In this document: piece by piece, positions 1 through 64,000 of the stretch | How positions within the stretch are numbered: position 1 is the stretch's first letter | Layout of the letters: each line of letters starts with the position of its first letter | NCBI RefSeq assembly: GCF_000009045.1 | Contig: NC_000964.3 | Coordinates: 2,604,001 to 2,668,000, forward strand | Source of the DNA: Bacillus subtilis subsp. subtilis str. 168 | GTDB lineage: Bacteria > Bacillota > Bacilli > Bacillales > Bacillaceae | Direction: 5' to 3' | Length of the DNA: 64,000 nt | The notes under the pieces: generated by a model | Database searches by the model: none | What the model saw: the letters and a program-made list of their open reading frames with translations, nothing else | Told to the model about the DNA's origin: nothing | Made by a program: the position numbers and the translations under genes

Positions 1-16
1 AAACCTAAAATTAATC

Positions 17-63
17 ATTTTATCACAATTTTTTATTATAATACAAACTTCACAAAGATGCTA
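17..63 (-). promoter_or_regulatory. Tandem sigmaA-like promoters firing leftwards out of the window (expected sigA operon promoters)
   Basis: On the - strand: TAGCAT(63-58)-17 bp-TATAAT(40-35), plus a second extended -10 TGaTAAAAT (25-17). Assignment to the yqxD-dnaG-sigA operon comes from remembered gene order. Confidence 0.5.
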
Positions 64-94
64 TTGTTTTTCATTATTCCCTTTTGGCACAGCC

Positions 95-120
95 AAAAAC
101 CCAGGATAGAGCGTCCTGAG
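95..120 (-). terminator. Intrinsic terminator after yqfL
   Basis: - strand CTCAGGA-cgctcta-TCCTGGG followed by TTTTT, directly after the yqfL stop. Confidence 0.6.
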
Positions 121-933
121 TTATATGTTTTTTGTTTTGAGATGATGGATAATATTTGCTGTTTCCTCAACCGCTTTATTTGAAACATCAACAACCTGGC
201 AGCCGATCCGATCCACAATCTTTTCGAAATACTCGAGTTCCTCTTTGATTCTGTTGATATTTGCATAAATCGCTTTATCATTAAGCCCGAGTGATTTTAA
301 ACGTTCTTTTCTGATATGATTCAGTTTATCAGGGCTAATCTTTAAACCGATGCATTTTTTCGGATCAACGTTAAAGAGTTCTTCCGGCGGATCAACCTCC
401 GGTACAATCGGAACATTGGCAACCTTCAGGCGTTTGTGTGCGAGATATTGAGACAGCGGTGTTTTAGACGTTCTTGACACGCCGATCAAAACGATATCAG
501 CTTTTAAAATCCCTCTTGGATCACGTCCATCATCGTATTTAACTGCAAACTCGATGGCCTCCACTTTTTTGAAATAATCTTCATCAAGCTGGCGCACCCG
601 CCCCGGTTCGTATTTCGCTGTTAAACCGTAGGCTGTTTCCATTTTATCAATCAACGGGCCGATAATATCATAATATAAAACATTTGCTTTTTCCGCTTCG
701 GCTATCAAATATTCTCTGATTTCCGGCACCACGAGTGTAAAACAGATAATGCCGCCGTCTGCCTTTGCAAGTGAAATCACTTCATTGATAGTGCCTATAT
801 CTTCAACATAAGGAATTCTTCTTACATGAGTATCATCCGCCGATCCGTTAAATTGGCTGAGTGCTGCTTTTACTACCAATTCAGCCGTTTCACCGACGGA
901 ATCCGATACAACATAGATGATGCGGTTATTCAT
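121..933 (-). CDS. yqfL: PEP synthase/pyruvate-phosphate-dikinase regulatory protein family kinase/pyrophosphorylase
   Basis: 270 aa; [11 protein letters not shown]-terminus and [10 protein letters not shown]-loop typical of the PpsR/DUF299 family; follows ccpN. Confidence 0.93.
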
Positions 934-958
934 ATTATCCCCCCGTTAGTTTGCAATC

Positions 959-1600
959 TTATAGGATTTCATTTTCAGATAAACTGACAAGTATTTTGGT
1001 CATATTTGTTTTTGTCACTCTGCCGATCACTTCAAAGCCTTTATCGGTGTCTTTGATGACAGGCAGTGCATCAATTTGTTTTTCTATTAAGTGCTTTGCA
1101 ATGTCCATCACATAATCCTCGCGTCTGCACACCGTAATGTTCGGCATCCTTGTCATGATGATGTGAACAGGGACCGATGTAAGCTCCTGCTGGCCAATGC
1201 TCGCTCTGAGCAAGTCTTTTCGTGAAAGCACCCCGACTAAAACAGCATCGCGGTCCACCACAAACAGAGTACCTACATCTTCTAAAAACATGGTGCAAAT
1301 CGCATCGTACACAGAAACGTTTTCGTGAATCACTACGGGGATAGATTGAAAGTCTTTCACCTGAAGCTTTTTGAGTTTATCCGCCAAAAGCTGTGTGCCG
1401 GTTTTTCCCGTATAGAAATAACCGACTCTCGGGCGCGCCTCGAGGAATCCTGACATGGTGAGTATGGCTAAATCCGGGCGCAATGTCGCCCTGGTTAGGT
1501 TCAGCTTTTCTGCAATATGCTCCCCTGTAATCGGCCCGTTTTCTTTTACAATCTGCAAAATATGTTCTTGCCGTTTATTTAGTTCGATCGTACTCACCAC
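959..1600 (-). CDS. ccpN: CcpN, HTH + CBS-domain repressor of gluconeogenic genes
   Basis: 213 aa; N-terminal HTH (GPITGEHIAEKLNLTRATLRPDL) followed by a CBS pair. Confidence 0.95.
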   Translation of the reverse strand: MVSTIELNKRQEHILQIVKENGPITGEHIAEKLNLTRATLRPDLAILTMSGFLEARPRVGYFYTGKTGTQLLADKLKKLQVKDFQSIPVVIHENVSVYDAICTMFLEDVGTLFVVDRDAVLVGVLSRKDLLRASIGQQELTSVPVHIIMTRMPNITVCRREDYVMDIAKHLIEKQIDALPVIKDTDKGFEVIGRVTKTNMTKILVSLSENEIL

Positions 1601-1687
1601 CTTTTCACTTCATAGCTATGTAAAGAAATAACAATCCATATTATAACGTAAATATCTTGTAATCAAACAAAAAACTTATAAATGGGG

Positions 1688-1723
1688 AAAAGACGATTAC
1701 CGATCACACAGCAACCGCCTTTT
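1688..1723 (-). terminator. Terminator-like hairpin after glyS (G.U-rich stem)
   Basis: - strand AAAAGGCGGTTGCTG-tgtgat-CGGTAATCGTCTTTT; 15-bp stem that needs four G.U pairs, so it folds only on the - strand RNA. Confidence 0.65.
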
Positions 1724-1729
1724 CTCTCT

Positions 1730-3769
1730 TTATTTTACAATAAGGGCATTCATATTCGCAAAGGACTTGATCTCATCCGCCAAGCTTACCATTTGCGCTA
1801 AACGATTTGCCTTTAATGACTCATTATCCGCTATAACCATTGTATGATCGAAGTAAGCATCGATCGGTTCTTTTAAGGCTGCAAGTGAAGCAAGCGCCGC
1901 CTCATAATCTTTTTTGCTGAAGTTTTCCTGCAGATTTTGCTTCGCTGTTTGGTAGGCATCAAACAGTTTTGCTTCGTATTCATTTTCAAACAGATCAGGC
2001 TGAATGTCTCCGCGGACTCCTTTTTTGCTGATAGAGATCACTCGGCCTAACGCTTCGGCTGTTTCCTTAAAGCCAGGTGCACCAAGCTTTTGCTCCAGTA
2101 CTTGTGCTTTATGCAGCGCAGAGTACGGCTCAAGCTCAGAGCTTTCCAGCACGGCGTCAATGACATCATGTCTGATTTGTTCAGCATTCAAGACATATTT
2201 CAAGCGCTGAGTGAAGAAATCCAGCAGTTCATTTTCTTTATCGGTTTGAACGAAAGTAAGCAGCTCTTCAAATGAAATTCCCCAGTTGCGGTCAAGAAGA
2301 ATCGCAACAATACCGCTTGCTTGGCGGCGCAGTCCGTAAGGGTCCTGGGAACCGGTCGGAATTACGCCGATAGAGAAGAATGAAGCGATTGTGTCAAGCT
2401 TATCCGCCATTGCTACAACAGCTCCGGTGAAAGTAGAAGGCGTTTCTCCGCCCGCTGATCTAGGCATATAATGTTCATTAACTGCCGCAGCCACAGCTTC
2501 ATCTTCGCCAAGCATTCTCGCATACTTTTCGCCCATAATTCCTTGAAGTTCAGGGAATTCATATATCATATGCGTCACAAGGTCGAATTTAGAAATTTCA
2601 GCAGCCCGCTTCACATGTTTTAATGTATCTTCATCAGCCTGAAGACGAACGGCAAGTTTCTCTGCGATTGATGTGACTCTCCTAACCTTATCAGCAAGAG
2701 AACCAAGCTCTTCATGGAAAACGATATTTTCAAGCTTCTTCACATTTGCATCAATGTTTAGTTTCTGATCTTCTTTGTAGAAGAATGAAGCATCAGATAA
2801 ACGTGCGCGCAGCACTTTTTCATTGCCTCGGGCCACATTTTCAATCGCGTGGCTGTTGCCGTTTCGGACTGTGATAAAGTGAGGCAGCAGGTCACCGTTT
2901 TTGTCTTTGACAGGGAAGTAGCGCTGATGCTCTTTCATTGTCGTGACAAGCACTTCTTCAGGAATTGACAGAAACTCGGATTCAAATGAACCGTAAAGAG
3001 CTGTCGGGTATTCTACTAAATGATTCACTTCATCAAGAAGGTCTTCGTCAACTGGAATGCTCCAATTGTTTTCAGCAGCCATTGTTTCCAGCTGAGATTG
3101 AATCATTTGCTTTCGGACGCTAGGATCAGCAATAACATGCTGTCCTTTGAGCTGCTCTTCATAAGCTGAAGGTGATTCAATTGACACTTCATGTCCGAGG
3201 AAACGGTGTCCCTGTGTTGTCCGTCCAGACTCAACGTTTGTGATCGAAAATGGAATGACATCCTGTCCAAATAATGCGACAATCCATTTGATCGGTCGGA
3301 TATAACGCAAATCTTCATTTCCCCAGCGCATGTTTTTCGGGAAATGCAAGCTTGTAATTAAACCGCTCAATTCTGGCAGAAGCGACTTCGTTTCTTGGCC
3401 GGCTTGGAATTTTTGCACGAATACATACTCTATGCCTTTTACTTCTTTGATGTACAGGTCTTCCACATTTGCGCCTTGGCCTTTTGAAAAGCCGATTGCC
3501 GCTTTTGTCCAGTTCCCGTCCGCATCAAGGGCAATTTTTTTCGCAGGCCCTTTTGCTTCTTCTTTTATATCATCCTGCTTTTCTGCGACATCCTTAACGA
3601 ACACAGCAAGACGTCTCGGTGTATTGAAGAGTTTCACTTCACCGTGAGTAATATTTTTTTCTTTAAGCCAGCCTGTCAGCTTGTCGCCAAGCTGAACCAT
3701 GCTTTCATTCAAAAAGCGCGCCGGCATTTCCTCTAATCCGATCTCTAAAAGTAAATCCTGTTTACTCAT
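1730..3769 (-). CDS. glyS: Glycyl-tRNA synthetase beta subunit
   Basis: 679 aa; [12 protein letters not shown] start, [21 protein letters not shown] motifs. Confidence 0.97.
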
Positions 3770-4649
3770 GAGAAGAACCCTCCCCTTTAAGCATTGGGAA
3801 CCCTAGTTTTTCTCGTTCCTCATAGTAGGTTTTTGCTACTTTTCTAGCTAAATTCCGCACTCTTGCGATATAGCCCGTCCGCTCGGTAACAGAGATCGCA
3901 CCTTTGGCATCAAGCAGGTTGAAAGTGTGCGAGCATTTCAGCACATAGTCATATGCTGGATGAACAAGTCCGTTGTCCATTTGCTTGATCGCTTCTTTTT
4001 CATATGTGCTGAACAATTGGAACAGCATATCGACGTCTGATGTTTCAAACGTATAAACAGAATGCTCATATTCAGCCATCATGAATAAATCTTTTACTGT
4101 AAACCCTGACGTCCATTCCAAGTCAAACACGTTTTCTTTATCCTGGATATAAGACGCGAGACGCTCAATTCCATACGTAATCTCTACAGAAACGGGTTTA
4201 CACTCTAATCCCCCGACCTGCTGGAAATACGTAAATTGTGTTATTTCCATTCCGTCAAGCCAAACTTCCCAGCCTAGACCCGCGCAGCCTAAAGACGGAT
4301 TCTCCCAGTTGTCTTCAACAAAGCGAATATCGTGCTCAAGCGGATCAATTCCAAGAGCACGCAAGGAATCCAAATACAGCTCTTGAATGTTATCAGGTGA
4401 CGGTTTAATAATGACCTGGAACTGATGATGCTGATACAGTCTGTTCGGGTTCTCCCCGTAGCGGCCGTCTGCCGGACGTCTGGAAGGCTCTACATAAGCC
4501 ACTTTCCACGGCTCAGGACCGATACTGCGCAAAAATGTATACGGGCTCATCGTGCCGGCTCCTTTTTCTACATCGTAAGCCTGCATAAGCACACAGCCCT
4601 GACTGGACCAATGCTTTTGCAAGGTTAGAATCATGTCTTGAATATTCAT
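3762..4649 (-). CDS. glyQ: Glycyl-tRNA synthetase alpha subunit
   Basis: Start moved to ATG 4649 (MNIQDMIL) with SD GGAGGTG at 4662-4656; [18 protein letters not shown] and EITYGIER motifs; overlaps the glyS start by 8 nt. Confidence 0.97.
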
Positions 4650-4696
4650 TTCAAGCACCTCCACTTTTCTTTCATAAGTTGACTGCGGCAGCAACC

Positions 4697-4914
4697 AAAA
4701 AACTCCCGTCTCTATGCTTGCCAGCCGCAAACATAGGGACGAGAGTTCTCCCGCGGTTCCACCCTAGTTGCTGAGAACAAAATCCCAGCCTCTTTTTTAA
4801 AATTGCTCAAGAATGCCTTTCGTTGCGTGCTCATCCTTAGCTTACACCGCCCTAAGGTCGCTTTCATGAGGTAAACGCAAGTACTTCTTTCTCTCACTGC
4901 AACATATTTTATAA
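4697..4914 (-). ncRNA. glyQS T-box riboswitch leader (Gly specifier GGC)
   Basis: T-box AACTAGGGTGGAACCGCGG at 4769-4751; specifier GGC at 4817-4815 in cacgcaacgaaaGGCattc; terminator CTCGTCCCTATG...CATAGAGACGGGAG-TTTTTT at 4743-4697. Confidence 0.95.
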
Positions 4915-4920
4915 TAAATG

Positions 4921-4949
4921 ATCATATAAAAAGATGGACCAAATGTCAA
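4921..4949 (-). promoter_or_regulatory. sigmaA promoter of glyQS
   Basis: TTGACA(4949-4944)-17 bp-TATGAT(4926-4921); the -35 contains the recO TGA stop. Confidence 0.85.
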
Positions 4950-5713
4950 CTTTTGTTTTCACCCATAAGATGTTTCATGCTTTCCATTTGATCTAAAAAG
5001 CGCTTTGATTTTAAATACAATCCCGAATATTCTTCGTAATATAAATCAATCACTTGCTTTAATTCAGCTTTTGTTTCCTCTTTTAAGGACACATTGCCGA
5101 GTCTCGACAGATCAAAATAGTAAAAGAGCCTTAACAGCCTTGCCGTTTGCGGTTTAATCGGTATCCTGTAAGGATCTTTTTCAAAACAGCGGTGGCATAT
5201 AAAACCATTATCACGAACAGAGAAATGAAAGGTTCCGTCTTGGCTTTTACAATGTACACAATGATTCAGCTCAGGATACAGGCCCATGACACCGAGCATC
5301 TTCATTTGAACAATGAAGGTGATAACATCCGGATCTGTTCCTTCATTCAACTGTTTTAATGATTCTAATATGAATTCAAATAAATAAGGATTTGGCTTTT
5401 TTTCTTCTGTGCCTCTGTCGACTAACTCAGCAACATAGGCAGCATATGCTGTTAAAAACAAGTCTTCCCTGATGCCTCTCATGCTGAGGATCATTTCCCC
5501 CTGCTGAAGCGTTCCGAGGCCCGATGTTTTTTGCATTAAGAAAGAACCATACAAAAAGGGCTGGCTGACTGCTGATAAACGGCTGTTCGGTTTTTTGGCG
5601 CCTCGTGCCATAACACCTATTTTTCCGTGTTCTCTTGTCAGTAATGTTACGATTTTATTCGTCTCTCCGTAATCATTTGTGCGAAGAACGATCCCTTCAC
5701 ATTTTGTCAGCAT
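4946..5713 (-). CDS. recO: DNA repair protein RecO
   Basis: 255 aa; [27 protein letters not shown] and CVHC...CHRC zinc motif. Confidence 0.96.
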
Positions 5714-5749
5714 TTCCGCACCTTCCTCAAGCAGGAGCGGCCAAGAGGT

Positions 5750-5893
5750 TTATAAAATTGGATAATCAAATCGGGCTAGCTCATCTTCTAGTTCTTCGGG
5801 TCTTTCCATGTTCTCTTTTTCCAGTTCTTTAAAAAGAAGATACGTATCAACATTTCCTGTTTGAGAAAATACGTTCCAGGTAAAATTCAACAC
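5750..5893 (-). CDS. yqzL: YqzL-like small protein (47 aa)
   Basis: Read by hand: GTG TTG AAT TTT ACC TGG... = MLNFTWNVFSQTGNVDTYLLFKELEKENMERPEELEDELARFDYPIL*; SD AGAAAGGTGG upstream; below the ORF-track cutoff. Confidence 0.8.
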   Translation of the reverse strand: MLNFTWNVFSQTGNVDTYLLFKELEKENMERPEELEDELARFDYPIL

Positions 5894-6040
5894 AAGAAAC
5901 CCACCTTTCTGTAGTTAAACTAGCTTACCTAAACTCCAAATTCTTACCTTTATCTTGACCAGATGTCCTCCATTTCATGTTAAACAAAATTTGCTAATGT
6001 ATCCCTGTTCCTGTGAGATAATGACACACACGGGAAGAGA

Positions 6041-7352
<1,312 letters not shown>

Positions 7353-7382
7353 TTACCTATAATGGTACCGCTATCACTTTAT

Positions 7383-7411
7383 ATTTTACATAATCGCGCG
7401 CTTTTTTTCAC
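7383..7411 (-). promoter_or_regulatory. sigmaA-like promoter upstream of cdd-era
   Basis: GTGAAA(7411-7406)-17 bp-TAAAAT(7388-7383). Confidence 0.5.
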
Positions 7412-7455
7412 GCCCATTTCTAAAAATGTAAAATAAATGTAAGAATTTTCAGCCA

Positions 7456-7827
7456 TTACAGCTTTGGCAAAAAAATAAGTAAACCAATGATACACGAAAT
7501 CACGGCAAAAACGCAAACAGCCCCGGCGGCAGCGTCCTTGGCCGCTTTAGCAAGAGGGTGATGTTTGTCAGTTATTAAATCAACCGTATGTTCAATGGCT
7601 GTATTTAAAAGTTCAAGCGAAAACATACCACCTATCAAAAGGAATATAATCATCCACTCAATAATGCTGAGCTCTACAAGGAAGCCGCAAATGAGAACAG
7701 CGCAGGCGGCTGCGGCATGAAATTGGAAATTCCGCTCCGTCCGCGCTGTTTCCCATATGCCCCGGCCTGCATGCACGAAGCTTTTGAAGAATCGATTCAG
7801 CTCATTTCTATGATCTTTTGAGTCCAT
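7456..7827 (-). CDS. dgkA: Undecaprenol kinase (DgkA family)
   Basis: 123 aa; ELLNTAIE and AKAAKDAAAGAV motifs, three hydrophobic segments. Confidence 0.93.
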   Translation of the reverse strand: MDSKDHRNELNRFFKSFVHAGRGIWETARTERNFQFHAAAACAVLICGFLVELSIIEWMIIFLLIGGMFSLELLNTAIEHTVDLITDKHHPLAKAAKDAAAGAVCVFAVISCIIGLLIFLPKL

Positions 7828-8281
7828 AAGCGTCCAGCAATTCCTTTTGCTTAGTAAACATCTCCTCTTCTTCCTCTTTCGTCATATGGTCATATCCTAA
7901 AAGGTGCAGAAATCCGTGTACAGCTAGAAATCCGAGCTCTCTTTTAAAAGAATGATTATACTCCTCTGCCTGCTCTCTTGTGCGATCGGCACTGATGATA
8001 ATATCACCTAAAACCGGAGGCATTTCGGCGCCCACGATTTCGATCTCGCCTTCTCCCTCTTCTTCAAGAGCAAATGAGATGACATCTGTCGGAGCATCCT
8101 TTCCCCGGTATTCTTTGTTAATCTGATGTATGTCATCATTGGAAACAATCGTGACAGAAACTTCAGCCTGATCCTGAACGCCTTCACGCTCAGCGGCAAA
8201 TTGAAGCAGATTTTCTACTTCTTTGAGCATCTCTTCTGAGACGCTTCCCGTTTCATCAACGATATCAATCAGTAAACTCAT
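7808..8281 (-). CDS. ybeY: rRNA maturation endoribonuclease YbeY (yqfG)
   Basis: 157 aa; NKEYRGKDAPTDVISF and HGFLHLLGYDH. Confidence 0.96.
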   Translation of the reverse strand: MSLLIDIVDETGSVSEEMLKEVENLLQFAAEREGVQDQAEVSVTIVSNDDIHQINKEYRGKDAPTDVISFALEEEGEGEIEIVGAEMPPVLGDIIISADRTREQAEEYNHSFKRELGFLAVHGFLHLLGYDHMTKEEEEEMFTKQKELLDAYGLKRS

Positions 8282-10417
8282 CTATTTCACCTTCTTAGTA
8301 GCCTCCGGATATTCAATCCGGGAGTGGAAAATTCCTTTTAATGTTGCACAGAGCGTTTTTGCGATTGTATCCAGCTCTTTAAATGTCAAATCGCATTCAC
8401 TGAACTGTCCGTCCTGAAGCTTATCGGATATAATACCCCGGACAAGCTTTTCAATTCGTTCAGGATTTGGATTGTGCATGGATCTGACGGCCGCTTCAAC
8501 ACTGTCGGCCACTGATATAATTGCGGCTTCCTTTGACTGCGGCTTCGGTCCCGGATAACGGAACTCTTCCTCTGTAATCTGGTCGCCTTTTTCCTTCGCT
8601 TTATAGTAAAAAAACTTTAAAAGCGAGGTTCCATGATGCTGCTCAGCAATATCGACAAGCTCTTTCGGAAATTTATAGCTTCTCAGCATATTCGCACCGT
8701 CTGTCGTATGCGAGATAATAATATTTTTGCTCAACTGAGGTGACAGCTTGTCATGCGGATTGTCAATATTCATTTGGTTTTCAATAAAATATTGCGGGCG
8801 CTTTGTTTTTCCGAGATCGTGATAATATGCGCCGACTCTTGCAAGCAAACCATTAGCCCCAACCGCTTCACAGGCTGCCTCTGATAAATTGGCAACCATT
8901 ACACTGTGATGATATGTACCTGGTGTTTCCGTCAGTATTTTGCGCAATAGCGGATGGTTAGGATTAGACAGCTCGAGCAGCCTCATGGTGGATAAAATGC
9001 CAAAGCCCGTCTCAAAAAACGGCATCAGACCGATGATCAATACAGATGAAGCAAACCCCGACACAACCCCCATGAGCATTAACGTGCCGATTTCAAGACC
9101 CGACAGCGCAGTGTTCTGGATCAATAATAAGGATAGAACGACAACCATATTAATAAACGCCACGAAAAGTCCGGTCTGCAAAATCTTTGATCTTGCATTG
9201 TGTTTTCCTAAAAATAATACACCTGAAATGCCGCTGATCAAATAATAAATCCCTATGACATAATTGAATGTTCCTGTCACACCCTGATTAAACATCATAC
9301 TTCCGCAAATCGCAAGAATGATACTTCCCAAAATGGCAATGCGTTCATTCATCAGCAGTTTGATTAAGATGGCGCCGGCCGCAATGGGGACCAGATAGCC
9401 GATATTATTATACTCCATCTTCTGAAACAAACTGACAACCTCCATGATCACAAGCAAAAGTGTTGTGATTATGGAGAATAACAGAATGGATTGGTTTTTA
9501 AACTTCAGATTTTGTTTCTGTTTTTCAAAATAATATACAAGTGTTGCAATGAAAAGTCCGATCATAATCAATAGCCCGCTGATCGGTTTAAAGAGATTTG
9601 AGTTATTTAATAACCCGGTCAGCTCAAGTTTCCTGTACACTTCCCGATCAATGAGGTCATTTTCTTCCACGAGCACTTGCCCCTGTTTGATTTGAACCTG
9701 CTGGACATTATCTGAGGCTTCCTGCCGTTTTGCCTCTGTTGCTTTCGGATCGAAGACGTAATTCGGAATAATAGCAAAACGCCCGATTTCTGTCGCGGCT
9801 CCCAAGTATTTAGACGGAATAGAATTGCTCTTTAGCTCTTTTTCTACCTTATCCTTTGCATCAGATAGTTTATCCGAAGGGATTTCACTGCTCATGACCG
9901 TATTTACCGCGGTAATGACCGTATCTCTGACAAAAGAAAAGTCTTCACTGTCTGCTTTCAGCAATGTCTTGATGGAATCCTCCGATATAGAATCATTCAC
10001 ATCTGATGTCAATTTGTCCTTTACAGATTTGACCATTGATTTTTCCGATGGTGATTTACTGCCTTCTTCCGATGATTTTTTCACTTCACTAATACTGTCG
10101 AATATTGATGACACAAGGTCAATCCGATTGTCTGTATATTCTTTTTTTAATGTATATTGATCTTCAACCGCGTCCTCAGCGGCTTGCTTTTTTTCCTCTG
10201 TGGCTTTTTGATCTTCTACGGTTGCCGGAGCGTAAATGGTCTTGTCGCTGACTGAAAACAGGTCTAAATCAAGTGTTTCCGGCTTAACATGTACAAAGAG
10301 CAAAGCAAACATAATGGCAGCCAGCAGAAGATACAGCAGTACATGCATGGAGCGGGCATTTTTAAAACTGCTCCATTTTTTTGAGCTGCTTTTGGTCTTA
10401 GCCTTCTTTTTCAACAC
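8282..10417 (-). CDS. pgpH: c-di-AMP phosphodiesterase, 7TM-HD family (yqfF)
   Basis: Start moved to GTG 10417 (SD AGAGGAGG); extracellular domain, seven TM helices, HD domain (GTYHHS, YYHDLGK, EQHHGT, VADSVEA). Confidence 0.92.
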   Translation of the reverse strand: MLKKKAKTKSSSKKWSSFKNARSMHVLLYLLLAAIMFALLFVHVKPETLDLDLFSVSDKTIYAPATVEDQKATEEKKQAAEDAVEDQYTLKKEYTDNRIDLVSSIFDSISEVKKSSEEGSKSPSEKSMVKSVKDKLTSDVNDSISEDSIKTLLKADSEDFSFVRDTVITAVNTVMSSEIPSDKLSDAKDKVEKELKSNSIPSKYLGAATEIGRFAIIPNYVFDPKATEAKRQEASDNVQQVQIKQGQVLVEENDLIDREVYRKLELTGLLNNSNLFKPISGLLIMIGLFIATLVYYFEKQKQNLKFKNQSILLFSIITTLLLVIMEVVSLFQKMEYNNIGYLVPIAAGAILIKLLMNERIAILGSIILAICGSMMFNQGVTGTFNYVIGIYYLISGISGVLFLGKHNARSKILQTGLFVAFINMVVVLSLLLIQNTALSGLEIGTLMLMGVVSGFASSVLIIGLMPFFETGFGILSTMRLLELSNPNHPLLRKILTETPGTYHHSVMVANLSEAACEAVGANGLLARVGAYYHDLGKTKRPQYFIENQMNIDNPHDKLSPQLSKNIIISHTTDGANMLRSYKFPKELVDIAEQHHGTSLLKFFYYKAKEKGDQITEEEFRYPGPKPQSKEAAIISVADSVEAAVRSMHNPNPERIEKLVRGIISDKLQDGQFSECDLTFKELDTIAKTLCATLKGIFHSRIEYPEATKKVK

Positions 10418-10456
10418 AAGAACCTCCTCTTGAAACATCAAGCCCATAAGCAATCA

Positions 10457-10490
10457 TAAAAATGACCCGATAACGCGCGATCGGGTCATT
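10457..10490 (-). terminator. Intrinsic terminator after phoH
   Basis: Perfect 10-bp inverted repeat AATGACCCGA/TCGGGTCATT followed by TTTT on the - strand. Confidence 0.75.
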
Positions 10491-10495
10491 CAGCA

Positions 10496-11455
10496 TTAAT
10501 TTTGCTTATCGTATGCTTCAATAATTTTCGCAACAAGCGGATGTCTGACCACGTCTGTCTGGTCTAGCTCAATCATAGAAATGCCGTCTATTCCTTTCAG
10601 CATCTCCTTCGCTACTGCAAGTCCCGATTTGACGCCTTTCGGCAGATCAATTTGGCTAACGTCACCTGTAATGATCATTTTAGAGCCAAAACCCAGTCTC
10701 GTCAAAAACATTTTCATTTGAGCAGGCGTGGTATTCTGTGCTTCATCAAGTATAACATAAGCATCATCGAGCGTCCGTCCCCTCATATATGCGAGCGGAG
10801 CAATTTCAATGATGCCTCTTTCCATCAGACGTTCTGTATGATCTGCCCCAAGCACATCATGGAGAGCGTCATACAGCGGGCGCAAATAAGGATCTACTTT
10901 TTCTTTTAGGTCACCTGGGAGAAAACCAAGGCTTTCACCGGCTTCCACGGCAGGTCTTGTTAAAATGATTTTTTTGATATGTCCGTTTTTTAAAGCATGG
11001 ACTGCTTTTACGACAGCCAGGTACGTTTTCCCGGTTCCCGCCGGACCAATGCCGAATACAAGGTCATTCCGCTTCATAGCGGCCACGTATTCCCGCTGTC
11101 CCATTGTTTTTACACGGATTGATTTGCCTTTTGCGTTTTTTGTAATTTCTTCTTCATACATGCTTTCAAAGTATTCAAGTTCATTCTTCTTTGCCATTTT
11201 GATGGCGTAAATCACATCACGTTCAGAGATCTCTATCCCCTTGCGAATTAAAGCGAGGAGCGATCCCAGCAGCCTGTCTGCAATCTGAAACGATTCATCA
11301 TCGCCTGAAACATAAATCGTCTCGCCGCGCGTAATGATATTTAAATTCAGATCTTTCTCCATCAATTTCAAAAAAGAATCTTGGTTCCCGAAGAGTGAAA
11401 GCGCCTCGTCCGGGTTTTTCAGTTTTTGATTCATCGCAAGTAAATGTTCTGTCAT
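10496..11455 (-). CDS. phoH: PhoH-family ATPase
   Basis: 319 aa; GPAGTGKT, LTRPAVEAGESLGFLPG, DEAQN. Confidence 0.95.
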   Translation of the reverse strand: MTEHLLAMNQKLKNPDEALSLFGNQDSFLKLMEKDLNLNIITRGETIYVSGDDESFQIADRLLGSLLALIRKGIEISERDVIYAIKMAKKNELEYFESMYEEEITKNAKGKSIRVKTMGQREYVAAMKRNDLVFGIGPAGTGKTYLAVVKAVHALKNGHIKKIILTRPAVEAGESLGFLPGDLKEKVDPYLRPLYDALHDVLGADHTERLMERGIIEIAPLAYMRGRTLDDAYVILDEAQNTTPAQMKMFLTRLGFGSKMIITGDVSQIDLPKGVKSGLAVAKEMLKGIDGISMIELDQTDVVRHPLVAKIIEAYDKQN

Positions 11456-12648
11456 TCTTCAGTCTCCCTGACAATAGGTGTGGTTTGAACGATATCTTCT
11501 ATAACTTGGTAGAGAATAATCAACTTTACTTTACCATTCTCAACAGTCTGGTGCAAAACTTTTTCACTTTTCACCTCGCCGTTTTCGCCTATTTTATCCT
11601 CTACATCCTGTTTACCCAATTTAATGCCTTCTTGAACTGCTTCTTCTTTTGTATATTTTCGCAAAGCCTCTTCACTTTCTCTCGTTTGCTCTTTGACATA
11701 GGATACAGGGAGCTTAAATCCGAGAAAATGAAGCGAATGCTTTTCTTGTTCTGTTTTTGGATGCTTCAATTCCTCTTTTTTAAACGTCATCCCCCAGATC
11801 GGGATTGCCAAAGAACCAAAAGAAAGCTTGTGCTTTGTCCTTACTTTGCCCGTATAGACGTTAAATAATGTTTCAAGCGGGACTGTCACTTCTGATCTAT
11901 ACCAGGTTTCTCCATAAATTTCTGCTTTTGAGGCGACTTCCTGCTGATGGTCTTCGCTGCCGATCAGTCCCGAAACAAGCAGCTGTCCCTTTTCAACATG
12001 ATCGTGTATGGCGGCCATGGGCTGTCCTTTTTGCACAAACATTCTCGTAATGGTTGCTTTCTTTTTGGCGACAATATTGCGCGGGCTAACATATTTTTCT
12101 TTTTCGGGCTCATTTTTCTCCACAACTTTCATATGAATGGTCGTCCCCTTCAGATCAACTCCGACCCAAGTGATATTGTCTATTCCATTGGTTAATGATT
12201 TCTGTATTTTTTCGGGCGACATCATTAAAAACTGCAGACGGCCCTTTTTGACGCCGATTTCATTAAGATGCTGCCTCATTTGATGTTCTGTTTCAGGCTT
12301 AGCGCCTGTCACATCAATTTTCCACACCATATTGGACAGCAAAAACAAAAGAATGAAAAAAATCGCAAAACCGATCGTAAACCCTATATTCAGCTTTGAT
12401 TTCAGCAACAGGAAGGGAAATCCCTTCCGATTGATAAATCGGGCTTTACATTTAAATTTACTTCTTACCCGCCGAAAGGCATGTACATCCTGAAGCTGTA
12501 TATATAACGATACGGCTTCTTTCTTTTTTTTGACATGAAAGACCGGAATCCCCTGTCTTGTGCATTCATTAAGGAGCCGCTCAATCCCTCTTCCCGTCAA
12601 TTCAAGCTGGACCTTACCCGAAAAAAAAGACAGCCATTTATTTTTCAC
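11452..12648 (-). CDS. yqfD: Stage IV sporulation protein YqfD (cortex formation)
   Basis: 398 aa with one TM segment; SpoIV-type sequence; conserved yqfC-yqfD-phoH order. Confidence 0.88.
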   Translation of the reverse strand: MKNKWLSFFSGKVQLELTGRGIERLLNECTRQGIPVFHVKKKKEAVSLYIQLQDVHAFRRVRSKFKCKARFINRKGFPFLLLKSKLNIGFTIGFAIFFILLFLLSNMVWKIDVTGAKPETEHQMRQHLNEIGVKKGRLQFLMMSPEKIQKSLTNGIDNITWVGVDLKGTTIHMKVVEKNEPEKEKYVSPRNIVAKKKATITRMFVQKGQPMAAIHDHVEKGQLLVSGLIGSEDHQQEVASKAEIYGETWYRSEVTVPLETLFNVYTGKVRTKHKLSFGSLAIPIWGMTFKKEELKHPKTEQEKHSLHFLGFKLPVSYVKEQTRESEEALRKYTKEEAVQEGIKLGKQDVEDKIGENGEVKSEKVLHQTVENGKVKLIILYQVIEDIVQTTPIVRETEE

Positions 12649-12666
12649 AACATTTCCCCCTCGGCT

Positions 12667-12948
12667 TTATGACTCAACATATCGAACGACATCAATCGTA
12701 CCCTCCAAAAGTATCTCTTCCGGAAGAATCGCCTTGATGACAAAATTTTTACCAGATATGATGCACTGGCCCTGCTTCAGCATCAGCCGCACTTCATTCT
12801 CACTGAAAAGCAAAAGGCCTCTGTGGTTTTCTATGTAGATATGAAGTCTGCCAACCATTGTAATCCTCGGCAGATCCATCATAACGTCCGGGGGAATTTC
12901 CAATGCTCTTGTCAGCCAAGCTTTCATACGATTCTTTCTTTGCCCCAT
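12667..12948 (-). CDS. yqfC: Sporulation protein YqfC (YabP family)
   Basis: Start moved to ATG 12948 (93 aa); LPRITMVG...IENHRGLL motif. Confidence 0.88.
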   Translation of the reverse strand: MGQRKNRMKAWLTRALEIPPDVMMDLPRITMVGRLHIYIENHRGLLLFSENEVRLMLKQGQCIISGKNFVIKAILPEEILLEGTIDVVRYVES

Positions 12949-12950
12949 AC

Positions 12951-12998
12951 AAAAAGAACCCCCTTTCATCTCATATGTATGATTTGAAAGGAGGTTCT
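12951..12998 (-). terminator. Terminator of the yqeZ-floA-yqfB operon, with a sigmaE-like -10 in its loop
   Basis: - strand AGAACCTCCTTTCA-aatCATACATAtgaga-TGAAAGGGGGTTCT-TTTT; the 3' arm is the yqfC SD. Confidence 0.7.
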
Positions 12999-13004
12999 AA
13001 CACT

Positions 13005-13424
13005 TTAATTTTTACGGGCCGGGCGCATCGTACGGTGAGGTTTTTTCGCCCGTGGAGGTCCGAACACCTCTCCTAGAACGATCCCCTGTACGACGGTGTC
13101 TTTATTCACCTGAAGCATTTTTTGTTTTGTGTATACTGTTTTTTGTTTGGCAGCAGCAAGATCTCGTTCCAGCCCTTTCAGGTTTCTTGCTGTTTCCCTG
13201 CGTCTTTCTTCCGCTTCCCGTCTTGCCTGTTCCATACGGTTAGGGATAGGTGCAGGGGCATCTTCTTTTGACTGCTTCTTTTGAGGAGAAGCAGATTGCA
13301 CGTGTTGAGGTTTTTTTCTTTTTTGGCTGTTTTGCTTTTCTTCTTTGCTCTTTTTGCCGAAAATCGCAGAAATGATTCCGATGATCGCTGCAATAATAAG
13401 CGGATTGGTCAGTAAATCTTCCAT
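13005..13424 (-). CDS. yqfB: YqfB, small membrane-anchored basic protein
   Basis: 139 aa; N-terminal TM helix then a basic tail ending QGIVLGEVFGPPRAKKP; third gene of the nfeD-floA operon. Confidence 0.85.
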   Translation of the reverse strand: MEDLLTNPLIIAAIIGIISAIFGKKSKEEKQNSQKRKKPQHVQSASPQKKQSKEDAPAPIPNRMEQARREAEERRRETARNLKGLERDLAAAKQKTVYTKQKMLQVNKDTVVQGIVLGEVFGPPRAKKPHRTMRPARKN

Positions 13425-13448
13425 CAGCGTTCTCCCTTCTTAGAGAGA

Positions 13449-14444
13449 TTATGATTTGCGGTCTTCATCCGAAGGGTCTTTCGTCAGCTTGCCGAATGAA
13501 TCACGCATTTCTGTGTCAGCATCGATGTTCTTGATATTCATGTAATCCATGACGCCAATATTCCCTTCACGCAAAGCTTCTGCCATCGCAAGCGGCACTT
13601 CCGCCTCGGCTTCTACTACTTTCGCGCGCATTTCTTCTACGCGGGCACGCATTTCCTGTTCTTGAGCGACAGCCATCGCACGTCGTTCTTCCGCTTTTGC
13701 CTGCGCGATGTTTTTATCAGCCTCGGCCTGATCGGTTTGTAAAATTGCCCCGATGTTTTTGCCGATATCTACATCTGCAATATCAATTGAGAGAATTTCA
13801 AACGCAGTTCCTGAGTCCAATCCTTTTCCAAGGACTGTCTGAGAAATCATGTCAGGGTTTTCAAGCACTTTTTTATGATTATCAGATGAACCGATTGTAG
13901 AAACGATTCCCTCACCTACACGAGCTACAATGGTTTCTTCCCCTGCTCCCCCGACGAGGCGCTCGATATTCGCTCTTACTGTGATTCTCGCTTTCGCTTT
14001 CACTTCAATCCCGTCCATTGCGACGCCGGCAATGAACGGTGTTTCAATCACCTTAGGATTAACGCTCATTTGAACAGCTTCCAACACGTCCCGGCCTGCA
14101 AGATCAATGGCAGCACAGCGCTCGAATGTGAGTTCAATGTTAGCTCGCTGAGCGGCGATAAGCGCGTTGACGACTCTGTCAACATTACCTCCAGCCAGAT
14201 AGTGGCTTTCAAGCTGGTTTGTTCCAACATTAAGTCCCGCTTTATGCGCTTTAATCAGCGGGTTAACAACCCGATTCGGAATGACGCGGCGAAGCCTCAT
14301 CCCAACTAGAGTGAAAATGCTGATTTTCACTCCGGCTGCCAAAGCTGAAATCCAAAGCATTACAGGCACAAATGTAAAAAATACTGCCAAAACAATGATC
14401 GCTACTGCGACAATTGCCAGAATCATAAGTGTTGACGGATCCAT
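13449..14444 (-). CDS. floA: Flotillin-like protein FloA (yqfA)
   Basis: 331 aa; [21 protein letters not shown] signature. Confidence 0.95.
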
Positions 14445-14465
14445 ATAACTTCTCCTCGTTTCTAT

Positions 14466-15779
14466 TTAAATTTCTCTCACGACAATGCGTGAGCCTTCTA
14501 CTTTTATCACTTTTACTTTTTTATCTTTTTCTGTAAACGATCCCTCCGATACAACGTCAAGGCGTTCATCATCAATAATCACGGTACCGGAAGGACGCAG
14601 CGGTGTAAAGGTTATACCCACTTTTCCCATTAAGTCCGTGCGCGTTTGATTTGAAACGTAGCCGCTCTCCGTGTTTGTAGAATCATTTAATATCAATTTC
14701 TTAAAGAATTTCATACGCTTTCCCAACACCCTTGTCAGTAAAATAAAAGCTGTAATCGAAACAGCTGAGGCGATCAAGAGAGAAACCGCCATGACAGTGA
14801 AGCTCCCCGCGGCTAAAAACAGGCTCGCAATAATCGCTCCCAAGCCCAGTAATCCAATGATTCCTCCGGGAAGAAAAATCTCAAGCAGAATGAGAATCAC
14901 CCCTGCTATAAAGAGGAGAACCGTCTCATACCCGGCAAGGCCGGCTGCAAGATGCCCGTAAAAGAACAGCAATAACGCAATGAGTCCAGCCGTTCCAGGG
15001 AGGCCGACACCCGGGGAAAAAAGCTCTACCGTCAGACCTAAAAAAGCGATTGTCAGCAGAATAGGGACAATGACCGGATTCGTCAGCCATCTTGCCGTCT
15101 TTTCCGCAAAGCTCTCCTTTGCATAGCTGATCTGCGCCTTTTCGAACCCAAGCTTCTTTACGAGCGTGGACAAATTGTCAGCAGTGCCTTCTGAATAGCC
15201 TACCTCAATCGCCTTGTCTGCGTTAAGTGTCAGCAGATCTCCCTTAGGCGCGCCAACTTCCTTGGCATCTATATCTGGGTCAGCCATTGCGAGCGCATAT
15301 TTTGGATCGCGGTTATTTTTCACTGCGGCATCTTCCATCTCTGCCAGCCAAAGTGATTGAGCTTTTTGGTCAGCGGCATTGCCTTGGCCATCAACAATCG
15401 CGGCGGCTCCCATTTTTCCGCCAGGCGCCATATAAATGTGATCTGCTTGAAGTGCAATATATGCACCAGCAGACAACGCGCGTTTGTTGACATATGCAGT
15501 TACGGGGATCTCGCTTTCGGTTATCAAATCGGCCATATCAATAGCAGATTTGACCAATCCCCCCGGGGTATTGATATCAAGAATAATATGGTCTGCATGT
15601 GCATCCTTTGCGTCTTGTAACGAACGGGACAAAAACGAGGCGAGACCCTGTTCGACATTTTTTTCAACCGGGATCACATAAACAGTTTGTTTTTCTGCTT
15701 TTGCGTTCAGCTGTACGCCTAATAAAGAAAGTAAAAATATACCCAAAAGAGCAGCACGGAATCCTTTGATTTGAAGCAA
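14466..15779 (-). CDS. yqeZ: NfeD-family membrane-bound serine protease-like protein
   Basis: 437 aa; signal peptide, ClpP-like domain (INTPGG, ALSAGAYIAL), TM bundle, C-terminal OB fold (TPLRPSG). Confidence 0.9.
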   Translation of the reverse strand: MLQIKGFRAALLGIFLLSLLGVQLNAKAEKQTVYVIPVEKNVEQGLASFLSRSLQDAKDAHADHIILDINTPGGLVKSAIDMADLITESEIPVTAYVNKRALSAGAYIALQADHIYMAPGGKMGAAAIVDGQGNAADQKAQSLWLAEMEDAAVKNNRDPKYALAMADPDIDAKEVGAPKGDLLTLNADKAIEVGYSEGTADNLSTLVKKLGFEKAQISYAKESFAEKTARWLTNPVIVPILLTIAFLGLTVELFSPGVGLPGTAGLIALLLFFYGHLAAGLAGYETVLLFIAGVILILLEIFLPGGIIGLLGLGAIIASLFLAAGSFTVMAVSLLIASAVSITAFILLTRVLGKRMKFFKKLILNDSTNTESGYVSNQTRTDLMGKVGITFTPLRPSGTVIIDDERLDVVSEGSFTEKDKKVKVIKVEGSRIVVREI

Positions 15780-15825
15780 GGGCGGTGTATCCCTCCTTCC
15801 TTTTATAATAAGTGCCTTCTCTTCA

Positions 15826-15852
15826 TACGTAACAAATGTATCAAAGGTTTCA
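15826..15852 (-). promoter_or_regulatory. sigmaW promoter of yqeZ-floA-yqfB
   Basis: TGAAAC(15852-15847)-17 bp-CGTA(15829-15826), matching the sigmaW consensus. Confidence 0.8.
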
Positions 15853-15864
15853 TTTTTTTATGTA

Positions 15865-15900
15865 TAAAAAAAGACATCTCTCTTAGAAAGATGTCCTTTT
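15865..15900 (-). terminator. Terminator of rpsU-yqeY
   Basis: GACATCT/AGATGTC inverted repeat followed by a T-run on the - strand. Confidence 0.7.
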
Positions 15901-15909
15901 CTTTGCCAT

Positions 15910-16356
15910 TTAAGACAGTTGACTGCTCACAAGCTTATTAATTAAACTTCCGTCAGCTTTACCTTTTACTTTAGGCATAATTGCCCCCATCACTTTGCCC
16001 ATGTCCGCTTTTGAGCTCGCACCGACCTCCGCGATGGTTTCATTTACGATTGTACGCAGCTCTTCTTCTGACAGCTGCTCAGGTAAATAAACTTCTAAAA
16101 TGTCCAGCTCTTTTTGAACTTTATCTACTAAATCTAAACGATTAGCGTTTGAAAATTCCTGGAGGGAGTCTTTACGTTGCTTAAGTTCACGAGAAAGGAC
16201 AGTGAGTTCCTCATCCTCGGTCAAACTGTCTTTCTTAAGCTTAATTGCTTCATTTTGAAGTGAAGCCTTAACCATTCGAACGACAGTCAGTTTGTCTTTC
16301 TCACGGTTTTTCATATACAGCTTCATATCCTGGTTGAGACGCTCAAGAAGACTCAT
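15910..16356 (-). CDS. yqeY: YqeY/GatB-domain protein
   Basis: 148 aa; [24 protein letters not shown]. Confidence 0.92.
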
Positions 16357-16370
16357 AAATCCACCCTCTT

Positions 16371-16544
16371 TTAGAATTTGCGTTTTCTAGCAGCTTCAGA
16401 CTTTTTCTTGCGCTTTACGCTAGGTTTTTCATAAAATTCACGCTTTCTTGCTTCTTGCAAAGTACCTGTCTTTGATACACTGCGTTTGAAGCGACGAAGA
16501 GCATCTTCAAGCGATTCGTTTTTTCTAACGACCGTTTTTGACAT
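16371..16544 (-). CDS. rpsU: 30S ribosomal protein S21
   Basis: Start moved to ATG 16544 (57 aa); [12 protein letters not shown]...[13 protein letters not shown]. Confidence 0.97.
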
Positions 16545-16613
16545 TCTCTTTCCCTCCCTCCGAATACACCAATCGACTACCTTTAAGTTACACATATAAA
16601 CATGTACTTTGAC

Positions 16614-16642
16614 ATTATAATATAAGCCATCAGTCAGGTCAA
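16614..16642 (-). promoter_or_regulatory. sigmaA promoter of rpsU
   Basis: TTGACC(16642-16637)-17 bp-TATAAT(16619-16614). Confidence 0.8.
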
Positions 16643-16716
16643 CTAAGTGAGTTCACTTTTCCGTCATGAGTGCGACTGCCTGTCTATATAATGAAAGAAA
16701 GGGGTTGGTGAATAGG

Positions 16717-17640
16717 ATGTTAATTCTGATTAGCTTTACTGCTCTTATATTATTCTTTCTCGCAGGCATGAACATGCTTCGAAAGGGCTTAATTTCAATG
16801 GCGTACTCAAAAATTGAAGAACGTTTGCTTTTATTTACAGACCATCCGTTAAAAGCGTTTCTTATCAGTATTGTATTTACGGGGATACTTCAGAGCAGCT
16901 CAGCCTTTATGGTCATTGTCATCGGCTTTGTAAGTGCGGGCGTTCTTTCTTTTAAGCGGACGATCCCGATGATTCTGGGGACAAATGTTGGCTCTACTTT
17001 TACAACTGAATTTATTGCTATCAAAATGGATATTGTGATTTGGGTTCTTTTAATAGGAGGTTTATTGTTTTTTCTGACTGGCAGGTATCCTTTGAAACAG
17101 CTGGGAACAAGCTTCCTTGGACTGGGCATCATCTTCTTTTGCATCAGCGGATTCAGCCATCTTGCCGGGCCGCTGACAAAGCTGAAAACGGGCGCCGACG
17201 TTCTATACCATGTTAACGATTCAAACTGGTCCGCTTTGCTCATCGGCATGGTGTTAACTGCCATCATTCACTCCAGTTCTGTCTGTATCGGCATTTTGAT
17301 GAGTTTTATGAATGAAGGGATTATCGGACTGACACAGGCGATGAGCGTCGTACTCGGATCAAATATCGGGACATGCATTACAGCTGTCATGGCTGCTGTA
17401 TCCGGCGGATATGCGGCGAAACAGACAGCATATGCCCATGTGGTATTTAACGTGCTAGGGGTGGCTCTAGTATTGCCTTTTCTGACCGCAGCGACCGGCT
17501 TTGTAGAGCAGTTATCACCTGATCCCGCACAAAAGATCGCGCATTTCAGCCTTTTATTTAATGTGGTGACAGCTCTTTTATTTCTTCCGCTTACAAACTT
17601 GTTTTACCGATTGATTCACCTTCTTATCCCGGCTAAATAA
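16717..17640 (+). CDS. yqeW: Na+/phosphate cotransporter family membrane protein
   Basis: Start moved to ATG 16717 (307 aa); repeated LQSSSA / GTNVGST and IHSSS / GSNIGTC motifs. Confidence 0.88.
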   Translation: MLILISFTALILFFLAGMNMLRKGLISMAYSKIEERLLLFTDHPLKAFLISIVFTGILQSSSAFMVIVIGFVSAGVLSFKRTIPMILGTNVGSTFTTEFIAIKMDIVIWVLLIGGLLFFLTGRYPLKQLGTSFLGLGIIFFCISGFSHLAGPLTKLKTGADVLYHVNDSNWSALLIGMVLTAIIHSSSVCIGILMSFMNEGIIGLTQAMSVVLGSNIGTCITAVMAAVSGGYAAKQTAYAHVVFNVLGVALVLPFLTAATGFVEQLSPDPAQKIAHFSLLFNVVTALLFLPLTNLFYRLIHLLIPAK

Positions 17641-17673
17641 AAAAATCGGTACATTTTAATGCACCGATTTTTT
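17640..17673. terminator. Bidirectional terminator between convergent yqeW and mtaB
   Basis: AAAAAATCGGT...ACCGATTTTTT inverted repeat. Confidence 0.8.
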
Positions 17674-17676
17674 AGG

Positions 17677-19032
17677 TTAAGAAGACAAACGCATGTGTTC
17701 AGTTATTTCATCCTCAACCACACGGACAAACTGTCCTTCGTTGTAAGGATAACCTGCTTTTAGGATTTTGACTTTTACGATTTTGCCGATCATATCTTCC
17801 GTACCTTTGAAAACAACCTTCATATAATTGTCTGTGTAACCGACAAACATATTTTCTTCTTCTGTTTCCTTAAACGCTTCCTCAGGGATAATCTCAAGCA
17901 CTTCATTTTCATACTGAGAAGCGTATTCTTTTGCAAGCTGGTCAGAAAGAGCAATCAGGCGGTGCACACGTTCGTTTTTCACGTTTTCATCCACTTGGTC
18001 TTCCATTCGTGCAGCTGGTGTTCCTGTACGCTTACTGTAAGGGAAAACATGCAGCTCAGAGAATTTATGTTCTTTAATAAAGTTATAGGTTTCCATAAAT
18101 TCTTCTTCTGTTTCTCCAGGGAACCCGACGATGACATCAGAAGTAACAGCTAAGCCTGGCAGTGCTTTTTTCAATTTATTTAAACGGTCTGCAAAGAATT
18201 CCATTGTATATTTGCGTCTCATCCGTTTAAGCACTGTGTTTGATCCGGATTGGATAGGAATATGCAAATGATTCACTATCTTATCTGAGCGGTCTAAGAC
18301 CTCGATCACTTCGTCAGTGATTTGGCTGGCTTCGATTGAAGAAATTCTGATCCGTTTCACGCCTTCCACACGGGTGTCTAATTCGCTCAAAAGCTTCGCG
18401 AAGTTGTAATCTTTCATATCTTCGCCGTAGCCGCCTGTATGAATACCCGTAAGAACAATTTCCTTATATCCGGCATCGACAAGCTGCTGCGCTTGTTTAA
18501 TGACTTCTTCAGGGTCGCGGGAGCGGAGCAGGCCTCTCGCCCACGGAATGATACAGAATGTGCAGAAATTATTGCAGCCCTCCTGTATTTTCAATGACGC
18601 TCTTGTGCGGTCCGTGAAAGCAGGCACATCAAGCTCTTCATATACTCTTGCTTTCATGATGTTGCTGACGCCATTAATCGGCTGGCGTTCTTCTCGGTAT
18701 TGGTCAATGTAGCCAAGCATTTTTTCACGGTCCTGTGTTCCGACTACAATGTCGACACCGGGGATCGCCATAATCTCAGCAGGTGAGGTTTGCGCGTAGC
18801 AGCCTGTGACACAGATGACACCGTCAGGATTTTGACGAATGGCGCGTCTGATCACTTGGCGGCTTTTTTTATCTCCCGTATTTGTAACCGTACATGTATT
18901 AATGACATATACATCAGCTGTTTGTTCAAAGTCTCTTCTTTCATAGCCCGCTTCTTTGAAAAGCTGCCAGATTGCTTCTGTTTCATAATGGTTGACTTTA
19001 CAGCCAAGCGTATGGAAAGCAACAGTTGCCAT
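17677..19032 (-). CDS. mtaB: tRNA t6A37 methylthiotransferase MtaB (yqeV)
   Basis: 451 aa; TLGCKVNHYET, NTCTVT, radical-SAM CNNFCTFC, C-terminal TRAM domain. Confidence 0.96.
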   Translation of the reverse strand: MATVAFHTLGCKVNHYETEAIWQLFKEAGYERRDFEQTADVYVINTCTVTNTGDKKSRQVIRRAIRQNPDGVICVTGCYAQTSPAEIMAIPGVDIVVGTQDREKMLGYIDQYREERQPINGVSNIMKARVYEELDVPAFTDRTRASLKIQEGCNNFCTFCIIPWARGLLRSRDPEEVIKQAQQLVDAGYKEIVLTGIHTGGYGEDMKDYNFAKLLSELDTRVEGVKRIRISSIEASQITDEVIEVLDRSDKIVNHLHIPIQSGSNTVLKRMRRKYTMEFFADRLNKLKKALPGLAVTSDVIVGFPGETEEEFMETYNFIKEHKFSELHVFPYSKRTGTPAARMEDQVDENVKNERVHRLIALSDQLAKEYASQYENEVLEIIPEEAFKETEEENMFVGYTDNYMKVVFKGTEDMIGKIVKVKILKAGYPYNEGQFVRVVEDEITEHMRLSS

Positions 19033-19802
19033 TACTGATCACCTCTTAATAACTCTGTTTGATAAGAAATCGCACTCAACGCGTATAGCGGAGCGGTTTC
19101 TGTCCTTAAAATTCTCGGTCCAAGGCCGCACGTCACACCGTCTTGCTCTGTGAGCCGTTCAACCTCCGCTTCTGTTAAACCGCCTTCGGGACCAAATACG
19201 ATCAATAGAGATGATCCTTTCGGAAGGCTGCTTACAATCGCGCTGAATGCGCTTATTTCCCCTTGCTTCGATGACTCCTCGTATGCAACGACACATTTAT
19301 CGAAATCCTGCATCCTTTGAAGAAGCTGCTGAAAAGAATGGACATCCATCACTCGCGGCACTTCGTTACGGTACGATTGCTCAGCCGCTTCCTTCGCAAT
19401 TTTCGTCCATCTTTCCCGCTTTTTCTTTGCCTTTTTGTCATCCAGCTTGACAACAGAACGCGCGGCTTGGAAAGGAATAAAGGCATGAGCTCCGAGCTCA
19501 GTCCCCTTTTGGATAATCCATTCAAGCTTATCTCCTTTCGGAAGGCCGCTCGCAATATAGACCTTTATCGGAAGCTCTCTGTTTTCATTCGTCCATTCTA
19601 TCACAAGGCAGGACACTTTATCTTTGGAAACAGATTGAAGTTCACATTTTGCCTCGAAGCCGTCTTGAGAGCAGCAGATAATCTGATCTCCCTCATTCAT
19701 TCTCATCACGTTCACAATATGATGAACTTCTTCGCCGGTAATCGAAAAAGTCGGCGCTTCCTCTATTTGCTGCTTCGTGAGCTCGATAAAATATCGTTGC
19801 AT
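19032..19802 (-). CDS. rsmE: 16S rRNA m3U1498 methyltransferase RsmE (yqeU)
   Basis: Start ATG 19802 (256 aa); QKGTELG, FGPEGG, LGPRILRTETA. Confidence 0.95.
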   Translation of the reverse strand: MQRYFIELTKQQIEEAPTFSITGEEVHHIVNVMRMNEGDQIICCSQDGFEAKCELQSVSKDKVSCLVIEWTNENRELPIKVYIASGLPKGDKLEWIIQKGTELGAHAFIPFQAARSVVKLDDKKAKKKRERWTKIAKEAAEQSYRNEVPRVMDVHSFQQLLQRMQDFDKCVVAYEESSKQGEISAFSAIVSSLPKGSSLLIVFGPEGGLTEAEVERLTEQDGVTCGLGPRILRTETAPLYALSAISYQTELLRGDQ

Positions 19803-19824
19803 ACGCTGTGACACCTACTAACTG

Positions 19825-20760
19825 TTATTTTTTCGCAATAATGCTGACCCAATCTTCCATTGAAAGGATTTCTACAATGGTAAAGCCAGCTTGTTCCAGT
19901 GCTTCTTTTACTTCTTGTTTTTTATGACCGATGATTCCTGACGTAATAAAGTGACCGCCTTCTTTTAACAGGCTGTACGCTTGTGAAGTAAAGCGAAGAA
20001 TGACTTCAGCCAAAATGTTGGCCACAATCACATCATGTTCCCCTTCAATCCCGTCTAACAAATTGTTTTGCTTCACTTGAGCAATATCGCTGACTTTGTT
20101 CAGCTTGAGATTGAGGCGTGCACTTTCTACAGCCACGGGATCAAGATCGTAGGCATGAACCGATTCAGCCTCAAGCATTGCAGCCGCAATACTTAAAATT
20201 CCCGAACCAGTGCCGACATCAATCACCTTATCACCCTTTTGCACAAAGCGTTCAAGCGCCTGAATGCAGAGTACGGTTGTCGGATGTGTCCCTGTGCCGA
20301 AAGCCATTCCCGGGTCCATTTCAATAATCAGTTCATCAGTATGGACCGGCGTATATTCCTCCCACGTCGGCACAATTGTAAACTTTTCAGAAATTTTCAC
20401 AGGATGATAATACTTTTTCCAGGCAGTCGCCCACTCTTCTTCATTTACTTCAGAAATAGTGATGTGGTTTCTGCCCAAATCAATATTGTAAAGAAGGAGA
20501 TTATTAATCGTTTCTTTGATGCCGTCTACAGTTTCGCCCAGAAAACTGTTAACCGGCAGATATGCTTTGACAATGACACCCTCATCTGGGTAATCATTGG
20601 GGTCGAGCTGGTAGATTTCCCCGTACACATTCTCACGTTCTTTAATTAAATCAAGCGGGTCCTCTATCACAACCCCACTTGCACCAGCTTCATGCAATAT
20701 ATTTGAGATAGGTTCGACCGCTTCATGTGTTGTGTGAATGCTTAATTCGGACCATTTCAA
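19825..20760 (-). CDS. prmA: Ribosomal protein L11 methyltransferase PrmA (yqeT)
   Basis: TTG start 20760 (311 aa); [28 protein letters not shown]. Confidence 0.95.
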
Positions 20761-20784
20761 AACTACCAACTCCTCATCCAATAA

Positions 20785-21912
20785 TTAATCGCCTTTAAAC
20801 GCGCGTTTTACCTTGTCAAAGAAACTCATTTCCTGTTCGTCAGGCAGGTTTCCGCTGACTTCGGCAAATTCGCGGATAATGTCTTTTTGTTTATCAGTCA
20901 GATTTGTCGGCGTAACGACGCGGACGACGATATGCTGGTCACCCTGTCCATAGCCTCTGACATTTTGAACGCCTTTGCCTCTTAATCTGAATTTCGTTCC
21001 TGTTTGTGTACCGGCCGGAATTTTCAATTTCACTTTTCCATGCAGCGTCGGCACTTCTACCTCATCTCCAAGAGCAGCCTGAGCAAACGTTAACGGCATT
21101 TCACAGTAAATATCATCGCCGTCACGCTCGAAGAACTCGTGTGCGCGTACATGGAACACGACAAATAAATCCCCGGCAGGGCCGCCGTTTATTCCTGGTT
21201 CACCCTGTCCCGAGAGACGAAGCTGCTGCCCGTCATCTACACCGGCTGGAATTGTCACATTGATTTTCTTGCGTTTTTTGATTTTTCCTTTGCCGCCGCA
21301 GTCCGCACATTTGTTTTTAATGATTTTGCCTGTACCTTCACAGTGGTGGCAGACCCGTCTGTTAACGACTTTTCCAAACGGTGTATTTTGCTCCACGTTT
21401 AACTGGCCGGAGCCTCCGCAGTGGGAGCATGTTTCTGGATTTGTTCCAGGTTTCGCACCTGAGCCTTTACATGTTTCGCACGTTTCCTCGCGGGGAATTT
21501 CGATGGTTGTTTCTTTACCGAAAGCCGCATCCTCAAACGACAGGGTCATCGTATACTGTAAATCAGCACCCTGGCGCGGAGCGTTTGGATCTCTTCGTCT
21601 TGTGCCTCCGCCGAATATACTTGAGAAAATATCATCGAAACCAAAACCGCCGAAATCGCCGCCGCCAAAACCTCCGCCGCCGAAGCCTTGGTTAGGGTCA
21701 GTGTGACCAAATTGATCGTAATGCGCACGTTTTTGGTCATCTGACAGCGTTTCGTATGCTTCTTTTACCTCTTTAAATTTTTCATCTGATCCGGCTTCTT
21801 TGTTAATATCAGGATGATATTTTTTTGACAGCTTCCGATAAGCTTTTTTAATTTCATCCTTTGAAGCGCTCTTACTTACTCCCAGCACTTCATAGTAATC
21901 ACGCTTACTCAT
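20785..21912 (-). CDS. dnaJ: Chaperone DnaJ
   Basis: 375 aa; J-domain HPD, G/F-rich region, four CxxCxGxG repeats. Confidence 0.98.
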
Positions 21913-21948
21913 CTCGCTTCACTCTCCCGAATTTCTCACATAAATTAG

Positions 21949-21978
21949 ATTGTATCATTTTGAATTATGATTTTTCAA
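21949..21978 (-). promoter_or_regulatory. Internal sigmaA-like promoter upstream of dnaJ
   Basis: TTGAAA(21978-21973)-18 bp-TACAAT(21954-21949) with an extended TG. Confidence 0.55.
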
Positions 21979-21998
21979 TTCCTTTTATCCCGGGCAAG

Positions 21999-22038
21999 AA
22001 AAAAAGTCAAAGCCAAGAGATGCCTGACTTTGACTTTC
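21999..22038 (-). terminator. Intrinsic terminator between dnaK and dnaJ
   Basis: - strand AGAAAGTCAAAGTC...GGCTTTGACTTTTTTT. Confidence 0.75.
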
Positions 22039-22111
22039 TAATCATTGAATCAGATTATGAAATGTGTTCTTTTCGGTCAGCTCCGGAAGCGGGGCTGACA
22101 CTAAAAAGAAC

Positions 22112-23962
<1,851 letters not shown>

Positions 23963-23970
23963 CTATGTAA

Positions 23971-24534
23971 TTATTGATTCACTTTGACCATGGAAGGGCG
24001 AATGACGCGATCCTTCAGCTTATAGCCTTTTTGCATTTCCTCAACAACAATGTTGGAGCCGTAGTTTTCGTCTTCAGCCTGCATAACAGCTTGGTGCAGA
24101 TTAGGATCAAATTCCTGCCCTACAGCTTCGATGGCTTCGACGCCTTCTTTTTTCAAGGCTTCTACGAGCTGACGGTGGACCATTTCCATTCCCTGGAGCA
24201 AACTTTTCGTCTGTTCATTGTCGGCTTCAACCTGAAGCGCTCGTTCAAAACTGTCAAGAGCCGGCAGCAAATCAGTCACGATATTTTGAGAACGGTATTT
24301 TTGGGACGCTTCCATCTCTAAACGGCTGCGTCGTTTATAGTTTTCAAAGTCTGCTTGAACACGCAAAAGTTTGTTTTCTTTTTCCTCAAGCAAACCTTGC
24401 AATTCGTTAATTTGGTTTTGAAGAAGTTCGCTTTCATTTGTTTCTTCCTGCTGTTCATCAGCGGCAGCTTGTTCTTCAATGATTTCTTGCTCTTCTGTTT
24501 CGTTTTGTTCAACGGTTTGTTTTTCTTCTGACAT
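23971..24534 (-). CDS. grpE: Nucleotide exchange factor GrpE
   Basis: Start ATG 24534 (187 aa); [37 protein letters not shown]. Confidence 0.97.
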
Positions 24535-24605
24535 TGTGTTCACCTCCCTCAAAGTGTAAGGAGAAGGACAGGTGCTGCCCTTCGATAAAATTTGCCAAAA
24601 TTCCC

Positions 24606-25637
24606 TTATTCATCATACAGACTTGTTAATGCTTTTGACAAGTCCGAAGTCACATGCTGAAGCAGGCTGACAACCCTGGAATAATTCATGCGGGTCGGGC
24701 CGATAATCGCAATTGAGCCGATCTGCTTCTGGTCTACGGAATAAGAAGCCGTAATCAGACTGCAATTTTCCATCTCTTCATAGTCGTTTTCTTTTCCGAT
24801 TTTAATCGAAATTCCCGTGTGCGGGGATTGAACCAGCTTTAAAACATCCTGTTCTTTCTCAATTAATGAAAGCAGCGACCGAACTCGGGTGATATCATGG
24901 AACTCAGGCTGGTTCAGCATATTGATTTTCCCGCCAAAAAACAACTTTTCAACGTGATTTGTGGAATGAAAGGTTGAACGAAGCGCGTCGAGTATATTGT
25001 CATAGTTTTTAATGTGCTGTCTTAGGTACATGACAACTTCTTTAAATATGCGCTCATTCAGTTCATCCATTGGAACGCCGCTTAAACGGTCGTTCAGTAT
25101 ATTTACCAGTTTTTCAATATCAGACAGATCCATTTTGGTCGGAAAGTTAATCGTTTTGTTTTCCACATGCCCCGTATTGGTAACGAGAATCGCTACCGCC
25201 ATATCAGGCTGAATCGGAATGATTTGAATCTGTTTAAGGTAATTCTCACTCAACTTCGGCCCGAGTACGATGGATGTGTAATTCGTCAGATCGGACAAAA
25301 TTTGCGCTGATTTTTGAACTGTCTTCTCCAGCTCGAAAATTTTCTCTTTGAAGATCGAGTGGATTTGGTCCAGGTCGCTTTTCGTCAATTTGACGGGTGA
25401 CAGCAAATGGTCAACATAGTACCGATACCCTTTTTCTGACGGAACACGTCCTGAGGATGAATGGGTTTTTTCAATAAAGCCCAATTCCTCCAAGTCAGCC
25501 ATCTCGTTTCTTATTGTTGCAGAGCTAAATGTGATTTCATCTTTTTTCGAAAGAGTTCTTGATCCCACCGGCTGTGCCGATTTAATAAAATCGTTGATTA
25601 TAACCTGAAGGATCAGCAGCTGACGATTTGTTAACAT
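24606..25637 (-). CDS. hrcA: Heat-shock repressor HrcA
   Basis: Most likely start ATG 25637 (343 aa); [33 protein letters not shown]. Confidence 0.97.
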
Positions 25638-25651
25638 CATCATCACCTCTG

Positions 25652-25678
25652 TTAGCACTCTCAATAAGCGAGTGCTAA
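25652..25678. promoter_or_regulatory. CIRCE element (HrcA operator)
   Basis: Perfect TTAGCACTC-N9-GAGTGCTAA. Confidence 0.98.
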
Positions 25679-25688
25679 TTCTATAACA

Positions 25689-25717
25689 AAAGTATCAAAC
25701 CACAAGAAAAATGTCAA
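25689..25717 (-). promoter_or_regulatory. sigmaA promoter of the hrcA-dnaK operon
   Basis: TTGACA(25717-25712), immediately after the hemN stop, then 17 bp and TACTTT with an extended TG; lies just upstream of CIRCE. Confidence 0.6.
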
Positions 25718-26857
25718 TTATAACTCACCCAAAAAAGCGCCAAAAACTTCATTGCCTAATAATTTCCCTTGATGAGTCAAATAAACGGCAGACTCCGAAT
25801 TGTGAATCAGCCCTTTTTCAGCGAGGTCTTTTAACACGCTTGGGAAAAGTCCATCCAGGGAACGGCCGTATTTTTCTGCGAATCGTTTTTTGCTGACACC
25901 GGCTGTTTTTCTCAAACCTAAAAACATTTCTTCCTCAATCTGTTCTTCTGTTGTCACTTCATGTGTATCTCTGTACGGAAAACCCTTTTCAGCTATCAGG
26001 TCAATGTAATGCTTAACAGGTCCGACGTTCACTGTTCGTGTGCCGCCAATATATCCGTGAGCGCCAGCTCCGAAACCGAAATATTGTTCGTTGCTCCAAT
26101 ACGTTAGATTGTGCTTAGATTCCATGCCTGCCTTAGCAAAGTTGCTGATTTCATATTGATGAATGCCGTGAGCTTCCATCTTGCTCATCACTATTTCATA
26201 CATTTCAGCTTCCTGCTCCTGCGGCGGAAGATGAAGCCGCCCTTTTTGCATCAAATTATAAAATACCGTTTTCGGTTCTACAATAAGGGAGTAAACGGAA
26301 TAATGCTCAGCGTCCAATGATAAAGCAGTGTTTATGGAATGTTCCAGATGCTTGAGGGTTTGCCCCGGAAGCCCGAACATGAGATCAAGACTGATATTCT
26401 CAAAACCGATTTCCCGCGCTCTTTCAAAAGAGGTGAATACATCTTTTTGCTTGTGCACTCGGCCGATTTTTTCTAACAGATCGTCTTCGAACGTTTGCAC
26501 ACCAAAGCTAAGGCGATTTACGCCTGCTTCTTTTAATATTTTTAATTTCTCTGCGGACAAATCGTCCGGATTCGCTTCAACCGCAAATTCCGATAAGTCG
26601 CTTGAGGGCTTTAGCACGCGGTTGATCATATCCATCAGCTTTTTAAGCTGTTCCTCAGACAGGGAGGTCGGCGTGCCTCCTCCGATAAAGATTGTTTTGA
26701 GATCAGGCTGCCCGGTTTTTGCTATTGTATTTATCATTTCCTGTTCGAGTGCGTTTAAATACTCGTCGACTGGCTGACTTTGAATAAAATATTTATTGAA
26801 ATCGCAGTAGTGGCAAATATGCTCACAAAATGGGATATGGATATAAGCTGATTTCAA
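25718..26857 (-). CDS. hemN: Radical-SAM heme chaperone HemW/HemN-like
   Basis: TTG start 26857 (SD AAGAAGGTG); YIHIPFCEHICHYCDF, GGGTP, YEISN and HNLTYW (HemW-type HNxxYW). Confidence 0.92.
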   Translation of the reverse strand: MKSAYIHIPFCEHICHYCDFNKYFIQSQPVDEYLNALEQEMINTIAKTGQPDLKTIFIGGGTPTSLSEEQLKKLMDMINRVLKPSSDLSEFAVEANPDDLSAEKLKILKEAGVNRLSFGVQTFEDDLLEKIGRVHKQKDVFTSFERAREIGFENISLDLMFGLPGQTLKHLEHSINTALSLDAEHYSVYSLIVEPKTVFYNLMQKGRLHLPPQEQEAEMYEIVMSKMEAHGIHQYEISNFAKAGMESKHNLTYWSNEQYFGFGAGAHGYIGGTRTVNVGPVKHYIDLIAEKGFPYRDTHEVTTEEQIEEEMFLGLRKTAGVSKKRFAEKYGRSLDGLFPSVLKDLAEKGLIHNSESAVYLTHQGKLLGNEVFGAFLGEL

Positions 26858-26873
26858 CGGATTCACCTTCTTT

Positions 26874-26904
26874 ACAGAAAGAAGCCGCAGTACAAGACTG
26901 CGGC
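26874..26904 (-). terminator. Hairpin/terminator between lepA and hemN
   Basis: - strand GCCGCAGT-cttgt-ACTGCGGC followed by TTCTTTCT. Confidence 0.6.
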
Positions 26905-26909
26905 GGCTT

Positions 26910-28748
26910 CTATTGTTTTTTCGGACTGTCGTCCATTTTCAGAACTGCCATAAATGCTTCTTGCGGCACTTCAACTGAGCCGACCTGCTTCATACGGCGC
27001 TTTCCTTCTTTTTGTTTTTCAAGAAGTTTCCGTTTACGCGAGATGTCCCCTCCGTAACATTTAGCCAATACGTTTTTACGCATTGCTTTTATGGTGGAGC
27101 GGGCCACGATTTTCTGGCCGATTGCGGCTTGTACCGGAACTTCAAACTGCTGGCGCGGAATGAGTTCTTTCAGTTTTTCAACGATCACTTTTCCCCGTTC
27201 ATATGCGTAATCACGATGCACGATAAAGGAAAGGGCATCGATTTTTTCACCATTCAGCATAATGTCCATTTTCACAAGCTTGGACGGTTTGTAGCCGATC
27301 AGTTCATAATCAAAGGACGCATAGCCTTTAGTGCTTGATTTCAGCTGATCAAAAAACTCATATACGATTTCCGCTAATGGCATATCATAAATGATGCTGA
27401 CACGGTTTGCGTCTAAATACTGCATATCAATGAAATTGCCGCGTTTTCCTTGGCAAAGCTCCATTACAGCGCCGACATAGTCATTCGGCACCATCATCGT
27501 CGCTTTTACGTATGGCTCCTCAACCCTTTCGATCTTTTGAGGATCCGGCATGTTGGACGGGTTGTCGACAACGACCTTTTCGCCGTCTGTCATATACACG
27601 TCATAGATAACGCTTGGCGCTGTCGTAATCAGGTCGATGTTGAACTCACGCTCAATTCGCTCCTGAATGATCTCCATGTGAAGCATGCCTAAAAATCCGC
27701 AGCGGAACCCGAATCCAAGCGCTTGCGAAGTTTCCGCTTCATATTGAAGGGAGGAATCATTCAGCTCAAGCTTTTCAAGAGCTTCCCTTAAATCATTATA
27801 CTTCGCTGTATCAATCGGATACAAACCACAGTACACCATCGGGTTTAGCTTGCGGTATCCCGGCAGCGCTTCTTCTGCAGGATTGGCAGCGCTCGTTATT
27901 GTATCACCGACACGTGTGTCACCAACATTTTTGATTGAGGCAGTCAGGAAGCCTACATCACCGACCGTCAGTTCATTTGTCGGAGTTGCTTTCGGCGTGA
28001 ACACGCCCACCTCTGTTACTTCGAATTCTTTGCCGGTTGCCATCATTTTGATTTTTTGTCCCGGCTTTACCGTTCCTTCAACGACTCTGATATAAGCCAC
28101 GACACCGCGGTAGGCGTCATAAAGCGAGTCGAAGATCAGCGCTTTGAGCGGCGCCTCCGGATCTCCGGTCGGAGCTGGCACCTTTTCTACGATTTGTTCT
28201 AAAATCTCCTCAATCCCGATACCGGCTTTTGCTGAAGCAAGCACGGCTTCTGATGCGTCAAGGCCGATAACGTCTTCTACCTCTTGGCGCACACGTTCGG
28301 GCTCGGCGCTCGGAAGGTCGATTTTATTGATGACCGGAAGGATTTCAAGATCGTTGTCAAGCGCTAAGTAGACATTGGCGAGCGTCTGCGCTTCAATCCC
28401 CTGGGCTGCATCCACGACAAGAATCGCTCCCTCGCAGGCAGCAAGGCTTCGGGATACTTCATACGTGAAGTCGACGTGTCCCGGCGTATCGATTAGATGA
28501 AAGATATATTCTTCTCCGTCTTTTGCTTTATATTTAAGCTGAACAGAGTTTAATTTAATGGTTATGCCCCGCTCACGTTCAAGATCCATAGAATCGAGCA
28601 ATTGTTCTTTCATTTCTCGTTGAGTGATTGCCGACGTTTTTTCTAAAATACGATCCGCTAAGGTCGATTTTCCGTGGTCAATATGGGCAATGATAGAGAA
28701 ATTCCGTATTCTCGATTGCCTCTCTAAACGCTTTTCTTTATCTGTCAC
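26910..28748 (-). CDS. lepA: Elongation factor 4 (LepA)
   Basis: 612 aa; [40 protein letters not shown]. Confidence 0.98.
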
Positions 28749-28791
28749 AATCTATCACTCCTACTATTAAACGCAAAATACACTAGCTTAG

Positions 28792-28820
28792 ATTATATCA
28801 ATAGGATTGTAAAGATTCAA
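28792..28820 (-). promoter_or_regulatory. sigmaA promoter of lepA
   Basis: TTGAAT(28820-28815)-17 bp-TATAAT(28797-28792) with an extended TG. Confidence 0.8.
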
Positions 28821-28830
28821 TGTAAAACAA

Positions 28831-28875
28831 GAAAGAGAAAAGTTCCCTATCATATCTGGGTTGCTTTTCTCTTTC
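28831..28875. terminator. Terminator-like hairpin after spoIIP-yqxA
   Basis: 12-bp inverted repeat GAAAGAGAAAAG/CTTTTCTCTTTC. Confidence 0.65.
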
Positions 28876-28881
28876 ACGTAC

Positions 28882-29220
28882 TTATTGATTCATATCCCGT
28901 ATCCATTCATACATTGACTGGGCAGTATTGGTTACGGTGTCCGAAAGCGCTTTTCCGGCTTTTGAAAACATATTGAATGTCTCCACCTTTTCCAGCTCTT
29001 TTTGTTTTTCTACTAAATCTTTTGCCGTGACTGTTTCTCCTAGGATTGAGGCTTCTTTTTCATTATCTTTTCCGTCGGTGAGCGTAAACGCCCCCTTCAG
29101 TGAAGGGTCATGATAGCCTTTCATACTCAGCATCCCGTGGTTTGCCTGCTGCATGCCGAACAGAACGCCTAAAAACATGATCGTGACAAGCAGTAAGCAC
29201 TTTCCAAAGTATGCAATCAA
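28882..29220 (-). CDS. yqxA: YqxA, small membrane-anchored sporulation protein
   Basis: TTG start 29220 (112 aa), N-terminal hydrophobic helix; follows spoIIP. Confidence 0.8.
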   Translation of the reverse strand: MIAYFGKCLLLVTIMFLGVLFGMQQANHGMLSMKGYHDPSLKGAFTLTDGKDNEKEASILGETVTAKDLVEKQKELEKVETFNMFSKAGKALSDTVTNTAQSMYEWIRDMNQ

Positions 29221-29236
29221 ATCAACCACCTATTTC

Positions 29237-30442
29237 TTATTGTTTTTTCGTCTCCCCGCTCGCTGCGTTGACCTTTTCAGCATCCCAGTACATTTCGCTG
29301 AATACGTCCGCGGCCGCGTTAGCCGCACGCTGCAGCTCTTCGAGATTATTATCCACTCCGCCAAACTCGAGCAAAAGCGCTCTATCGGTTAAATCCTGAT
29401 TGTAAACACCATTATCGCCTGGCGAGCCTTTGGAAAAGACACCTGTGCTAAGTCCGGGGTATTTTTTCTCCATCAGTTTATGAAGCTCACTCGCAATTTT
29501 ATAGTTTTCTTCGAAGTTTTTGCTTTTTTTCCCGACGACAAAGGCTACCCTGGCATAGCTTTTCCCTTTAATCGTTGCGGTTGTGTCTTTTTTGCGCCGA
29601 GAGTCTCTGTGGATGTCAATGATATATTGCAGATTTTTGTTTGAAGCGAGGGCGTCTTTCACGACCGGCCTTGATTCATCATAGGACCTGGCATAGTTTA
29701 AGCCTTTTTTATTCAATTTTGACTGTATATCGGTTTTATTCACTGTGGCTCCGATTCCCTGGGATTCAAGCGCTTGTCCGAACATATCTCCTACAAGCGT
29801 GACATTGGCTTTAGAATGGCGCGCCATGTCAGGATCGGTCTCGCCTTTTAATAGAGGGAGATATGATTCCGTATTGTGCGTGTGATAGATAAACACGACC
29901 TTTTTATCACCTGTTGTTTGTTTCGGCGGATCTTTTTGCGCATTATCTGATTGCGTTTGCTGTTTTTCAATCTCTGCCAAATTCGCTTCTCTTTCTTCCT
30001 CCATCACCTTAGACGGCGGCGGCGATTCCGCAGGCATATTCGTATAATCCGTTCCTTGTCCAGCTAACAAAATCTCGGTATCAAATTGTGCAAATCCTGG
30101 CAGCTCCCGACCGAGAAAGCTCCGCGGATCTTCGAGGTTAATGCTCGTCGCCAGCTTTAAAGAAAGACGAGAAAGATGAAATGAGCTGTCTGTTTGAGAG
30201 AGGTCAGAAGCGAAATAATGGTTTTCCATCTGCAGCAAATGTGCAAATACGTCACCCGGCAATTCTTCAGCAATCCCATAAAAAGAGTCAGACGACGGCC
30301 TAAGTTCCGGCCGGAGAGACGTCAGCACACCGGATAGAACAAAAATCACGATAAGGCTTACGATAAATAGAAAGATGGCTTTTACCGCTTTCCCTCCATT
30401 TACCGCAACAACAATCTGTCTGTTTCTGCGTTTATTTCTCAT
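29237..30442 (-). CDS. spoIIP: Engulfment amidase/endopeptidase SpoIIP
   Basis: 401 aa; N-terminal TM segment, IYHTHNTESY, IDIHRDS, LLEFGG. Confidence 0.96.
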   Translation of the reverse strand: MRNKRRNRQIVVAVNGGKAVKAIFLFIVSLIVIFVLSGVLTSLRPELRPSSDSFYGIAEELPGDVFAHLLQMENHYFASDLSQTDSSFHLSRLSLKLATSINLEDPRSFLGRELPGFAQFDTEILLAGQGTDYTNMPAESPPPSKVMEEEREANLAEIEKQQTQSDNAQKDPPKQTTGDKKVVFIYHTHNTESYLPLLKGETDPDMARHSKANVTLVGDMFGQALESQGIGATVNKTDIQSKLNKKGLNYARSYDESRPVVKDALASNKNLQYIIDIHRDSRRKKDTTATIKGKSYARVAFVVGKKSKNFEENYKIASELHKLMEKKYPGLSTGVFSKGSPGDNGVYNQDLTDRALLLEFGGVDNNLEELQRAANAAADVFSEMYWDAEKVNAASGETKKQ

Positions 30443-30471
30443 TGAATCCCTCCAGCGCTTGTCTAGTAATT

Positions 30472-30500
30472 ACTCTATGAACAAGCTAGAGGAAGTAGAA
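30472..30500 (-). promoter_or_regulatory. sigmaE-like promoter of spoIIP
   Basis: TTCTACT(30500-30494)-14 bp-CATAGAGT(30479-30472). Confidence 0.65.
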
Positions 30501-30504
30501 CTGT

Positions 30505-31611
30505 TTAGTGATTGTAGGAGCCTTTGTTTTCTTGTGACACTTTTTCATGAAGCGCTGTGTTTAATCCGTTCGCTAAAACATTTGCCATATCGTCGATAAA
30601 TGAATCGACTTCCTTCGGTGTAACCATTAAGTTGTGCCCTAAAGGCGAAAGCACCTCGTGAATGAGCTGCCGTTTTTCATCTTCTTGAAGGGTTCCGACA
30701 ATACCTAGGAACGATTGGCGCTGCTTTTGATCGGGAAGATCGTCTTCAGTGAGCACTTTCTTTTTCCCAAACGTCATGCCTGCCGGAACAAGCGATCTTG
30801 ATGGCCTGTTATCCTTCATTTCTCTGCCAAAATGTTTTAATATGTAGTCCACCGTGTCGCTGGCAATTGTCACGGCATCAACTACTGTCGGAACACCGAT
30901 AGCAATCACCGGAACACCAAGCGTGTCTTTGCTTAAATCTTTTCGTTTATTCCCCACTCCAGACCCCGGGTGAATGCCTGTATCCGATATTTGAATGGTT
31001 GTGTTGACCCTTTCCACCGCCCGCGCCGCCAACGCATCAATGGCGATGACAAAATCAGGCTTCGATTGCTCAATCACACCTTTAATAATGTCACTTGTTT
31101 CGATTCCTGTTATCCCCATTACACCCGGTGCAAAAGCACTGACAGGCCTGTAACCCTCCTGTACGTTTTCCGGCTGAAGCTTAAACAAGTGCCTTGTTAC
31201 CAACAGATTTTCTACTGCCATCGGTCCAAGCGCATCAGGTGTCACGTTCCAGTTGCCGAGCCCAACGATCAAACAGCTCGCATCTTTTGAGATATTAAGG
31301 TTTTCAAGAAAAGCTGAGAATTCCTCCGCAAAGACAGCAGAGACCTTCTCCTGCATTTCCGAATCATTCTCCCTGATTCCCTGTGCTTCAAGCGTTAAAT
31401 AGCGCCCTTCTTTTTTTCCCGAAAGCTCTGCGCCTTCCTTTGTAACATCAACTGTGCGGATTTTAATGCCGCCGTGATCACGCTCTTTTTCAATAAAGCC
31501 TTTAATTTCTTTTGTCGGCACAGCCTGCTGATTGGCCATTGCTTCCTTCGTTTCCACTGCCAAATCGGTCCGTATCAAATACTGATTCACATCCAGCTCA
31601 CTCTTTTTCAT
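30505..31611 (-). CDS. gpr: Germination protease GPR
   Basis: 368 aa; [40 protein letters not shown]. Confidence 0.97.
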
Positions 31612-31640
31612 ACAGGGGCCTCCTTCACATTAAGTACCTA

Positions 31641-31670
31641 TATTGTTGCCATTTGCTGAATAAATCATGC
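31641..31670 (-). promoter_or_regulatory. sigmaF/sigmaG promoter of gpr
   Basis: GCATGA(31670-31665)-14 bp-GGCAACAATA(31650-31641). Confidence 0.7.
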
Positions 31671-31710
31671 TAAAAAGAGAACCTTCAATGAAAAATACTT
31701 TACATTTATA

Positions 31711-31739
31711 TTGCAATCTAAAGGTGTGTTTGATAGAAT
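31711..31739 (+). promoter_or_regulatory. sigmaA promoter of rpsT
   Basis: TTGCAA(31711-31716)-17 bp-TAGAAT(31734-31739) with an extended TG. Confidence 0.75.
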
Positions 31740-31802
31740 ACAATTTGTTCTATTGTGAAGAAGATTTAACCTTAAGACACTGTGCTACAGGTTGTATCTT
31801 AG

Positions 31803-32081
<279 letters not shown>

Positions 32082-32085
32082 TATA

Positions 32086-32117
32086 AAAACGATCCTCAAT
32101 AATGGGGATCGTTTTTT
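32086..32117. terminator. Bidirectional terminator between rpsT and holA
   Basis: AAAAACGATCC...GGATCGTTTTT; overlaps the last holA codons. Confidence 0.8.
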
Positions 32118-33139
32118 TCATTTCTTTTTAACAGCTGTAAAAGGAACAGTTCGAGCAGGAGCTGCTTGTCCTTTTTCCCGGTTTTCATCTCATAGTCCAT
32201 GACGGCAAGCTGTTCAATAATTAAACGGAGCTCCTCCTCTGAAAAAAGCCTTGCTTGATCCATCGCCAGCTTTACCCGAAATGGGTGAACTTTTAGATTA
32301 GAAGCGATTTGTTTTTGTCCGTATCCCTGTTCCGCGAAGTACTTCGTCTGCAGAATCAGCCGGAACTGATTCGAAATAAGCGCCATAATTTTGATCGGTT
32401 CTTCATTTTGTTTTAGCAAATCATAAAAAATTTGCAGACTCTCTGTTCGTTTTCGGTTGACGATTTTATTGATCAGCTCAAAAATATTTTGTTCAAGGCT
32501 TCTAGCAACAAGCATTTTTACATCATCCAGCGTAATTTCTTCACGATCTCCAATAAACGTGCAGAGCTTTTGAATCTCCTGAAAAATCGATGACAGATGA
32601 CCGTTCACAAGCAGAACCAAATGCTCCGCCGCTTCCGTGCCGATTGTTTTCTGCTCTGTTTTTGCAAGGTTGACAGTAAAGTCTGTCGTTTCCTTTGCAT
32701 TTAATTCCTTCGCCTCCATCATAAACGCGTGCTTCTTTAACGCTTTCGTCAGCTTTTTTCGCTCATCAAGCTTTTCATACGGAGCAAGCAGGACAAAGAC
32801 TGTGTAAGGCGCAGGTGATTGTATATATGATTCAAGCGCACTGACGTTGTGCTCAATTTTTTCTTTTTTCTTTTCACCTGTTAAAAAATATGGATTTTTC
32901 ACAATGACAAGACGCCGCTCCCCCATAAACGGAAACGTTTCAGCATCTGCAATCGCTTGATCCAGCGGGTCCTCTTCCAGATCAAAAACGGACAGATTGA
33001 AATCCTTTGTCTCCTGATCAACGACCGTCTGTCTGATCCTGCTGACGGTTTCTTGCAGCAGATATGTCTCTTTTCCGTATAAACAATAAACCGGATGGAC
33101 CTCTCCTTTTTTCAGGCTTTTCCACACATCAAATACCAT
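32096..33139 (-). CDS. holA: DNA polymerase III delta subunit (yqeN)
   Basis: 347 aa; VYCLYGKETYL, TFPFMGERRLVIV, KLDERKK, KVHPFRVK. Confidence 0.93.
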   Translation of the reverse strand: MVFDVWKSLKKGEVHPVYCLYGKETYLLQETVSRIRQTVVDQETKDFNLSVFDLEEDPLDQAIADAETFPFMGERRLVIVKNPYFLTGEKKKEKIEHNVSALESYIQSPAPYTVFVLLAPYEKLDERKKLTKALKKHAFMMEAKELNAKETTDFTVNLAKTEQKTIGTEAAEHLVLLVNGHLSSIFQEIQKLCTFIGDREEITLDDVKMLVARSLEQNIFELINKIVNRKRTESLQIFYDLLKQNEEPIKIMALISNQFRLILQTKYFAEQGYGQKQIASNLKVHPFRVKLAMDQARLFSEEELRLIIEQLAVMDYEMKTGKKDKQLLLELFLLQLLKRNEKNDPHY

Positions 33140-33368
33140 TGTTGTACGACTTCCTCTCTTTCATCATCCCCTTCTATCCTAAATTGAGTTTGCAAAATAG
33201 TAAAGAGGAAGCCTGACTGCTGCTTCCCCATTTATATTAAACGCCTGTTCGCAAGCCCCCGGGACAGCTTGTAAAAAGGCGATAATCACCAGAACAGAAA
33301 ACGTTACCTTAGCTTCTAGATTTTTCAAAACAATTCCATTATACTTAAGTCAGTCAGGAGGGATAAAG

Positions 33369-33503
33369 TTGAATGATTTTGAAAAAAACGTTCAAAGCAA
33401 ACGAAATGATGCTGTAGATTCAGCTGTTGGTTTTGTTGTGTCCTTCGGATTTTTCGCCTTCTTGTTTGTCATGGCAACGGTTATTCACCTAGTTGGTTCA
33501 TAA
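33369..33503 (+). CDS. yqzM: YqzM-like small membrane protein (44 aa)
   Basis: Read by hand: TTG start after SD AGGAGGGA; MNDFEKNVQSKRNDAVDSAVGFVVSFGFFAFLFVMATVIHLVGS*; hairpin GACTGCC/GGCAGTC-TTTTTT at 33508-33544 follows. Confidence 0.82.
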   Translation: MNDFEKNVQSKRNDAVDSAVGFVVSFGFFAFLFVMATVIHLVGS

Positions 33504-33542
33504 CAGCGACTGCCCGGGCTGCTGATTTCTCGGCAGTCTTTT

Positions 33543-35873
33543 TTAGTTCGTCTCTGTTATATCTGATGTATCATATGGAGGATAGACAGAAAAGGTTCCA
33601 ACTCTGTTTTTGTATCTATATTGGATCGTTCCGTTTTGATCTGTTCGCAGCACGCGGATAGAATGTCTCTGTAATAGTTGCAGAACTTTTTGATGAGGAT
33701 GATGGTACCGATTGTTTTTCCCGGCTGAGATAATGGCCGTTTTCGGCTGAAGCTGTTGGATGAATTCTTCACCGGTAGAGCCTTTGCTCCCATGGTGCCC
33801 CACCTTTAACACATCTGCTTTTATATTCGGAAACACGTTCATCACCTCTTGTTCCCCTTCTTTCTCCAGATCACCCGTCAAGATCCAGCTCATACCGCCC
33901 GTCTCCATCCACAGAACGAGAGATGAATTATTTTTGCTTGCCGGATCAGGTGCTTCCGGTGACAGTACATGGAACTGCAAATCCTTTATTTGCAACACAT
34001 CGCCTCGCTTCACCTCTTCAATTGCCACTCCCTCTTCCCTGGCTGCCTGCAGCACTTTCTCATCTTTAGGTTCAGAAACGAACCCTTTCGGAATCACGAG
34101 GCGCTTTACTTTATGATGCTTCAGCAGAATCTCCGCCTCTCCGATATGATCTTGGTCAGCGTGCGTCAGAATTAAAGCGTCAAGCTGCTTGATTCCCTTA
34201 GCAGTTAAAAACGGAATCAGCACCTTTTCCCCCAGTGAAAACGGATGCTGTTTTTCGCGCCAAGGCTCTGACGAGTAAGACAAAGTGCCGCCGGTATCAA
34301 TTAAGACACGACCCCGCTGATGCGGAGCACCTACAAACATGCTGTCACCCTGTCCAATATCTATCATATCCACTTCTCCTTCGGAACTAAGACACGGATA
34401 TATAAAGAGCAGAAACATCACCGTGCAGCAAATGCCTCCGGTTACCATCAACTGCGACAAGGAGCGTTTTTCAATCGCCATAAGCAATAGGATGATCGTG
34501 ACTGTGAATAAAAAAAGCAAAACAGGTGCAGGATGTGCGATCATAATCGTGAACACATCAACATCTGCAATGTTTGTGATTAACCTATTGATCCAGCTTA
34601 TCAATAAATCAAACCAGCTGAAAAACAATCTCCCAAACGAAGCGGAAAGACTTAATAGAAGAACACCTGCTACAGCTCCCGGCAAAATACAGAAGGTATA
34701 AAATGGTACCATCAACATATTCATCGGTACGCTGATGATAGAAAACTGATGAAAATGATATAGGAGAATCGGAAGCGAGCCCAGCTGAGCGATGAGTGAT
34801 ACAATTGTCAGCTGCCCCAAGGAGGTTTTAACCTGCTGAAAAATAGAAGAGGATAGAATTAAAGAAAAACTGACGGCGAACGATAGCTGAAAACCGGCTT
34901 CAAAGAGATGATAAGGATTGAAGAGCAGAAGGACGATGTACGAAAGGCAAATTGCAGTTGCAGAGCGGACACGCCATTTGACAAGACTTCCAGCTAAGTA
35001 AACACCCGACATGAGAGCGGCGCGTAGCACTGAAGGAGCAGCGCCGGTCAACATCACATAGAGCGGCAGAAATAACAGCAACAGAATTGACGCCTTTTCT
35101 CTAGTTATACCAAGGCGGATCATGATATAAAACAAACCTGCTGTCAAAATCCCCACGTGGAGTCCTGATATTGCCAAGAGATGGACAACACCAAGCTTTT
35201 GATACGCGGTAAGCACTTCATCCTCCACGTAAAATCTGTCACCAACTGTAAGTGCCTGTACAATCCCTGTCGAATCAGGAGGCAGAAGGCTGTTTGTGAA
35301 TGATATGATATGTTTTCTCAAGCTGAGCACCTTGTACTTGAAATTTTCAGGTTCGCTGCAGTTTTGGATAGACGTGACAGAGTAGTTCCAATGAATATGC
35401 TGCCGATAAAGATACTCGTTATAATCAAATGCACCCGGCACAGTTGCGTGATTCGGTTCTTCCAATGTACCAGTCAACTCACATGACATTCCTGGTTCTA
35501 TGTATAACAGCTGTTCTTTTTCACCAGCAGACTGAATGCGATACGCAGCAGCCCATTTTTCCTTATCAGGTGTCTCAACCATCATAGACATACGGTCGCC
35601 GTCAATTTTGGGAATAGTGTCAATCACTGCCTTGAATTGATAGGTTCCCTGCCGATAGGAAGAGACATTCTGAGAATCTGTGACTGCATACAGTACAAAA
35701 AACAATATAAAAGAGAAGAAACAAACAATAATAAGAAAAGCGTGCCTCGTTTTGATTAAAATGATGAGGAGAAAGAGGATGAAAAGAAAAATAGCGGGGA
35801 AATAAGCGGCGGCAGTAATTCCAGCCGTTGCCGAAGCTGCCGCCATAGGCAATAATAAGCGCGAATTACGCAT
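33543..35873 (-). CDS. comEC: DNA uptake channel ComEC
   Basis: 776 aa; HLLAISGLHVG competence domain and metallo-beta-lactamase domain (THADQDH, HHGS). Confidence 0.97.
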   Translation of the reverse strand: MRNSRLLLPMAAASATAGITAAAYFPAIFLFILFLLIILIKTRHAFLIIVCFFSFILFFVLYAVTDSQNVSSYRQGTYQFKAVIDTIPKIDGDRMSMMVETPDKEKWAAAYRIQSAGEKEQLLYIEPGMSCELTGTLEEPNHATVPGAFDYNEYLYRQHIHWNYSVTSIQNCSEPENFKYKVLSLRKHIISFTNSLLPPDSTGIVQALTVGDRFYVEDEVLTAYQKLGVVHLLAISGLHVGILTAGLFYIMIRLGITREKASILLLLFLPLYVMLTGAAPSVLRAALMSGVYLAGSLVKWRVRSATAICLSYIVLLLFNPYHLFEAGFQLSFAVSFSLILSSSIFQQVKTSLGQLTIVSLIAQLGSLPILLYHFHQFSIISVPMNMLMVPFYTFCILPGAVAGVLLLSLSASFGRLFFSWFDLLISWINRLITNIADVDVFTIMIAHPAPVLLFLFTVTIILLLMAIEKRSLSQLMVTGGICCTVMFLLFIYPCLSSEGEVDMIDIGQGDSMFVGAPHQRGRVLIDTGGTLSYSSEPWREKQHPFSLGEKVLIPFLTAKGIKQLDALILTHADQDHIGEAEILLKHHKVKRLVIPKGFVSEPKDEKVLQAAREEGVAIEEVKRGDVLQIKDLQFHVLSPEAPDPASKNNSSLVLWMETGGMSWILTGDLEKEGEQEVMNVFPNIKADVLKVGHHGSKGSTGEEFIQQLQPKTAIISAGKNNRYHHPHQKVLQLLQRHSIRVLRTDQNGTIQYRYKNRVGTFSVYPPYDTSDITETN

Positions 35874-35876
35874 TCA

Positions 35877-36446
35877 TCACACGTAGCTCGTGAAAAGTGT
35901 ATTCGCCTGTTCATGTATCTTTTTCAATTCTTCCTCCGCTAAACCGGCATCAGCCAATTTCCCTATTAGACCCGCTACAAATGAAAGCTTTTCTCTGTTT
36001 TTCAGATCAACGATCATTTCATCGAGTTCAACCTGTTCAACAGTTACACCCGCCTGTTCAAATAATTCCTGCGCATACGGATGTGTTTTGTAATCCTCAG
36101 CATAATAAACCGTTTTGATACCAGCTTGAATAATAGATTTGCAGCATTGAATGCACGGATAATGCGTCACATAAATCTCGGCTCCATCAGTCGGCACCCC
36201 AAACTTAGAGCATTGAAGAATCGCATTCATTTCAGCGTGAATGGTTCTTGCGCAATGATCATCTATCATTAAGCATCCTTCATCTGCACAATGTACGCCG
36301 CCCGCGATTGACCCATTGTAGCCTCCTGCTATCATGCGTTTGTCTCTGACTATAGTAGCGCCGACAGATAATCTCGGACATGTGCTGCGCAGCGCCAATA
36401 AATGGCTTTGAGCCATAAAGTATTGATTCCATGAAATTCGTTCCAC
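35877..36446 (-). CDS. comEB: ComEB, dCMP deaminase family
   Basis: 189 aa; HAEMNA and PCIQC. Confidence 0.96.
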   Translation of the reverse strand: MERISWNQYFMAQSHLLALRSTCPRLSVGATIVRDKRMIAGGYNGSIAGGVHCADEGCLMIDDHCARTIHAEMNAILQCSKFGVPTDGAEIYVTHYPCIQCCKSIIQAGIKTVYYAEDYKTHPYAQELFEQAGVTVEQVELDEMIVDLKNREKLSFVAGLIGKLADAGLAEEELKKIHEQANTLFTSYV

Positions 36447-36512
36447 GTTGTTCCCTCCAAATGTTGTGTTGCCTGACCTTTAGTTTACCTATCATAATGC
36501 ATGACCGTCAAA

Positions 36513-37130
36513 TCACTTTACTGTAATGGAAGACTTTATTTTCTCAAATGACTTTTCACCTATTCCTGAAACCTTAGTGATATCTTCAATTGTTTGGAAA
36601 CGACCGTTTTCCTCCCGGTATGCAATAATAGCTTCAGCTTTGGATGGCCCCACCCCTGAGATGCCTTGTAACTCCTCTAAGGTTGCTGTATTGATATTCA
36701 CCAGCGCTCCCTTCCCTCCATCGCTTTGGACAGACCCTCCGCCACCTTGCTGCACTGCTGTTTCCTCTCCCTTTTTCGGGATGTACACCACTGTCCCGTC
36801 CTGCAGAATCTCCGCCAAATTTACTTGCGCTTCGTCTGCTTGTTCACTGGTCCCGCCCGCTTTCTCAATTGCCTGAGATACTCTGTCCCCTGTTCGCATT
36901 TCATAAACGCCAGGATGCTGAACAGCACCTTTGATGTCTATCACAATTGTTTCGTTTGACTCGTCGTTGTTTGCTTCCTGCTTTACCACTGTATTTTCTG
37001 TCTCTGTTGGTACAGCTTGCTTCACCGGCTCTTTATTTTTCCCTGTGGCCAGAAAGATCATAATCGCTGTGAAAACAGCCGCAGAAGCCGCTAAAATAAT
37101 TGCTTTCTTATGCTGATTCAACCAATTCAT
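36513..37130 (-). CDS. comEA: DNA receptor ComEA
   Basis: 205 aa; N-terminal TM segment, SLBB-like domain, HhH motifs (SGVGPSKA, SGIGEKS). Confidence 0.97.
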   Translation of the reverse strand: MNWLNQHKKAIILAASAAVFTAIMIFLATGKNKEPVKQAVPTETENTVVKQEANNDESNETIVIDIKGAVQHPGVYEMRTGDRVSQAIEKAGGTSEQADEAQVNLAEILQDGTVVYIPKKGEETAVQQGGGGSVQSDGGKGALVNINTATLEELQGISGVGPSKAEAIIAYREENGRFQTIEDITKVSGIGEKSFEKIKSSITVK

Positions 37131-37213
37131 CGTGCATGTTCCCCGCTTTCGTCATATTTTATTTTCATAACACATATGGTTTAGAGGATAATAGCTCAAA
37201 GGAGGGGAAACCA

Positions 37214-38035
37214 TTGAAGATAGGCTTTATCGGCACAGGAAATATGGGTACGATCCTTATCGAATCATTTATTGAATCAAAAGCGGCCGATCCCTCAAAC
37301 ATGACAATCACAAACCGCACAATTGAAAAAGCGTTGCACATAAAAAACCGCTACAACAGCATAAACGTTACCGAAAGTCTCGAAAAGCTCGTTTCTGAAA
37401 ACGAGATGATTTTTATTTGTGTTAAGCCGCTTGATATATATCCTTTACTGGCAAGAGCGTTACCTTATTTAAGAAAAGATCATATTCTCATTTCAATTAC
37501 AAGCCCCGTTCAAACCGAACAGCTCGAACAATATGTGCCGTGTCAAGTGGCGCGAGTGATCCCAAGTATTACGAACAGAGCGCTGGCAGGTGTTTCTCTC
37601 GTCACTTTCGGCACAAGCTGCGGCGAATCTGCAAAAGCGAAAATCAATGAGCTGATGCAGCATATCTCTCATCCGCTGCAAATTGAAAGTGACATCACGA
37701 GGGTTGCATCAGACATCGTAAGCTGCGGCCCCGCTTTTATGAGCTATCTGATTCAGCGGTTTATAGATGCAGCTGTTTCGGAAACATCAGTGTCTAAACA
37801 GGACGCGATTTTGATGTGTAAGGAAATGCTTGTCGGAATGGGAAAACTGTTAGAAACCGAATTGTATACCCTGCCTGCATTACAGGAAAAGGTTTGCGTT
37901 AAAGGCGGTGTAACAGGAGAAGGCATTAAAGCGCTGGAAAGCGGTGTGCAGGATATGTTTCACCGGGTATTTCAAAATACTCATATGAAGTACGAGGAGG
38001 ATATTTCCGCAGTGAAAAAGCAGTTTCATGTGTAG
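37214..38035 (+). CDS. comER: ComER, pyrroline-5-carboxylate reductase-like
   Basis: TTG start 37214 (273 aa; SD AAAGGAGG); GFIGTGNMG Rossmann motif, SCGPAF, VKGGVT. Confidence 0.93.
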   Translation: MKIGFIGTGNMGTILIESFIESKAADPSNMTITNRTIEKALHIKNRYNSINVTESLEKLVSENEMIFICVKPLDIYPLLARALPYLRKDHILISITSPVQTEQLEQYVPCQVARVIPSITNRALAGVSLVTFGTSCGESAKAKINELMQHISHPLQIESDITRVASDIVSCGPAFMSYLIQRFIDAAVSETSVSKQDAILMCKEMLVGMGKLLETELYTLPALQEKVCVKGGVTGEGIKALESGVQDMFHRVFQNTHMKYEEDISAVKKQFHV

Positions 38036-38038
38036 ACG

Positions 38039-38118
38039 AGTATGTCATACGTTCGTCTGTACTGCAAAAGCATAAAAAAGCATTTTAAAAAACCATCGTT
38101 TTAGGAAACGATGGTTTT
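38039..38118 (-). promoter_or_regulatory. Putative comE promoter with ComK-type AT boxes
   Basis: TTGCAG(38067-38062)-17 bp-CATACT(38044-38039) with an extended TG; AAAA-N5-TTTT at 38074-38086 and AAAC-N5-TTTT at 38090-38102 and 38106-38118. Confidence 0.65.
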
Positions 38119-38119
38119 T
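38088..38119. terminator. Bidirectional terminator between comER and yqeM
   Basis: AAAAACCATCGTTT...AAACGATGGTTTTT inverted repeat. Confidence 0.75.
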
Positions 38120-38844
38120 GATTTCTGCGCCTTGAAAAAGAGGCGTTCTGATTGTGCTGATGGCTCGGTATCCGTAAAATCAGCTGTCACGCGATGGAGC
38201 TGAAAGCCGCAGTTCTTAAGCATTTCTTCGTATTCTTCCACCGGGAACGTTCTTTGCTCGTGTGTCTCATCAAAACGATCATACGCTTCTCCGTTCCACA
38301 CAAAAAACGACATATCATGAATGACAGAAAGCTCGTCACTTCCGGCAAAGCTCTGCCAAATATAGCTGATATCTTCGTCCTGGTCAGCAAATGTGCTATC
38401 CGGAAAGACTTCCGCAATTTTAAAAGATGAATGAACATCAAACAGCAGGATGCCTTCAGGCTTTAATACCCGAAAAACACTTTTAAAGGTTTCGATCACA
38501 TCATTTTTTGTTTTTAAATAATTTAATGAGTCACAGCATATCACAACAGCGTCAAATTGACCGTCAAAGCCGGTAATCTCTCTCATATCCTGCTGAAGAA
38601 ATAAAATAGGCTGGCTACTCGATACCTTTTGCTGGGCGAAAGAAAGCATCTCTTCGCTGAGATCGATGCCTGTAACCTCGAAGCCTTTTTCGGCAAGCCG
38701 GATGGAGATTTCCCCCGTGCCGCATGCCAGATCGAGAATACGGCCTTTTTCCGGGAGAGATGCTTCAATCCATTTTGTCCATTGATCGTAAGGCGCGTGT
38801 GACATTAGCTCGTCATACACGCTTGCAAAGCCTTGATAAATCAT
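38101..38844 (-). CDS. yqeM: Class I SAM-dependent methyltransferase
   Basis: 247 aa; ILDLACGTG, GIDLS, DMR. Confidence 0.9.
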   Translation of the reverse strand: MIYQGFASVYDELMSHAPYDQWTKWIEASLPEKGRILDLACGTGEISIRLAEKGFEVTGIDLSEEMLSFAQQKVSSSQPILFLQQDMREITGFDGQFDAVVICCDSLNYLKTKNDVIETFKSVFRVLKPEGILLFDVHSSFKIAEVFPDSTFADQDEDISYIWQSFAGSDELSVIHDMSFFVWNGEAYDRFDETHEQRTFPVEEYEEMLKNCGFQLHRVTADFTDTEPSAQSERLFFKAQKSKTIVS

Positions 38845-39197
38845 TGATTCATTCCAAAGTCAAGATCTGCGAGCGGAGCGTCTCCCCACAGCTTTTCAAG
38901 GTTGTAGTAGCTTCTTTCATCCTTGTGGAAGACATGGACAACTACATCGCCTAGATCAACGAGAACCCATCTTGCTTCATCAAAGCCTTCCATCTTTTTG
39001 ACTTGAATGCCGTTTTCATCAGCTTGATCCTTGATTTCACGGGCAATCGCCTGTACCTGTTTATCTGAATTTCCGTGGCAGATCAGAAAATAATCAGCAA
39101 CCAGAGAAATACCTTCCATATCCAGTGCTAAAATATCCTCTGCCCGTTTATCATCGCAAGCCGCAGCTGCGATCTTTAAAATGGACTTTTGGTTCAT
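38841..39197 (-). CDS. rsfS: Ribosome silencing factor RsfS (yqeL)
   Basis: 118 aa; DDKRAEDI, WVLVDLGDVVVHVF, RSYYNLEKLW. Confidence 0.96.
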   Translation of the reverse strand: MNQKSILKIAAAACDDKRAEDILALDMEGISLVADYFLICHGNSDKQVQAIAREIKDQADENGIQVKKMEGFDEARWVLVDLGDVVVHVFHKDERSYYNLEKLWGDAPLADLDFGMNQ

Positions 39198-39214
39198 TCA
39201 CAAATTCCTCCTGT

Positions 39215-39775
39215 TCAGCTGCCAGACACAAGCCAGTTATACGTTAAAAATGTGTCTGGAAAAACCGGTTGATTTTTTTTCATAAGAAAAACCATTGTAT
39301 TTTTAATGGACTGAATCAGCGCTTGATTCAAATCTGTCTCAGCAAGCTTACGCACCTCATCGACACCGGGAAATGCCCGGTTTGGCTCAATGTAATCGGC
39401 AACGTAAATGACTTTTTCTAAAAGTGTCATGCCGGGGCGGCCTGAGGTATGATACCTAATGGCGTCAAGAATGTCTTCATCTTGAACCCCTGCCTCTCTT
39501 TGGACCAAATAAGCGCCGACCGGAGCGTGCCAGAGCTCCGGATTATGATCCAATAAATGCGCAGGCATTTTTTCACGCGCAATAATTTGTTTCATTTCTT
39601 CTTTCGGGCGGAATTTGGCGTAATCATGAAAGATTGCCGCTATTTCCGCTTTTTTAGAATCGGCTCCAAAACGCTCCGCAAGTTCGATCGCCGTGTTCAT
39701 CACGCCAACCGTATGGATATATCGGTGTTCGGTCAATTGCTGCTTCACGCATGCAAGTGCCTCCTCACGATTCAT
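39215..39775 (-). CDS. yqeK: HD-domain Ap4A hydrolase
   Basis: ATG 39775 (186 aa); [32 protein letters not shown]. Confidence 0.93.
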
Positions 39776-40334
39776 ATAAACCATTCTCCTCTACATACTT
39801 CTTCACTTTATCAGGGATTAAGTAGTCAGTGGGCTTCTTGCTTTTAAACCGTTCCCTTATCATAGTTGATGATACCTCAAATTCCGGAACGTCTGCAAAG
39901 AGAAGCGGATAAGGGGTTTCAACATGAAAACCGGGGCGCTTTACTCCAATAAATTGAATGAGGTTCAGCAGCTCGTCCAGCTTATACCATTTCGGCAAAT
40001 ATTCAATCATATCAGCGCCGATAATAAAGAACAGCTGATCATTTGGATAACGCTGCTTCAGTAAAGAAACGGTATCAAAGGTATATGATGGCCCTTCTCT
40101 TTCCATTTCAACAAGCTCCAGCTTAAAGGACGGATTAGATTGAATTGCAAGCTTTAGCATTTCCACGCGATGAAAGCTGTCGGTATAGTCTTCGTTCTGT
40201 TTATGCGGCGGAATTTGATTAGGCATAAACCAAATTTCATCAAGCCCCGCCTGGTACAGCACCTCATTCGCCATTAAGAGGTGACCATTATGCGGAGGGT
40301 CAAACGTGCCTCCGAAAATTCCGATTTTCTTCAT
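39765..40334 (-). CDS. nadD: Nicotinate-nucleotide adenylyltransferase
   Basis: ATG 40334 (189 aa); [17 protein letters not shown]. Confidence 0.96.
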
Positions 40335-40345
40335 TTCAACCACCT

Positions 40346-40636
40346 TTAAGGAAGCTCGATTTGTTTATTTTCCTTTGATTCCTTATATAACACAATCGTA
40401 TTGCCGATTGTCTGCACCAATTGAGAGCGGCTTCCTTTTACAAGAGCTTCCGCTACATCGTTTTTATCCTCTTCGCAATTCTGAAGCACGCTGACTTTAA
40501 TCAGCTCTCTCGCTTCAAGCGCCTCAGCAATTTGTTTAATCATGTTGTCGTTTACTCCGCCTTTACCTACTTGAAAAATCGGCGTTAAATGATGCGCTTT
40601 TGAACGCAAAAAACGTTTTTGTTTACCTGTTAACAT
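40346..40636 (-). CDS. yqeI: YhbY/CRM-domain RNA-binding protein
   Basis: 96 aa; LRSKAHHL...QVGKGG, ELIKV, QTIG. Confidence 0.92.
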
Positions 40637-41472
40637 TCTGTTCCTCCTAATTTTCCTATTACAATAGATCTCATTTTTTCAATATTAGGCTCTTGTCCAG
40701 TCCACAATTGGAAAGACAATGCTGCCTGTTCAACAAACATGCCCACACCATCGAGTGTTTTCAAGCCTTTTTGGCTTGCTTCTTTTAAAAGTGCCGTCTG
40801 TATTGGATTATACACGATATCACATACGACGGCACTGCTCGCGGCACGCTGTAATGAAAGCGGCACATCGTCCACGTTCGGATACATGCCCACAGACGTT
40901 GTATGGATGATAACATCATACTGCTCAAGACGTTCTTCTGCTTCTTTTATGCTTAATACTTCTTTATTGTGAAACGAGGGAGTAGCTTCTGTAAGCCGCT
41001 TTGCTTTTTCTAACGTCCGGTTGCAAATGTCAAATTTTTTCGGGGTATTTCGGACAATTGTTGTAAAAATGGCTCTCGCCGCTCCGCCAGCGCCGATCAT
41101 TAAGAATGACAGTTCAGAGATGGGCTTGTCTAATACCTTCATTAATGACTTCACGAAGCCTTCCCCATCGGTATTGTATCCGACAAGCTTATCTCCCTCT
41201 CTTCTGACCGTGTTTACGGCACCGAGCACTTTTGCACTCTCATCAATATGATCCAAATAATCCATAATGGAAACCTTGTGCGGAACAGTCACATTGATTC
41301 CTTGTACGCCTAGAGCTCTTATTCCTTTTACCGCATCCTCCAGATCATTCTCTTCTACCTTGAAGGCATGATAATGTCCGTCAAGCCCGAGGTCTTTCAA
41401 TGATGCGTTATGAATATCAGGTGACATAGAATGGCCAATAGGATTTCCGATAACCCCGTACAGCTTTTTCAT
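40630..41472 (-). CDS. aroE: Shikimate dehydrogenase (called aroD in older B. subtilis nomenclature)
   Basis: 280 aa; HSMSP, NVTVPHK, NTDGEG, GAGGAA. Confidence 0.95.
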   Translation of the reverse strand: MKKLYGVIGNPIGHSMSPDIHNASLKDLGLDGHYHAFKVEENDLEDAVKGIRALGVQGINVTVPHKVSIMDYLDHIDESAKVLGAVNTVRREGDKLVGYNTDGEGFVKSLMKVLDKPISELSFLMIGAGGAARAIFTTIVRNTPKKFDICNRTLEKAKRLTEATPSFHNKEVLSIKEAEERLEQYDVIIHTTSVGMYPNVDDVPLSLQRAASSAVVCDIVYNPIQTALLKEASQKGLKTLDGVGMFVEQAALSFQLWTGQEPNIEKMRSIVIGKLGGTEC

Positions 41473-41489
41473 ACACCTCTCCCCTTTTC

Positions 41490-42590
41490 TTAAATTAATG
41501 AACGCCGAACAAATACATGAACGCCTTTTGGCGCGTATGCAGTTACCTTTTTATCAGCGTCATGGACAGTAACCCAGCCTAACCCAGAGAAAACGATATC
41601 TGTCTTTTTGTCTTTTATCGTAAACGTATGGGCGACCAATTCAGGAAACTCATCCATTTCATCTTTACCCGGAGGTGTGAGCAATTCCCCTGCATGCTTT
41701 TCATAAAGCGCGTCTGCATTTTCAAGTTTTGTTCTATGAATCATCAGCTCATTCGGCATATAGCAAATAAAAGGAGATCTTTCCCCAGACACATAATCAA
41801 ACCTTGCAAGTCCGCCAAAATACAGTGTTTGCTGATCATTAAGCTGGAATGTGCGAGGCTTCAGCTCCTTTTTAGGAGATAATATTTTCAGGTCCTTTTT
41901 ATTGACATAATGCGCCATTTGATGGTTGTTGATAATTCCCGGTGTATCATAAAGCGATGAACCGTCATCCAGCGGGATTTCAATCGCATCAAGGGTTGTG
42001 CCAGGAAATTGGGATGTTGTAATAATATCTTCTTCACCTGACACTTCTTTAATAATCCGGTTAATAAAGGTTGACTTTCCTACATTTGTACATCCGACAA
42101 CATAGACGTCTTTTCCGTTGCGGTAATGCTCAATCGCGTCAATTACTTCTCTGATTCCCTGGCCGCGACCCGCACTGACCAAAAATACGTCAACCGGTTT
42201 TAAGCCAAGCTCTTTCGCTTCACGCTTCATCCATTGGATCAGACGCTCTCTTTTCAGTGACTTAGGCAAAATATCCGCTTTATTGCCAACTAATAAGATA
42301 GGGTTTCCCCCCACCAAGCGCTGCAGCCCATTAATCCAGCTGCCGTTAAAATCAAAAATATCAACAATTTTTACGACCAGAGAGTCCGTTTCTCCAATAC
42401 CGTGAAGAATGTTCAAAAAATCATCATCAGTTAAGGAGACATCTTGTATTTCATTATAGTTTTTCAGTCTGAAGCAACGCTGGCAAATCACATTTTCTTT
42501 CGTAAGCGATGCAGGCGGCGCGTACCCCAAACCTGTTTTGTCCTCGGTTTGGATCGTAACTCCGCACCCGATACAAACAACCTTTTCCAT
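41490..42590 (-). CDS. yqeH: Circularly permuted 30S-assembly GTPase
   Basis: 366 aa; CxxC...CxxC zinc finger, NKAD, GCTNVGKST, DTPG in permuted order. Confidence 0.96.
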   Translation of the reverse strand: MEKVVCIGCGVTIQTEDKTGLGYAPPASLTKENVICQRCFRLKNYNEIQDVSLTDDDFLNILHGIGETDSLVVKIVDIFDFNGSWINGLQRLVGGNPILLVGNKADILPKSLKRERLIQWMKREAKELGLKPVDVFLVSAGRGQGIREVIDAIEHYRNGKDVYVVGCTNVGKSTFINRIIKEVSGEEDIITTSQFPGTTLDAIEIPLDDGSSLYDTPGIINNHQMAHYVNKKDLKILSPKKELKPRTFQLNDQQTLYFGGLARFDYVSGERSPFICYMPNELMIHRTKLENADALYEKHAGELLTPPGKDEMDEFPELVAHTFTIKDKKTDIVFSGLGWVTVHDADKKVTAYAPKGVHVFVRRSLI

Positions 42591-42593
42591 TTC

Positions 42594-43112
42594 TTACTCC
42601 TCCCACTGAATGTGCCCTTTTCGTTTGAGAGCACTCAGTATTCTGCGTTCGACCTGGCGGTTAAAGCGCGTAATGAATCCGTCAGAGGAAGCGACTGGCA
42701 CGACCAAAATCGTATGGTAGCCGTTTCGGTTTCCCCCGAGTACATCGGTCAGCAGCTGGTCTCCGATGACAACGCAGTCCTCTTTTTTCAGCTCCATATT
42801 GCGCACCGCTCTATTAAAGGCTTTACCCATCGGTTTTCTTGCTTTATAGATGAATGGGATTCCAAGCGGTTCTGAGAAAAGTTTCACTCTTCTTTCGTTA
42901 TTATTAGAGACAATTGTCACTTTAATGCCGTGTTCCTTCATTTCTTCAAACCACTCGATCAATCGCGGCGTCGCGTTCGGCCTGTCCCATTCAACAAGCG
43001 TATTATCCAGGTCAGTAATAATTCCTTTTACATTTCGTTCCTTTAATTTCTCAGGTGTAATATGAAAAATATTTTTTACAAACTCGTCAGGTAAAAAAAA
43101 CTTTTTTAACAA
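42594..43112 (-). CDS. yqeG: HAD-IIIA family phosphatase
   Basis: TTG start 43112 (172 aa); TDLDNTL, SNN, KP, IGDQLLTDVLGG. Confidence 0.93.
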   Translation of the reverse strand: MLKKFFLPDEFVKNIFHITPEKLKERNVKGIITDLDNTLVEWDRPNATPRLIEWFEEMKEHGIKVTIVSNNNERRVKLFSEPLGIPFIYKARKPMGKAFNRAVRNMELKKEDCVVIGDQLLTDVLGGNRNGYHTILVVPVASSDGFITRFNRQVERRILSALKRKGHIQWEE

Positions 43113-43150
43113 AACCCGCACCCTTCCCTTTTTCTTTCTTTCAAAATGAT

Positions 43151-43206
43151 TGTCGAAAAAAATCGAACTTGCGCCTAAAGAAAAACTGAGCAAAAAAATT
43201 TCGACA
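43151..43206. promoter_or_regulatory. Two Spo0A boxes (0A boxes) in the yqeG-sda intergenic region
   Basis: TGTCGAA at 43151-43157 and TTCGACA at 43200-43206, both matching TGNCGAA. Confidence 0.65.
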
Positions 43207-43228
43207 AAAATTGGGTTTCTTCACCAGG

Positions 43229-43328
43229 TGTGGATAAATTTACACACACTATCCACTCTTATTACATCACTCTTTAGACAAATTATAAACACGATACTCA
43301 CAAGTTATCCACTTTTTGGTGTGGATAA
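43229..43328. promoter_or_regulatory. DnaA-box cluster upstream of sda
   Basis: Perfect TGTGGATAA at 43229-43237 and 43320-43328; near-consensus CTATCCACT (43249), TTATAAACA (43283), TTATCCACT (43305). Confidence 0.9.
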
Positions 43329-43330
43329 CA

Positions 43331-43365
43331 GAACGATTGTTCTTATATGCATTTCATGGTAGATT
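43331..43365 (+). promoter_or_regulatory. sda promoter overlapped by a LexA (SOS) box
   Basis: GAAC-gatt-GTTC at 43331-43342 overlaps TTGTTC(43337-43342)-17 bp-TAGATT(43360-43365) with an extended TG. Confidence 0.7.
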
Positions 43366-43440
43366 AAAGATAACTTCAACCTCAGATGAATGCAACTTAT
43401 CATTGTATGCGTTAAAATCATGAATGATTCCAACTTTTAA

Positions 43441-43614
<174 letters not shown>

Positions 43615-43711
43615 TAGGAATTTGTCTATTTTTTCCGGGCGTATTTCCTTTTTTTACTCAGATGACTGATATTATATCACTTTGGCTGCGCGCTTTACTA
43701 CTATTTTCAGC

Positions 43712-43739
43712 AAAAAACACCCCTAAAAAGAGGTGTTTT
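43712..43739 (-). terminator. Terminator after the 30-aa membrane peptide gene
   Basis: AAAACACC/GGTGTTTT inverted repeat with T-run on the - strand. Confidence 0.65.
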
Positions 43740-43752
43740 AAAGGGCCGGTTA

Positions 43753-43845
43753 TTATGCTAACCAGTATATGCCGCCCACAACAAGGAGAACAACAACTAA
43801 AACAACAATAAAAGCGTATCCATATGCTCTGCCTGCGCCATACAT
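43753..43845 (-). CDS. YjcZ/SscA-like tiny membrane peptide (30 aa)
   Basis: SD AAGGAGG-cgcttcac-ATG; MYGAGRAYGYAFIVVLVVVLLVVGGIYWLA*; double TAA stop and its own terminator; not in the ORF track. Confidence 0.75.
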   Translation of the reverse strand: MYGAGRAYGYAFIVVLVVVLLVVGGIYWLA

Positions 43846-43919
43846 GTGAAGCGCCTCCTTAATAAGGTTTTATAACAGCCTATGTAGGAGAAATAAATCG
43901 GACTAGGCGGTTGTCCGGC

Positions 43920-44651
43920 TCAACGCTGCAGGATCTGCCCATCTTGTATTCCTTCATATACGATCCTTGCCCCTTTAGGTGTCATATGATTTCCAGAAGG
44001 ATCTATAAGACCAGATTGGATAAGCGCTTCATCAGTTGCTTTTCCGCCGTCTGCTTCTATAAAATGCTTCCAGTTATCTACAAGAGGGACATCCAGGCGC
44101 TTCGACACATCTCTTGTAATATCGTTATATGAGTTGTGCCATTTCCTTGCTCCGCCTTTTGGTTCAAAAGCAGCTGCTTGATATCTGGAATAGTAAAACA
44201 AATGATGCTTCCCATTACCTTCTATAATTGGGATACACGTCATTAAGATTGGCTTGATCCCGTGTTTTCTGCTTTCTTCAATAAAATAAACCAGATTTTC
44301 TCTAAAACGCTGCTTCGACACTCTCGGTTTCCCCTCAGTCAGTATGGCAGCGTCATTGGTTCCGAACATAATAAACAAATACTTCGGTTTTTGATCCAGC
44401 ACATCTGTCTGAAATCGGAGACGGGCATCCTCTGTCGTCTGTCCGCCGATTCCCGCATTGAGTATATCAAGGTTACCGCGCTCAGCTGTTTTTAATATAT
44501 TGACCCACTGCTGTGCTTTTGGATAATCGCGATAATCCCAATTAGAGCCACGCGTATTACTGTCACCAAATGCTACAACGTCTTCGTATCCCCTTCCCTC
44601 GCATCCTGCTGTAACGAACAGCAGAAGGAAAAGGATGATAAAATGTTTCAT
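43920..44651 (-). CDS. yqeF: SGNH/GDSL hydrolase lipoprotein
   Basis: 243 aa; lipobox TAGC, GDSNT, NAGIGG, GTND, SGNH-like DPSGNHM. Confidence 0.88.
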   Translation of the reverse strand: MKHFIILFLLLFVTAGCEGRGYEDVVAFGDSNTRGSNWDYRDYPKAQQWVNILKTAERGNLDILNAGIGGQTTEDARLRFQTDVLDQKPKYLFIMFGTNDAAILTEGKPRVSKQRFRENLVYFIEESRKHGIKPILMTCIPIIEGNGKHHLFYYSRYQAAAFEPKGGARKWHNSYNDITRDVSKRLDVPLVDNWKHFIEADGGKATDEALIQSGLIDPSGNHMTPKGARIVYEGIQDGQILQR

Positions 44652-44843
44652 CTTTACACCCCCAAAAGCCTCACTTTAATGTTATACCTCTGTTTCTCTT
44701 CGTTCAATGAAGAGTTTTTCGCTATCACTGTTTTTTCCTATAGTTAACGTGTCCCCCTCAGTGAATATCATTCTGCTTTCATTGCGGCGCAGCTGATGAT
44801 TTTTTAAAATTCCCTTCTTTCCAATCTGAAAAACACACAAACC

Positions 44844-44886
44844 AAAGAAAAGAAAATAACCTGAATCCGCACTGGAAACAGGTTAT
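44844..44886 (-). terminator. Terminator after cwlH
   Basis: ATAACCTG/CAGGTTAT inverted repeat followed by TTTCTTTT on the - strand. Confidence 0.6.
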
Positions 44887-44902
44887 CCGTTAAATCCTGC
44901 AT

Positions 44903-45655
44903 TTACTTTAACTTCGATTTAAGCTTGGCCTTTGTTTTTGGCCCATAAATCCCGTCTGCAGTTAATCCGTTCATGAGTTGAAAACGCTTGACGGCATTCG
45001 CTGTTTTCGGTCCGTAAACTCCATCTATGCCATTGTTTTTGGCTCCCTTATCAGGGTAAAAGTGAAGTACAGCTAAAGCCTTTTGCAGCTGGAGAATGTT
45101 TGTGCCCTTTCGATAAGGCGAAGTGAGCTTTATAACCCCAGACGGCAGAGGATATGATGGTGAAGTTTCTTTTGGAGGTGTATCCGAGGAAGAAATTCCG
45201 TTTAGAAAAGAGTTCCAGTGGTCCAAGAGTTTCCGCGGACATTCTTTCCCGGACCACTTTTTGTGGGGAACAACACGATTTAACGGAATATTGTTTTCCT
45301 TCATCAGCTTTCTGATCAGCCACTGGGCATTTGATGTTGCTTTTTCAAAATCGCCGTCAGCATTTTCACAGATTTCAATCCCGATCGATTTGCGGTTTCC
45401 TGTCCCGTTTGTACCGTCTCCCGCATGCCAGCCGTTTTCATCTATCGGGAGATGCTGATAAATGACTGAATCGTCAACTGTAAAATGCCAGCTTTCGGAT
45501 GTGTTCGGGTTTTTCACAAACTTGGCGTGCATTTTCGCATCAGCGCCTTTGGCTGTATTCGCTGTATTATGCACCGTAATATAAGCAGGCGCCATCGCAT
45601 AGCCAGGACGATTATCATTTGATACCGGTATAAAATCCTTTTTTATGGTTACCAT
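44903..45655 (-). CDS. cwlH: N-acetylmuramoyl-L-alanine amidase CwlH (amidase_2 + peptidoglycan-binding domain)
   Basis: 250 aa; ITVHNTAN, SWHFTVD, WHAGDG, KECP, C-terminal DGIYGPKT repeats. Confidence 0.93.
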   Translation of the reverse strand: MVTIKKDFIPVSNDNRPGYAMAPAYITVHNTANTAKGADAKMHAKFVKNPNTSESWHFTVDDSVIYQHLPIDENGWHAGDGTNGTGNRKSIGIEICENADGDFEKATSNAQWLIRKLMKENNIPLNRVVPHKKWSGKECPRKLLDHWNSFLNGISSSDTPPKETSPSYPLPSGVIKLTSPYRKGTNILQLQKALAVLHFYPDKGAKNNGIDGVYGPKTANAVKRFQLMNGLTADGIYGPKTKAKLKSKLK

Positions 45656-45841
45656 TTCTATCCCTCCCTATTAATAAGAATGCAGAAAACAGAGAGATGG
45701 ACAGCCTTTTTTATGAGGTAAAAAAGAATTGTGTTCTTAACCTGGTTTTCAGTTGAACAGCTGAAATGGCACCAGTTATACTAATTTAGATGACGGAGGT
45801 TTTGACTCCTGACATCACCTAAGTTGGGAGTGACCATAGAC

Positions 45842-46468
45842 ATGTTAAAAAAAGTAATAGGTATACTTGTGATTATCGCTATCATTTCAGTTGGTTTTTT
45901 TCAGAAAGAAGCTTGGCTTGATGCAATCAAAGCAGGAGGGATGTTTTCCGTTTTATTTAGTATGCTGCTGATTGCTGCCGATGTTTTTTTCCCAATAGTG
46001 CCGTTTGCTTTGATTGCTGCTTTAAATGGCGCAGTGTTCGGGACTGCAAATGGAATTTGGATTACACTGACCGGCTCAATGCTTGGTACAATATTGCTGT
46101 TTTTTCTCGCCAGGTACAGTTTTAGAGATTGGGCCAGAAAAAAAGTTCAGGCCTATCCTGCCATACAAAGCTACGAGGCTTCCTTCAACAAAAACGCTTT
46201 TACCGCTGTTTTATTAGGAAGGCTGATACCTGTCATACCTTCACTTGTAATGAACGTGATCTGCGGGCTGAGCCAGGTTCGCTGGCATGTTTTTTTCTTT
46301 GCGTCTTTAATAGGGAAAATCCCCAATATTGTTGTTGTCACTATTGCAGGTGCCAATTTCACCAGCAATAAATTATTGTCTATCAGCATTTACGGTACAT
46401 ATATTCTGATCATCATGCTGGTCATTTATAAAAAGTTCCCTCATCTTCTGAAGGTGCCAAAAAAATAA
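45842..46468 (+). CDS. yqeD: TVP38/TMEM64 (DedA/SNARE-like) membrane protein
   Basis: ATG 45842 (208 aa); FFPIVP...GAVFG, RLIPVIP, GKIP. Confidence 0.85.
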   Translation: MLKKVIGILVIIAIISVGFFQKEAWLDAIKAGGMFSVLFSMLLIAADVFFPIVPFALIAALNGAVFGTANGIWITLTGSMLGTILLFFLARYSFRDWARKKVQAYPAIQSYEASFNKNAFTAVLLGRLIPVIPSLVMNVICGLSQVRWHVFFFASLIGKIPNIVVVTIAGANFTSNKLLSISIYGTYILIIMLVIYKKFPHLLKVPKK

Positions 46469-46486
46469 GGAGGCTTGTTGGCCCCC

Positions 46487-47380
46487 TTACTTTTTTTCTG
46501 TCGCATGGCCTCCAAATTCATTTCGAAGCGCAGCAACCACCTTTCCTGTAAACGTATCGTCTGTTAAAGAACGGTATCTCATCATTAGTGACATGGCGAT
46601 GACCGGCGTTGCCGTCTGCAGATCAAGCGCGGTTTCCACCGTCCATTTTCCTTCACCTGAGGAATGCATAATGCCCTTGATCTGATCCAGTTTCGCATCC
46701 TTAGCGAAAGCTCGCTCAGTCAGTCCCATAAGCCAAGAACGAATGACAGAACCATGATTCCACACTCTGGCAACCTTCTCGTAGTCAAAATCAAATTGGC
46801 TGTTTTCAAGCACTTCGAATCCTTCACCAATCGCGGCCATCATTCCATACTCAATTCCATTATGGATCATTTTTAAAAAATGTCCGCTTCCCGCTTCACC
46901 AGCGTATAGATAACCATTTTCGACGGCAGTATCACGAAAAAGCGGTTCCACAATCTCCCATGCTTCATGATCGCCCCCCACCATAAAACAGGCTCCATGC
47001 CGTGCGCCTTCCATTCCGCCCGACGTTCCGGCATCGAGATAATGGATACCCGCTTCTTTCATTTGATTGTAGCGGCGAATTGATTCTTTATAATGAGAGT
47101 TTCCAGCTTCGATAATCATATCGCCTTTACTTAATAAAGGTGATACATCACGCAAAACAGCATCGACAATGCCATGCGGTACCATAACCCATAGGATGCG
47201 CGGCGGGTGTAATAAAGAAATGAACTCTTTAAGATTTGTTGTCCCCTCAGCCCCGTATGCTTTCAGTTCATCAACAGCCGCTTGATTTACATCATATCCA
47301 ACCACTTGATGATTGCGGTCAATGAATTGCTTTCCTATGTTTATGCCCATTTTCCCTAAGCCGATTAATCCGATTTTCAT
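46487..47380 (-). CDS. yqeC: Short-chain 6-phosphogluconate dehydrogenase (NAD-type)
   Basis: 297 aa; GLIGLGKMG, EAGNS, SGG, FLKMIHNGIEYG, SGEGKWT. Confidence 0.9.
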   Translation of the reverse strand: MKIGLIGLGKMGINIGKQFIDRNHQVVGYDVNQAAVDELKAYGAEGTTNLKEFISLLHPPRILWVMVPHGIVDAVLRDVSPLLSKGDMIIEAGNSHYKESIRRYNQMKEAGIHYLDAGTSGGMEGARHGACFMVGGDHEAWEIVEPLFRDTAVENGYLYAGEAGSGHFLKMIHNGIEYGMMAAIGEGFEVLENSQFDFDYEKVARVWNHGSVIRSWLMGLTERAFAKDAKLDQIKGIMHSSGEGKWTVETALDLQTATPVIAMSLMMRYRSLTDDTFTGKVVAALRNEFGGHATEKK

Positions 47381-47631
47381 ATCTGTTCCTCCTGATTGTC
47401 TAAAAAGCCTTTACTCTTTATGTTCCCTATGGATTGTATTGTGATACGCAGAAAACAAATGGGGCTTACATCGTCTGCGCATGTAAATTTTATTTTTCAT
47501 GACCGACGGCGCCTGCCAGTTCTATTACTGAATCTCTTTATATCCATAATTATCGCTTTATCCTTGATTTACCATCAGTTTAAGTTAAAATATGGGAAGG
47601 AATTCGATTTTTTCAGTAAAAAGAAGGTGAC

Positions 47632-48354
47632 ATGTTGCAGAATCAATCTCATACTCTTATTGGAGTTACGAAAACCGCTGTATTCTTTTTATACGCTGCA
47701 CTTGCAATCATCGGTTTTGCAATCGGGTATTTTATTCCGCAGATTGCGAAATGGGCATTATCCCTCCCCTGGATCCCTCTTGAAGGACCACTTCGGCTCA
47801 TTACCTCTTTTCAGGGATCTACAGCTTCATTTATCACTGCTCTTCTCGGTATGTGTGCGGGGATTTGGTTCGCTCATTCTGTTATTGCAATGCTGCTGTC
47901 TGTCAAAATTACAGATCACACAGTGGAATTCATCAAAGGAAAAAAAGTGCAAACAATTCATTCCGATGACATCGCTCTTGTATTTATGGATCACAAACGG
48001 CTTGTCCTCCTGGGAACAGCCGGATATGAATTGGTACGGGAAGAAATTGATGAAAAACCAGTAAACGTTGAGAAGGCCTTTAGACAGCATCATTACGAAT
48101 GGGCAACAGATGGTGATCCGTTTAAAGATCAATTTCGCCGATGGATTCCTGATGCACCAGACCTATCGCAAGGCGCCCATGCCTTATTAAAAGCTCGTCA
48201 CAAAGCACTGCAGGACGAAGAAAAAGACGATATTGAAGAATTCCGTCTCGAACTGGCACAGCTGGGCATCGTTGTACGGGACGAAGGCACACGCCAATAT
48301 TGGCGAAAAGCAGAAACCTATCCCCCGAAAATTCAGCTCGGCGAAGGATTGTAA
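47632..48354 (+). CDS. yqeB: YqeB, membrane protein of unknown function
   Basis: 240 aa; two N-terminal TM segments plus a soluble domain; identity from gene order. Confidence 0.8.
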   Translation: MLQNQSHTLIGVTKTAVFFLYAALAIIGFAIGYFIPQIAKWALSLPWIPLEGPLRLITSFQGSTASFITALLGMCAGIWFAHSVIAMLLSVKITDHTVEFIKGKKVQTIHSDDIALVFMDHKRLVLLGTAGYELVREEIDEKPVNVEKAFRQHHYEWATDGDPFKDQFRRWIPDAPDLSQGAHALLKARHKALQDEEKDDIEEFRLELAQLGIVVRDEGTRQYWRKAETYPPKIQLGEGL

Positions 48355-48358
48355 CAAC

Positions 48359-48384
48359 AGAGGCTCAAGAAAGAGCCTCTTCTT
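48359..48384. terminator. Bidirectional terminator between yqeB and nucB
   Basis: AGAGGCTC-aagaaa-GAGCCTCT. Confidence 0.7.
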
Positions 48385-48386
48385 TA

Positions 48387-48797
48387 CTACTGCACAATAA
48401 ACAGCACTCTGGTACCGTCAGGATAGCTGCTCATTTGATTCCCTACCCACGAGCCGGCGCCGCGATTATCAGAAGGCGTCACATATCGGACATCAGCCCC
48501 TGCACCGCCTTCCTCGCAGACCGCCATCGGCCACTCATCCCGGTCATAGCCCGGCTTGGTCGGGATTCCCTTTAAAGATTCCTCCCGCCTTTTGTCTGCT
48601 CCATCTCTGTCAATGGTACAAATATCTGGATGTCCCTCTGCAATCGCATCCCTAATATGACTGCCGGTTTCCGGATAACGAGACAGCGGAAAATATAACA
48701 CTTTGTCATACGAAGATGCGCCTTGGATCTGTTGCGGAACCATTAAACAAAGAAGAACTGCTGCAGCAAGAAACAGGCCTGCCATCCATTTTTTCAT
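48387..48797 (-). CDS. nucB: Secreted sporulation nuclease NucB
   Basis: ATG 48797 (136 aa); signal peptide, [13 protein letters not shown] (NucA/NucB family). Confidence 0.95.
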
Positions 48798-48943
48798 CCC
48801 CATCCCCCCATACCTTTGTTCATTTCAATGTATGGGCGCTTGATGAAGAATATTTTTAACATTTGAAGTTAGTATGCTGCTTACCAAAGCCGGACTCCCC
48901 CGCGAGAAATTTCCCGGTACAGACACAGACAGCCTCCCGGTCA

Positions 48944-48951
48944 CATACATT
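48944..48951 (+). promoter_or_regulatory. -10 element of the sigK (spoIVCB) promoter (sigmaE/sigmaK type)
   Basis: CATACATT about 40 nt upstream of the start; assignment relies on known sigK regulation. Confidence 0.55.
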
Positions 48952-48992
48952 TACATATAGGCTTTTGCCTACATACTTTTGTGGAGGTGACG

Positions 48993-49463
48993 ATGGTGAC
49001 AGGTGTTTTCGCAGCGCTCGGCTTTGTTGTTAAAGAGCTTGTCTTTTTAGTATCTTACGTGAAAAACAATGCCTTTCCACAACCGCTCTCAAGCAGCGAA
49101 GAAAAAAAATACTTAGAGCTCATGGCTAAAGGGGATGAACATGCCAGAAACATGCTGATTGAGCATAATCTTCGCTTGGTCGCCCATATTGTGAAAAAGT
49201 TCGAAAATACAGGTGAGGATGCAGAGGACTTAATCTCCATCGGAACGATCGGGCTTATTAAAGGAATTGAAAGCTATTCCGCTGGAAAAGGGACAAAGCT
49301 GGCGACGTATGCAGCGAGGTGTATTGAAAATGAGATTGTAATTACAAAAGGGGGGTGCATACACCCCTCTTTAATACGTTTCAATATATATGGTGTCAGA
49401 ATCCACAATGGTAACTTCTTTCACGATAAAGTTAACAATTGTTTTTTTATCTTCAAGAGTTAA
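48993..49463 (+). CDS. spoIVCB: 5' half of the interrupted sigK gene (pro-sigmaK N-terminus); the frame runs about 43 codons into skin
   Basis: ATG 48993 / GTG 48996; pro-sequence [20 protein letters not shown], region 2 ([39 protein letters not shown]); sigma similarity stops at 49333. Confidence 0.95.
49329..49333 (+). repeat. AATGA core of the skin attachment site (sigK-proximal junction)
   Basis: AATGA at codons N-E of ...RCIENE, exactly where sigma homology ends; followed by palindrome TTGTAATTACAA (49336-49347). The matching copy lies outside the window (established knowledge). Confidence 0.85.
49343..49372 (-). terminator. Terminator of spoIVCA, adjacent to the att site
   Basis: - strand AAAGAGGGGTG-tatg-CACCCCCCTTTT right after the spoIVCA TAA. 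Confidence 0.75.
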
Positions 49464-50873
49464 GTTATCTGCACCGATTGATTGAAAATAGTCGATGGCT
49501 CTTTTTAGAGCATTTTCACTTGAGCTCGTATCATCTAGGACTTTCATTTTTGACTGGATTTCGTTACACTTTTCAGTAAGCTGATTTTGCTTTTTTTGCA
49601 GTTCAATAATTTGTGCTTTGATTTCATCTATGTCTAAATCATCGTCATCGCTTAGGCTGATTAGCGTTAAAAGACGCTTGCGGCCTTTTTTTGTTTTCTC
49701 TATCTCTTTTTCAATAAGTTCTAATTCATCAGACAGGTGATTTGATTGTTCAGCCTCTTTAAAAGAAACATACTTTTGAGGATTTGTGATGAATTTAAAA
49801 ATTTCACCCCATACATGCCGGTTCAATTTATTCTCAGACATTTCTTTTCCGCAGCCGCGGTCCTTTGCGCCAGAATAATTTTTCCGGCAAGTATATACAT
49901 AGTAGTCTTTACCATGTGATTTTCTTTTCTTCCCTGTCATGGTATTTCCGCATTTTCCGCATCTAACCAAACCCGATAACAAGTAATTGTGAGGGCTGAT
50001 ACTCAAGTGTTTTCTTTTACTTTGACCTAAGAGTTCTTGAGCATAATCCCATTGTTCAGCTGGAACAATTGCTGGAATTGTCACAGTGATTTGTTCTTCT
50101 TCAGGCCTTATTTTAATTATAGATTTGTTCCCTGCCTGCTTTGAAACATAGGAACCCTCTGTATCATATTTATACTGTCTATGTTCACCCTTATAGGAAG
50201 AGTTCATTAATATTTGCCGAACAACCTGCCTGTGCCATACTTTGGCGCCTTTTTTTGTTTTAACCCCCATCTGAGTTAAATGTAGAGCAATACCATTTAC
50301 TCTGCCGAAAAAAGGGCTTTTATGATCGGTGAAATAGTTAAAAATCATCCGAATGATTTTTGCTTCCTCTTCTAATATCTCAAGAGTTCTTTTCTCTTTA
50401 ACAAATTTATAGCCATATAGTTTAGAATCTTTAATGATCATGCCTTTTTTCATTTTTTGAAGTCGGCCGCTTGATGTCCGTTCTTTGATTTTGGCTTTTT
50501 CAAATTCTGAGATTGCCCCGCGCATTGCGAAAAACAATTGACCTTCTGGAGAATTGGCGTATTCACCATTTACAAAAATCAAAGGTATGTTTCGCTTTCG
50601 CAATTCGTCATCAATGATTAGCTGATTCATTAATTTCCGAGAAAGACGGTCAGGATCGTAACAAATGACTTGACTTATAAGTCCCTTGCTTGCATCCTCC
50701 CTCAAGCGATTCAAAGCCGGACGTTCTAAAAGCTCTCCTGAAAATCCTTCATCTGCATACTTCAGCACATCTTTAGTCCCTGCTTTCTTTATACAGGCCT
50801 CGATTTGGCTGTCGATGCTCGATCCCTTGATCGCTTGTTCCTCGGTCGATACCCTTACATATATTGCTATCAC
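49371..50873 (-). CDS. spoIVCA: Large serine recombinase SpoIVCA (CisA) that excises skin
   Basis: 500 aa, GTG start; YVRVST catalytic motif, DEGFSG, DRLSR, recombinase domain, zinc ribbon CGKCG...YYVYTCR...GC, coiled coil. Confidence 0.97.
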
Positions 50874-50967
50874 CCTGAATCTCCTTCCTATAAAGTTTTA
50901 TTAAATAATGATAGCAATCGTTAATGCATTTGTCAGCTTGCGGTCCCTCGATGATTATCACTTTCAT
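50773..50967 (-). CDS. 64-aa ORF upstream of and overlapping spoIVCA; candidate recombination directionality factor
   Basis: SD AAGGGGTG 9 nt before ATG 50967; [32 protein letters not shown]...; the last 101 nt overlap spoIVCA in another frame. Confidence 0.55.
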   Translation of the reverse strand: MKVIIIEGPQADKCINDCYHYLIKLYRKEIQGDSNICKGIDRGTSDQGIEHRQPNRGLYKESRD

Positions 50968-50989
50968 AAAATGCATCACCCCTTGGGTA

Positions 50990-51015
50990 ATGCTATGTAA
51001 CAGCTGTTTGTCCAA
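50990..51015 (-). promoter_or_regulatory. sigmaE-like -10 and SpoIIID box upstream of the 64-aa ORF and spoIVCA
   Basis: CATAGCAT (50997-50990) and TTGGACAAAC (51015-51006), a full match to the SpoIIID consensus WWRRACARnY. Confidence 0.6.
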
Positions 51016-51274
51016 ATGAGGAGATTTTAAATTAAACTATAGTGTTATTAAACGTTTCAATGAATATGCAAAAAATTTAAAAAAAGTTGTTGTGACTTTT
51101 CTACACTCCTTTAGGTCCTCAATAGAAAAGATTTTATTTTCTATGCCTCAACATTCGCTTATTATAGTTTTCAATGATTTATTATTATTTGAGAGTACAA
51201 TGGAGTAGTGTTTTTCATTGTTAGATAGTTAATGACATTTCACTGGTGTCAAGTTCGTATAGCTAGACATTAAT

Positions 51275-51306
51275 AAAAAAAGGACACATATAAATATGCA
51301 TCCTTT
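51275..51306 (-). terminator. Terminator of the ars operon
   Basis: - strand AAAGGATGCATA-ttta-TATGTGTCCTTT followed by TTTTT. Confidence 0.75.
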
Positions 51307-51321
51307 AACAAAAGAGTTTAT

Positions 51322-51741
51322 TTATTTCCCTGTTTCAGCAAATTCCTTCAACCTATTCCCTATTTCATCACGAACTCTTTGGAAAAACGCCCATTTTTCT
51401 TCTTCTGTCCCTTGTGCTCTTGCCGGATCATCAAAACCCCAATGCTCACGTTTTACATGTGGAGGCGTCATCGGGCATTTATCAGCAGCATCTCCACAAA
51501 GCGTAACAACTAAATCAGCATTGTTCAGAATATCAGAATCGATTATATCTGACGTTTGATTAGAGATATCTATACCAACTTCCTTCATCGCTTTAACAGC
51601 ATTCGGATTTAATCCATGTGCTTCTATCCCCGCGCTATACACTTTCCACTCATCACCTAAATATTGTTTAGCCCATCCTTCAGCCATTTGGCTCCGGCAA
51701 GAGTTCCCTGTACATAAAAAGTAAATGATTTTATTCTCCAT
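51322..51741 (-). CDS. arsC: Thioredoxin-coupled arsenate reductase (LMW-PTP fold)
   Basis: ATG 51741 (139 aa); [25 protein letters not shown]. Confidence 0.97.
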
Positions 51742-51752
51742 ATATTCCACCT

Positions 51753-52793
51753 CTACATCGAGTGACTTCCAAAGTATTTTCGTTGAAACCATAAAGCAAC
51801 CTTAACAAGTGCTATCATGACTGGCACTTCTACAAGCGGACCAATTACGGCGGCAAATGCTGCACCCGAATGAATTCCAAATACACCAACAGCTACAGCA
51901 ATCGCTAATTCAAAGTTATTGCTTCCTGCTGTAAAAGCTAAAGTAGTAGTTACAGCATAGTTTGCCCCGATTTTCTTCCCTAAAAAGAAGGAAACAAAGA
52001 ACATTAAAACAAAGTAAATCAATAATGGAATCGCAACTCGGACAACATCTAACGGCAAGCTAACAATTACATCACCTTTTAAGGAAAACATGACGATAAT
52101 TGTAAATAGCAAAGCAATTAACGTAATTGGACTAATCTTAGGAATGAACACTTTTTCATACCATTCTTTGCCCTTCACTTTTACAAAAATATAACGTGTC
52201 ACCATTCCTGCAATAAAAGGAACTCCAAGGTAAATGAATACTGATTTTGCGACTTCTGCCATCGTAATATTCACTACTGCTCCTTCCATCCCTAACCATT
52301 GCGGAATAACTGTTACAAAAATGTAAGCATAAACTGAGAAAAAAAGCATTTGGAAAATTGAGTTGAAAGCAACTAATCCTGCCGCGTATTCCGTATCACC
52401 TTTTGATAAGTCATTCCAAACAATAACCATCGCAATACAGCGAGCTAATCCAATCATAATAAGCCCAATCATATACTCCGGTTTATCTGGCAAAAAGATG
52501 ATAGCCAAAATAAACATGAGAGTCGGTCCGATGATCCAGTTTTGCACTAAAGATAAAATTAACACTTTAATATCTTTAAATACCCGTCCAATTTCTTCAT
52601 ATCGAACCTTTGCTAGTGGTGGATACATCATTAATACTAATCCAATAGCTAAAGGGATAGATGTAGTTCCTACTTGTAATTTGTTTAATCCACCAACAAA
52701 ACTCGGAAATATAAAACCTAATCCTATCCCCAATGCCATCGCAAGAAAAATCCAGATGGTTAAATAACGGTCTAAAAAAGATAAACGTTTCAT
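51753..52793 (-). CDS. arsB: Arsenite efflux pump of the Acr3 family (historically named arsB)
   Basis: ATG 52793 (346 aa); [42 protein letters not shown] are Acr3 motifs. Confidence 0.93.
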
Positions 52794-52815
52794 TACTTTA
52801 TCCTCACCTTTTTTA

Positions 52816-53256
52816 CTAACAGCAAGAGTTCGTTGTAATATCACTTGGCGGTGTTACACAACAAGAGGAGGAATCTTGTTTTTGAACCTCGCTGTTCGAT
52901 TTGGTATAGAAAAATTCCCACTCGTTCCCATCTGGATCAGTAATCCAAAATTTATCTTGGACTGCATAACAACAAGTCGTATCCATTTCTTCACGTGCAA
53001 AAAACCCTTCTTTTTCAAGCCTTTTCTTGTGTTTCAAAACTTCTTCCAAACTATCTACTTGGAATCCAAAATGATTCACTTGATTTCCCTTCACCTCATC
53101 TGCGACATTTAAAGTGAAATTCAGTCCAGGAGTCTCTAATAGAAACTTTGCATAGTCTGTTTTTACTTTTACAGCCTTTACTCCAAAAACTTTTTCATAA
53201 AAATTGATCGATTTCTCTAAACTGACAACGTTAACCCCTACATGAACATATTTCAT
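52816..53256 (-). CDS. yqcK: ArsI-family C-As lyase (VOC/glyoxalase fold)
   Basis: 146 aa; [37 protein letters not shown], three vicinal Cys pairs. Confidence 0.88.
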
Positions 53257-53280
53257 TTTAATTCCCCCTCTTATATATTA

Positions 53281-53326
53281 ATCAAAAAAATTTGATATAA
53301 TACCTAAAAAATTTTTTTAGCAGCAA
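53281..53326 (-). promoter_or_regulatory. Internal ArsR-type operator with promoter-like elements before yqcK
   Basis: ATCAA-N6-TTGAT at 53281-53296 directly after TTGCTG(53326-53321)-18 bp-TATTAT(53302-53297). Confidence 0.5.
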
Positions 53327-53634
53327 TCTCCTTCACCTTTTTTTCTAAATATACAACAAAGCTCTTCTGATAATAAACCATTTACTTCCTCATCATTTAG
53401 ATCATAATAACTCCATGTTCCCTTTGTCTCTTTCGTTATTAAGTTGGCATCCAATAAAATTTTTAGATGATAAGAAAGTTTAGATTGCGTCACCTCAAAA
53501 ATCTCAGTCAGATCACAAACACAGGTTTTTCCCCTTTGACAAAGTTCATACATGATCTCTAATCGTTTCTGATCAGCAAGAGCCTTAAATTTTTGTTCAT
53601 ATTTCCGTAGCAGTTCTGATTTCGTCTCATCCAT
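53317..53634 (-). CDS. arsR: Arsenic-responsive repressor ArsR
   Basis: 105 aa; FKALADQKRLEI, TCVCDL, QSKLSYHLKIL, C-terminal CC pairs. Confidence 0.96.
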   Translation of the reverse strand: MDETKSELLRKYEQKFKALADQKRLEIMYELCQRGKTCVCDLTEIFEVTQSKLSYHLKILLDANLITKETKGTWSYYDLNDEEVNGLLSEELCCIFRKKGEGDCC

Positions 53635-53651
53635 TCATATCGCCTTCTTTA

Positions 53652-53727
53652 ATCAATTTTTTTTGATGTATTTATTATACTCATGATTTTTAAATTAATG
53701 CAAGCAAATAAATCAATTTATTTTGAT
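53652..53727 (-). promoter_or_regulatory. ars operon promoter flanked by two ATCAA-N6-TTGAT operators
   Basis: TTGCAT(53703-53698)-18 bp-TATAAT(53679-53674); palindromes at 53652-53667 and 53712-53727. Confidence 0.75.
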
Positions 53728-53942
53728 TAATTGTAAAACCCGCTAAAAGCTTGTGTAACCAGATAGAGGTTTTCCATTTTTATTATTTCCTCCATCGCTA
53801 CTTTGCTACTACAGCAACGGAGATCATAAACGCTAATTTCTAATTTCAAGAAAAAAACATTAAATAATTTTTGTGAATATGTAGAATCGATAATAATTCG
53901 AGATAATACGTATTTAGTCAGAGCACACAGATTTATCATCAA

Positions 53943-54000
53943 TTAAAACCTTATGTGAAGATATAAGCCATTCAATCCATCCTTCCACATAAGGTTTTAA
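53943..54000. terminator. Long hairpin after yqcI
   Basis: Perfect 15-bp inverted repeat TTAAAACCTTATGTG (53943-53957) / CACATAAGGTTTTAA (53986-54000). Confidence 0.55.
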
Positions 54001-54005
54001 ACAAT

Positions 54006-54770
54006 TTAATCAGACCTTTTCTTTTTGAATAAGTTCTTCATTTTCATAAAAGGGCATTGTGACACTTGATTTTCATCATCTCGCAAGAAGTACTGTTTCC
54101 ACTCCAGATTGTCTTTTTTTCCATACCATCCTAAATGCGGATGGATAGGTACTTCATCATATGCCTCAAGCCTTTTTCGAATTTGCTTACTCATATTTCG
54201 TCCAAATGCAGTAGTATCATTTAGATCCTCAAAAACCCATCTAGGCTGAAACGTCAACATAAAATAAGGAAAACTTCTGCTTTTTCTTTTGCTGTGAGCC
54301 GGTGTAGCACACAGAACAAAATATGGTTCTCCATTAAAACAGTATTCCCATTGAAAGTTATCTGGATTTTCTGGTATATCATCTGGCCAATCAGCTGGAT
54401 CTTCCATACTCAATGAATTGAGCAACTGCCAAAACAACGATTCGTAATCCTCAATTTTGTAATCAGTCAGTAATTCTTCTGGTGTATGAAATATTACAGT
54501 TAATGATGCATACTTTCCTGTCTCTCGTGAAATAGTTCCATACCGAGTAAGCAATGGCGCTAATTCCTTCGCAGTCTCGGGATTCCTAGGATCACCGACA
54601 AAAGCAATTCGCAGCTGGTCGCTTAAAAATGCTTGCCTTCCCGGTATACAAGGAAATTTATTTTCTTTATCACCTATTTTTTCATTCAAATAGTTAAACG
54701 AATCTAATTGCCAACCAGGTAGCGTTTCTTTAATTTTTTCAAGATCACTTTTAGCATATAACTCAGTCAA
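54006..54770 (-). CDS. yqcI: YqcI/YcgG family protein
   Basis: TTG start 54770 (254 aa; SD GGAGGTGG); KFPCIPG, WEYCFNGEPYFV, FQPRWVF, LEWKQYFL. Confidence 0.88.
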   Translation of the reverse strand: MTELYAKSDLEKIKETLPGWQLDSFNYLNEKIGDKENKFPCIPGRQAFLSDQLRIAFVGDPRNPETAKELAPLLTRYGTISRETGKYASLTVIFHTPEELLTDYKIEDYESLFWQLLNSLSMEDPADWPDDIPENPDNFQWEYCFNGEPYFVLCATPAHSKRKSRSFPYFMLTFQPRWVFEDLNDTTAFGRNMSKQIRKRLEAYDEVPIHPHLGWYGKKDNLEWKQYFLRDDENQVSQCPFMKMKNLFKKKRSD

Positions 54771-55104
54771 TAAATCCACCTCCGAAGGCATTTATCATAA
54801 TGTATTGCGGGAGCACGAAGGAGGTGAATGTCTAATTACTTTTTCATATATCCAAATGAATATTAATTAATTAATTGGTTAAGTTTTAGTGGGTAGGTAA
54901 GTAATTTTCTTATCAAGAAAAATCCAGAATCAGTTCTGCGTTTAGCTGTACATGCACACTCAGCCCTCAAAACGACTAACGCTGGACTTTCTGGATGTTT
55001 TCAATTTTAAACTATCACAAGAATGACCGAAATTCCCTGTTTTTTGATGCCAAGTCATGGTACTCCCAGGAGGGAATTTCATAACTCTCTAAAGCAAAAA
55101 GTTA

Positions 55105-55175
55105 TTGCGGTCTCACCGAAAATTTAAATTGCGGTGCCCTATTTCCTTTTTCTGCGAACGAAAACTTGTTAATAT
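55105..55175 (+). promoter_or_regulatory. ComA-type binding site and extended -10 of the rapE promoter
   Basis: TTGCGG(55105)-tctca-CCGAAA(55116)-7 bp-TTGCGG(55129) tripartite arrangement, with a 5-nt rather than 4-nt first spacer; TGtTAATAT at 55167-55175. Confidence 0.65.
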
Positions 55176-55212
55176 TTACAGTACTAGTAGAGTTAAGGGA
55201 AGGGTGAATATC

Positions 55213-56340
55213 TTGATATCAATCACATCAGCTGAAGTGGGAATGAAGATTAATGAATGGCATAGGCATATTCAAAAATTCAACGTAACTGATGCTGAAA
55301 TGTTAAAAGCTGAAATAGAACGTGATATAGAGGTTATGGAAGAAGATCAAGACTTGCTTATTTATTATCAACTAATGGCCTTTCGCCATAAAATTATGTT
55401 GGAATACACGCTGCCATCTGATGAAAACCGAATGGAACTTTCAGAATATTTAAATAAAATTGAGGGCCATAAGAAAAAATTAGACAATATGCGGGCATAT
55501 TATTATAACTTCTTCCGCGGGATGTATGAGTTTAGAAACGGTGAATACACAAGAGCCATTACATATTACAAAAAAGCTGAACGCAAAATTCCTACAATCT
55601 CCGACAAGATTGAAAAAGCTGAGTTTTATTTTAAACTGTCTGAAGTCTATTATCATATGAAAATGACACACATTTCGATGCATTACGCTGAGCTTTCATA
55701 CAACATTTATAAGAAACACGAGCTTTACTCTGTTCGTCGTATTCAGTGCCATTTTGTCATTGCCGGTAACTACGATGACCTTGAAAATCATGAAAAAGCT
55801 CTCCCCCACCTTCAAGAAGCTTTAAAAGGTGCCGAGCTGCTTAAAAGTAAAAATACTCATATCTATGCCACTGCGTTTTTCAATCTCGGCAATTGCTATC
55901 ACAAAATGGACAACTTAAATAAGGCTGCTCGTTACATCGAACAAGCCTTGGTTCAATACAGAAAAATTAACTCTGACGTACTTCCGCAAGCTTATCATGA
56001 CCTAGCGTTGATTTATTTTAAACAAGGCAAAAAAGAACAAGCAATGGATTGCTTCCGCAAAGGAATCAGAAGTGCTGTAGATTTTAAAGACGAACTATTT
56101 ATGAACTTATTTGAAGCATTAGACGTTCTTTATATAAGAAATGGCGATACACCTAAACTTCTCAACATTTTTTCTCGTTTAGAGAACGGCAAAGGATACC
56201 CTTATCTGGAAGAGCTGGCATTGTTAGGAGGCAACCTTTTCGATTATAATGGAAAAATAGAGGATAGTATCATCTGTTTCAAGAAGATGGTATATGCTCA
56301 AAAGCAAATATCGAAAGGGGAATGCATGTATGAAATCTAA
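55213..56340 (+). CDS. rapE: Rap-family TPR phosphatase RapE
   Basis: TTG start 55213 (375 aa); EVGMKINEWHRHI, EEDQDLLIYYQLM, YYYNFFRGMYEF, TPR repeats. Confidence 0.95.
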   Translation: MISITSAEVGMKINEWHRHIQKFNVTDAEMLKAEIERDIEVMEEDQDLLIYYQLMAFRHKIMLEYTLPSDENRMELSEYLNKIEGHKKKLDNMRAYYYNFFRGMYEFRNGEYTRAITYYKKAERKIPTISDKIEKAEFYFKLSEVYYHMKMTHISMHYAELSYNIYKKHELYSVRRIQCHFVIAGNYDDLENHEKALPHLQEALKGAELLKSKNTHIYATAFFNLGNCYHKMDNLNKAARYIEQALVQYRKINSDVLPQAYHDLALIYFKQGKKEQAMDCFRKGIRSAVDFKDELFMNLFEALDVLYIRNGDTPKLLNIFSRLENGKGYPYLEELALLGGNLFDYNGKIEDSIICFKKMVYAQKQISKGECMYEI

Positions 56341-56464
56341 ATTGTTTATCAGTTTATCCGCCGTTTTAATTGGACTTGCCTTTTTCGGATCTATGTATAA
56401 TGGCGAAATGAAGGAAGCATCCCGGAATGTAACTCTCGCACCTACTCATGAATTCCTTGTTTAA
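56330..56464 (+). CDS. phrE: PhrE signalling pre-pro-peptide (pentapeptide SRNVT)
   Basis: Read by hand: MKSKLFISLSAVLIGLAFFGSMYNGEMKEASRNVTLAPTHEFLV* (44 aa); overlaps the rapE stop. Confidence 0.93.
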   Translation: MKSKLFISLSAVLIGLAFFGSMYNGEMKEASRNVTLAPTHEFLV

Positions 56465-56496
56465 TTCGATAAACAACATTAGTTCTGATTCCCTTT

Positions 56497-56518
56497 AGCC
56501 GTTTCATAACGGCTTTTT
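56497..56518 (+). terminator. Terminator of rapE-phrE
   Basis: AGCCGTT-tcat-AACGGCT-TTTT. Confidence 0.75.
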
Positions 56519-56573
56519 CTTATTTCTAATACTGAAAAAATCTATCATACTTAAAGCTTTTGAGGTGAACATT

Positions 56574-56986
56574 TTGGACTTATTTGATGAATGCTTAGAA
56601 GCTCTAGGGAAAAACAAAGAAATCTTATCAGAAGAATTAACGGCAAAATATTATGAACTGCTTTCAAACAGTTTTCCCTTACATCTTGGGGACGAATCAA
56701 GTGGGAAGAAGTTTGTTGTCATCAATCTATAGATTACGAGGAAGAGATTTACGATTGGCTAGCTAAACACCATTTTAAAGATAGGAACATTATTATTCTT
56801 TGGGGTTACGGAGAACAGCCAGCATTAAAAACCAGTCTTGAGCATGCATTAAACGTAATTGATGATGTAACTGCCGTTGGATCGGATACTTTTATGTTTA
56901 GTGAATCTGGCTACGTTATCGAATTTTTTCATGATGGCGATGTTACAATTGGAAAGTCCCCTTTCATTGAAAGGATTAACAAATAG
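56574..56986 (+). pseudogene. yqzI: Frameshifted orphan immunity-like gene; the 5' part (56574-56732, 52 aa) corresponds to yqzI
   Basis: TTG start after SD GAGGTG; frame 1 MDLFDECLEAL...SNSFP; one base missing at CCC TT ACA (56676-56683); the other frame is open for 101 codons TSWGRIKW...DDVTAVGSDTF...YVIEFFHDG...INK* to 56986. Confidence 0.75.
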
Positions 56987-57101
56987 GTAAAATGACACAG
57001 ATCGAATGATTCATTTCCACCATTTGATCCACATAACAGTTAGTTTCATCATTCTTCCATGGTAATATTTTGTTATGACGATTAAATGAAAGGATATGAT
57101 C

Positions 57102-58697
57102 ATGAAAGTATTTGAAGCCAAAACCTTGCTCACCGAGGCTGAAAAGCGAGCACAGGAATACAAAGATTTAAAAAGTAAAATGGTCAAATTAAAGAAAGCG
57201 TTCAAAGCTGTTGCAGATTTAGATGATAGCGAGTTTTCAGGCAAAGGCGCTAATAACATTAAATCATTTTATGAAGATCAAGCTGGCATTGCTGACCAAT
57301 GGATTGATTTAATTGAGATGAAAATTTCTTTCTTAACGAGTATTCCTGGTTTTTTAGAAGATGCCAACTTATCAGATGCCTACATAGAAGAAACCTTTTT
57401 AGCGCATGAGCTTGCTAACGCCTACACCAAATCAAAATCCATTATGTCTGAACAGAAAAAAGCCATGAAAGATATATTAAATGATATCAACGATATACTG
57501 CCTTTGGATCTGTTCTCGACAGAAACTTTTAAAAATGAACTTTCGTCTGCCGAAAAGAAACGAAAAGAAGCCATTGAGAAAATGGATGAAGTTGACCAAA
57601 ACTTAACATCAGAATACGGACTATCAGAAGCAAATGAACAAATGATTCAAGCTGATTATCAAGCTTTAATGAATGCGACAGCAAAAGGCAAAAGCGCCTC
57701 TCCTATTCACTATAATGCGAAGGCTTATAGAGACAGTGAGATTCACAAGATGACTGAGGATGTAAAGAAACAATCAACAGACTACATCTCTTTTAAGGAC
57801 CAACAGGCGGAACAAAGAAGAATTGCAAAAGAACAAGAAGAACTGGCGAACAGACCATGGTATGAAAAGTCTTGGGATGCTGTTTGTAATTTTACAGGAG
57901 AGGTCTCTGGATATTATGATTATAAAAGAGCCGCTGATGGGGTTGATCCTGTTACCGGCGAAAAGCTAACTGCTGGACAACGGGTCGCTGCCGGTGCAAT
58001 GGCTGCGGCAGGATACATCCCTATCGTAGGATGGGCAGGTAAATTAGCTAAAGGTGGAAAAGCTGTTTATTCAACAAGTAAAGCATTGTATAGAGCAGAC
58101 AAAGCTCTCGATGTATATAAAACACCTAAGACATTCCATGCCCTTCAAAACTCCAGCAAAGGACTTTATGGACTTGCTTCTGCAAATGGTTTTAGTGAAG
58201 CTATAACAGGACGCGATATGTTCGGGAATAAAGTCTCCAAAGAGAGGCAAGAACAGAGCCTTAGTGGTGCAATGGCAATGTTGGTTCCTTTCGGAGCTCG
58301 CGGAATTAACAAAAAGCTTAATGCAAAATCAAGTTCTCGAGTTAGCGAAGCATCGACTAACACCAGCAAAAAACCTAAAGTTCCTAAAACGTACAAAAGA
58401 CCAACTTATTTCCGTAAAGGCGTTAGAGATAAGGTTTGGGAAAATGCTAAGGATTCAACCGGATCTGTTAAAGACCCGTTAACAAAACAAGTAATGAAAA
58501 AAGATGAACCATGGGATATGGGTCATAAACCAGGTTATGAATTTAGAAAACATCAACAAAGTGCGATGGAAAGAAATATTAGTCGAAAGCAATTTTTAGA
58601 TGAACATAATAATCCAGACCACTATCAACCCGAATTACCTTCCTCCAATAGGAGTCATAAAGGGGAAGATATGACGGATGATTACTTTGGAGATTAA
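57102..58697 (+). CDS. yqcG: LXG-domain type VII-secreted nuclease toxin
   Basis: ATG 57102 (531 aa); LXG N-terminus ([13 protein letters not shown]), pre-toxin DPVTGEKL region, C-terminal WDMGHKPG...ELPSSNRSH (GH-E/HNH-like nuclease). Confidence 0.92.
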
Positions 58698-58711
58698 GGA
58701 GAGATTGTCTA

Positions 58712-59290
58712 ATGGGCGTAACACAAGAAAATAAAGTAATTGCTAGAACAGTTTTAGGAGCTTTTGGGGGGAAACCGAAGGTTACGAAATATTGGGATGA
58801 TAACAAGAATAGCAGCATAGATATTTTATCGGTTAGTGACCAGCCTCAGGAAGGTATCACGTCATATTCAACTCTAGGTTTGTCGGATCATTCTATTAAT
58901 TATGAGGTGAATGGCACTCCGTTGCGGATAGAAATCGTAGCTGCAATGGAGTCAGCTTCAGACATATATGCTAATGTTTTATCAACTTGTGCCTTTAATA
59001 TAATCAACTCAAATTTCACTTGTGCACCAGGTGTTATTTTTAAAAATGTGATTAGTATGTATGATCAGGAAACCGACATGAAACATATTATGTTCGTTCC
59101 CCCATTTTTATGGGAGGAAGATTTAGAACTACTTGAATTTAGTAACAAAAATGTTACTTGGCTAATGGCTTTACCTATATCCGAAGGAGAATTGCAAGTA
59201 GCTGAAAAACACGGCTCAGATTATTTACAAGATCTTCTGGAATCAAAACAGATTGATATTTTTGATATAAAGAGAGAATCTGTTGTTTAA
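58712..59290 (+). CDS. yqcF: Immunity protein for YqcG (SUFU-like family)
   Basis: 192 aa directly after the toxin; YSTLGLSD, CAPGVIF, VTWLMALPISEGE. Confidence 0.88.
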   Translation: MGVTQENKVIARTVLGAFGGKPKVTKYWDDNKNSSIDILSVSDQPQEGITSYSTLGLSDHSINYEVNGTPLRIEIVAAMESASDIYANVLSTCAFNIINSNFTCAPGVIFKNVISMYDQETDMKHIMFVPPFLWEEDLELLEFSNKNVTWLMALPISEGELQVAEKHGSDYLQDLLESKQIDIFDIKRESVV

Positions 59291-59316
59291 TGACTTTAAT
59301 AAAGAAGAGTCACTTT

Positions 59317-59349
59317 ATAAGCCCCTCTCAATGAGAAGGGCTTATTTTA
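59317..59349 (+). terminator. Terminator of yqcG-yqcF
   Basis: ATAAGCCC...GGGCTTAT-TTT. Confidence 0.7.
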
Positions 59350-59407
59350 TTTAATTTGAAATCAGCTGCAAATAATAGAAGAAAATGACTGAGGTAAGGA
59401 GAATTCT

Positions 59408-59554
59408 ATGATTAATGAAGAAAAACACACAAACCCTCAAGCTAATAACAATATATTTGGAAGGATAGATACCTGGTATTCTGTTCATAGGAGTTCGAAC
59501 TTGAGGGAAAATAAAGAAAGACCAGCTTATTATGTGGCTGGTCCTTATCTTTAA
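59408..59554 (+). CDS. 48-aa ORF, probable gene remnant
   Basis: SD AAGGAG 6 nt before ATG; MINEEKHTNPQANNNIFGRIDTWYSVHRSSNLRENKERPAYYVAGPYL*; no family recognised. Confidence 0.3.
   Translation: MINEEKHTNPQANNNIFGRIDTWYSVHRSSNLRENKERPAYYVAGPYL
59510..59543 (-). terminator. Terminator of yqxI-yqxJ
   Basis: GACCAGC/GCTGGTC inverted repeat followed by TTTCTTTATTTT on the - strand. Confidence 0.6.
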
Positions 59555-59913
59555 TTAAAGAAATGGTTATGTAAAGCTTTAGAAAATCCAAAACCTTCTT
59601 CTGGTCCCTTTAACCAGAGAGAAATAAACTTTTCGAAATCCACTTCTTTTTCAATATCTTTCAAAATTCTTTTAAATTCTTCAGTAAAGTTATGAAGAGA
59701 GACCTCTTCGCCATTTTTAATCTTATCAGTGTACTGGCTCGTTAACTCTCTTAATTCTTGATACTGTTTTTCACTTAAATCATAGGCCAAAACTTGATCA
59801 AATAAGCCAAACCGATCATAATCAGCTGCTAATTGTTGGACTAACCTTAGTTGAAAAGCCTGCTTCTCGACTTTTTTTTCTAGGTTGTCAAGCCTTTCTT
59901 CTACTGTTACCAA
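59551..59913 (-). CDS. yqxJ: YqxJ, small cytoplasmic helical protein (YhaI/DUF1878-like by eye)
   Basis: 120 aa; no hydrophobic segment; starts 15 nt after the yqxI stop. Confidence 0.8.
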   Translation of the reverse strand: MVTVEERLDNLEKKVEKQAFQLRLVQQLAADYDRFGLFDQVLAYDLSEKQYQELRELTSQYTDKIKNGEEVSLHNFTEEFKRILKDIEKEVDFEKFISLWLKGPEEGFGFSKALHNHFFN

Positions 59914-59928
59914 TTCAAATCACCTCAA

Positions 59929-60408
59929 TTAAAAAGCTAAGAAAGTAAATACACTTGCAATAGTTCTAGCTGTAGAAGATTTTACACCAGCATCAATTAG
60001 ATATGAGGAAACCGTGTCAATAATTGCGTCCTCCACAACGTCACCTCGTTTAACTAACTCGTCCAAAGCATCTGCTACATCATCAGTATGTTTTGCGAAT
60101 GTTTTTCCTGCTGATCCACCTAACTCATCGACTACCTCACCAACAATTCTCCCACCATGTCGAAGCGCACTGGCTGTTGCCTTCATTGCTTCTTTAGCAA
60201 TCCATTTTTTAATACCATTTGTGTGAAATTCACCAGATTGTTCAGTTGTATTAGTTGGTAATTCGGATAGTTTAACGGGAGTTTGATAAGTGACTTCCTG
60301 CTGTGCCTGTAATGTTACCTCTTGAGCTTTGGCATGTCCATCCAACGGAAGAACTAATGATAAAGAGAATGTTAATGCAGATGTTGCTAAAAGTAATTTC
60401 TTAAACAT
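59929..60408 (-). CDS. yqxI: YqxI, secreted protein (signal peptide, polar spacer, amphipathic helical C-terminal domain)
   Basis: 159 aa; MFKKLLLATSALTFSLSLVLPLDGHAKA (A-X-A signal-peptidase site). Confidence 0.82.
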   Translation of the reverse strand: MFKKLLLATSALTFSLSLVLPLDGHAKAQEVTLQAQQEVTYQTPVKLSELPTNTTEQSGEFHTNGIKKWIAKEAMKATASALRHGGRIVGEVVDELGGSAGKTFAKHTDDVADALDELVKRGDVVEDAIIDTVSSYLIDAGVKSSTARTIASVFTFLAF

Positions 60409-60537
60409 GAAATCAATCCCTTTCTTTTAAATTATTTACATGTAAATGATAACATTATGTTCAGACTAGAAAAATAATACTTTTTACTCAAATATTAGAA
60501 TAATTTTGAACTATCTGTAACAAAATAAACATAAGTA

Positions 60538-60564
60538 TCTCCTTGAGAAAGATACTCAAGGAGA
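60538..60564 (-). terminator. Terminator after cwlA
   Basis: 10-bp inverted repeat TCTCCTTGAG/CTCAAGGAGA. Confidence 0.65.
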
Positions 60565-60572
60565 CTATTTAT

Positions 60573-61391
60573 TTACTTCAAGAGAGCTTCAAGTTTCGCT
60601 TTCGTTTTTGGTCCGTAAATACCGTCTTGAGTAAGCCCGTACATAGACTGGAATCGTCTAATTGCATCTGCTGTTTTCGGACCATACACGCCGTCAATGC
60701 CGTTGTTTTTTGCTCCTTTATCCGGGTAAAAGTATAGTGCAGCCAGTGCTTTTTGAATTTGTGTTACCTTTTCCCCTCTCATCATTGGGCTCTTCACTTT
60801 AAAAATACCGGATGGTAGCGCATATGACGTTTTTTTGCTGCTTGTGTTTGTTGTTTTCTTTTTAGCTACACTTGCTTTGCTTGAGTTTGTTTTTCCGCCC
60901 AACTTTTTCAATTCTGCTTCAATTGCAGTCTTAACTTGAATCCATCTTCCCTCTGACAAAATGCGGTGCGGGCAATACTTACCATTCCAGTCTTGATGTT
61001 TGCGGACTCGATCAATACCCCATCCACGTTCTTTAAGTAGCTGAGCCACAAACTTAATAGCAAGCTTTTCCGCTGCCTTATATCGTACCCCTCCTGACTT
61101 GCTATAACAAATTTCGACACCAATAGACTTGCGATTCCCTGTACCGTTTGTTCCATCTCCTGTGTGCCAAGCGTTACGATTCGTTGGAATACCTTGAATG
61201 ACTTGTTTATCGTCTACTGCAAAGTGAAAACTTGTTGAGCTAGAGTTATTCTTCATGTAAGAAATCTCATTGGCTGCTGAAGCATCATTCGCAGTGTTAT
61301 GAATAGTGATATATTCAGCTTTCATTGGATTAGGACATTTCAATCCATACTTTGATTTAGAGACTAGATTCTTTACAACTTTAATGGCCAT
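60573..61391 (-). CDS. cwlA: Phage endolysin, N-acetylmuramoyl-L-alanine amidase CwlA
   Basis: 272 aa; ITIHNTAN, SFHFAVD, WHTGDG, KYCPH, C-terminal DGIYGPKT peptidoglycan-binding repeats. Confidence 0.94.
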   Translation of the reverse strand: MAIKVVKNLVSKSKYGLKCPNPMKAEYITIHNTANDASAANEISYMKNNSSSTSFHFAVDDKQVIQGIPTNRNAWHTGDGTNGTGNRKSIGVEICYSKSGGVRYKAAEKLAIKFVAQLLKERGWGIDRVRKHQDWNGKYCPHRILSEGRWIQVKTAIEAELKKLGGKTNSSKASVAKKKTTNTSSKKTSYALPSGIFKVKSPMMRGEKVTQIQKALAALYFYPDKGAKNNGIDGVYGPKTADAIRRFQSMYGLTQDGIYGPKTKAKLEALLK

Positions 61392-61435
61392 ATACCCTCT
61401 CTCCTTCTGTCAGTAAGATAAAAAAAGCCACTGGC

Positions 61436-61858
61436 TTAGCCAGCAGCTTTGTCTGCGTTATTCTTACTCTGTTCTTTTTCGTTCTCAATTGTTTGTAATC
61501 GATCTGTTATTGATGATGGTATTTTAACACCAATCTGTGCTAAGTTTTCAGTTATTGACAAACCTTCATTAGCGATATAAAAAAGAACGGTACCAAAGGT
61601 TAAGACACCGTTCAAATTGAGTACTGTATCAATCACGTTTGCTAAAATGACCGCAAAGAAATTGAGTAGCTTGCGGACATAGCCAAACCATGCGCTTCGA
61701 CTTCGCAGTTTTTTGAATTTCCATGCCTTGATTACTCCTGTTAAAACGTCAATTATGCTAAGTACTAGAAGTAAATCAAGGTACTTCACCCCTCCAAATA
61801 AATATACTCTTGCTAAATCTAATGTTTCAAAATTGATAAACAAACTTGTCTCCTCCAT
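61436..61858 (-). CDS. yqxH: Phage holin (phi29 gp14 / toxin-secretion holin type)
   Basis: ATG 61858 (140 aa); IIDVLTGVIKA, GYVRK, ANEGLSITENLAQIGV. Confidence 0.9.
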   Translation of the reverse strand: MEETSLFINFETLDLARVYLFGGVKYLDLLLVLSIIDVLTGVIKAWKFKKLRSRSAWFGYVRKLLNFFAVILANVIDTVLNLNGVLTFGTVLFYIANEGLSITENLAQIGVKIPSSITDRLQTIENEKEQSKNNADKAAG

Positions 61859-61902
61859 TCTAATCACCTCCTCCGAGGCAAATAAAAAAGGACAGCCGGA
61901 TC

Positions 61903-62796
61903 TTATGAGACGGCCGTCCCTCTAACTGAAAAGTTTCCATTTGTTAAAGCTGTAAGCTCCATAACAATTTCTTTAAAGCCAGTAATGCTAAAAGACCAAG
62001 CTTCTGATTTTCCTTTTGTGCTAGTGGCAAACGTTCCGTCATCCACTTTCTGCCCTCTAAGGGCTCTTTTTGTTCCCGATAAGGATTTACCCCAGAACTT
62101 CAATTCACTTGTCTCAGCCGTCCCATAAACCTCAATGAGCAACGTTTTGAATGATCCAACGGTGAATGGGTTACCCTCACCTATGGTTTCTGTTTTATCG
62201 TGAAAGACAATATCCATTGTTTTTGATTGAGTGTCTAATGAGCTAAGATTCAAGCCTTCAGTTTGAACTTTTAAACGACCATCATTAGTTAACCCGCTTT
62301 TATCTAACTGGACTGAGAACGGAGCAACTGCTGTAATAGGAACAGTATGGTTAATGTTTATATCCTCTTCACCTGCGCCCAATGACTGGTAAAGTAAGAA
62401 TTCAGATTGCTGCAGGTTACCATTTGCGTATCTGAAACGGAAATATCGTTTAGTTAAATGAATCCACTCAGTCTCGCCAAGCGTATTTGCTTTAACAACC
62501 AATGAAGAGATTGTGGTCCATGAATTCATATCGTTACTTTCTTCAATGAATAAGGTACCTTCACGATCAGAATAAGCGTGACCTTTTACTTTTGAAATTA
62601 AAACCTGACCTAATCGATCTTGTCCATATTGCGTGTAGACTTCAGTGGCTTTTAAAACTGCGTTCGTCAGCAGCTCTGAATTACCGGAGATTGAAGCTAC
62701 CGGCACAACAAAATCTCTGTTTCCTTCTCTGTATGGCTTGGCTGCCCCCGGCTTACCAGTTGCATCTGTTGAAAATTGAAAACTATATGATGCCAT
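61903..62796 (-). CDS. yqxG: XepA-like phage lysis-module protein
   Basis: 297 aa; two beta-rich domains; position upstream of holin and endolysin as for PBSX xepA. Confidence 0.8.
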   Translation of the reverse strand: MASYSFQFSTDATGKPGAAKPYREGNRDFVVPVASISGNSELLTNAVLKATEVYTQYGQDRLGQVLISKVKGHAYSDREGTLFIEESNDMNSWTTISSLVVKANTLGETEWIHLTKRYFRFRYANGNLQQSEFLLYQSLGAGEEDININHTVPITAVAPFSVQLDKSGLTNDGRLKVQTEGLNLSSLDTQSKTMDIVFHDKTETIGEGNPFTVGSFKTLLIEVYGTAETSELKFWGKSLSGTKRALRGQKVDDGTFATSTKGKSEAWSFSITGFKEIVMELTALTNGNFSVRGTAVS

Positions 62797-62883
62797 TATA
62801 AATCCTCCTTGCTATTGTAGATCATTAGTGGTGAGCATGGGTTTACAACGGAACCACCTCCTTTAAGGAAAAATAAAAAAGCC

Positions 62884-63048
62884 CTAAATGGCTTCTCCTG
62901 TGATCTCTTTATACTGTTCAGCTGTAATGAGTTTTTTCTCTATTCCTTCCTGTAAATCTTCGGGCGAACAATCTTTGAGATGAATTGCCTGTTTCACCAT
63001 TTCAGAAGAAGCCCAGTTATAATGCAAAGCCAGCACCCAATAATTCAT
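62884..63048 (-). CDS. yqcE: XkdX-like small phage protein (54 aa)
   Basis: Read by hand: MNYWVLALHYNWASSEMVKQAIHLKDCSPEDLQEGIEKKLITAEQYKEITGEAI*; ITxEQYKEITG is the XkdX signature; start overlaps the yqcD stop. Confidence 0.85.
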   Translation of the reverse strand: MNYWVLALHYNWASSEMVKQAIHLKDCSPEDLQEGIEKKLITAEQYKEITGEAI

Positions 63049-63380
63049 GAACCTTGCCCTCCTTGTAGAGTAAGCAGTTGCAACTTTATTTTTGAAAGCT
63101 CGCTTCCCAAAGTTTGGTTTAATTCTTCAAGCTGTTTACGAGCCAGTTTTTCCTGTGACAACTCTCTTGCAAGTAGATCCACTTGAACTGGTGGTTCATA
63201 TGCAGATGTACTCTGAAGCTCTTCCCACCAAGTTTTTAACTCTGCTTCCGTGGGTATAGGTGCCCTAATATTCCACTCTGCTATATATGAGGGAGTTCCA
63301 TCACCATTATTCTGGACAATAAAATCCTTTGTGGGATCAGCTGTTGGGTATTTAAAAAGAATAGCTTCACCTATATTCAT
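63045..63380 (-). CDS. yqcD: XkdW-like phage tail protein
   Basis: 111 aa; DFIVQNNGDG...IAEWNIRAPIPTEAEL then a coiled coil. Confidence 0.85.
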   Translation of the reverse strand: MNIGEAILFKYPTADPTKDFIVQNNGDGTPSYIAEWNIRAPIPTEAELKTWWEELQSTSAYEPPVQVDLLARELSQEKLARKQLEELNQTLGSELSKIKLQLLTLQGGQGS

Positions 63381-63389
63381 CGTTACCTC

Positions 63390-64000
63390 CTAAAATCTTG
63401 GATAGTTTCGGCCTCCAAGTTCTTGTATATCAAAAAAGTTAAATACACCATTTTTATCATCTACTGCCCTTTTCAGTGTTTCGTCTCCTCCGTAATTACA
63501 GTAGCACCAGATTTCAACGTAATCTCCTTTATTCATGGGTACAGTCGCATTGCCGTTTAAACCAAGATTCATCCCATTATCCTTTTCCTGAAAGTCTCCT
63601 CTTACATGGTGCAGTGTTTTATATGCTTTTCCATTTAGGTAAACCTTCAAATGAAAGTTTATATAAGATGTATAATTTAAGGTATATATACTTGCCCCGA
63701 TTAAGTACATTCCATCGTTCGGAGCAATAAATCGATTGTTTTTAGTATCAAAAGCATTATGGCTATCCTTGATGACCCTGTTAAATGCAATTTTAGTGTG
63801 ATCAATCTTTTTTAAATACTGAACACCTGTAGTTCCAATATTCGCATGAGCAAAACCTGATATCTTTTGCCACGGAGTCCAGCCTGAACCACTCCACCAG
63901 TGTCTAATCCAAACTCCTGTACTGTCATAGTAAGTCCCAGACTCATTCCCTGTTCCGTAAAAGTATTGAGTGAAACGGTAATTATTATATTTTTCATTTT
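63390..64000 (-). CDS. yqcC: Tail fibre protein (XkdV-like), 3' part only; the gene starts beyond the window
   Basis: The frame is open from 63998 to the TAG at 63392-63390 (NEKYNNYRFTQYFYGTG...WTPWQKI...FDTKNNRFIAPNDGMYLIGA...); the track ORF 63390..63710 is its internal-ATG tail. Confidence 0.8.
   Translation of the reverse strand, partial: NEKYNNYRFTQYFYGTGNESGTYYDSTGVWIRHWWSGSGWTPWQKISGFAHANIGTTGVQYLKKIDHTKIAFNRVIKDSHNAFDTKNNRFIAPNDGMYLIGASIYTLNYTSYINFHLKVYLNGKAYKTLHHVRGDFQEKDNGMNLGLNGNATVPMNKGDYVEIWCYCNYGGDETLKRAVDDKNGVFNFFDIQELGGRNYPRF

Follow-up and report, generated by a model that had tools for sequence, protein, structure and literature searches.

What does yqzI of Bacillus subtilis 168 encode? 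The gene is annotated as a protein of 52 residues, and a first-pass annotation made from the sequence had proposed instead that it is the front of a frameshifted immunity-like gene lying upstream of an LXG toxin gene. The window analysed here is a stretch of 64,000 nt of this genome; coordinates given without a locus label are window positions, and the gene in question occupies 56574-56986 on the + strand.

Two reading frames at yqzI

The first frame (frame A) opens with a TTG at 56574, with a GTG at 56565 as an alternative in-frame start, and closes at the TAG of 56730-56732; its 52-aa product, as given in the first-pass annotation, was reproduced exactly on translation. It is preceded by a GAGGTG Shine-Dalgarno sequence that is kept in all yqzI orthologues and in the cognate paralogues described below. 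A second frame (frame B) stays open over 56657-56983, ends in a stop at 56984-56986 and has the translation ...FSLTSWGRIKWEE...FIERINK. Frame B contains no ATG, GTG or TTG before 56894 and is for this reason missed by ORF finders; the same annotation had pointed to a start-less, stop-free frame here, and the translation found is the same. The parts of the gene are as follows.

56562-56567, + strand: Shine-Dalgarno sequence GAGGTG of yqzI, 6 nt 5′ of the TTG start, read from the sequence
56574-56678, + strand: native N-terminal part, codons 1-35, with the two N-terminal helices (translation, Pfam match, identity to orthologues)
56672-56680, + strand: pyrimidine tract with the 1-nt deletion, T4C3T2 in the window versus T4C3T3 in intact relatives
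56679-56732, + strand: out-of-frame tail of the 52-aa YqzI, the 17 residues LHLGDESSGKKFVVINL, and the TAG stop (translation)
56681-56986, + strand: C-terminal 101 codons and stop, out of frame and with no canonical start, encoding the whole beta-sheet (translation)

When the N- and C-terminal pieces were searched separately against Pfam, residues 1-39 of the N piece matched profile positions 1-40 of PF24172 (E 7e-8) with 33.1 bits, just below the family cut-off of 33.2 bits, and residues 3-99 of the C piece matched positions 31-129 of the 129 in the profile (E 1.4e-25, 90.4 bits). No NCBIfam family matched either piece. Because both pieces match collinear parts of PF24172, frame B is not a chance open frame. 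The C piece, used alone as a query, also retrieved intact proteins of 137 or 140 aa from B. subtilis, B. mojavensis and B. atrophaeus that include the N piece. These intact relatives are 81-98% identical and run continuously over the junction (...SNSFPFTSWGRIKWEE...), and codons 1-35 of the window gene are identical to residues 4-38 of one of them, the orthologue P0002. The 17-residue tail that ends the 52-aa product has no counterpart in intact homologues.

The lesion itself is simple. In a DNA alignment with four intact relatives, the window has TT at 56679-56680 where the relatives have TTT, and the rest of the gene is undamaged. If an intact gene is one with a single uninterrupted frame from start to stop, the yqzI of the window is not intact, owing to the deletion of 1 nt. 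The claim that the two frames are halves of one gene of about 137 codons is thus borne out by the collinear Pfam matches, the intact orthologues and the TT versus TTT difference, and comparison of the site with other strains confirmed the loss of one T.

A sequencing error was considered as the cause of the frameshift and ruled out, since 398 contigs carry precisely the same 52-aa product; other strains carry single-residue variants of it. The C-terminal part has likewise entered the databases as a gene call of 96 aa (P0048), starting at the ATC of 56696 and present on 256 contigs. As to nomenclature, the 96-aa C-terminal calls P0048, P0051, P0058 and P0047 are named "CDI toxin immunity protein", and the recorded names of the 52-aa and 96-aa fragments give no hint of a pseudogene. 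A separate entry of 131 aa (P0001) is identical to frame B of the window, with the TGA at 56654-56656 read as W, and is presumably a gene call made under the wrong genetic code.

Family, fold and toxin partner of the intact protein

PF24172 (CdiI_ImmP, "CdiI immunity protein EcoliA0-like") is a family of 129 profile positions named for similarity to the protein of E. coli A0 34/86, and the intact yqzI orthologues carry it. An exhaustive profile search yielded 534 representative clusters, most of them of 125-140 aa with the whole profile covered, so that homologues restricted to one half of the repaired protein are not the rule. Two departures from this plain architecture were seen: the ORFs of distant members from Paenibacillus and Cohnella are longer, being extended at the N-terminus by about 28 aa with an RKWRLEQLL motif, and several representatives of about 275-295 aa contain two tandem PF24172 domains (L013-L017; P0094, P0098, P0104 and others). 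A search of the phage collection gave no match to the intact protein.

The structural relationship emerges only when the query is the intact protein. A phmmer search of the single pieces against the PDB returned noise, with 5t86_I at E 1.1, below antibody chains; the link to 5T86 is significant only with a profile of intact relatives and with a fold search. A profile of 10 intact relatives matched the CdiI chain (chain I) of 5T86 over its full length at E 1.9e-10. For the fold search, an AlphaFold2 model was built from an alignment of 77 sequences for the intact orthologue P0002, not for the broken product of 168 (pLDDT 91.1, pTM 0.86). Compared with PDB chains, this model had 5t86_I as its sole significant match, at E 2.2e-7, with TM scores of 0.75/0.84 and an rmsd of 2.2 Å over 127 columns. 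Intact yqzI is therefore a member of PF24172 by sequence and by fold, and the resemblance to CDI and polymorphic-toxin immunity proteins that had been proposed from a residue pattern is corroborated by the family assignment, the 5T86 profile match and the TM scores.

The model also bears on whether the pieces might be functional as they stand, with the 52-aa YqzI having a role of its own or the fragments reassembling into a split immunity protein. The 52-aa ORF does keep the native ribosome-binding site and start codon, it is annotated, and gene callers report both the 52-aa and the 96-aa products. However, the helices of the P0002 model fall at residues 6-14 and 23-36 (numbering of the 140-aa form), the frameshift lies just past the second of them and all six strands lie downstream, such that the N piece amounts to two helices packing on a sheet encoded wholly by the C piece. 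Moreover, the last 17 residues of the 52-aa product are out of frame, the C-terminal part has neither an ATG, GTG or TTG nor a proper ribosome-binding site, and relatives carry lesions of other kinds at the same locus. We regard functional fragments as extremely unlikely, and the pieces are treated below as the remains of one immunity gene.

The partner of such a gene can be seen where its paralogues are still paired. In B. velezensis (L006), B. glycinifermentans (L008), B. paralicheniformis (L009) and B. haynesii (L010), a PF24172 gene of 130-135 aa begins 2-12 nt after the gene for an LXG toxin of 594-618 aa. A Pfam scan of these toxins recognised no C-terminal domain. In the L009 toxin, the C-terminal 100 residues match chain A of 5T86, the CdiA-CT, at E 3.3e-37, and the last 110 residues of the other paired toxins are 60-94% identical to the L009 toxin. 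The 5T86 toxin is described as a BECR-fold domain in a toxin-immunity complex, and the PDB entry has no accompanying mechanistic publication (bioRxiv 10.64898/2026.05.10.723254). In yeeF-like loci of a B. subtilis strain (L029) and a B. atrophaeus strain (L030), the PF24172 gene lies 13 nt after the toxin. Intact homologues directly downstream of toxins, which the first-pass annotation had named as a point to check, were thus found at L006, L008, L009, L010, L029 and L030, at distances of 2-13 nt. LXG scaffolds that bear the 5T86-like toxin domain are also present in B. subtilis, B. stercoris and B. atrophaeus, and in other Bacillota the domain is joined to PT-TG and Rhs scaffolds.

The scaffold that carries the domain can differ between species. 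The B. velezensis toxin (L006 4205-5989) has an LXG N-terminal region of the YqcG type (57% identity over 252 aa), whereas the LXG domain of the B. paralicheniformis toxin differs from the YqcG type (24% identity), which indicates that the same toxin-immunity cassette is borne by different LXG scaffolds. One further locus adds a variant: in B. halotolerans ATCC 25096 (L005 4121-5972) the gene for the 5T86-like LXG toxin is broken into two ORFs, of 325 and 297 aa, and is followed by an intact immunity gene, and this broken toxin with a kept immunity gene could represent a possible intermediate on the way to an orphan. A 24.6-kb contig of a metagenome-assembled genome labelled Candidatus Paracaedibacteraceae (L007) has the gene order of the B. 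velezensis locus L006 with near-identical ORFs, and looks like a mis-binned or contaminant Bacillus contig.

The PF24172 paralogues next to 5T86-like toxins are 53-69% identical to intact yqzI, and toxin C-terminal domains and immunity proteins sort into matching subgroups. The yqzI-type proteins form a subgroup of their own, with 65-69% identity to the immunity proteins of B. velezensis and B. halotolerans, 55-62% to those of the licheniformis group (L008-L010) and 51-53% to those of the yeeF loci. No toxin with an immunity neighbour of the yqzI subtype was found, the 65-69% group being the closest among cognate immunity proteins. By analogy with its solved relative in 5T86, the intact 137-aa protein would most likely bind and block the C-terminal BECR-fold domain (a presumed RNase) of a toxin. 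Its target would be the domain carried by T7SS LXG toxins of B. velezensis, of the B. licheniformis group and of some B. subtilis and B. atrophaeus strains, and a protein that blocks this domain would protect a cell that does not produce the toxin from neighbours that do.

Orphan status, origin and decay

On the + strand of the window the genes follow in the order rapE, phrE, terminator hairpin, yqzI, yqcG and yqcF, in a region that is part of the skin element of B. subtilis 168. The features that flank yqzI, together with the junction discussed below, are listed here.

56330-56464, + strand: phrE, a 44-aa Phr peptide precursor (ORF; a 44-aa gene stands at the same place in relatives)
56497-56514, + strand: intrinsic terminator of phrE (terminator scan; the same hairpin is found at L009 4019-4037)
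56542-56546, no strand assigned: putative deletion junction, the left match ending at about 56541 and the right resuming at about 56546, near the toxin 3′ end and the immunity ribosome-binding site
57096-58697, + strand: yqcG, a T7SS LXG toxin with LXG, PT-TG and GH-E nuclease domains (Pfam domains)
58712-59290, + strand: yqcF, the cognate immunity gene of yqcG (ORF and neighbourhood)

The intact orthologues of 137 or 140 aa occupy the same place, between rapE-phrE and an LXG toxin gene, in many genomes of the B. subtilis group, and the order rap, phr, yqzI, LXG toxin was found in every subtilis-clade locus examined, for example in Bacillus sp. N13C7, B. halotolerans, B. rugosus and many B. 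subtilis strains. The C-terminal domain of the downstream toxin varies between these strains (GH-E, Colicin-DNase/WHH, Tox-HNH-EHHH, EndoU, LHH or RNase A-like), each variant being followed by its own immunity gene, while yqzI stays constant. It follows that yqzI is not cognate to its neighbour, as had been supposed when the gene was said to act against a non-cognate toxin. A toxin of the 5T86 chain A type is adjacent to the paralogues at L006, L008-L010, L029 and L030 and absent next to yqzI and its orthologues. Judged from adjacent genes, with 64 kb of this genome covered, yqzI is an orphan member of PF24172: it has no cognate toxin beside it, and cognate pairs exist in other genomes.

A second remnant may lie at the other end of the locus. 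Just downstream of yqcF there is an ORF of 48 aa (59408-59554, + strand) that is also called in other B. subtilis strains. Its N-terminus, MINEEK.(.)NPQA..NIFG, is shared with a gene of 130 aa in B. halotolerans (L002 8170-8562; 42% identity over 43 aa, E 4e-9) that adjoins the 3′ side of a Tox-HNH-EHHH LXG toxin gene, and this similarity suggests that the ORF is what remains of another, displaced immunity gene.

How yqzI came to stand without its toxin is suggested by the licheniformis group. B. paralicheniformis and B. haynesii have an orthologous rap-phr pair and the same terminator hairpin, followed by a promoter, a toxin gene and the immunity gene. RapE is 77% identical to the Rap of the B. 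paralicheniformis locus (L009), phrE is homologous to the phr of both species, and the two genes together form a conserved left anchor. In L009 the terminator is followed by a spacer of about 100 nt with a promoter-like TTGACA, 16 nt and TATTTT, and then by the LXG toxin gene of 1.8 kb. In the subtilis clade, promoter and toxin are absent between the phr terminator and the immunity gene. Alignment of the window with the B. paralicheniformis and B. haynesii loci extends over phr and the terminator to about 56541, and homology resumes at about 56546 with CATACTTAA, followed by the ribosome-binding site GAGGTG and the start codon. A match of CATACTTAA to the last codons of the B. paralicheniformis toxin was tried as a decisive right endpoint and rejected, the match being too short and marginal. 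On the simplest reading of these alignments, promoter and toxin were deleted and the immunity gene was left behind, the direction of the event being the one we infer. The orphan would thus probably have arisen by a deletion between the phrE terminator and the immunity ribosome-binding site.

A promoter scan detected no promoter-like site between the phrE terminator and yqzI, so transcription would need read-through, and the intact copies of the gene may for this reason be poorly expressed.

The constancy of the arrangement could also be read in another way, with intact yqzI as an accessory of the downstream LXG operon (e.g., a chaperone or regulator) and not an orphan immunity gene. The gene always lies about 110 nt upstream of the LXG toxin gene, on the same strand and whatever the C-terminal domain of the toxin, and no terminator was detected between the two (yqzI and yqcG in the window). 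Sequence and fold, however, place yqzI in an immunity family with a solved toxin-immunity complex, and its close paralogues are classic cognate immunity genes located directly after matching toxins. In addition, yqzI is intact in B. atrophaeus and B. mojavensis loci in which the downstream LXG gene is truncated or lost, and yqcG is full-length in the window (LXG, PT-TG and GH-E) in spite of the broken yqzI; the YqcG toxin is active in 168-derived strains. An accessory role thus appears most improbable, and the orphan immunity gene is the reading carried forward. In these B. atrophaeus and B. mojavensis loci (L031, at 4414-8325, and L032-L034, at 4414-7700), toxin fragments, including an EndoU piece, come next, together with several orphan immunity-type genes of the SUKH/SMI1_KNR4, CdiI_4 and Barstar kinds.

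The intact orphans bear the marks of past constraint. Compared with the B. atrophaeus allele, they show dN/dS values of 0.22-0.25, and among closer intact pairs the values range from 0.25 to 0.6. In two very close intact pairs, 1 synonymous change stands against 10-11 non-synonymous changes, a ratio that fits relaxed constraint as well as diversifying selection. On these substitution patterns, yqzI appears to have been constrained over the long term and to be recently relaxed or diversifying.

Decay has followed in several lineages. The orphan has been inactivated independently at least 5 times, and three of these events are deletions of 1 nt in one T4C3T3 tract. The first lies in the T3 run of the 168-type allele (the window and L037-L039); the second is the same T3-run deletion on an L004-type allele that also carries a nonsense codon (L027); and the third lies in the neighbouring T4 run (L035/L036). 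Import of the L027 deletion by recombination was considered and is unlikely, because L004-type markers lie 3 nt upstream and 44 nt downstream of it. The remaining lesions are a deletion of 35 bp ending in the T4C3T3 tract (L028) and a Tyr-to-stop change (L040), and further frameshifted or truncated forms are found in the databases (P0012, P0026, P0019, P0010 and P0017).

Whether this clustering means more than chance depends on how it is counted. With every homopolymer run of the gene in the count, three 1-nt deletions would cluster by chance with a probability of about 0.008; restricting the count to the first 126 nt raises this to about 0.05, a restriction that allows for the fact that the decayed alleles were found by way of the 52-aa and 96-aa products, such that the sample is biased to the first third of the gene. 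We regard the tract as a candidate hot spot for mutation within a gene that is decaying.

A stronger reading would make T4C3T3 a contingency site, at which slippage turns the gene on and off or at which ribosomal or transcriptional frameshifting restores the frame, so that the 168 allele would be in its OFF state and not dead. Three distinct or independent 1-nt deletions within one 10-nt tract, and a 35-bp deletion that ends there as well, are what such a site might leave behind; in a small and biased sample, moreover, the intact, T3-deleted and T4-deleted alleles are only 2-6 other substitutions apart. Against this, runs of 3-4 bases are far below known phase-variable tracts, and only -1 alleles were seen at the tract, with no +1 allele, in that same small and biased sample. 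There is also no X XXY YYZ slippery heptamer in frame (AGT TTT CCC TTA CAT), the clustering reaches a chance probability of only about 0.05 once the bias in finding alleles is allowed for, and the second lesion of L027 (a nonsense codon), together with nonsense codons and larger deletions elsewhere in other lineages, is as in plain decay. The suggestion that the gene is switchable by a single-base indel finds no support here, and it is very unlikely that the site is a contingency locus. We give equally little credence to a selected hot spot that switches the orphan off, and perhaps on, as the toxin repertoire of the neighbours changes.

The plain reading of decay is that in the 168 lineage a 1-nt deletion in T4C3T3 has shifted the frame after codon 35. 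The translatable product would then consist of two helices and 17 nonsense residues, and since the part that encodes the beta-sheet lacks a canonical start codon, we infer that no functional immunity protein is made. The proposal that the gene is inactivated in this lineage is thus supported by the split frame and by the decay lesions of its relatives, the loss of function in 168 itself being probable. Overall, taking together the frame structure, the Pfam family and orthologue fold, the toxin pairing of the paralogues, the synteny and the independent lesions, we are highly confident that the yqzI of the window is the pseudogene of an orphan PF24172 immunity gene.

Meaning of the locus and known systems

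For the reference Gram-positive model, the result is a correction of the annotation: yqzI is to be read as an immunity-protein pseudogene and not as a 52-aa protein of unknown function. The locus presents, within one T7SS region, what appears to be the deletion of a toxin, the keeping of its immunity gene, and then repeated and independent decay of the resulting orphan. It also makes a prediction, namely that 168 would be sensitive to LXG toxins with a 5T86-like BECR domain, against which an intact allele may shield wild strains. Intact yqzI may accordingly provide wild strains with cross-species protection against LXG toxins of the B. velezensis type, a protection that would have been lost in 168.

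It is equally important to stress what is not new. The family, the fold and the existence of orphan immunity genes are already known, current concepts are unchanged, and NCBI and UniRef already name the orthologues, even fragments, "CDI toxin immunity protein". In this sense yqzI is a fairly ordinary decaying orphan immunity gene of modest general interest; its unusual detail is its position upstream of the resident toxin, and the recurrence of deletions at the T4C3T3 tract is notable. A literature search found no paper mentioning yqzI, and a survey of B. subtilis LXG systems (PMC8321402) reserves the word "orphan" for toxins that lack an antitoxin and leaves yqzI aside.

The closest structural relative is the CdiI of E. 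coli A0 34/86 (5T86 chain I), which shares with intact yqzI the full-length Pfam family, the fold and a size of about 130 aa, although the identity to the Bacillus protein is only about 22%. The E. coli toxin is delivered by CdiA, whereas the 5T86-like toxins of Bacillus are delivered by T7SS LXG scaffolds, and the copy in the window, unlike CdiI A0 34/86, has no adjacent toxin partner and is frameshifted. SciX, the immunity protein of Rhs2 of the S. Typhimurium T6SS, is reported to be a structural homologue of the 5T86 CdiI and to cover its toxin's BECR active site (bioRxiv 10.64898/2026.05.10.723254). This is the same mechanism as is proposed here for intact yqzI, in a different secretion system and a different phylum.

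Closer in sequence are the cognate LXG immunity genes of B. velezensis, B. halotolerans, the licheniformis group and the yeeF-like loci, which have the same length and Pfam family as yqzI. These genes lie 2-13 nt after their toxins, whereas yqzI comes immediately behind the phrE terminator, and the LXG pair next to it is unrelated. The literature already knows orphan immunity genes from CDI, Rhs, T6SS and T7SS loci, and yqzI resembles them in standing without a toxin beside a polymorphic-toxin locus, in its signs of past purifying selection and in its repeated loss. The usual orphans, however, are displaced cassettes downstream of an active pair; yqzI lies upstream of such a pair, and apparently became an orphan through the deletion of its own toxin.

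Follow-up and report, generated by a model that had tools for sequence, protein, structure and literature searches.

The window analysed here, a 64,000-nt stretch of the Bacillus subtilis subsp. subtilis 168 chromosome, carries at its right end that part of a B. subtilis-group, skin-type prophage in which the accessory and lysis genes lie. Within this region lies a pair of small genes, yqxI and yqxJ, neither of which has an assigned function in what is the best-annotated Gram-positive genome. An earlier reading of the bare DNA (the sequence-only reading) had placed the pair between the phage lysis genes and an LXG toxin cassette. Pfam annotation of the neighbours bears this out, with a holin and the Amidase_2 endolysin CwlA on one side and, on the other, the LXG toxin YqcG together with the SUFU-type immunity gene yqcF (Table 1). 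The pair converges on yqcGF, yqcF having a terminator of its own, and rapE-phrE, which encodes a Rap phosphatase and a Phr peptide, stands before yqcG on the plus strand.

Table 1. Features at and around yqxI-yqxJ, with positions counted from the first nucleotide of the window.
Feature	Position	Strand	Description
yqcG	57096-58697	+	LXG/PT-TG/GH-E nuclease toxin (Pfam)
yqcF	58712-59290	+	SUFU-type immunity gene (Pfam)
Intrinsic terminator 3' of yqxJ	59505-59543	-	Stem 59520-59543, then U-tract; -15.4 kcal/mol, z -4.0
yqxJ	59551-59913	-	120 aa, TTG start; partner of yqxI, soluble acidic helical
yqxI/yqxJ intergenic gap	59914-59928	-	15 nt, with yqxJ ribosome-binding site GAGGTGA
yqxI CDS	59929-60408	-	159 aa, ATG start, stop codon included
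yqxI codons 65-159	59932-60216	-	Conserved 95-aa C-terminal domain, predicted six-helix; cationic first helix, invariant hydrophobic tail FTFLAF
yqxI codons 29-64	60217-60324	-	Polar acidic spacer, predicted disordered; length and sequence vary among homologues
yqxI codons 1-28	60325-60408	-	Sec-type signal peptide: MFKK, hydrophobic core, AKA↓Q cleavage motif
yqxI upstream region	60409-60536	-	128 nt, inferred to bear the promoter
cwlA terminator, between cwlA and yqxI	60537-60565	-	Hairpin and U-tract; -18.2 kcal/mol, z -5.4
cwlA	60573-61391	-	Endolysin, Amidase_2/PG_binding_1 (Pfam)
holin	61436-61867	-	Pfam

Terminators stand on both sides of the pair, one of them being the hairpin after yqxJ that had been proposed as shared by the two genes, and yqxI-yqxJ is therefore a separate bicistronic unit. 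Co-transcription is implied by the short gap between the genes and the ribosome-binding site within it. Since the cwlA terminator flanks the operon, its own promoter must lie in the region directly upstream of yqxI; a scan of these 128 nt with the sigma-70 consensus passed no site.

The product of yqxI has three parts. The signal peptide, correctly picked out by the sequence-only reading, reaches its Kyte-Doolittle maximum of 1.69 at residue 14 and ends in the cleavage motif. It is followed by the spacer (residues 29-64; pI 4.3, GRAVY -0.98), which had been described as polar and disordered, commensurate with a pLDDT below 50 for residues 1-62 in the AlphaFold2 (AF2) model. Structure prediction had been suggested as a check, and in this model, built on ten homologues (9-10 sequences were used for the AF2 models here), residues 63-159 fold into six helices with block-mean pLDDT values of about 86-97. 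A helical domain of some 95 residues with a cationic start and a hydrophobic end had indeed been foreseen: the first helix has a net charge of +4, the middle helices are acidic and the last (SSTARTIASVFTFL) is the most hydrophobic. The accompanying description of the domain as Gly/Ala-rich does not hold in any statistical sense tried. In the alignment of homologues, the signal peptide is conserved whereas the spacer varies freely, and the conserved domain starts exactly at an invariant G-[IV]-K-K-W, which is where the ‘mature’ part had been supposed to begin, and ends in an invariant FxFxAF. Pairwise, the domain averages 67% identity and the partner protein 42%, against 30% for leader and spacer. 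A recurrent hydrophobic-[EQ]-[PT]-x-G motif closes the spacer directly before the domain and could serve for processing or cap a helix. The exported protein has 131 residues (14.0 kDa, pI 5.0), with the domain accounting for 10.0 kDa (pI 5.6). YqxI contains no cysteine, and hydropathy analysis gives no segment of transmembrane length in the exported protein or its C-terminal domain.

That YqxI leaves the cell is on record. The protein was detected in the extracellular proteome (Antelmann 2003, as cited in PMC6527527). Its extracellular level depends post-transcriptionally on HtrA, which has been called its chaperone (Antelmann 2003, as cited in PMC6527527 and PMC5157995). Its signal peptide also drives the heterologous Sec secretion of a reporter (PMC5142396). 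The HtrA dependence may be explained, we suggest, by PDZ binding of the invariant hydrophobic C-terminus of YqxI.

YqxJ matches its earlier description as a small, soluble, helical protein encoded 15 nt downstream: it has a pI of 5.0 and no hydrophobic segment (maximum Kyte-Doolittle 0.3), and its six-helix AF2 model has a pLDDT of 84.8. Single partner proteins score only 16-20 bits against DUF1878 (PF08963), YqxJ itself giving 16.0 and the best partner 20.2 bits, all below the Pfam gathering threshold of 23 bits. When a profile of 13 YqxJ-type partners (A7) is run against the PDB, however, it finds the Bacillus protein YhaI (1SED) with an E value of 5.1e-8 (36.4 bits), the match covering residues 3-109 of 117. 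The two have in common an N-terminal ‘RLE.YI..L’ helix and an aromatic ‘D/P-R-[FY]-x-[LF]-[FW]-D-W’ segment. As judged from this profile match, YqxJ is a distant relative of DUF1878/YhaI. Foldseek comparison of the AF2 monomer with the PDB gave no match, 1SED included; 1SED consists of three chains, and so the oligomeric packing may differ. In the literature searched, the term DUF1878 is absent and yqxJ occurs only as a table entry.

Neither protein has a significant match in Pfam, NCBIfam, PHROGs or PADLOC. An NCBIfam ‘QAALIT’ match was rejected as it covers the signal peptide only, and a PHROG ‘tail protein’ match (E 0.035) was set aside as noise. The YqxI model retrieves nothing with Foldseek from the PDB (best E 0.8, TM 0.3) or BFVD, and the YqxI A3 profile finds only designed WD-repeat proteins among PDB sequences, which are likewise noise. 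A known anti-phage defence system was considered and rejected, there being no significant PADLOC match, as was a type II toxin-antitoxin module, which needs both proteins to be cytoplasmic, whereas the signal peptide of YqxI works and the protein is found outside the cell. The sequence-only reading had called the pair undescribed, which is half right: YqxI had been known before as a secreted protein that depends on HtrA and YqxJ is a distant DUF1878/YhaI relative, while the family, the fold and the DUF1878 link do appear to be undescribed.

The YqxI family is a sparse one. A word-indexed search of 5.8 billion proteins returned just ten YqxI clusters, from Bacillus, Viridibacillus, Lysinibacillus and a few metagenomes. 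The domain profile, run against 1.84 billion representatives, gave 69 matches at E<=1e-3, from which five large repetitive TPR, HEAT or apolipoprotein-like false positives (P0025, P0027, P0046, P0050 and P0079) were dropped. On this profile evidence the domain defines a superfamily of about 65 representative clusters. The remaining relatives, from Bacillales and metagenomes, are proteins of about 130-200 residues along with shorter, apparently partial sequences, and those looked up are all annotated ‘hypothetical’. The domain sits at the extreme C-terminus in all 71 members, and 52 of the 71 have an N-terminus that looks like a signal peptide. Homology between the two main subfamilies is clear (hhalign 98.8%, E 1.4e-16). 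A divergent branch, the IPD-subfamily, carries an I-P-D motif after the IADxLD helix. Outside the protein clusters, a scan of species-representative genomes found only B. rugosus and one Lysinibacillus; tblastn with YqxI and an IPD-subfamily member gave no match in 72,556 plasmids and 50,697 phage records, and two JGI metagenome scans returned nothing.

One member, P0034, has no signal peptide. Instead, an eCIS_core domain (PF13699, formerly DUF4157; E 2.4e-9) stands ahead of the YqxI domain (hhalign 96.8%), and a J-type gene is kept 12 nt downstream. An N-terminal DUF4157 domain followed by a C-terminal toxin is a documented architecture of the toxins of extracellular contractile injection systems (PMC8213781). 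The fusion is, however, a single cluster on one metagenome contig, a further search for fusions returned the same cluster only, and there are no eCIS structural genes within +/-10 kb; it is for this reason that a swap of delivery domain is taken as suggestive only.

Failure of the homologues to co-occur as an adjacent pair had been set beforehand as a refuting outcome, yet in 13 of the 14 independent loci, distant subfamilies included, the YqxI-type gene is followed directly by one of YqxJ type (the window and L001, L002, L004, L005, L007, L011, L014, L023, L026, L027, L028, L031 and L032/33 are paired). The sole exception is L030, where the contig stops after 80 codons. In the readable loci, the downstream partner has 116-155 residues, or 323 in a tandem-duplicated version, and follows after a gap of 10-69 nt, within which there is mostly a GGAGG-like site. 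An HMM of the close partners, when set against all 525 stop-to-stop ORFs of 15 loci, matched the downstream ORFs only; a second round added those of L027 (2e-11, two tandem domains) and L031 (1.5e-6), and the distant partners in L028 and L026 were reached by hhalign (97.5% and 84%, respectively). Moreover, the identities among the YqxI-type and among the YqxJ-type proteins are correlated (Mantel r=0.59, p=0.004), from which it follows that the two genes travel together.

They do so across quite different replicons. Within the B. subtilis group three unrelated types of endolysin precede the pair, namely CwlA in the window, a GH25-LysM enzyme in L011/L012 (B. licheniformis) and a 337-residue amidase in L023; at L011 a remnant of the cwlA 3'-end persists after the pair, and a different LXG-like toxin with its immunity gene is convergent on it. 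A divergent subfamily, too, is found with its partner at the end of prophage contigs of 39-44 kb in IMG/VR. Elsewhere the pair occupies non-phage chromosomal sites among housekeeping genes (L001, L004 and L028) or, in L002, a 9 kb contig, adjoins an integrase. The element of ~3.6 kb in L005/L006 carries nothing else as cargo, its other genes being just Rep_1 and Mob_Pre, and its backbone resembles rolling-circle plasmids of 3.3-5.5 kb. The L005 element is likely circular: its ends overlap by a 16-nt palindrome, while the tail of L006 is a fold-back. In other words, yqxI-yqxJ is a self-contained, horizontally mobile two-gene operon.

What is such an operon for? The best fit, which we hold with moderate confidence, is a toxin-immunity pair used between bacteria and belonging to a new sequence family. 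Five features together form the signature of an antagonism module, namely a secreted protein with a conserved C-terminal domain, an obligate downstream partner that is cytoplasmic, carriage at prophage ends and on a minimal plasmid, a neighbouring toxin-immunity cassette and the swap of delivery domain. From its place at prophage ends behind three types of endolysin, as the sole cargo of a plasmid and beside a toxin-immunity cassette, the pair behaves like a mobile competition module. On this reading, YqxI would be made as a precursor and exported by Sec, its variable spacer serving as a linker or putative pro-region. The activity would be carried by the conserved 95-residue helical bundle, with its cationic amphipathic first helix and invariant hydrophobic C-terminal helix, and would strike the membrane or envelope of neighbours that do not have the module. 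YqxJ, a DUF1878-like helical protein translated in the cytoplasm from the shared transcript, would shield the producer and its kin, either by binding the YqxI domain or, in the manner of class IIa immunity proteins, by acting at the target from its cytoplasmic side. Secretion, operon structure, strict pairing and mobility are demonstrated, as is one case of domain shuffling, whereas toxicity, target and mode of immunity are all inferred here.

The pair has partial counterparts among known systems. One group is that of the Sec-dependent class II bacteriocins whose immunity gene is adjacent, such as enterocin P and divergicin A, the latter encoded with dviA on the 3.4 kb plasmid pCD3.4. As in these, YqxI has a Sec signal peptide in place of a double-glycine leader, there is no dedicated transporter, and a small gene follows directly in the same operon; in L005, too, the pair is the only cargo of a rolling-circle plasmid of much the same size as pCD3.4. 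The proteins themselves are a different matter. YqxI is exported as 131 residues with a folded domain of 95, is acidic, has a long variable spacer and shows no sequence similarity to class II bacteriocins, the mature peptides of which are below 10 kDa and usually cationic, as against 14.0 kDa and pI 5.0. The flavour of a classical bacteriocin precursor given to YqxI by the sequence-only reading finds no support, both the exported protein of 14 kDa and the domain of 10 kDa being acidic. Nor can its comparison with SdpC and EntV be retained beyond general architecture: both are signal-peptide precursors with the active part C-terminal to a region that is removed, but no sequence, profile or fold similarity links YqxI to either, SDP and EntV carry disulfides where YqxI has no cysteine, and SdpI immunity is a membrane protein, unlike YqxJ. 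A precedent for YqxJ lies in the class IIa (pediocin-like) immunity proteins, which are likewise soluble, cytoplasmic and helical, have about 100-120 residues and act against an extracellular peptide toxin, although YqxJ has no Pfam EntA_Immun or Foldseek match to them and is related to DUF1878/YhaI instead.

Polymorphic toxins, among them the DUF4157 fusions and LXG YqcG-YqcF, share with YqxI a conserved C-terminal domain, which in the YqxI family may stand behind interchangeable N-terminal modules (the Sec signal and eCIS_core), a cognate, co-varying small gene immediately downstream and a patchy distribution on mobile elements. YqxI differs from them in having two types of delivery only, eCIS_core just once, and no evident catalytic motif, and neither an Ntox/Tox family nor an Imm family of Pfam covers the domain or its partner.

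There is one phenotype on which the toxin-immunity reading can be brought to bear. In a pooled CRISPRi macrocolony screen, cells with yqxI knocked down were depleted 2.6-fold (adjusted p 0.0078), whereas the BKK delta-yqxI strain showed no defect. The authors of the screen explained the depletion by a reverse polar effect on cwlA. Our own reading, which is not theirs, is that knock-down cells would lose their immunity among wild-type, producing neighbours because dCas9 is polar on the downstream yqxJ. Several observations weigh against a toxin. The exported protein, acidic and with no transmembrane-length segment, differs in this from most membrane-active bacteriocins. For a toxin exported by Sec, a soluble immunity protein in the cytoplasm is an awkward fit topologically, class IIa immunity proteins being the precedent. 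The candidate toxin domain is more conserved than its partner (67% against 42%) and gives no sign of diversification. Killing, growth inhibition and immunity have not been reported for yqxI-yqxJ, and the delta-yqxI strain shows no phenotype. To our knowledge, skin-cured strains are widely used with no reported sensitivity to strain 168, and they have rarely been tested in mixed culture.

In a second explanation, YqxI would be a non-toxic secreted effector that serves lysogenic conversion by acting on the envelope of the producer itself, whether to exclude superinfecting phages, to remodel the wall or to modulate HtrA or secretion stress, with YqxJ as its pre-export chaperone or regulator. The moron position of the pair at prophage ends would suit such a role, as would an acidic, non-cationic protein with no known killing phenotype. 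The same may be said of the post-transcriptional dependence of extracellular YqxI on HtrA, its described chaperone in the papers that cite the proteome work, and of the resemblance, which we draw ourselves, between the invariant hydrophobic ..FLAF C-terminus and ligands of HtrA-family PDZ domains. Yet Sec substrates rarely need private chaperones, and the eCIS_core fusion befits an injected toxin rather than an envelope factor acting on its own cell. Furthermore, a tiny mobilisable plasmid carries the pair and no other cargo, and non-phage chromosomal sites hold it too, which argues for a benefit independent of phage biology. A self-acting effector is for these reasons considered unlikely.

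A signalling pair, in which YqxI or a fragment of it would be re-imported and sensed by YqxJ, for a use by mobile elements like that of Rap-Phr or arbitrium, is very improbable. It would account for a strictly co-inherited secreted and cytoplasmic pair on mobile elements, one that in the window has rapE-phrE for company, but what is conserved in YqxI is a folded 95-residue domain rather than a short peptide, the spacer, where a signalling peptide would usually be sited, is the least conserved part, and YqxJ is without a DNA-binding, TPR or enzymatic domain. That YqxI is instead a secreted helper of endolysin and holin, timed by YqxJ, can scarcely be credited, since the position of the pair directly downstream of an endolysin in at least three prophage types is offset by the strong terminator after cwlA, by the variation of the upstream endolysin, by the plasmid and chromosomal sites that have no lysis genes, and by the absence of any match in PHROGs or among 50,697 phage records.

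If the toxin-immunity reading is true, the pair would comprise a new toxin fold and a new, DUF1878-related immunity family, and the carriage of a secreted protein by both prophages and a minimal plasmid would be explained. There would also be a simple account of the discrepancy between CRISPRi and knockout in biofilm screens and a handle on the HtrA dependence of YqxI. Two small genes of a laboratory strain for which mutant collections exist are, moreover, convenient to work with. More tentatively, as something possible rather than probable, the reading may be extended to the whole family: the YqxI domain would found a superfamily of helical, probably membrane-active toxins of about 95 residues, delivered by Sec or by contractile injection systems, with DUF1878-type proteins (YqxJ and, by extension, YhaI) as the cytoplasmic immunity proteins. 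Were the immunity role of DUF1878 true, it would be the first function for that domain and would reveal an unrecognised antagonism system in B. subtilis 168. In this regard, the gene for YhaI presumably adjoins yhaJ. As a lead only, it may be added that BAGEL once flagged yhaJ of B. subtilis as bacteriocin-like.

Beside its homologue of the pair, the B. licheniformis contig (L011) carries what looks, from its sequence, like the remnant 3′ end of cwlA, the endolysin gene that adjoins yqxI in the window. The remnant is a 62-codon ORF lying 3′ of the yqxJ homologue, and its terminal residues, DGIYGPKTKAKLEALLK, are also the C-terminus of window CwlA. This remnant in turn looks like the mark of a module swap, the GH25-LysM endolysin and the pair seemingly having arrived together. 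An LXG-like toxin fragment (399 aa, cut by the contig end) and its downstream gene (125 aa) converge on the same yqxJ homologue, such that the layout mirrors that of the window cassette yqcG/yqcF, but the C-terminal domain differs.

Positions of the features discussed, in the window and in contigs carrying homologues of the pair
Feature	Locus	Position	Strand
cwlA	window	60573-61391	
End of YqxI spacer, FHTNG	window	60217-60230	
Antisense RNAs, cwlA-yqxI	window	59929-61391	+
62-codon ORF	L011	1629-1817	+
LXG-like toxin fragment and downstream gene	L011	1844-3408	-
Partner gene, 323 aa	L027	800-1771	
Terminal inverted repeats	L005	1-30 and 3585-3614	
MacB/FtsX, ABC and YknX-like genes	L028	6482-9863	-
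ecsA/ecsB-type ABC genes	L004	4266-6576	

In YqxI and its homologues, the residues directly N-terminal to the conserved domain form a short motif, hydrophobic-[EQ]-[PT]-x-G, which recurs across spacers that are otherwise not alignable (for example VEPYG, IQPFG and IEPRG; FHTNG in the window) and may serve as a processing site or as a helix cap. On the partner side, the gene in contig L027 encodes a tandem-duplicated YqxJ-type domain, seen as two HMM domains. In the 3.6 kb Rep_1/Mob_Pre contig (L005), the two termini are mutual inverted repeats around a 16-nt palindrome, TAAAATTTAAATTTTA, which is also where a further contig, L006, folds back. Were L005 circular, these repeats would form a long hairpin separating rep from the YqxJ-type partner gene, with which it is convergent.

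Elsewhere in the B. subtilis chromosome, yhaJ adjoins yhaI, whose product is the founder of DUF1878, and the two may form a pair paralogous to yqxI-yqxJ. yhaJ was once marked as bacteriocin-like by BAGEL (PMC1538908), and both yhaJ and yhaI showed an enrichment of transposon insertions at sporulation hour 5 (PMC4703394).

ABC transporter genes are found near some copies of the pair. In a metagenome contig (L004), ecsA/ecsB-type genes lie ~3 kb away, a possible sign that the pair there sits in a position like that of yhaI; ecsAB and yhaI of B. subtilis share one chromosomal region. In L028, genes for a MacB/FtsX permease, an ABC ATPase and a YknX-like adaptor lie ~600 bp past the pair, a closeness that may be coincidence. 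The YknWXYZ exporter of B. subtilis protects against the SDP toxin.

Finally, published transcriptomes place antisense RNAs S974/S975 opposite cwlA and list a predicted antisense RNA to yqxI.
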